The position numbers and the translations under genes are program-made. DNA of 37,557 nt from Hyphochytrium catenoides (taxonomy: Eukaryota; Protista; Hyphochytriomycota), in NCBI GenBank assembly GCA_900088475.1, contig FLMG01002207.1, positions 1 through 37,557 of the forward strand. Reading direction: 5' to 3'. This document shows, piece after piece, positions 1 through 37,557 of the stretch. The notes under the pieces were generated by a model that saw only the letters and a list, made by a program, of their open reading frames with translations, ran no database searches and was not told the origin of the DNA. The first letter of the stretch is position 1. Every line of letters starts with the position of its first letter.

Positions 1-1452
1 TCTGTTAGCGCGCCGGTTGGTACGTCGTGACCGGACTGCTCTCAACACTAGTCGCTACCGCTTTCTTCGCTTACGCGTCTGTCTTTCTGCCTGCAGAAGG
101 TCCGTGAATTCAGAAACGTTCTCTGTGTTGGATCTCCCGTACTTTAGTTTCTGTATTAGTCCATGAAACTTTTCTCGCACCTCTTCATTATCAGAATAAT
201 GTTAGTCAGATGAAGAACATAACTATCGACGATGGAGATTGCAAAATGAGATAAACTGTTTGCCAATTTAGAAGTGAAGGACACTGAGGGATGCTAGGAC
301 GTAGCACCAAGAGCCTTTACATTACACAGGAGAAAGAAAGAAGGATGTAGGGGAAGCCGCTGCAAAGAGAAACAATGAGATAAGAGGGGAATGTTGAGGT
401 TGAGTAACATTCTGGGAGCGATAGAAACGTAGGCCGGATGAAGAAAACAAGGCTGCTGCTACTTCAAATCGGGCTAACAGATGGGGCAGATATGCAGAGG
501 GAGGAACGGTACGTAACTGAAGATCTCACAATAGAAATGTCAGGAGAAAATAGAGCGATTGTCTCCGAGGACCAAAAACAGGTAGAGAATGAGAGACTGA
601 AGGAATGTAGAGGCGGGCTGCTGGAGATGCGTGATGCACGAAATGGGAAAATGAACAGCGGTAAAAGAAGGTGAACACAGGAGGGCCATGATCATACTAG
701 AATATATATCGGGAGAGAGAGGAAAAGAGGAAAAAGAGAGAGCAGAAAGATTGATGGACGAGAGAGGCTAGATAAAGCTAAGGAAATGAGAGCGGTGTCA
801 AGTCATTCTCATTATCGACATTCACTCCTCAGGAGTTCTTCGCCGTCGCAGGCTAGCCCTGCTTGCCGGCCTGCTGCTCGTCACTCCCGCATCTCCTTGT
901 CCTACGACTTTTAATATCCCTGACTGCGTTGTCATCATTATTATTGGTCTGTGGCTTCTCGCTTCTTCATCATCCTCCTTCTGACTCCCTCATCCCTTTG
1001 CGGCGCTAATAAACCCAGTTTTTTTGTCACCTGATGATGGAGAGCACTGTTTGAGCTACGGAAGGACTGATCACTGCGGGGATTATTTTTGAGTTTAACA
1101 AGCACAACATCATCCACCCTAAGATCCATTCTGCTCACCATTACAGCAAGCGGGTTTGCTTGCTTCCTTACTTCGTCCGGTAACATTTGCCTAACTTAAT
1201 GTTAAGACGATTTGAAATTTTGTAGACCCTAGGGGCTACAGCCGCCAATAAGCTAAGGTTAGCCTCCTCTAGCTGCGGGGTCAAACTGGAGCTTGACAAA
1301 ACTAGCCTGAGAGCTCTCCTTGCGGCATAGCTGGGTCAAGCGGGAGGAGGCTCTTGGGGGCCAGAGATTAGGTCGTCGTAGCAGTGGGTTGTTGTGTGCG
1401 CGCTTAGCGTGCGTAGCGATTGTTCGGGAGTGATAGTTTGAGAGCCTCCTGC

Positions 1453-1508
1453 CTGCTTGGGCCCTACCATTCTCTCCTGCTGCCTGCTGCTTGGGCCCTA
1501 CCATTCTC
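1453..1508. repeat. Direct duplication of CTGCTTGGGCCCTACCATTCTC (22 bp, two copies)
   Basis: Seen directly at ~1453 and ~1487, at the end of the YR reading frame. Confidence 0.85.
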
Positions 1509-1990
1509 GCCGCCGTGTCTTCCATCTGAACGGGTTGATAGGCCGGGAAGCCTTGGTAAGCGTCAGAGTGCCAGGATCCCAAGAGCTTGATGTTTAGGTA
1601 GCCCGACCCTGCATCAGTGTAGTCGCGCGTGCTACCTTCAGGGAGTGTGTTGAGTAGGTTCGGGCGATTTTCTGCGGGCTGCTGCTGCTTGCTTCACCAG
1701 CTTGCCCACGGCCTCCGCGGTAAAAGTGATCTCGGGCGGTCCTATGGCTAACCTCCCGCTCGTCGCCTGGGTCAGGCCCAGTGAACCACCTTTAGAAGAC
1801 AGCCCGCTTTGACAGGAGGGCACAGGAGAGAGTGTCCTGACCTCCGTAAGCGACGTTGAGACCCTCTCCCGATCTGGTCGTCGTTTTTGCCGCCGCGTAA
1901 ATTGATGGAGACTGCCTCTGTCCTGGTACTATCTCCCCATGGTCTGCCAGCGCAGTCCCAAAGCCGTAGGTCGTTGATTCTAAGAAGGAA
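1500..1990 (-). pseudogene. Degenerate tyrosine recombinase (catalytic half) of a DIRS/Ngaro-like YR retrotransposon
   Basis: Manual translation across frameshifts: LRINDLRLWDCAGRPWGDSTRTEAVSINLRGGKNDDQIGRGSQRRLRRSGHSLLCPPVKA (~1987-1805; SKTDQ and CPV motifs), AEAVGKLVKQAAAA (~1718-1677), YSTHSLKVARATTLMQG (~1657-1607; HSLRxGxAT box) and NIKLLGSWHSDAYQGFP (~1594-1544; GRWxSDAY box). Motif order and spacing match YRs of DIRS-group elements. Confidence 0.85.
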
Positions 1991-4900
1991 CCATATCGTC
2001 TGCAGTAAGCAGCGAAAACGCCAAGCTGCCCAGTTGACTGTTTCTACTGCGCTGCACGGGTGTAGTCAGCTGTGCCTCCCCTTTCCGTTGCCACTGTGTC
2101 TAGGTTCTGGGCAGGGGCTGAGGCTGACCGAGCATATCTGAGACTGAGGACGCGTCATCCTCTAACCGCCCCAGGAAAACCTAATAACGCCGGATATTTC
2201 GCCTAATCTATTTGCCACCTAGATGTCAACCTAGGTGTCAGTCCCAGTGGCAGCCGATTTACTGCGGTAGCTTGGTCCCAGGCTAAGCATTCGTGACTGA
2301 CTATAGTCCTTAAGCAGCGCCAGCTTTGCTGTCAGTCTGTCATTGCCTAGCGGCGCTGGGACCAGTCCTGCCTGCAATTTTGTTAGCAGAGGGTCCATAA
2401 ATATCAGGAAGAGGGTGGGAGGGGCATAATAGAGGTCGCCTTGTCGCACTCCACTCCATACTATTGGGAAGACGCTAGTTAGTCCCGCTCCTGCCATGGC
2501 TCTAGATGTTGCCTTGTTTCCCAATTGTCCAACGAGACGGATAAAGCATCCGGGCATCTTAAGTCTTCTCAGAGCTAGTTCCATGCTCCAGCACTCTTAC
2601 CGAGTCGTATGCCTTGCTGATCTCAGTGTTTAGGATATGAAGCCGGCAGTCTTTTTCCTTGTTCTCTTCAATTACTGCCTTTGTCACCCAGCTGACTTCT
2701 TCTGCCGACCTTCCCTTTAAAAAGCCTCGTTGGAGTGGGCTAAGGGGGTCCGTTGCTTGCCTGGCCTTGCTAATGCATCTGTTGAGGATGGCAGTTAGTT
2801 CTTTTACTACTGTCTCTAGTAGGGTAATGGGTCTGTGTCCCTGGTCTCCTGGTTTAGGGATGGGAAAAATTATGCCTGTCGCGAGCTCTCGGATCATCAG
2901 GCCTGTTCGGAGACATGCATCTAAGATGGCTCTCACTAGATCCTTGAATATTGCAGGTAGGCATTTTAAGGCTATTCTTGGGATCGTGCTCGGCTTTGGG
3001 CGGTTCCTGTCGGTCCGCTAAACATTTGTGCTCTCTCTTCATCTGTGATGGGTCCCATCAGCTCTGCCCATCCCTGATGTCTTGCCACAGTTTCAGGCCT
3101 AAGCATTTCCCACTGTTCTCTGTCTGCCTGATCCTGTGGGGGGTTGTTTGCAGGTAGTAAGCTTTCGTTTGGTTTCTCAGCACCTTTACCTGCACCCAGC
3201 TGGGTGGGGCCTTTGCCGTGGCTATCCAGTCCTCGAAAACCTGTGCCACTCCTGTCAGCTGTTCCTCCTCCGTCGTAATTGCCGTTTGAGGTTCTCCTTG
3301 CTCATAAAAATATGTTACAACTTCCATTGGCTTTACTCGGGCTCTTGGTTTTACCAGCTTCCCAAATCTAGTCAGAGCCTTTCTGTCGAAAAGTTTTCGC
3401 CTCTTTAACCTCATTTCTCTCAGCGCTTTAAGGAACTTCGTCCTTAGAAGGCGGGAGATCTCCTGTGAAATTGAAGCTGCTATGTTTGTGATAGAGGCAT
3501 GCCAGACGTCACATTGTACCTTGTTAGGCCCTCATGGGTTTGCGGGGAGTTCGGGCACTCTTACTCACTCCTATATTTGCTGCCTTCTGGACTGTCTTTC
3601 GCACTTTCTTCGCCAGTTTTGTCGTGTGAGTGTGAATAAAGTGATTTGGCAAGGTTTCCCAGGGATCGTATGTGCCCAGGCCTCCTCTGTGTCTGGCTGT
3701 CGCCGGATTGCTCCATCTGCTCAGTAACGCACTAAGTTGTCTACGTACCGCCCTTAGTTTGTTGGCTTCGTTGCTCCTCCTTCTTGTTTGTCTCCCGGTG
3801 GTCTGGCCTAGGGCTTGTTTGCCTGCTTCCATCACCGCTTTCTCTAGGTATTTCCATGCTCGTTGTATCTTGCTGGTCCATTGCGGCTCCTTGACCTCCA
3901 TCACCTGTTCCAGTAGAGGTGCAGACACCTCGTCTAGCCGATCTATTACCCCTTGGCACTCCTCCCTGAGTCCTTTCATAGTTCCCGAGCGCTTCGCTTT
4001 CCAGGGCATTATCTGTTTCATCGTCCTCCTTTGCTTGTCTGGGCTTTGTAAGGGTAAGTCTGCCCCATCTCACCTTCCCTGCTCTTGTGTAAGTGGGAGG
4101 TGCGCGTGGTGGATGTCTAACTTGCCGTCTCCCGCCTTCTGTTGGCCGTGCTAACGCTTTCCCTGGTAGCAATGCCCCATCATTCCCCAGTATTATTGTT
4201 TCTGCATATGGGAAGTCTGCTATCACTGGAGCGTGGTCGCTTCTGTCTAGTTTCATTTTGGCTATGAAAATGCCGCTGCATAGCTCAGCCAGTAGAGGTG
4301 AGGCCCAAATTTGATCTATTCGAGAGGCTACCTGTCCTCCGCGAGTGGACGTGTATGTCCAGGCTTGCACATATGAGTGTCTTAGCCTAAAGAATTCTGT
4401 CAGCTCCAGACTCCTTAGGACGCTTGTCACCGATTCATGGTGTGTGTCTCCATTGTTCAGCCGGCCCGATAGTCTGTCTAGGGGTGTGCATACGCTGTTA
4501 GTATCTTCTAAGATCAGGGTCTCCATACCTCTCTCATGGGCAAGTTGGCATTGTATTCTCATTTCCGTCGCCAGAGCTCTTTGTCTGACGCCTAAGTTGC
4601 CTTCCCCTCTCTGGGTGGATGGCACTGCCGCAGTGGCAGCACTTGCTGCTCCGTATGCCACTATTATTCTAACTCCTTTCCCTCTAGGGTTCGGCTTAAA
4701 GGTAACCGCCAATAGTCTGTCACTTGCTGCCTCTTTGCCGTCTCTGATGAAACGGGACCATGGTTCCTTTACCAAACGACCCACTCCTGAGAAGGCCCTT
4801 GCCGCCTTGGATGGCTCCGGTATCGCCCATGTTAGCCCATATCCGTTCTCCTCTGCCAACTACTGCTCCGCCACTCGTACGGTCCCGGGTGCTGCTTTTG

Positions 4901-5195
4901 TGAGTCTATGTTCTGTGAAGCCTAGGAAATTGACTGGATGTGCCTTCATGAAATAGATTAGGTCAGTAATCCTTCCCTCACTAGTGCCATCTTTGAACCC
5001 TCCACAGTTGTTTACTGTGGCAAGCCTCAGACGTCCTTCCGCTGCTAGAGGAATCACGCAATCATCCCCATCGCAACTTCGTGGAGGGTCCACTGCTCCA
5101 CGGGGTTGCGTTATTGTCGGTCTCGGGGTAGTAGCTGCCTCGGGCTCAATGGCCGCTGCTGCTGCTGCTGGTGATTGGTGTTTCCTCTCCTGTGT
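1991..5195 (-). mobile_element. Decayed non-LTR retrotransposon (LINE) ORF2: APE endonuclease + reverse transcriptase, with stops and frameshifts and truncated at the 3' end
   Basis: APE motifs: LRLATVNNCGG, LGFTEHRL, ILEDTNS (GDFN box), WTY..SRIDQIW, SDHAPV (ORFs 4860-5093 and 3741-4859). RT motifs: PIPKPG..HRPITLL, LQRGFLKGRS, EISKAYDSV, GVRQGD..PTLF (ORFs 2559-2936 and 2231-2584), and GSLAF[SLLT]ADDMV at ~2030-1989. In-frame TAG at 4860-4862 and several frameshifts. Confidence 0.93.
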
Positions 5196-5999
5196 AAGAT
5201 TATTATTATATGAGACGGAGGGAGAAAACAGATATCAGGAGCAGAAACTAGAGATGTTGAGAGAGGTACAAAGAGATAGAGAGGCAGTATCTTGTATCAC
5301 TTCGGTGGTACTGTTAGATGATCAAGAAGGTGCATCATCAACAGATCTCCTCTTTCGCAACTTTATATGTTTTGCCAGCTCTCTCCCCAACCTCCTACCA
5401 CCTCATAATAACTTTTGCTCTTGGAGACCTAATACAATGAGGTAGAAGGAAAAAGGACGAGTTAGCTTCACATCCGGACCATCGTAACACTCCGCAGAGA
5501 GAAAGGCTTGGGCTAGATAGCTAGAAGGTCAATAGATGACCTAGAATCAAATCGTTTGGCGGAGGGGCTGGTGAGCCGCGAGAAAAGAGCTAGTATCAGA
5601 AAGAGTAGCTGATGTCTTTAGCGGGCTGTTGTTGGACAACCCAGACACAGGAGTCGGGTGGGCTTAGCCGTAGGAACGCTACTTTGTAATGAAATTGATA
5701 CTGGTTAGCCGCCGCACGTAGTGGTCTGCACCACACACTCGCGAAGAACTTACTTATTAGCTCTATAGGGTGTGGTACCGCAAAGCAAGGGTGAGGATGA
5801 GGCGTCTGTCCTAAATATAGTTTCCATGTCTACAATGACGCAATGGAGGCTACACAAGTCTGTGTACCAGCTGGCTAGAGAAGACCTTGCAGAATTATTG
5901 GCCTACTATATATGAAAACGCTACCCCGCCCGTTATTCATGTCGCAGCCAATCATCTTCTTCCATACTAGAGTGGCCGCCGCCATGATCGTTAGTGGTG

Positions 6000-7035
6000 T
6001 ACAAAGAGCAGAAGAGGGAGCAGTAGCAGGACACAGGAGAAGAAGAACTGGGAGCGCCTTAAGGCTAAGCAAGCCAACAGGAGGAGGAGGCGGGAGGCAG
6101 CAGTACCGGGCACGGGGCAGAAAGCAGCAGTATGGGGTACGAACACAGCTTCATCCGGGTTGAGGTTGGCAACAGCAGGGGCCACGATGCAGCCGGTAGC
6201 AGCAGGAGATATAGCAAGACAATCTTTAACGGGAAACACAAGGAGCCAGCCGACAGGAGGGAGCAGCAGGAGAGAAGAGACTGAAGTAGGAGGCAGCAGC
6301 AGGAGGCTTGGGGCAGAAGATAGAAAGCAGCAGCGCCAGGCGGTAAGGGCGAAGCAGTAAGAGACAGGAGGCAGGAGACAAGACAAGGCTGGAAGCACGT
6401 AGAAGCACTGCTTGAGGTGGCCGCATGCAGTAGTCGAATGCGGCAGCAAGCAAGATGCAGTAGGAGGAGTAGGAGAGGCAGTAGCAGGACGAAGTAGTAG
6501 CAGCACAAGAAGTGGAAAGCTTTAGGCATGCAGTAGAAGAAAGGAGGGCAGCATCACCGGGCACGAAACAGAAAGCAGCGGCATGAGACACGAGACAGAA
6601 AGCAGCAGAATGAGGCAGGAACGCAGCAAGAGTGAGGTAGGCAAGCGTGCAGGACGGAGCGGGCAGTAGCACGAGGCAGGAAAACAATCGATAAAAGAGA
6701 ATAAAGGAGACAGGAGACAGTAGGAAATAGGAGAGAGCAGCGAGAGGGAAGCTACTGCGGCAGGAGCCAGAACAACCAGGAGGTATGGGACAGGAGGCAG
6801 CAGGTAGAACGCGCCGCCAGCCAGGAGGCAGAGCCAGGGCAACACCCTAAACACGACACCGCGCCAGGACGCAACAAGCGGACACCTGCAAGGTGCAGTG
6901 GTAGGCATGACATCAGAGTAGAAAGCAGCAGGGGGAGGCAGGGGGCAGCATCACGAGGCAGGCAGCAGTACGAGGAGGCAGCGAGGCAGTGCAGCAGAGG
7001 CAGGAGACAACATGAAGGGAGATAGGAGGCAGGAG
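6000..7035. repeat. Purine-rich GCAG/GGAG low-complexity tract
   Basis: Degenerate (GCA)n/GCAGGA-type repeats for ~1 kb. The overlapping ORFs are L/C/P-biased artefacts. Confidence 0.8.
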
Positions 7036-7334
7036 CCAGCCACTCTCATTTGCCTTTCTCTGGCAGTCTCTAAATCTTTATTCACCTCTATATATATCTG
7101 TTGCTTCTGTTCTCTCTATGCCTACTGCTTTTGTTCTCTTGTTTTAGTAGTGTCTCTCTCTCGCCCGCGCAAGCGCGTTCACCTTCTTTCAAGCATCTGT
7201 CCATATCTCTCTTTCCTAATCTCTCTACCCCTTCTCATTCTGGCCCATTCTACCTCTCTCGTCGGCATTTTGTAACTGATGAAGTAAGCGGGGTACGTTC
7301 TCTAAAAGAAACTAAGGGGTTCTAGTGTGAATGT

Positions 7335-7421
7335 CTTCTTTCTTCTTTCTCTCTCTTTTTCTCTCTCTCTCATTCCGTCTCTCTTTTCTCTCTCTCTCTC
7401 TCTCGTTCTCTCTTTTCTCTC
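7335..7421. repeat. Imperfect (CT)n microsatellite
   Basis: Seen directly. Confidence 0.9.
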
Positions 7422-9058
7422 TGCGCCTGTACATTGTCTTCTTGTGACCTTCCTGCTTGCTCTCTCATAAAGTTAGCGAGAAAGGGGACCCAGAGAATGA
7501 AAAAGAGGAGCTTCTCCTACCTAAAGCGTTTTTGTTTTGTCTCACCCTTTTCCTGGGCCCCAAGAGAGATGCACTGTCGTTGCAAAATGAGGAGAGTGCG
7601 AGACGATTGCAGAGAGGGGGGAACAGGTATGAGGGGACAGGGACAGACAGAGAGTGGGAGGGAAAGAAGAAAGAGTAGAGCATCGTAACTCTTTCTGTTG
7701 CTCCTCGCTTCAGAGTAGTGGTAGCGAAATATTATGAAGTCTTTCGTGCCCTCCTGACTCCAGCAGCAAGGTAAAGAAACAATAGAGAAGTCAAATACCA
7801 AGGTTCTGTCATATTTGGTCTCTCTCCTCTTCGCAGAGAAAATATTGATCCTTAGGTCCCTTCTCCTCCTGTAGAGTGACTGACAGGTAAGAAGACAGAC
7901 ATAAAGTACCTGGGAGAGACAGGGTGGCAAGGGCTAGCAAAAGGAAAAAGAAGAGAGCACCTCGAACAGTCCCTTCTTCTTCCTGCACTTACATGAGACC
8001 ATCTTTCTTCGTCTCCATCAAGCTACCTATCTTTATCTCAATTCTCCTCTTTATCTCTCCATCTGCCTCTCCACTACTCAGTTTCTCTATCTCTTCCTCC
8101 GTACATCCCTCTCTCTCGCTCTCTCTTTTGTTTTCTTTCAAATCCCACTTTCCTCCATTCCTCTTTTGCCTACAGTATCTATATCTCTTTTCGTTGTTAT
8201 ACTGGATTCTGAATCCTTGTTGATCAAGTCTATTTGACTCTCCCTTCGCTCTCTCGTCTCTTCCTTCACTTCCCTCTCTTTTACCCATATATCTATTACC
8301 ACTAGCTCTTTTGTCGGCATACTGGAATCCTCTTCCTTGATCAAAGAAGCTGGTTGACTCTCTCATGGCGTGCTTTGAGTGCTGAGCTCTTCTTGGCGAG
8401 CCGGAACTCGAGAGGTGAGATTAATGACTGTGAAGAGTGTGAGCTCAATAAGTAGCGGAATGCTTAGTACTCTGTTGACGTGCTAAGCTTCCTACAGGGT
8501 ATTACTGCTGCTGTGAGAGTGTTTTGGGGTGGTGTTCAATGGTGCTAAGTCTTAGTTCGTTCTTAAGGTTGCAGGAAGCCTATCGATAGAGTCTCACGAG
8601 TCAGAGAAGCGAGGAGATAGATAGCAGTAAGAAAGAGTCGTTCCGCACATCTGAAAAGTAAAAGTAAACTAACCGAACGTGAATGACTACGCTGTACTCG
8701 TACTGAAGTACTGATGCTCTCAAGCAATGATCCGACGAAATATCTGTCACAAAGGCAAAACACACACCACAACGCCCATCACCGCCACAATGCTTTTTTT
8801 CAGCGTTTCGACCAGACAAGCTAGAAGGTCGGCAGCACTAGAATCTTCTGCCACTCCTGATAAAAGCTTCAAAAGCTGTCGTTCTCCGCTCTCCGGCGTC
8901 AACTGAAGCTCTCCTCCTCCATCAAAAGTAGTTATCCCCAATGACGTGGAAGCAACAATAGTTTGAATCCTTTTGCAAGACCTCCCCTCACCCACTCCTC
9001 CGCTCCTTCCTTGTGCCCCTCGCTCGTCTCTATACACTTTCTCTTTGCTAACGAAATC

Positions 9059-9749
9059 ATGTCTGTGAGTGAAGACCAATTACGTCGACTCATCATCCCA
9101 GAAAGTGCTGCTGGCTCACCCCAAACAAAGACACGAGACAGAAGCAGCCCAAGGGGTTCGGCACCCACTGGAGATCGATATCAACAAGAAGAAATGACAG
9201 GTCAGCAAACAGAAGTAACTGCTGGTGGTACTGATCGTGGAGAAGACTACAAGGGCGACATCGCCGAACCCATTGGATATATTGACCCCAAGCTGCAGGA
9301 TCTGCTCTTAGCTGACGACGTAGAACCGCAGAAACTGAAAATACTGTCCAAGGTTGAGTTAGAAGTGGACTATCTATCTGGTGCCAGTGAAAGACCAAGC
9401 TTTCCCGTGATAATAGGTGTGATATATGGGTCTAACTCTAGGCCATTTGTAAACCTTTTTGTGAAGCGTCGAGGGCAAGCTATCAACGTTGTCTTTTTGG
9501 TTGTTATCGGGATCTCCATATGTCTATCTATCAGAAGAGGTCATCAACACCCTACTCCCTGAAGGGACCAAGATTCCAGAGAGGTTAATGGTTGAAGTTC
9601 ACGGGGCAAAGCTGACTGCTGATCTCGTCCCACGGCAGTCCCATTTTGTTGGCATCAATGTTCTTGGGGCAGAATTCTTCAGGCAGGCCGGGGCAACCTT
9701 GACTCTCGATTATAGGAACTCGAAAGTTGAAATACATGCAGATCCATGA
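9059..9749 (+). pseudogene. Stand-alone retropepsin-like (clan AA) aspartic protease, frameshifted at the catalytic motif
   Basis: ATG at 9059. Frame 1 reads ...RPFVNLFVKRRGQAINVVFLV-V-I-G and the shifted frame continues GSPYVYLSEE...SHFVGINVLGAEFF...LTLDY. Joined, this gives FLV(D)(T)GSPYVYLS plus the LGxxF closing motif. There is one extra base near 9509-9511. Confidence 0.8.
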
Positions 9750-10129
9750 AAAGACCGGGTGCTCTTATGTGGACTTGTTTACTGTTTTTCTTAATTATGA
9801 TCAATGCTTAGTGATTCCTCTTATATCACCTAAGGCAGAGACAGCATTGGAGGGAAAGAATGGACAAAGAGGCATGCGGGTGAGGAGAAGGAATGAAGGA
9901 GTTTGTTGAGCGAGGACATGAAGGAGACCGTGCCCAGAACAGTGATGAGGGGAAGACGGAGCAGGAAGAAAGAGAAAGAGAAAGTAGCAGGAAGAGAAAG
10001 GGGAAAGAAATTAGCACGTCTGCTATCGGAGAAGAGTAGTAAGAGCAGCAGGAGGGGGGCAGATAAGGCCTAAATGAAAAGGACGGAGTGCTAGTTCGAA
10101 GAGGAAAGCGAGACACGAGACAGCAAGAG

Positions 10130-10261
10130 NNNNNNNNNNNNNNNNNNNNNNNNNNNNNNNNNNNNNNNNNNNNNNNNNNNNNNNNNNNNNNNNNNNNNNN
10201 NNNNNNNNNNNNNNNNNNNNNNNNNNNNNNNNNNNNNNNNNNNNNNNNNNNNNNNNNNNNN
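10130..10261. other. Assembly gap (N run) in AG-rich sequence
   Basis: Seen directly. Confidence 0.99.
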
Positions 10262-11746
10262 CAGGCAAAGCCGAAGCAACAGGGGAAGAGGAAGTAAAGG
10301 ACGGAGAGAAGAGACAAGTAATGAACATCTAATGAAGTTCGTCTTCTAGATGTTGCTCCGACCTACCTAACAACAATCATCCTTCGTTGCTGCCGCGTGC
10401 TGCTATCTTATTATTGTTGTGCCGTACTCGCTTTTTATAATAACCACCAGAGGCCCAGCAGGGCTGCTTCTTGGTGGGGGAAATGAAGGTCACTATCAAG
10501 GTCTCACGTGACATTGGTAGGCTATGGTGGTGCACGTGGACGCTCACGAACAGCCAATAAGTAGAGGGAGAAAGAGAAGCAGCAAAGAAGGAATAAGTAG
10601 ATCAAATACCTGCTGGTAGTACCTGCCGCGGTAGTACTTGTGCAGCAATAGCCTTACTCAGCTCCTTCAGCACGTCCGGGGACTGTAGAAGGCTGCTTTC
10701 AAGACGACGGCTAGGATGTGGGTGAGGATCAAATAGAGGCTAGTGCATTTGAGATCGATATAGTTGTAATTAAGGGCACAAAGGAGTAGTATTGTGATGA
10801 GGCATCATAGAGGGAAGAAAGGAAAGCGGAGACAATTCGCGCTTGATAGAAATTGTCATTAGCTGTTGTGGCTTCTTGGTCTGCAGCTGGTAGCGCCGGC
10901 CGTAATGAGTGATGGGGAAGAAAGATGGAAGGTTCATACAATATGGGCAAGCGTGCTTCCTGTAAGGATAGAGTCATCCATCATCATCTGAGATCAGGGT
11001 GGTGGAAAGTGATTGATAACACGGCTTTATTTTTTTGATGGATGGGCCGGCGAGGAGGTCGCCAATAATCCACCTTCTCTGGGATTACGAATGGTGATAG
11101 TCTACGTGACCACCCCTGAGTGGTGTGTCTCTTAATCGCTCCCCGCGGTAAGCAGCGTTTTCTGTCCTATACCATCTCTTCCCTATTATTATCCTCTCGT
11201 TTGACCACCAGTCTCTCTGAATCTCCCATATTTCTCTTTTTCTGTATGTGGCGCTTGCGCTTTTTAGTCCTACTACTAGAGTCTTTTCTCTCCTATCGTC
11301 CACCCCTCAGTGCCGCCTCTAATTATCCAATGCTCTCTTCTTTGTTCTTCTCTATCTTCCTACTTCTGCGGCCTCTGCTCGCTAGTCCGTTCTCGATTCT
11401 TTCTTGTGTCTCTGTTTTCTAAACTATCTTCCTCTCTAGCGTCGCTGCTACGGTCCTCCTCTCTTCCCACTTCTTTGTCTTGCTGCTACTTCTTCTCTTC
11501 CTTGCGTACCGATTAGGCATCGTTATCTCCAAGGGCTTTACTACTACCATCTACCATTCCCTGCCATGATTCCGCCTTTCGGACCCGTTCGGCCTGCATA
11601 AGCTACTCTCCTCGAGAAACAGTGCCGGTGTCTGTCGAACCTTATTGTATGGTGCAACCCTAAAAGCAGAGGGAGACCAAAGAACGGAGCTACGATCTAA
11701 TCGGTTATTATCCTTTATCGTGAAGCTGCACTAACGAAAAGGAACA

Positions 11747-11846
11747 CCTACTTTCGACTGTCGTCGTCATCAATGCTCTTCACTAACGCCACCCAAGCTA
11801 CACGCCCTACTTTCGACTGTCGTCATTAACAATGCTCTCCACCACT
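11747..11846. repeat. Imperfect direct repeat, ~40 bp unit with 59 bp period (CCTACTTTCGACTGTCGTC...CAATGCTCT)
   Basis: Copies start at 11747 and 11806. Confidence 0.85.
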
Positions 11847-12297
11847 ACATTAGGGAATAACGTGTGTCTCCAAGCTACTGACCCTACCAGGTAAACGATC
11901 AAAGAACACTTCTGCAGACTGGTAGGAGGAATAGAGCACTCCTTTTAGAGCTGAAGCTTGAATTCGCCGCGCAAAGTCCGCACCATGATAAGGGTAAGTA
12001 TGTCCAGGATCAGTTCTATTAAATATGTTCTTCATGGCACCGGTGATAAAGAGTTGGAGAGCGAAGGAACGCATTATATGAAGCCCATTTCAGGAGCTTT
12101 AGGCAGTCAGAGATCCATCACAAGAGGACAAGAACTAAGGATTAACTATCTCTGGTTTCTCATTACTAAGAATAAATAGGTTCGCCGAGAGCTGGCGGAT
12201 GATATGGCCACCTAACTAGCCCTTCTTTCTGCTCTAAACTTACCAGCAGGCAGAAGGAGGAGCAGTATCTAACCCTAAGAAAGACCTTTCATTACCG

Positions 12298-14364
12298 CTA
12301 CATTGTAGTTTCGCACGACGGGTGATCCAGAAAGCCCACCATCCCGGTAGCAGCTCCAACCATACTTCCACCGATACCGAGAGCGCTAGCACCATACGCT
12401 AGGTGATTACTAGGCTTGTGAGTGCTAAGCCCTTCGGCCAATGCTTTCGATCTCTTCGCAGCTAGGCCCAAGGTTCCACCTGCAGCGCCAAGGGCCAATG
12501 TTCCAACCATCGTGCCGACATAGGCAGAAGTCAGCCTTGAACACATACTCTTGTCTTTTGTGCAAAGAATGCCGCAAGAGTATGGCGCGTAAGCGGGACA
12601 CTGCTGCCAGCAGACAGGTCCATTGCCAGTGAAGCCTGTGTTGCATTTATTGTAACATAGGCCTGCCTGGTTTTCTCTGCCATCGTCACAAAGCTTTGGA
12701 ATTCCTCGGGGAGGTCCTCCGCCCTCATATTCCTTACCGCAGAAGAGACCGCCGTCCTTGGTATGTTCTGGGCACTTTGGGGCGCAGAGACAGCACCCGT
12801 TGGGTTCCCAGCCTTCAGGGCACTTGGCGTAGTAGAGCAACCCATACTTCTCACAGGTACCCGCTCCACCATTCTCTCGCTCACAATCTTCCCTGGCGCC
12901 CTCCAGGCTGAAAGGTCTGTGTCCAAACCTCCAGGGATAGCCTTTGCGGTGTTTTCTGCCTATTGGCTTCCAGCAGGATGCACCGTCGTCTCTGAAGCCT
13001 TCAGGGCACTGAATGTTCCGCCTGCACCAGCAGCAACCCACTCTGCTATATCCCTCTTTACATTTATCATAGCACAACGCACCAGAAACCTCTTGGCCTT
13101 CAGCGCAGCGCCTTGGAATGGTGCCTACACCTCGCGGTTGAGAGAGCTTCATGCAAGCCACAGGTGAATCCGCGGACCTTCTCGTCGAGCTGGGTAGAGT
13201 CATTGCTTTATGATGGCGCTGCTGGCCACTATTACTATTGGTCTGATTGGTCCCTGATGGCGCTGCCCCAACACTAAGAGCGAGTGAAAGAGAGACGGGT
13301 GTAGAACTATTAGAACCATCTCTTAGCGTGGAGGATGGAGATGATGGTAGAAGCTTAACCGCTTGGTGCTGATCACCATTTGGAGGTGGCGCGGCACCCG
13401 GTAAATTGATAGTAAGTGTCACGTGGCTCCCGCCTCCAATTGTCCGAGGGTCACTGGGTGGTAGGTTCAACGTCAGCGATAGACTACTACTGCCTTCTGC
13501 TCCAGGTAGCGAAGGAGGTAGATTGAGCGTTAGGCTTACTGCACCTTGTGGAATGGCCGATGCAGCAGAAGGCGGAGGAGCAAGAGGCAAAGAGTCAGCC
13601 CTCTTTGCATCATTATCATTGCTCCTATCGGGCGAGCTATCGGCTATTGGAGTCCCAGGAGCTGGAGGAGCTGCAAAGTTAACGGTCAACGCGTAGGCGG
13701 AGGGAGTTCTTGCTGGTGACGGTGGTTGATGATGAGGAGGTAAAGGGGAAGGGGCGATGGGCAGAGAGGAAGCGTCACTTCCATTCGCTTCTCTTGTTCC
13801 TCCTTTGGTCATGGACGCAGGTAATGGCGCTGCAGCTGGTAGCTCAACTGTGGAGTGCTTTCTGGCGGTCTCCTCGGTAACTATAGATTGATTCCACAGC
13901 TGCTGATCGCTAGTAGGGATCGAAGAACTCTTAGAAGGATAATTGGAGTCTTTACCCTCATCATCTTCTTCGACACGTTCTTCATCGTCTAGTCCTTCAA
14001 CTTGTCTTCCCTCCTTTTCCTCTTTCGCTTCATCTCGAAGCAGTCTTCTTCTTCGGCGATAGCGCGTAGTAGTCGGAGCTTTCCTTTCCGGAGCTGGCAT
14101 ACCCTGTGTAACTTTGTTTTCGGTGTCTATCAGGAGCTGACGATGAGCATCTAGGTCCCCTTTACCAGCGTCAAAGGCGTCGTTATGAGGCCTTTGGTGC
14201 CTGTCTCGAACAGTGTCAGCCCTCAGCTCTTTCCTCCCTGCTGCCGCAATCACTGCTGACCCTCCAATAAGGAGCCATAGGAGAATAAAGTGGCCGACAA
14301 CCTTAAGGGCTTGAAGTATACTTCTTCTTCTCGCAGACAAGGTAGCGTCGATCATTATGCTCAT
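12298..14364 (-). CDS. Intronless secreted or membrane-associated protein (~688 aa): signal/TM segment, Pro/Ser-rich linker, Cys-rich repeat domain, Gly-rich hydrophobic tail
   Basis: Long open frame. The track start at 14385 is TTG; the first ATG is at 14364. Hydrophobic VVGHFILLWLLIGGSAVIAAAG. Repeated C..G....GALCY.KC / CP.G..D.G..C.K units at 13158-12540. Tail GTLALGAAGGTLG...GIGGSMVGAATG. Confidence 0.9.
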   Translation of the reverse strand: MSIMIDATLSARRRSILQALKVVGHFILLWLLIGGSAVIAAAGRKELRADTVRDRHQRPHNDAFDAGKGDLDAHRQLLIDTENKVTQGMPAPERKAPTTTRYRRRRRLLRDEAKEEKEGRQVEGLDDEERVEEDDEGKDSNYPSKSSSIPTSDQQLWNQSIVTEETARKHSTVELPAAAPLPASMTKGGTREANGSDASSLPIAPSPLPPHHQPPSPARTPSAYALTVNFAAPPAPGTPIADSSPDRSNDNDAKRADSLPLAPPPSAASAIPQGAVSLTLNLPPSLPGAEGSSSLSLTLNLPPSDPRTIGGGSHVTLTINLPGAAPPPNGDQHQAVKLLPSSPSSTLRDGSNSSTPVSLSLALSVGAAPSGTNQTNSNSGQQRHHKAMTLPSSTRRSADSPVACMKLSQPRGVGTIPRRCAEGQEVSGALCYDKCKEGYSRVGCCWCRRNIQCPEGFRDDGASCWKPIGRKHRKGYPWRFGHRPFSLEGAREDCERENGGAGTCEKYGLLYYAKCPEGWEPNGCCLCAPKCPEHTKDGGLFCGKEYEGGGPPRGIPKLCDDGRENQAGLCYNKCNTGFTGNGPVCWQQCPAYAPYSCGILCTKDKSMCSRLTSAYVGTMVGTLALGAAGGTLGLAAKRSKALAEGLSTHKPSNHLAYGASALGIGGSMVGAATGMVGFLDHPSCETTM

Positions 14365-15374
14365 GAAGTCATTGGAGAAGCCCAATGGGCCTGTCCGGTA
14401 GTAAAAGCGCCAACTTAGCGCAGCGCGGTTCTGTCCATGACGGGCGGAATAGAGGGAATCCGAAGAATAGAGACGACCTCAGCTACCGAAGCGCATAGAC
14501 GCAGAATGAGGAAGTGAGGAGGCCAATGAGGAGGAGATTAGAGAAAAGGTCGCCGTTGACCTTGGAAGTACCGACACAGAATGGCAAAGATCTTCCCTCC
14601 TCCGGGAAGGAGTGTTGCATATCCAGCAATATGCTCAAGGCAGTTAAATTAAGTCATGTATGACCTCCTACGAGCCCTGAGGCGCCAGCGGTCGTTATTC
14701 AAATAAGCGGATGAGTTCCCGATGCCCATCGCCTAGGTCATTCTTCCCTACCACTATCAGCGGAAGACGAACCGGAATAACTGTCCGAACAAGTGTTGAC
14801 ACGAATACCGATTATCCGGAACTTCCTCTCATGCCTCTGAAGAGGTGTTGGAGCAAGGTGTCTTCGTTGTGAAAGTCCTGGTCAGGAAGTCTAACAGGAA
14901 TCTTCTGTTGATGATTGCTAGGGGGGAAGCTGCTTGTCCCTTCATTCCCACTCATTAGCATTGAAGGAAGAAGACAGTGCGAATGACAGCTGCACTTGCC
15001 AATGTGATGTTTCAATGATCTGTCCCTTATAAGGAACGGCTCCGCTCCAGCTGTTGGGAAAGGCAACTAACTAGCTGTTCATAGTGATGTCCATAGTGAT
15101 ATACCTACCCCATAGTGAAGCCACAAAGGGCATCGAAAGACGCTGCCCAAGGGCTTTCCTTCCTCTGCTCCTCAAGTTGATGCTTTGCTGCAGAATATCA
15201 CGGCCATCAATGAGATTCCCTGTGGCGGTCTACCATTATACCAGCAGACATAGATAGTGGTCTTTCCGCTAACCTGGAGAGTGAATCTTCTCGAAAGGCG
15301 TATTCTTCTGTATCTTGGAATAGGTAGTTCTACCGAGCCGGATTAGCTGTCTACCTCCGTCTCTAGTATGTGCA

Positions 15375-15740
15375 AGAGAAACAAGGTAGGGAAGATAGTA
15401 GAGGAGCAGAGAAAGAGAGAGTAGGAATGAGAAACAGAGAGAAAGAATGGGAAAGGGAGAGAAAGAGAAAGTAAGAGAGAGAGCGGGAAAGCAGGAGAGA
15501 GAAAAGAAAGCGACAGAAAGAGAAACAGTAAGAAAGAGAGAGCAAGAGAGCGGAATAAAGGGAAGCAGTAAGAGAGAGGGTGAAAGAGAGAGGGAAGAAG
15601 AGAAAGAAAGAGAAGAGAGAGCAGAAGAGAAGAAGAGCGAGAGAGAGGGAGAGAAAGGAAGAGAAAGAAGGAAAGAGGAAGCGAGGAAAATAGAGAAAGA
15701 GGGCAAGACAGAGAGAGACGAGACGCGAGAGATGGAGAAG
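15375..15740. repeat. (AG)/(GAA)-rich polypurine tract
   Basis: Almost entirely purines on the + strand. The ORFs here are S/L/F or E/R/K artefacts. Confidence 0.9.
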
Positions 15741-17190
15741 TCTGCTCCATGCTTTTTCACTACCGTTACTTAGGAACGTAACTACTGCAAATTGGAGAAC
15801 CTGTAGTAGTGCATACGGTGTTCTACGGGCAGTCAAAGACAGAAAGTTCTGCACCGGCTCCTCGGATGGCGTTTATTACTGTTCTATGGAGGTCATGAGC
15901 CGGCAGAGCGGTGAAGAGAGATAACAGACTTATTTAGTGAACAAGAGAAGGAGAGAACAATGGAAAGAAAGAGACACGTAGACGACAGCTTGGACAAAGC
16001 GATACGGAGATACTACTGGGAAAAGCAGCAAGGTAGACCTCCTCCGACAAGGAGCCAGAACGCAAGAAAGCGCTTGTTCTCACTAGCTTTCTAATCCAGC
16101 AGAAGTACTAGCCCTCCACCAGCTTGAACCGTTGACAGATACAAGGTTCTACGAGTAGAAGAACCTCGGAGAATGCGATTGTTGCGATTGACTAACAGCC
16201 ACAAAGTTGATGTCCTTCTCTTGGCCACTGTGCGCCTACCAACCACCAGAGGAGGTTGGCAACCACCAGAAGAGGAAGACGGTAGCTCTATGAATCTAGG
16301 TTAGAGAACCTAACGCTAGCTCGTAGTAGCTCTATAGAATCGGATAACCCCATCGAATCTACCCCTAATAGAACTAATAACTCTGGACAGGAGGCCGTAT
16401 CCTCTGCAGGTGACGGTGGACAGACGTCGGCGGTAGAACGACTACGACCCTCAATTCGATCTTTATCGTCGAGACGCTCTACAAGTACACTGCCATTGTT
16501 CTAAGAGCTAATCTGAAACCAGAATAGAACTCTGACAATAGATTCTTGCTGTTCCTCGCAGGTTGTTTTTTGAGTAGCTTTGGGCCATTGGTGAGTGGGA
16601 ACATAGGCGACGACTTGGCATTGGCAGGACATTTCCTTGTTCTATAGATAGACAGAACAGTATATATAACCAACCCATCAATGTCCGTACTCTCCAACAT
16701 CGCTTCTTGTCTGGCATACTACTACCTTGGCGTGTTGATTGGCGAGCCTTGACGAGACAAAGAGGTTCTTCGCCCTAGCTCCAAACTTTACTAAGTAATT
16801 GATCATAGCCGACCGGGATCATTGCCGACTGGGACAGCTCAGTTGACCAGCAGTTGTAGCAGTCGGGCATCGGGTGGTCGGAGGCGGAAGCCGAAGCAAA
16901 GCGGATAAGCAAATGGGAAAGAACGACGCAAACTCAAAGTTTAGCGCTCTCTTTTGAACCACAGAAGTTGAGATAACCTATGTGATGCCCGCCATCAGTG
17001 GTCTATGGGGGCAGCACTTCGGGCTCTTTCACTCCCGATCTGCAACCACCTATGGTGCAGAGACAAAGATTAACCAGTAAACCCTCCTTCCACGCGGCAT
17101 GAGATGAACGCAGATCAGCCAGTTACTTGCGGTCTCAAGGTTCAGCTGAGGCAGAGGATTCTGGAGGGTAGCCATCTGCAGTAGTCAAAT

Positions 17191-17255
17191 AGTAACCACC
17201 AACCTGTAAGGACAAAGTAAGGACAAAAAGTAACCACCAACCTGTAAGGACAAAG
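17191..17255. repeat. 27 bp direct duplication AGTAACCACCAACCTGTAAGGACAAAG with a nested GTAAGGACAAA repeat
   Basis: Copies at 17191-17217 and 17229-17255. Confidence 0.9.
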
Positions 17256-18059
17256 AAGGTGGGGAAACATGTTAGCTGACAATGTCATGTGTAGATGCTG
17301 GTGATGGTTATCCTCCTGGACTGCCTTTTATATCTCCTTCTGGTGATGTCCGCGGGATTCATCTTATAAAGATGACGACGACTTCACAGCTCTAGCACAA
17401 ATTGAAAGGCGTCCATGCTGCTGGTTGTCGATAGGCGTCCTACCACTATAGGCAATTGTACATGGCGCGAAGGATGCAACGCTATTGCACGAACTAGGTA
17501 AATAAGAAGCTAGTAGTCAAGGTCGGCTCTCAGACAGTAGGCGGGTAAAGTCCTACTACTACTAGAGGAGCGTGAGAAGGAATGGAACCCTGGAGATGAC
17601 AACAAAGTCATGAACAGCATCTTACGCAGTAGCAGTCATAGAGCAACATAGAGGGAGGATGAATTGACAGAGAGAAAAGAGCGAAGTGGGTAAGAAGAAG
17701 GCGCACGGGGTAGTCCCAGAATAGTAAGTATCTGCGAGTTTATTGGTGGTTGCCCTCGTGGATGATGTACAAGGAATTGGATGAGATTTCCTTTCTCTTT
17801 CCCTTGCCTCCTGTGCAACAAGTATTGCTCTTTGACGACTTTTGCCTAAACGCGGTGGGCCTCAAGGAGGCCAGTGTTGACCTCTTACCAGGAGAAGAGG
17901 TGGGGAAAGACAGGCAAAGTGGATGAATACGTAATAATGTACTACAAAGACCTCGCTGTTCTCCTCGCTGTGGCATCAATTCTTTACACATCAATCTTTT
18001 TTCTTCGGCTCTTCAGTTCTTGCTCCTCTTCTCTCCCCAGTACTTCCACTCCTGCTTTA

Positions 18060-18617
18060 TTAACAATGATAATATTGCTCGCCAACTTGATAGTAGGGCA
18101 CCTGGTACATATCACAGAGGTATGCGAGATGGCCCTGTCTCCCGTCCAAATAAACCCTTTCCTGAACTCTCCCGCTCGCGGTAGAGCCGCCCCGCCCGTC
18201 GGCAGTACTTTGGGCTACCGCCTCCCTCGTGCGGTCAAGCACAAAGCCAGGCCCATGGATCGTTTGTTGCCACTGGGCTTGTGTGCCACCCTGTGTGTTA
18301 GCCTCGCCCCAGGCGTTAGACCGCGAATCTGCTCGCACTTGACCCGTGAATGTATTGACGAGGCCGCTCGTCTCTGTCGAAGACCAACCATTGCCGCTAG
18401 AAGAGGAGCTTGAACTTGAAGTAGAGCGCCCAGAATTCTGGAGTCTTCTCTCTTCTCTCCGGAGAAAAGAAGTAGAGGACGAGACAAGAGAGGAGGCAAG
18501 ACTGGAAGTAGCTGTCGTCTCTTCTTCTGCTGTCATCCGAGCGCTCTCCGCGGCCAGAGCGTCGAGGCATAGAAAGGAGATAATAAAGAGAGGAGAAGCC
18601 ACAGCGGCGATCTTCAT
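18060..18617 (-). CDS. Small secreted protein (185 aa) with signal peptide, propeptide ending SFLRREERRLQ, Ser linker and G/A/Q/T-rich domain
   Basis: ATG start. Signal peptide MKIAAVASPLFIISFLCLDALA-AE, a dibasic processing site, and a Tyr/Cys-containing C-terminus. Single exon. Confidence 0.8.
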   Translation of the reverse strand: MKIAAVASPLFIISFLCLDALAAESARMTAEEETTATSSLASSLVSSSTSFLRREERRLQNSGRSTSSSSSSSSGNGWSSTETSGLVNTFTGQVRADSRSNAWGEANTQGGTQAQWQQTIHGPGFVLDRTREAVAQSTADGRGGSTASGRVQERVYLDGRQGHLAYLCDMYQVPYYQVGEQYYHC

Positions 18618-19309
18618 TGTGTTTAGTGATACTGTTGCGGAGGGAATTATCTGGCGACGGTGAAGCGTTCTCTTCTTTTCTAACCCTTTGTCAATGAGGG
18701 CTGTGTCCTCCCTTTATGTGACGCCTGAGTTGACAATCCACTTTGTTGGCTGGTTGTGGTGTTGACGGACTGGAAGGTTGAGGAATGAATGGAGAAGTAA
18801 AGAGGACAAGATGACCGGCGGTCGATAACCTTTCTCATTTTCATGCTGCTCTCTCTCTTTCTCTCCTACTCTTCTTCTGTCCTCTTCTCGTCTTTTGCCC
18901 TTTTATTCACCGTTGTTTTCACTCTTTGATCTGTCTATCTATCCGTCCTCCTCCACTCCTATCCCGCTGTCTGCGCCCCCGTTGTCGACATGTCAAGGGC
19001 ATCATGACAAGGGAGAACCGGCAGACGCAACGACAAGGAGCACCAACCAAGGGTGGAATTTGATGGAAGGGCAGAACGGAGGACGAGAAAGGGAAGCAGG
19101 GGGAGCGACAGAGCGTGTCACAGGGAAGAAGAAGGTCACAAATGAAGACGTCATGACACGCAAAGAGAACGTGCCACCTGATAGAAGCGAGAGGTGCGGA
19201 AGCACTATGCGCAATTGTTTTATTCAGAACCTTGCCTTCTCCTTGTTGTCAGAGACAAGAAAGCTTCAGAAAAGATCATCGCTAGGGTGATAGGAAGCTG
19301 ACGGCCCAG

Positions 19310-19700
19310 GCTTCAGCACAAGAGAGACGAGAGAAGTGGGAGAAAAGGTGACGAGTAAATATAGAAAGCGAAGGAAAGAGAGAGAGCGAGACACACACAC
19401 ACAGAGAGGGAGACACACACAAAGAAAGAGAGAGAGAGTCAAGGACAAGAAGAAGGGGCTAGAGAGAAGGTCTAAGAACAACGAAAGAGTCCCTAAAAGG
19501 CAGACCAAAAAAGGCCGATAGATCAGAGAGAAAGGGTCAACGGAAGGACAGAGACAGAAGAAGCCGAGAGAAAGGAGAAATAAAAGAAGACAGGGTAGGG
19601 AAGCGGGTGAATCGAAGCAAGTGAGCGAGACAGAACCAGAAGAGAGAGAAACTAGAGAGAGAAGAACGTTGTCGAGAAAGGACCGACTGAGATAGGAAAG
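19310..19700. repeat. AG-rich low-complexity tract with short (AG)n/(AC)n runs
   Basis: Seen directly. Confidence 0.8.
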
Positions 19701-22433
19701 CCCGAAGAATACAAAGTTCAGAGGAAACCATATCAACATGGCAAACAGAAGACGTCATCACCATCAGAAAGAGTCGTTCCGCTGTTCGTTCTTCTTCTGC
19801 CCGGGTCGCTCTCTGTGGGGAATAGCTCCCAAAGAGTAGGAATAGCTCCAAAGTCTTCCATGATAAAAAGAATAGAACTAGGCGCCCGGGCTATAAATCA
19901 TGTTGCAAGCCAAAGCCTCTGAGACCTTCGACGGCAATAGAACTACCTTTAGATTCGAAAAGAACTACTGTTTTGCCTGTGATGTCACTTTTGTCAACCT
20001 CTCGGTCAACAAGGGCAAAGGAGCAGAGCTTTATCATGAACTTGATAGAACTACCTCTCCCCTAGTCGATCCTGGAAGGCCTACGTACAACTATCGAAGA
20101 ACCTCATGGCAGCCCTTTCCCTTGAATCTGATTGAAGTTTGATTCTCTGCTCATAGAACTATGAGTTGCTCCAGGAAATTCATCTTCTTGGTAATGGGGT
20201 CATCGTGGCTTTGTGTCGCTGGTTGAGCGCACACTTTGAAGACATCATCAGTGTGTTGGAAGTTGGAAGCAGGATTGTCTTTATTGCTAGGCTAGGCGCC
20301 AAGCGCTAAACAATACGTCAATTAGAGCTCTGTAAGTCTGGGTTTGACCTACGTAGCATTCCCAGAAGGAGAAGGCGGTGGTAAGGACGACGAACTTCCG
20401 GTCTTGGTGTCTGGAGGAAGAGATCCTGGAACAAGGATAGAATGACAACTAACGAGCTAGGAGAGGACGAGCACAACATCAAGAAGAACAGAATAAGCAG
20501 TCCGCGTTGGCCACGTGGCTTTTCCGAGTCGGGAGTGATCGCCTCGCTACGCCGTGACGACCTCTTCTCGCCATGGTGCGTTGTTCGAATTGATTAACCT
20601 GCTGGGTCTCTTGACATAGAAAAATGCCACTTCCTTACCTGCTATGGTCAAGAGTCCTTGAAAGAGACAGTCCAACGAGCAACAACAAGCACATTGTTTG
20701 ATGTCACGTGTCTTGCGTTGGGTTGATGATGATGGTACATAAGCCCACAGGTAGCTTTCTTCGACGTCCTCCTACCCCTCACCCCTACGGTCTCTCTCCT
20801 CATCCGGCGTCTCCTTGTCCTCATAACTAGAAGGTTTAGTGAAGCTTTCCTTTTAGCGACCTCGTAGGTGCTGAAGCTAGATAGCAGTTCTCTTATCCTT
20901 CACTGTCAAGCGCTCTTAGGGGAACGCACATCTTTGTAGAAGAGTGTTGATATTGATCAGTGTCGAATCGCGAATGATACTGGCCGGTGATGAGCTCTAT
21001 GCCAAGATAACCCTCTAGCGGTGATGGCAGCAGTGAGAAAGCCGTGAATATCTAGTCAGCGGAGCGCGGGTTCTTCTATCTACAGACAACCCGACGCTGC
21101 CTGTATGGACTTAAAGGAGAAGATCTTTAGGCCCATGTCGTTCTTTCATTGCCCACGGCAGCACACCATCCCTATCGACCTTAATTTTCTTGCCACGATA
21201 GGTCAGTAGGTGTCCGTTTCAAGCACTCTCGCGACAACAACCAACAAAGACGTTCACGTTGTGCGGAAGCTGAGAGCTAGCAAGGAAAGCTCAACAAGAC
21301 AACGTAGGCCGCAGCTGCTTATACGACGAAGCTTGATAGTGACAAAAAGGTTAGAAAGTCGAGCAATGGGAGGATAGTGGCGGTATATTTATAAAAGGGT
21401 GATGATGAAGGATAACAGGCGATGCGTACTGAGGCAAGAACAGCAGTTACCGCTGCGTAAATCGACTTGCAAAGCGTCACCGTGACCAGTCTTCCTCCGA
21501 TTGATGATGCATCTTGGCATGGATGATGGTCTCGCCTCGGCATTACGTCTTCTTCGCCAAAATGTTCATCTCCGACTAGTTCTCCGTTCAGCATTAGACA
21601 CTTCTCCTCCTTGTCTGAAAGATGGTGATTCTTTCTCTCGCTCTCCGACATTGCTGGCAGACGGGAGCGTGAGAGTGAAAAGAGACCAAGTTCTTTGTTC
21701 TTCTTCTCTCCTTCGTTCTCTCCTCCTCAATAGGCTTCGTCGTCGTTCTCTTCTCGTCCTTCTCGTCGACCGGCATCATAACAATAGTACTCCAAGTTGA
21801 TCTAAACGTCATGAGGTGATGACGAGGTGATGAAGAGCAGCTTACCCTTGCCATCCCGCCCCCTAGTAGTCTGTCATCTCCAGAACCAACAGCGAGTAGC
21901 ACCAGCAGCTCGCTTACCGCAGCGGGTTGGCCGAGGTCTCAAGGGCGTTACCGGTCAGGGTTGGTTGTGCTTCGTGGTGCGTCCGTTACGGCTAAATCTG
22001 TGTGTTTCTCTTTGGCTCTGGGCTGAGGAAAGCCTGGCAAGTGCAATCTTTCTTCTCAGACTTTGCAATTGATAGCCCCCGCCTATGAGACCGCTCCACT
22101 CGTTCAATGGCCATAGAGAGACACGCCACGGAGTTCTCCTCGCCATTCAGAGGCTACCCAGGCATTCTTTATTGAAAGAATATAACTGAGACAGCATTTG
22201 TGCCAACGTCGATTCTGGCTCATGCAGCGCCACTGCAGTGCGCAACTCAGGAATAGCACCGCGATGAAGCACCAGTTCTTCTAGTGGCTACGCAATAAGC
22301 TTCATATGAAAGGCCATGGGCATCGTCCGAGGACGTAGCGAGCCACGCAGAGATAGATTTGGTTAGCAAGCAATGTCGCAACTACAAGGGCGGCACAATT
22401 GGCTTGCAGAGAGCACACATTAGATCTCTCACG

Positions 22434-25400
22434 ATGAACGCTGCCTGGCTGAGAGATGCCGAGAGGACTCTCGCCCTGAGCAGGGCCCTACAACCAGAAG
22501 AGGTCATTACCTACCCTCTACGAGCCTCCCGACTCAGCCCAACCGCCGGGTGAGTGACCAACAGCTTTCCTGTTGTCTCTTAGGTCACTTCTAATCATGC
22601 TTTCATCAAATCTCCTCTCTATCATGACCTTCCCCACCAAAACTCCGGGCTTCTTGCTCCCTGCACCTGTTTATCCATGTAGAAGGCGACCGAGGGACTT
22701 CATAGAAGAACTCGAGACTGAACATAGGGCACGAGAAGCATCACGAAAGCAGCACGAGGTAAACTGGCACTATGTTCTGCAGCCCTGGTATCTCCCTATC
22801 CTCTTCTGATGCGGTCCATCTGCCCCCTCCTAGCTTGCTGCCACCATTGACTGACTTGTCAATCTACTTTGACCTCCTTCCATTCGAATCCGGCAGGTAA
22901 GGGGAACCCATTTGGAGAGGGGCTTCGATGAACTTAAAAGCGACAGTGGCAACACATCGGGGCCTGATGCTAAGACAAAGAAGACTCTGGAACCCTCTTT
23001 ACCTTCAGTGCCTCCTTCGAGCGCCACGCCCGACAGCGATGGCTTCACGGTTTTGCCTGATATTACCGACTGGCGGCGGCCTAGCAGCGCAGAGGTAGGG
23101 AACCTTGACCTCAACAGTCTTTCTCTCAAATTGTCTTATTGTCTCTGTGTAGCCTCAATTTGCTAAGAGCTCAAGTCATTTCGCGTCAGCTCTATCTCTA
23201 ACAAGATCAATGACTCTTCCCTCCTGTGGCTGCAGATAAAGGAAAGAGTTGAGAAGTGGACGCAAGAAAAAGCGGCTAAAGACAAAGAATTGCGCGCCCA
23301 GCGAGCGGTAAGGCGTCGGCCTACCTTCATAGATACCTGACGCGGGCCTCATACCATATTTCTTCAGAGAGCTGAGTTCCGTGCGAAAGAAGTGCAGAAA
23401 CAAAAACAAGTGCAAAGACGAGAAAGACTTCGACTTCGGCTTGAAGCAGGACCCATCCCGAAGCACGTAGGGAAGGCGAAGAAGCCACCATCCAAGGGAT
23501 TAAAAGGACTATTGGTCTCTCCCTTGGCGCGGTGAGTGTGTCACTTCAGTCATCTACCTCTCCGTGCTCCCTTCTACCTCATTTCTCTTCTCCATCTCCT
23601 AGGAGAGACGCCCATTTCTTCTCCCCACCTAAGCTATCTTCAATAGAGTTTCTAGCCATCTAGCTCTCCGATAGATCCCTTCGTCTCAGTTAAACCTTTG
23701 TGACTGATGCCTCGCTTGTACTGTGCAATCAACAGATCCGCTGGTGTACAGTCTTTCTCAGAGCTGCTGCCTGCCAAGAAGTCAGTCAAGACCTCCAGAG
23801 AGCTCATACTCCAGAGGCAAGGATCCGGAGAAAGCAGCGGTGTAGAAAAAGTACGAAGTCCAAATGTAGGAAGTCGAGAGCTGGCAGAAGCACTTGATTG
23901 CTTGGCAAGTGTACAGTACGTATCACCGTTCTTCCTCTACATCTATCACACATTGGCCGTGCCAAGGCTGCATCTCCAAGCTTCTTTTCTACCTTGCTCT
24001 AGGAACTTCAGCGATACTGATCTACGGTGCATCCGTGTCTGACATATAGGGAAATGCTAGAGCGGGAAGAGGGAAAGAGCGCTCTCCTCAAGCTCCGGCT
24101 GCGGGAGGATCCTTCTCTTGGGCTCCAAATACTTGCGGCCACGATCCGCCTCCTGTTACCGCCTACCTTGGCCACCAGTTCACCATCGTCCTCCACTTCT
24201 CCTCTACCACATCAGAGATCTGGCTCCCACAACAGCCCTCTGGAACCGCTTTACATCTCTCCTCTCCCCTGGTCGGAGGCGGGTCGCATCTTCAGTAGTA
24301 GACCGATGACCTTTCTTCATACGTTTGACATCAATAACATTGAGCCCGATGGATTGGCAGCCATTTGTATAGCAGCCAATAACCGACATTTCCACCCCAA
24401 GGTATATTTCACTCTCTCTGTCCAACAATCTCTTTCTCCACATCCCCATTCGTCCTAGCTCTCGCCTTTCGTTGAGCCATCTAGCTGATAGATGCCGGGT
24501 CCTTTGAGGTCAGTCAATTGCCTTGACGACGATATAGTCCTGGCACAGAACCATCTGTCTGTCAAAAATGATGTGCTACACCTCGCTTTCTTTGCAACCC
24601 CTTCTATCATGACCAGGGATATTTTGCTCCTTGCTCCCACAACTATGGTCCTTATTGTTCCTGTCTCCTGCCAATCCCTTCAATAGCTGCTCGCCAAGGA
24701 ATCCGTGCTTGCATCAAAGCTTTGTCAATGGATCCTCGAGATAGCGCGCTACCACGCCCTACTGCCACCTGGAACAGCCAAAGCCTTATGTGCTGCGAGC
24801 CCCAGTAAAGGAACAAAGCTACGGAACATGGGAAGTGACGGAGAGTTTGAGAAAAAGCTTAAAAGAGCGTCTTCTCTTTTCCCAGTGATGTCACTCCTAT
24901 CGAAAGGCGCCGGAGAGAGACGGGCAGCTCAGGTCTTGTTGTCTTGTTATATTTATCCGGCTGCTGTGCGAAAGGTGACGCGTGTAAGGATAAAAGACGG
25001 CTATGTACCTGAGAGTGGACGCAAAATGAAGACTCATATCAGTAGTCCAACTGACAAGGTGATGGTCACTCATGTTCTTTCGCTGTAGACCTATGACCCT
25101 TGCTTCTAACACTCTGATCTCTGAGCTATTATGTTTTGGCTCTCCTCCGTTGTCTCACCGAGTCCCTCTCAGCTCCCCCGACAGGAGAAGTGCCTTCCAC
25201 TAATAGTTAGAGAGAGGACGGGTTCTCACGACAAGGGAGAAGAGCGTGTCTTGGTAAGTCCGTCTAACTCACTTTCAGCCACCGATTATTACCTGGCACA
25301 AGGACAACGATGAGACGTATTCTTTCTTGTCACGTGTTCCCTTATAACCCTTGAACCTGCCACCTCAAGCTTACCGCCTATGCGTCACGTTTCCGCTTAC

Positions 25401-28400
25401 ATCTACCTCTCCATGTGGCAGTCTGAACTGTCGTCCACACTCGTGGATCAGTGCTTTGAGGCAAGCGCGTTGGCATTCTTAGGCGCGGAGTTATTATCTG
25501 AAGCTCTATGTGATTACATCGTGCAAGACGTGCTCTACTCTGTCATGAGTGTGAACCTCGGTCCCCGTTGTACTACTGAAGATGTTGCCCCGTCATCTAT
25601 CGGCTCGCCTTCTCAATCCCAAGGTAAGTAGATAAGAATAACATCGTACGCATCTTCCCGTTTCGGAGCAGGCATTGCATCTCCGCGCTCCTGCTGGAAC
25701 TTTTCCTAACATTAGACTGGTCTTTCGTATCTTCCGGCTCTTTAGGTGGACCGAGAGAGACCAAGAAGTCAGATGGTGAGAGAACGTCCTCGCCCAAATC
25801 GCCTTTAGGTAGTTATCGGTTAACTGCGAGCAAGAGCGGCAACAAATCGCAGATGGCACGCTACATCCCTTGTTCCTCATCCTCGGACACCACTTTTGCA
25901 TCGTCTTCTTTCTCACCTTGCATGTACCCAGAAGTGGCGAAGGCCCTGGGATTAGCTGGGATTGAGCCTTCGGCGCTTGTTCCCACCATTCCGCCACCCA
26001 CTCTCCCGTCATCCCCATTTTCCCACTACATGTATCCGCAAGTGGCAGATGCTCTGCGTTTCTCTTGTCTACCGTCGTCCGCAGTCAGCTGGAATCATGC
26101 TTCGACATCGACTCCTATCCCTTGTTCGTTGAACGATGTCTCAAAAACGTCAAATGAATCTACCCCTAGATCGCTATCTGAACGAGGTAGAAAAGTAGAA
26201 ACGAAAGAACGAGCTGTCACGTCAGCACCACGCCCGGAAGGAGTAGGCACCCCCGGACACTGTCACCGTGAACTCGGTGCTGGACAAGAAGAACCTGCTA
26301 CAGCCGGCGTTCTCGACGTCCAACTGACTCCAGCAGCATCTTTCCCAATTGGAAATGCTTCAGTGCCTTCCACAGTCTGCATAGTGGAGTGTGAAGCGGG
26401 GGACGAGACAGAGATTACAAAGGCTCAAGTCTTGCCAAGACCTGACGCCGAAGTAGATGAAGATGGGCAGAAAACACGAAAAGAAAGAAGAGCGCAGCCA
26501 GGCAACGTCACACTAACGCAGCCAGGCAACGTCACACTAGCGGAGGAAGAAAGGGAGAATATAGCGGGAGCTCTGGCCAGGGCATGGATCAACCAACATC
26601 TCGAGCAAATTGTGTCGGACGTTATCTCTCGGTCGGTCGCAGCACTAGCTGCACCATTGGCTGTCAAGGAAGAAGAGCATTACACTGCTGCTGGAGCTCA
26701 AGCTAGAGTGGGCGGCAATGACGAGGCTAGAGCGGTTTCACGTACGGGAGATAGGGAGCACCAATCCGGACAGAGCTGCACAGACTCAGCTAGTCTGAAC
26801 ATGGAAATTGAAGAATCTAAAGGAGCAGCGAACAAAGACGACATCATCCGAGGCACTACTGCTTGTCTGCTATCAGCAACTGCGATAGCCGTAGGCGTAG
26901 AATTAGCGTTACGGCTTCTTTCGTCCGCTTCATCCTCACAACAACCATCATCCTCAGTTCGTGCCTGCCAGACTGCTCTCTCCCTCGAGAAGGTGCCTGA
27001 GCCTGCTGCTGTCGTCGACTCGGGCGACCAGGAAAACCTATTGATAGTGTCACGGAAAAGTGAGGAGGCCGATGGCACGACGGAGAACTTTCTCCCTTTG
27101 GCAAGCTTGCCCTCATCCTCTCCCCCCCACTCGTCAGCCGCTGTTGAACGCAGAGTGGCATACGAGCGGGTAGACGTAGTAGTTCAGGTACCAACAGAGG
27201 AGGAAGTCCTTGATGATGACCCAATACCAAGGCGGACAAGTGCCTATGAGGCTGCTACATTGGACGGAGGAGGAACAACTGCAGGAATAACCACGGCGGA
27301 CGGACAGGGAGCAAACAGTATACTCGTAGTACCAGCAGTACTTCTATCCCCTTCTTCCACAGCCAACGTACCGGGTGTCTCCCTCACTTCTTCGCTTTCT
27401 TTATCTCCTGCGAACGGGTTACCCTCGTCCTCCTCTGTCCTTTGTTCCTCCACAACTACGACGGCACCTCGTACCAGCACAACTGCTACCGAGACAACTA
27501 CTGTTTTATTACTCGACAGTGCTCCTCCCAGTGCTGAGAGCTTATTATTACTCCCGGACGAGACAGTACACGGCGCCCAACTGTCAGCAGATCCGCCGTC
27601 TATCCAAGGCTTAGGCTTGCAGGCAGAAGAAAAGAGGGGAGACAGAGAAAAAGAAGAGGATGTAGTTCTAGGACTTCCAGACATGTCACATTCTCTAAGC
27701 GGTAGTACTCTTAACCACGCCAGAAATAGTGACGAGGTCCAGCATGATGACATCACCGGAAAGCGCGTAGAAGAAGGGGATGGGCGCACTATCGCTGTCG
27801 ATTCTGAACGACAGATCATATTTTCTCCTTCCGGTTCCTGTCAGGCTGATGTCTCTCCTCAACCTCTCCTGCGCCATCACGGGTGCAATGTGGTCGCTCA
27901 TCGGGTGGTCTCTTTGGCTTTTGCGGAAGGAGTTCGGAAGACTCGGGAGGTTTTGCAAGGGAAGCTGGAACAATGCCAGGAGAGCGGAGGCCCACAACGT
28001 GAACAAGAAGACGCGAAAGTTAGTTCTAGTCAAGGGTTGAACGAGACTAGCCCTGAGTGTGAGCTCAAGCTGGAGGATAACGGAGCTACGTCATCACTGT
28101 CTTACATCAGTGGCGTTCCATCAAGAAGCAGTGATGACTTAACGCAAGCAGTGGTTGACCCCAGTACCGATAGTAGACATCCTTCAAGTCCTCGTTCACT
28201 CCCAACCGGTCCTGTTAATGCTAAGAACATGGAGCAATCCTCCTCCACCCTCCTTGCCCCTCCGTCGCACTACCTCTCCCTAGCCCGCGGGTTGGCAGAA
28301 GATAATATCATAAAGATCAGCCGCGTCGCATTGGAGACAGCGACACAAGCTGGGAGAAGAGTATCTGACTCGTCGGTCCTCCCTTCCCACTCGTCGGTCG

Positions 28401-29524
28401 TTCCTTCTCCTCCAATCTCTCCAACTCCTCCTCCAGTTGTTTCAACTCTATCCCAGGTCAGCTCTGCTAGTTACGAGGCACAGGTCGGCAAAGATGAGAT
28501 GATCTCACTCCCTGCACTGGTCTCTCCAATCCAAACCTCATCTTCCCGCGCCACGCTTAGTGACCGAGATGAAAGAGCTTCGACGGCGGTCCATAGTATC
28601 ATTCAGATGGCGCTTGTCTCCGCAACAAAGTCAGCAGCCGCTTGCATTCCTGTTACCAGTACCCCTAACGCCCCATCTTCCAGCCACAGCGAGGAGGAGA
28701 GTCATTTCAAACCGACCCTACCGAGCACTAAGGAAACAAGTCAAGTCCCTTCCACTTCTTCCCCGGCCTCTCCTCTTCTGGCTGGCGTTGACATGTCTCA
28801 GGTCCTTGCAAGGGAAGCCGTGCGTAACCTCACAGCTAGCGCCTTGCGTTGTGCCGTGGTGCAGCAGTCCTTAGGGATTGGTCTCTCCACTCCCGGCATA
28901 AGTTCCTCAACGTCTTCGACTTCACCGTCTCGTCTGGGACGATCGAAGAGTCTAAGGGCAAGCAAAAGAGAGAGGAAAAGGAATGGTGAGGATAATGGAG
29001 ATGAGGGTAGACCCCGAGCGAACACTGCATTACTCGCTGGCGACCGGCTTCTGTTCTCTCTTTCAGCCCCAGATTCTCCCTCGCGACGTGCTCTTTCTCC
29101 TCCGAGGCGGCAACAGGTAGTCCTCAACCCCAAGGGAAATCTCTCCGCTCGGATGAGGCAACGAAAGAGATCCAACTCTATCCCGCAAGAGATCACCAAG
29201 GTAGATGAGATAGTTCTTCAACAGACCGCACGGGAAAAGGAGCAGAAAGAGAAGGAGCAACTCTCCTCTTCTTCTTCTCAACCTTATCCTCCAAAGCCGA
29301 AGGTCTCCTTGCCAGTCATCTTAGAGTCAAAGGCACTGTGGATCCCTTCCCCTCTAAAGAGGAGGACCATGTCTCTCCCTGTCATCCTGGAAGACGGTGC
29401 AAGCAAAGCTCTGGAAAAGGCTCATCCTACTTCTCCGTCACCGTCTGAGGTTCCCACCGAAGGGCAGAATGATGAGATGGACCTGCCAACCAAACTTCCT
29501 GCGGACGTTCAAAAATCGCTATAA
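22434..29524 (+). CDS. 11-exon ~1863 aa protein with an isolated dynein-heavy-chain-type microtubule-binding domain and a ~1200 aa disordered tail
   Basis: Phase-consistent GT-AG model: 22434-22549, 22683-22758, 22897-23094, 23236-23307, 23368-23531, 23736-23915, 24050-24401, 24687-25058, 25173-25253, 25422-25623, 25746-29524 (5592 nt). The last exon contains the 1223 aa ORF. An MTBD-like sequence spans exons 7-8. The start codon is the least certain part. Confidence 0.8.
26494..26540 (+). repeat. 24 bp in-frame tandem duplication (QPGNVTLT/QPGNVTLA)
   Basis: GCAGCCAGGCAACGTCACACTA occurs twice. Confidence 0.9.
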
Positions 29525-29985
29525 AGAGCTAAGAACATGGCGCCCCACGGGTGCCCCAAAATATCACTCGACATCGTTCTAATAGCAAGGTCACTGTTAG
29601 TGGCCTAGGACAGAGAGGGACTGGAGGACAGAACAGGAAAGATGCCGTAGGCTAGCTGCGGACCATTGTCAGACCAGGGAGAGAGCGCGTTAAGAAGCAC
29701 CGTTTTCCAGATAATAGCTAAACTAAGCAGTGCTATCCATTTTGAAGTAGGAGAACATTCCCTTTCTCTCATCCTTTTTGGATTTTCCACGTTTCTTTCC
29801 CTTCATCACACGTTGAATTCCAGCTGCTTGTCAATCAGCAGTCTGACTTTCTAGCAAACTCATGCGCGAGAGTATAAGAGACAAAGGAACTGGCGAGTGC
29901 CAATAACAGTGTGTTCAGAATAAAATAACCTTAGCAGGGTTGTCCCTCCACATCACCCACTACCCTTCTCCCTCCTCGAGATAGT

Positions 29986-32813
29986 CTACTCCCATTCTAT
30001 GGTCGCAGGAGGTTTGCTGGAGATGTCATAGACCACTCTGTTTACGCCTCTAACTTCATTGATGATTCTGTTGGAGATGCGGCCCAGCACGTCGTACGGC
30101 ATGTGGTACCAGTCAGCTGTCATGAAGTCAGAGGAGGCGACCGCGCGCACTGCAATCACTTGCTCGTACGTCCGGCCATCGCCCATCACGCCTACGTCGT
30201 AGGAGTCAAGGTGACAGGGGAGAGAGCGGAGGCAATATGAGATGAAGAACATAAAGGGCGAAGCCGAGGGAGCCAAGAGAAAGGGAGCACTATGATGCCA
30301 GGCAGAAGGAGAATCTGTTCCACAGCGGCCAACTCTTTAATGCCACGCAAAAAGACATTCCTCTCCTTTCACCTACCGACGGACTTGACTGGCAGCAAGA
30401 CGCAGAAAGCCTGCCCGATATACCGATAGTGCCCTGCCTTTCGGATCTCCGAGATGAAGATATCGTCTGCCTCACGAAGGATGGCCAGTGATTCCTCGGT
30501 AATCTCCCCAAGAACCCTAATAGCTAGTCCAGGACCCGGGAAGGGATGCCTCCATACGCTCTCTTCCTCGATGCCAAGAGCCAGCCCGAGAGATCTGACC
30601 TCGTCCTTGAAGAGCTCTCTGAGCGGCTCTATGAGCTTGAGCTTCATGTTCGCAGGCAAGCCGCCTACATTGTGGTGGCTTTTGATCGTTGCACTGGGTC
30701 CCTTGTATGATATGCTCTCAATCACATCTGGGTATAGGGTTCCCTACAAAGATAATACCGGCTTAGCAGAGACGCAACAGGCTCCGCAATGCGAATGGGA
30801 GCTAATGAGGGAATCATGGACACAGACGACACCAAGCAATATAGAGCTAGAACCTCGAAGAGAGCAGATAGTGGGACCTGATAGGGAGAGAACGACGGCT
30901 AACACGTTTGAGACCTGAGAAACGTGATAGAGCGGCAGAGAAGAGAACAGTAGTGATCGGGGCCAAACTAGGATCTGTGAGAGGCTTGGTGCCACGCCAA
31001 GGTCTGCTTCCTTACCTGAAGTAAGTAGTCAATCTTTCCCAGTCTGAGAGCTTCCTCTTGGAAGACTTCAATAAAAGTCCTTCCAATGATCTTTCTCTTC
31101 TGCTCAGGATCCGTGACACCGGCGATATTCTTGAGAAAGAGCTTTGAGGCATCAATGCAGCGCAGATTGATACCCAGCCTGTTTCTTAGTCGGTCCAGCA
31201 CGATCTCTGACTCGTCCTTGCGCAGGAAACCGTTGTCAATCAAAACTGCGTGGAATCTGTCACCTATTTAACGCAGACCAAGCAGAAAGAGAAGATCAAT
31301 GCGTCAGGAGAGGAGCATCAAAACTACATTCTCTCCCTAGTGGTCAGCTTCGATGTGATTAGCGTCTGAATAGCAGTCACTTCAAGCCACGGAACTGAGT
31401 CCAAACCCCTGAAGTACTGCTTTGACTGAGAGCACTTCGTCACTGTCTCGTAAAGACCTACCAATAGCCTTCTGCAGCAGCACTGCGGCCACTGAGGAGT
31501 CGACTCCGCCGCTCACAGCTCCAATAACATGACCGTCAGGGCCAACCGTTTGACGCACCTGCCGGACGGATAAGACTTTTGTCAGCACGGGTCGTTGAGA
31601 ACTTCACAAGGGCGATCTCAAACCTGCTCAATAAATTCATTCGCGATATCCGCCATATTCCAGTCCGTGGAGCAGCCGCAGATCTTGACCACAAAGTTCT
31701 GCAGCAGGTCCTTTCCTCGCGGAGTGTGTGTCACCTACGAAATAGCTCGTTAGGTCAGGACGCTCTTATCCCTCCAGCAGTACATGCGTCTCACAATCTT
31801 TCCTCCTCCTCCTGCTAAGTTGCCTTGCTCACACTTCGTCTGGCCTCCGTTTCTCTCGGCAAACGGTCTAGGTCAATCTTTCTCTGTTGTCTAGGTTTCT
31901 TTCTTAATCTATCTGCCTGTTCTCACACTCGCCACATTCACAAGGCCTCGTATACCTCAGGATGGAACTGGATTCCATACATCTTCTTTTCCAAGTTGGC
32001 GATGATGCAGTGCTCAGAGTTATCCGTGTGTCCGACGTCAATAAAACCCTCAGGCACGGCGGTCAACTTGTCGCCGTGGCTCATCCAGACCACGAACTCA
32101 TCGCCTAGATGCTGAAGAATATCGACCTCGGAAGGAAGAGGGGAAGATAGCTTCTTCCTCTTTACAACGGCCTTTCCATATTCTCTGTGCAATCCAGCGG
32201 CTACTTTGCCACCAAAAGTATGTGCCATCTCCTGCATGCCGTAGCAAATGCCCAGAACAGGAAGCTTCCTCTTCTCAATGAGTTCCCAGACGCCAGCGTG
32301 AACATGGGGCGCACCCTTTTCATAGACAGAGTTTGGCCCGCCCGACAGAATTACGCCCTTCAGATTCAATGGCTCGAGCTTCTCAGGCTCCACAAGGCAG
32401 GAGAAGAGCTCACAGAAGACATTCAGCTCTGCAGGGTAAAGGTCAAATAAACGTTAGGGTTTACCAGGCTCCTGTTTCTCTTCCTAGACCAGGTCCTCAC
32501 TTTTCATCTTCCTCAAGCTTATCAACTCAGTCTCTCGTCACACCCAGTATCTGTTATCATTCTCTTTCTTTCTCCTTAGAGCCGGCCTCAGTCTTTCTAT
32601 CAGGCATAACTCCTCCTAATCCTTTGCTTAGAATAGGGTGCCATTCAGGGGCCCCCGCCCAACTCAGCAAGATCTTGCTCAGTTATTCGTTCATCTAAAG
32701 CCCTACTTCGCATAAGAGTTACCTCGGACACGTCTGGCGATAAGGTGGCTGTATTGGGATCCGAAGTCCAGGATGGCCACTTGGTCACGATGAGCTAGCT
32801 GACTGGAGTCCAT
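29986..32813 (-). CDS. GMPS: GMP synthase (glutamine-hydrolysing), 7 exons, 530 aa
   Basis: Exons 32813-32723, 32428-31956, 31734-31624, 31558-31462, 31263-31016, 30743-30377, 30191-29986, all GT-AG and phase consistent. Motifs [81 protein letters not shown]. Confidence 0.98.
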
Positions 32814-33019
32814 TCTGCCTTCTATCTAAGACGCCAACAAATCAAGCAAATGGACGATGGCCTCTTCTTCGCTCCTTCAAACGCCAAAGTGACGGCCGCC
32901 GGTATCGCGGTCAGTTATACTCTTCAGTAAAGGATGACTGAAGCGAAGGAACTGGAAGCCAAGAAGAGTGTCTTTGCTCGTCCCTCCCTCGTCTCCAAAA
33001 GGCTGATACTCAGGAACTT

Positions 33020-33240
33020 CTTATCCCTGTCCCTCTTTCTCTCTCTCTCTTCAACTCTTCGCGCTCTCTCTCTCTCACACACGCTCACCCTGCCGTTGAA
33101 GACTTCTGCTGTCCCTCGGCTCTCTGGCTCTCTGTCTCGTCTCTCCGAGACCGATACGAAGGCCCAGATCCCCATAGTCTCATTAACTCTAAGAGCTCTC
33201 TCCCTCACTGTCTCTCTCTCTCTGTCTCTCTGTCTTTCTT
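33020..33240. repeat. (CT)n-rich tract upstream of the GMP synthase start
   Basis: Seen directly. Confidence 0.8.
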
Positions 33241-34212
33241 GGCTTGGCTGGTGGCGGACAACCTGACACCTTTCGAGCAGAGACACTAGAGTTGGGAATA
33301 AAGGCTGGTATATTCGCGATATACCCTTTCAACGTCAACTAGATGATGGATAAAGACTGAATCAAGGCTGTCCTATTTTATTCGCTTAAGCGAAGTGAGT
33401 TTATTAACACCGTAACAATTTAGACTATGGACAGCTATCCTAGCCCTTAGTCGAAAGGGAGGTTTTTGGACCTATGGACCTACATTTATCGTAATCTTGC
33501 TGTTAGAATGAAGGTCAGAGAACTCAAACAAAGATGAAGATTCGCAAGGCAATTCAGAGATCTGAGCGGGCACGCGACGCAATGACAGTGGCTTCTTATA
33601 CTGGTAGCTCCTTGTAGGATCATGGGGTCTATGCCTCACCAGGACAGAGGAGCAGCAATGGCCTCCTTATTCTGCTACTTTCAAAGGAGAACTTCTCATC
33701 AACCATGAAGGACTTTGATCAGGAAGACGCCAAATGTTCATCTTTCTCGGTTGCATTAGGGTTCAGGAGTCTCTGAGTGACTAAAGTCACTGAGTCTTTC
33801 CTCATATTTCCTGTCTAGAATGTTGTCAGATTGTTCCTCCTTCGGTCGCCAGCCATCGCGAACACTATCATCCTTTCATGGTAGGAGCAATTGGTCATTC
33901 AACTGTGCCAACAGAGTGGCGGATGACTTGTAGGGCATTTTGCTCCTCCTCGTCGAGCCACGTAAATTGGACAATCCTAGTAGACTTTGCAAGAGATGGA
34001 GTGACATCGAGAGGAGTAGAAGTCGGAGTTGACAGTGAGAGACAGGTCGACTAGAAGATGCGAAAGGACTAGCCTCGCTCAGTCTTTGCCTCTGTTTCTG
34101 TGGAGCCCAGGTTTCTCTATTCTCAACCCCTCTCTTCTTTACCATCCATTCAACGCACAGGCTTCTGCAATTGTTTCAAGGCATTCCAGGTGCCAAAAAA
34201 AGACCAAGATTG

Positions 34213-37200
34213 TCATTCTAGACAGTCTTTCAGAGCGCCTAGCTCATCTGACATGTCCTGCACCATCTGCTTTCTTCTGTCTAGAAACTTCACCACAGAA
34301 TCCAAGTACTGGATGACCTGAACGGAGGTGTCAGAGTAGCACAGGTCTTTCTTGGATTATCTAAGCTTTGTCTTTCTAAGAGCTATCAGAGCGTCCCTTC
34401 CTAACTCAGCCCATTGTGCTGACCCCTGCCTCTCCTCCGTCGACTGCCGTCTTACCTTTTCTTCCGGTACATCTCTATTCAGCTCTGCCTCGAAAGCGGT
34501 AAGCGTTCCCATCTCCTCCCGTACAACTTCTAGTAACTACCAGGCGAAGGCAACCAAAGAACGTCAACGTGAGCTTGCGCAAGGAGAGAGACAGGGAGTA
34601 GGAAAGCATACTGCGAGACATCAGGGAAGAGAGGCAGGCTTGGAAGAGAAAGGAGTTCGCTTTCTACCCAGAGCTAACTATAAAAAGGCAGCACCATTCC
34701 CGCCCATAGCTCATTCTCCTCTAGCATGGTGTCCTTATCTTACTTCGTCTATATGTAGCTGGTGAGCTTTCAGCAGCTCCGAGCCGAATCTCTTCAATGA
34801 GACAGAAAGTGACTGCGCATCTTTCGCGCCAAGGAGAGCTGAGTACAGAGAAGAAACTAAGTACACGCATATAAACAGCAGTCGGGTAGGTGAGACCTGA
34901 GAGCTGACCGGCACAGCATGCATAGGGGAGAATTTAGGGAGATTTGTCGGCAAACTCAAGGGAGCAGCGCTGGACATATAGGTAAGGCGTGTGACATGAC
35001 CAAACCTGGAATAGCTGCCGATATGGAGCCATGGCGCGAACTTTTTCGCGAAATCCCAGTAGGAGTAGAGGCGCTCGTCGAGGTCCTAATCGTGCTGCGC
35101 CTCGGCGTCGACCTTGATGCCGATGGAGACGGGGAAGCATAAGAGTAGGAAGAAGAGGCGTGGGAAGGTGTAGAGAGGCGATGACTGCCGCTTGCCGGAC
35201 GAGGGGGCGACGGTGGCCCGGACGTGCGGTTAGGAGAGCGCGAATGTGGAGACTTTGTGGCCTGAGAAGCACGTCCCGGAGACCCTGCTGACGATATTCT
35301 GTGGAACAAGCAGGGGAGGAAAGTCTGTGAACCTTCGATTGAGATTTTAATTCAATGCCGGAAGAGACGAAAGAACAGTTTGACAGCAACAAGAAGAAGT
35401 TGAGGCCCCTTGCTTTCTTACCTCCGACTCTCATTTGCGGGCGCTTTTAAAGTGCTCATAGTAGGAGTGGAGGGAGGAACTGGTGCAGTTCGCGCTGGCG
35501 TAATCTGTAGAACAGATGCCGGGTTAGCTGTTTAAATAGGTGCTTTGGAGCTTGCAGAAGAAAGAGTGAGCTGCAGAAAGTAGGTAATGTCGCAGAGACA
35601 TATCCTTCTTCCCGCGGACGTACCATGCTCAGTTTCACGAAAAGTCCACGCTTCTCTCCTGTCTGAAAATACCTCCGCCCCTTNNNNNNNNNNNNNNNNN
35701 NNNNNNNNNNNNNNNNNNNATTCTTTCCCAGCGGCTCCAGCAGCTCTACGCCTATCCAGTAGCCCGTAGCGAACGAGGTTTCCCCTGAAAGTCAAAGTTA
35801 GACAGGAAAGTCAAAGTTAGAGAGGAAAAAGAGCCAACAGGCTCCCTGATACTACTACTGTCAGGGCCATGGCTGGATCAAGCCAAAATTACAGGCGCTA
35901 GTCGAAGAAAGTATAAGATAGCCAGTAATCGTGGCCCAATGATGGTTGAAAGCAGCAAGAGAGACCTGCATAGCGGATGAATCCAATCAGGCTCTCCTCG
36001 CGGTCTGGCTGTCTGATTAGCACCCTTGATCCCAAAGCCACTCTGTTACCGTTGGGCAGGGCTATGTCTGCGCCTTCGACCGAAGTCGAAGTAGCAGGGG
36101 AGGGCGTGGGGTGTGTTCTTGGGTGGTCGCCTTTGTACTCGTCGCTATCAGTAATCTCGAGGTCGTCTAGAGCCTCTATCATCTGTGAGGCAGTATAGTC
36201 GTTAGGTGTGAGGATGATGCCCTTCGAGAACCTCAGTGTACGTAACATGGGCAAAGGGTGATTGTGCAGCAGGTATAAGAGAAAGACGAAAAGGACGAGG
36301 GTTGCGTGGCAGACGGAGGGAGAGAACAGATAACCATGCTGCCATAGCGAGCTTCTCAGATTCGAAAGTGCTCCATTATTCTTCATTGGCAAGGGAAGCT
36401 TACCACATCATCGAGTCCATACTCGCTCGCAGTGGCAATGCTCTCATTATCTGCAGATGGGACATGAAAAAAAAGACGAGGTCAGCAACAAGTCCACGCT
36501 GGTAAGAAGAGGAGGGAAGAGAGAGAAACTATAGACAAAGCATCCATGTACCGACGCTTGCTAGGTCACTAACCTGCGAAGGAGACTTTGGCCTGCGACA
36601 GAGCTGCAATTTGAGGGTTAGCGGTAAGATAAACCCGCGAGAAGATGTCAGACGGTTTACTCTAGCTGGCTAGCCGTACTTATCCCTATCAGCCAGGGGC
36701 TTGACCCTCTCTTTGCTATTCTTCCCTTCTCTCCCTGATATCCTTATCCTACCGTTGCCGTCTCCTACAATCTGACCCCTCCATTCGTTCACAACTCCTC
36801 CAATACCCGGGGCCCCCTACTCGGCGGTTGAGCTCAAACTCTGTCGCAGGTTCCATGTGCGCCATTTGGCTCTTTGTTTGGACTTCCTCTCCACTCACCT
36901 TGTTGCACCTCCTGCGGCATATGCTGCAGTAACTTTTGAGTCCGGATGTCACTCTTCTTCAGCACTTTTTCCGCTCTGTCTGGGAAAACCTCATGGAAAG
37001 CCCAATAGAGCAACCTTGAGGTGTGACGAGCCTTAGATGAGGCATCGTCCAAACCGGACTGCAAAATGTAGAATAGACTTGGTTAATACGGCTGAGTCAG
37101 AGGTAAGAAGGAGCTCAACACAATCAAGGCCAAACCAACCAGTTTACGGTGCGAAGAAGGGTAACCTAGAGCCCTCAGGACTTAGGCCTCAAAGGAAGGT

Positions 37201-37405
37201 CCGGGGTAAGCACCTGAGCTTTGTCGCTATCCCGGGTGCAGACAAGCACGGAAAGAGCGATTGAAGAAAAGGTAGCAGTGGACAGCAGGAGTGACCGCTT
37301 ACCTCTAAAGCTGCTTGGAAAGCTGCTGCATACTTATCTAAGCCGCTCCAGTGCACGAGAATGCAGTAGAGGTACTCGATTGCGCTCTCCCGTATTTCTT
37401 TGTTT
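34213..37405 (-). CDS. 3' part of a gene for a CLASP-type TOG/HEAT domain + CAP-Gly + kinesin-13-like C-terminal helical domain protein (5' exons beyond the window)
   Basis: Phase-consistent exons: 37405-37303, 37058-36899, 36603-36574, 36450-36404, 36182-35966, 35784-35624, 35504-35422, 35298-35006, 34838-34744, 34536-34456, 34317-34213 (stop). TOG end: NKEIRESAIEYL..ILVHW..ALESGLDDASSKARHTSRLLYWAFHEVFPDRA. CAP-Gly: [34 protein letters not shown][gap]KGRRYF..GLFVK. Confidence 0.88.
35684..35719. other. 36-N gap inside the CAP-Gly exon
   Basis: Seen directly. It interrupts the GKN(DG..)KGRRYF motif. Confidence 0.97.
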
Positions 37406-37489
37406 CTAGACAAGGTCACGTAGCACAACCCTTTAGATAATACGGAGCAAGAGAGCAAGGAGAGGCAGACAGACAAGGAGACATACAAA

Positions 37490-37495
37490 CAAACA

Positions 37496-37547
<52 letters not shown>

Positions 37548-37557
37548 TGAAGAGAGA
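37490..37557. repeat. Compound (AC)n(AG)n microsatellite, intronic
   Basis: Seen directly. Confidence 0.95.

Follow-up and report, generated by a model that had tools for sequence, protein, structure and literature searches.

The candidate gene and its surroundings

Contig C369 of a 61-Mb genome assembled in 4759 contigs carries, on the forward strand of the 37,557-nucleotide stretch analyzed here (the window), a predicted two-exon gene followed by a long open reading frame (ORF) on the same strand (Table 1). The first-pass annotation, made from the DNA letters, had quoted two exon peptides joined across a GT...AG intron, and what it described is confirmed at the level of the letters: positions 24054-24401 and 24687-25085 (+) translate to the quoted peptides exactly and in one frame, and the proposed intron between them has the letters and the frame first described for it.

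Table 1. Features of the candidate gene and the ORF downstream of it, in positions of the window.
Feature	Position	Strand	Description
Exon 1	24054..24401	+	116 codons, counted from the first ATG
H1-H2-like block	24075..24158	+	Exon 1 residues 8-35, aligned to profile positions 9-36; -0.1 bits, P 0.056 (HMMER)
S/P-rich insert	24159..24269	+	Some 37 residues between H2 and H3; disorder predicted
H3-H5-like block	24270..24401	+	Exon 1 residues 73-116; W..A, FL..FD.NNI, F.P
Proposed intron	24402..24686	+	GT at 24402, AG at 24685-24686; 285 nt, phase 0
Exon 2, H6-like start	24687..24767	+	S..A..LC.W.L....Y; strongest part of the match to the microtubule-binding domain
Exon 2, remainder	24768..25088	+	Open frame to the stop at 25086-25088; P-rich at first, not coiled coil
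1223-codon ORF	25853..29524	+	765 bp downstream of the exon 2 stop

The open frame that contains exon 1 spans 24021-24455. An AG at 24048-24049 permits an alternative internal exon from 24050, and the gene could start at the ATG at 24054 or farther upstream. If the intron is read through unspliced, a stop is reached at 24456, and thus the last helix is joined to the rest of the domain only by splicing. The proposed intron reads AAG/GTATAT ... CAATAG/C (slashes mark the exon borders) and has a pyrimidine-rich tract ahead of its acceptor. For comparison, introns were located in nine to ten real dynein genes of the genome via the exons that encode their microtubule-binding domains; they read AAG/GTA or AAG/GTG ... 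YAG/G and measure 101-311 nt. In form and length the proposed intron fits these real dynein introns and therefore looks native. An intron position common to the candidate and the dynein genes was considered and rejected, because the nearest one, on contig C523, is one codon off and too loose to count. That locus (L018, G000:C523:40900-43200) is a genuine multi-exon dynein gene with a phase-0 intron at 848-1025 of the locus; within the microtubule-binding domain its intron lies after F+4, and that of the candidate after F+3.

Exon 2 possibly ends at the stop at 25086, or else splices on, from possible later donors at 24974 or 25058, towards the ORF at 25853-29524. Several frame-compatible donor/acceptor pairs exist beyond exons 1 and 2, and none can be preferred. 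A frame as long as that of the downstream ORF would not stay open by chance. Its sequence is rich in S, P, and T and disordered, with short amphipathic helices, and neither a Pfam domain nor a homologue was found for it; the ORF may represent either later exons of the candidate gene or a separate neighbor gene.

Two further ORFs were noted on the opposite strand. A 371-aa ORF at 3741-4856 (-) matches Exo_endo_phos weakly and below the cut-off (E 0.011), which fits a retroelement endonuclease noted at 1210-5195. A 695-codon ORF at 12298-14385 (-), without a Pfam domain, is unexplained.

Resemblance to the dynein microtubule-binding domain

The spliced peptide had been taken for a microtubule-binding domain (MTBD) of the dynein type. 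At least 15 loci of the genome itself match Pfam MT (PF12777), and so the organism has a full dynein set, from which profiles could be built. In an MTBD-only HMM made from 33 contiguous MTBD pieces of these dyneins, with nothing joined, exon 2 residues 3-25 align to profile positions 97-119 with 18.0 bits (P 1.4e-7) and exon 1 residues 73-115 to positions 50-93 with 6.9 bits (P 3.7e-4). A third and much fainter block precedes these in exon 1 (the H1-H2-like block of Table 1), and in it the dynein 'PP' turn is replaced by D-P-S. Taken on its own, exon 1 is a weak match to the MTBD profile. The three blocks follow one another as in the profile. At the exon boundary no profile position is skipped: the last residue of exon 1 and the first of exon 2 are neighbors in the profile, so that the junction is exactly in register. 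Leaving the two non-canonical MTBDs out of the profile changed the result little.

Other alignments place the exons in the same way. With hhalign against an alignment of six intron-less dyneins from this genome over their stalk and MTBD (A1), exon 1 residues 69-113 fall on columns 141-186 and exon 2 residues 4-26 on columns 193-215, collinear and with no gap over the junction. Against an MTBD-only alignment (A2), the first 30 residues of exon 2 are recovered with 92% probability (P 7e-7) and exon 1 with P 0.024. When eight dynein ORF pieces were compared with the window by tblastn, three of them independently matched the H6 site, and nothing else was consistent.

The first-pass annotation had suggested PF12777 as a check, and no match was found: run exon by exon, neither exon nor any of three sub-pieces matches this profile (cut-off 24 bits) at E up to 10, and none of the 47 pieces returned by a six-frame scan of the genome with PF12777 comes from contig C369. 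A phmmer search of exon 2 against all PDB sequences gives a single match, to the last helix (H6) of the dynein-c MTBD 2rr7, with an E-value of 0.33. No homologues of exon 2 were found, a language-model search of the ESM Atlas with it gave no usable match, and no paralogue of either exon turned up in the genome.

The helices predicted for exon 1 can be set beside those of a dynein MTBD. AlphaFold models exon 1 alone with low confidence (pLDDT 47), placing helices at residues 2-18, 20-34, 73-82, 84-90, and 98-112 and disorder at residues 33-75 (pLDDT below 50). A true dynein MTBD of this genome, modeled with pLDDT 90, has helices at 9-16, 23-37, 45-53, 55-63, 72-82, and 97-119. Carried over through the profile alignment, the five helices of the low-confidence exon 1 model lie within 1-4 residues of dynein H1-H5, and H6 of the dynein model corresponds to the start of exon 2. 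A Foldseek search of the PDB with the exon 1 model (pLDDT 47) found nothing. The stretch predicted to be disordered lies between H2 and H3, the place of the 'flap' insert that many axonemal dyneins have (PMC6629372).

The first-pass interpretation holds up in part, and descent from a dynein-type MTBD is among the parts that are supported. Three collinear blocks, a junction in register, the match to 2rr7, and predicted helices that coincide with those of a confident dynein model speak for it, but exon by exon the candidate stays below the Pfam threshold, and no orthologues were found.

Searches with exon 1 brought up a different reading, in which the candidate would be a degenerate ankyrin-repeat protein. 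No real relative of exon 1 was found among 1.84 billion (1.84e9) representative proteins; the three matches obtained are all repeat proteins matched many times over, and one of them is an ankyrin protein. The nearest language-model clusters of exon 1 are also ankyrin repeats (score 0.96), DARPins head the PDB matches of its C-terminal part (E of 1-2), and the start of an ankyrin repeat shares with exon 1 a 15-residue likeness (D-G-x-x-A-x-x-x-A-A-x-x-x-H). However, the language-model placement comes with low recognition and few features in common, and 12 near-identical repeats inflate the E-value obtained in the library search. A profile made from those 12 repeats matches just these few residues (15) at 2.7-3.2 bits (P about 0.005) as a model chosen after the fact, with P 0.1-0.5 for the other pieces. 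Pfam Ank matches neither exon nor any sub-piece, and unlike ankyrin proteins the candidate has no tandem 33-residue repeats. The case for ankyrin falls well short of that for the MTBD, and we consider the ankyrin reading highly improbable.

Controls and chance level

How far the profile scores exceed chance can be judged at two scales. At the scale of the window, exons 1 and 2 are the best two of 1201 six-frame segments scored with the MTBD profile. Among 5000 shuffles preserving composition, none reaches the two stronger block scores (maxima 7.1 and 4.1 bits), while 157 reach the score of the H1-H2-like block. Natural peptide segments elsewhere in the stretch do no better, since the stronger scores are reached by none of about 4600 segments of 30 residues and none of about 2700 (2730) of 47 residues. 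At this scale, then, the resemblance to the MTBD is more than chance.

At the scale of the genome, the picture depends on what is counted. The full exon 2 reaches 13-14 bits. Read on a genome-wide E-value scale, this score corresponds to about two chance matches per genome, and exon 2 alone therefore proves nothing in a genome-wide scan. The configuration at this locus is a more specific one: a second piece immediately upstream on the same strand that scores independently and matches the preceding part of the domain, a good donor in register, and a third, weak block in its proper place. Chance configurations of such a kind are expected about 0.001-0.03 times per genome, a figure that is a rough product of P values and not a calibrated statistic.

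These numbers bear on the possibility that an H6-like motif occurs by accident in non-coding DNA or in an unrelated ORF specific to the lineage, with the intron picked so as to make the motif fit. Patterns of this kind were sought genome-wide, where the H6-like piece alone is expected about twice, and at 50% GC many frames stay open for 130-145 codons. Evidence that exon 1 is coding cannot be drawn from a homologue, as it has none, or from codon log-likelihood, which we rejected for this use because it is positive for every open frame and does not discriminate. Yet three blocks, each aligned separately, are collinear and join precisely at a good GT...AG intron, the segment that ranks second in the window is the exon just upstream of the top-ranking one, the predicted helices coincide with H1-H5, and the configuration as a whole is rare even by a rough estimate. 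We regard a chance resemblance, including an intron chosen to suit it, as quite unlikely.

Absence of the motor and the stalk

The annotation had further described a protein with no motor, and this is supported: around the locus there are no remnants of AAA modules, a P-loop, or a stalk, and none of AAA modules or a stalk in the rest of the 37.5 kb window. Dynein ORFs that span the linker to AAA5 match no part of the window besides the H6 site, and a profile of the full stalk matches only the H6 piece. The neighboring ORFs have no Pfam domains, and Walker A patterns occur three times in the window, at scattered places and about as often as expected by chance. Downstream of H6 the remainder of exon 2 scores P 0.19 and does not match the stalk profile; it is P-rich after H6 and has no CC1/CC2 coiled coil. 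Together these results support the absence of a motor from the predicted gene.

A rival reading takes the two exons for a relic, a decaying or exapted fragment of a dynein MTBD segment. Such a relic could take the form of an unexpressed pseudo-exon pair, or of helices that have been kept while microtubule binding was lost. The divergence is extreme and takes the domain below the Pfam threshold, the PP turn is gone, a long low-complexity insert is present, no orthologues or paralogues were found, and the dynein stalk that controls affinity is absent, all of which speaks for a relic. On the other hand, neither a frameshift nor a stop interrupts the roughly 139 aligned codons of the two exons, and both splice sites are intact. 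In net charge, the three blocks also fall inside the range of real dynein MTBDs, although this says nothing on binding. Either form of relic seems to us unlikely, if far from negligible.

A motor-less MTBD gene elsewhere in the genome

Contig C1946 of the same genome carries a clear case of a motor-less dynein MTBD gene. Its 988-codon ORF (L026:2819-5785; G000:C1946:30318-33284, +) matches Pfam MT with 61 bits, and the match covers only the MTBD part of that profile (positions 98-209). The flanks of the domain within the ORF are disordered and K/S/P-rich, and no homologues of 543-1729 aa were found; a homologue search with the C1946 MTBD region was empty. The best single match of the candidate is to this MTBD and not to a canonical dynein, with 26 identities in 93 aligned columns, and its H6 finds the C1946 MTBD by BLASTP with an E-value of 2e-4. 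The existence of a motor-less MTBD gene raises the prior for a second, more diverged copy in the genome, and the two loci together suggest more than one redeployment of the MTBD in this lineage.

Paralogy of the two loci outside the MTBD was considered and rejected, there being no significant similarity between them. The ORF at 25853-29524 (+) and the C1946 ORF (L026:2819-5785) both contain helices with a (I/V)(V/I)xx(x)(V/L)xxx(V/A) pattern, and in their best mutual HSP (E-value 0.043) two amphipathic helices of this type are aligned with each other. The helices of both recall AKAP-type docking helices for RIIa/DPY-30 domains, a likeness that is presumptive and our own reading of the sequences.

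Two other loci came up in the MTBD-only search as partial profile matches that are not in the PF12777 scan, one at G000:C4409:34995-35147 (+) with 23.5 bits and the other at G000:C4384:382974-383168 (-) with 25 bits. These could be divergent dyneins or further motor-less copies.

Proposed origin and role

We consider it likely that the two exons descend from a dynein-type MTBD and that they are fast-evolving and motor-less. They would then represent a strongly diverged copy of the MTBD of a dynein heavy chain, with exon 1 encoding H1-H5 and, at the flap site between H2 and H3, a disordered stretch of some 37 residues, and with exon 2 encoding H6. Most likely, the MTBD-coding part was duplicated either from a dynein gene or from the other motor-less MTBD gene of the genome, and the duplicated segment would have landed in a lineage-specific, mostly disordered protein.

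Whether the predicted two-exon gene encodes a working, motor-less domain of MTBD origin is a more evenly balanced matter, and we see the chances on the two sides as equal. Because there is no stalk to shift the helix registry, such a domain could act only as a passive grip. A grip of this kind would hold the candidate protein on microtubules, perhaps flagellar ones. The first-pass annotation had proposed a microtubule-associated protein that would bind at the dynein site on microtubules or compete for it. The sequence shows the resemblance, the collinear order, the register across the junction, and the lack of a motor; this role, like the expression, the fold, and the microtubule binding of the candidate, is something we infer.

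A broader scenario can be drawn more tentatively. A flagellated, stramenopile-like microbe may have evolved a small set of motor-less proteins in which the dynein MTBD serves as a passive anchor, and the candidate locus would be a fast-evolving member of this set. In this member, a long disordered scaffold bearing amphipathic docking helices would be held on microtubules by the anchor, possibly where dyneins bind too. Taken as a whole, with all of its parts required at once, this scenario is possible but doubtful.

To our knowledge, descriptions of the dynein MTBD are confined to its place at the stalk tip, and we found no description of a motor-less MTBD copy in the literature searched. If true, a stand-alone MTBD would add a new type of module to those that associate with microtubules, and it would test binding without the registry control that the stalk exerts. 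As an example of the kind, the candidate is weak and second-tier, being an orphan below the Pfam threshold, and the gene on C1946 shows the kind more clearly.

Comparison with the C1946 gene and with dynein heavy chains

The candidate and the gene on C1946 both have A-S-K-L-C-x-W in the MTBD. In both, the domain would sit in a long disordered protein without stalk or motor, the extent of the candidate being putative, and both loci have short amphipathic helices in disordered sequence. The C1946 domain differs in being significant in Pfam (61 bits) and in lying within one exon.

Compared with the MTBD of dynein heavy chains (PF12777; 2rr7, DNAH7 MTBD), the candidate has its predicted helices in the same order and spacing, with the W of H3, FD.(D/N)NI at H4-H5, F.P, and S..A..LC.W(V/I)....Y in H6. 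From FD to C.W the spacing is 41 residues, the same as in one dynein of this genome, and a variable insert is found at the H2-H3 flap site, as it is in dyneins (PMC6629372). The insert itself is unlike the dynein flap, as it is low-complexity and about 37 residues long whereas that of dynein is a short beta-hairpin. Also unlike dynein, the candidate has no CC1/CC2 stalk, AAA+ ring, or PP turn, and its domain falls below the Pfam threshold.
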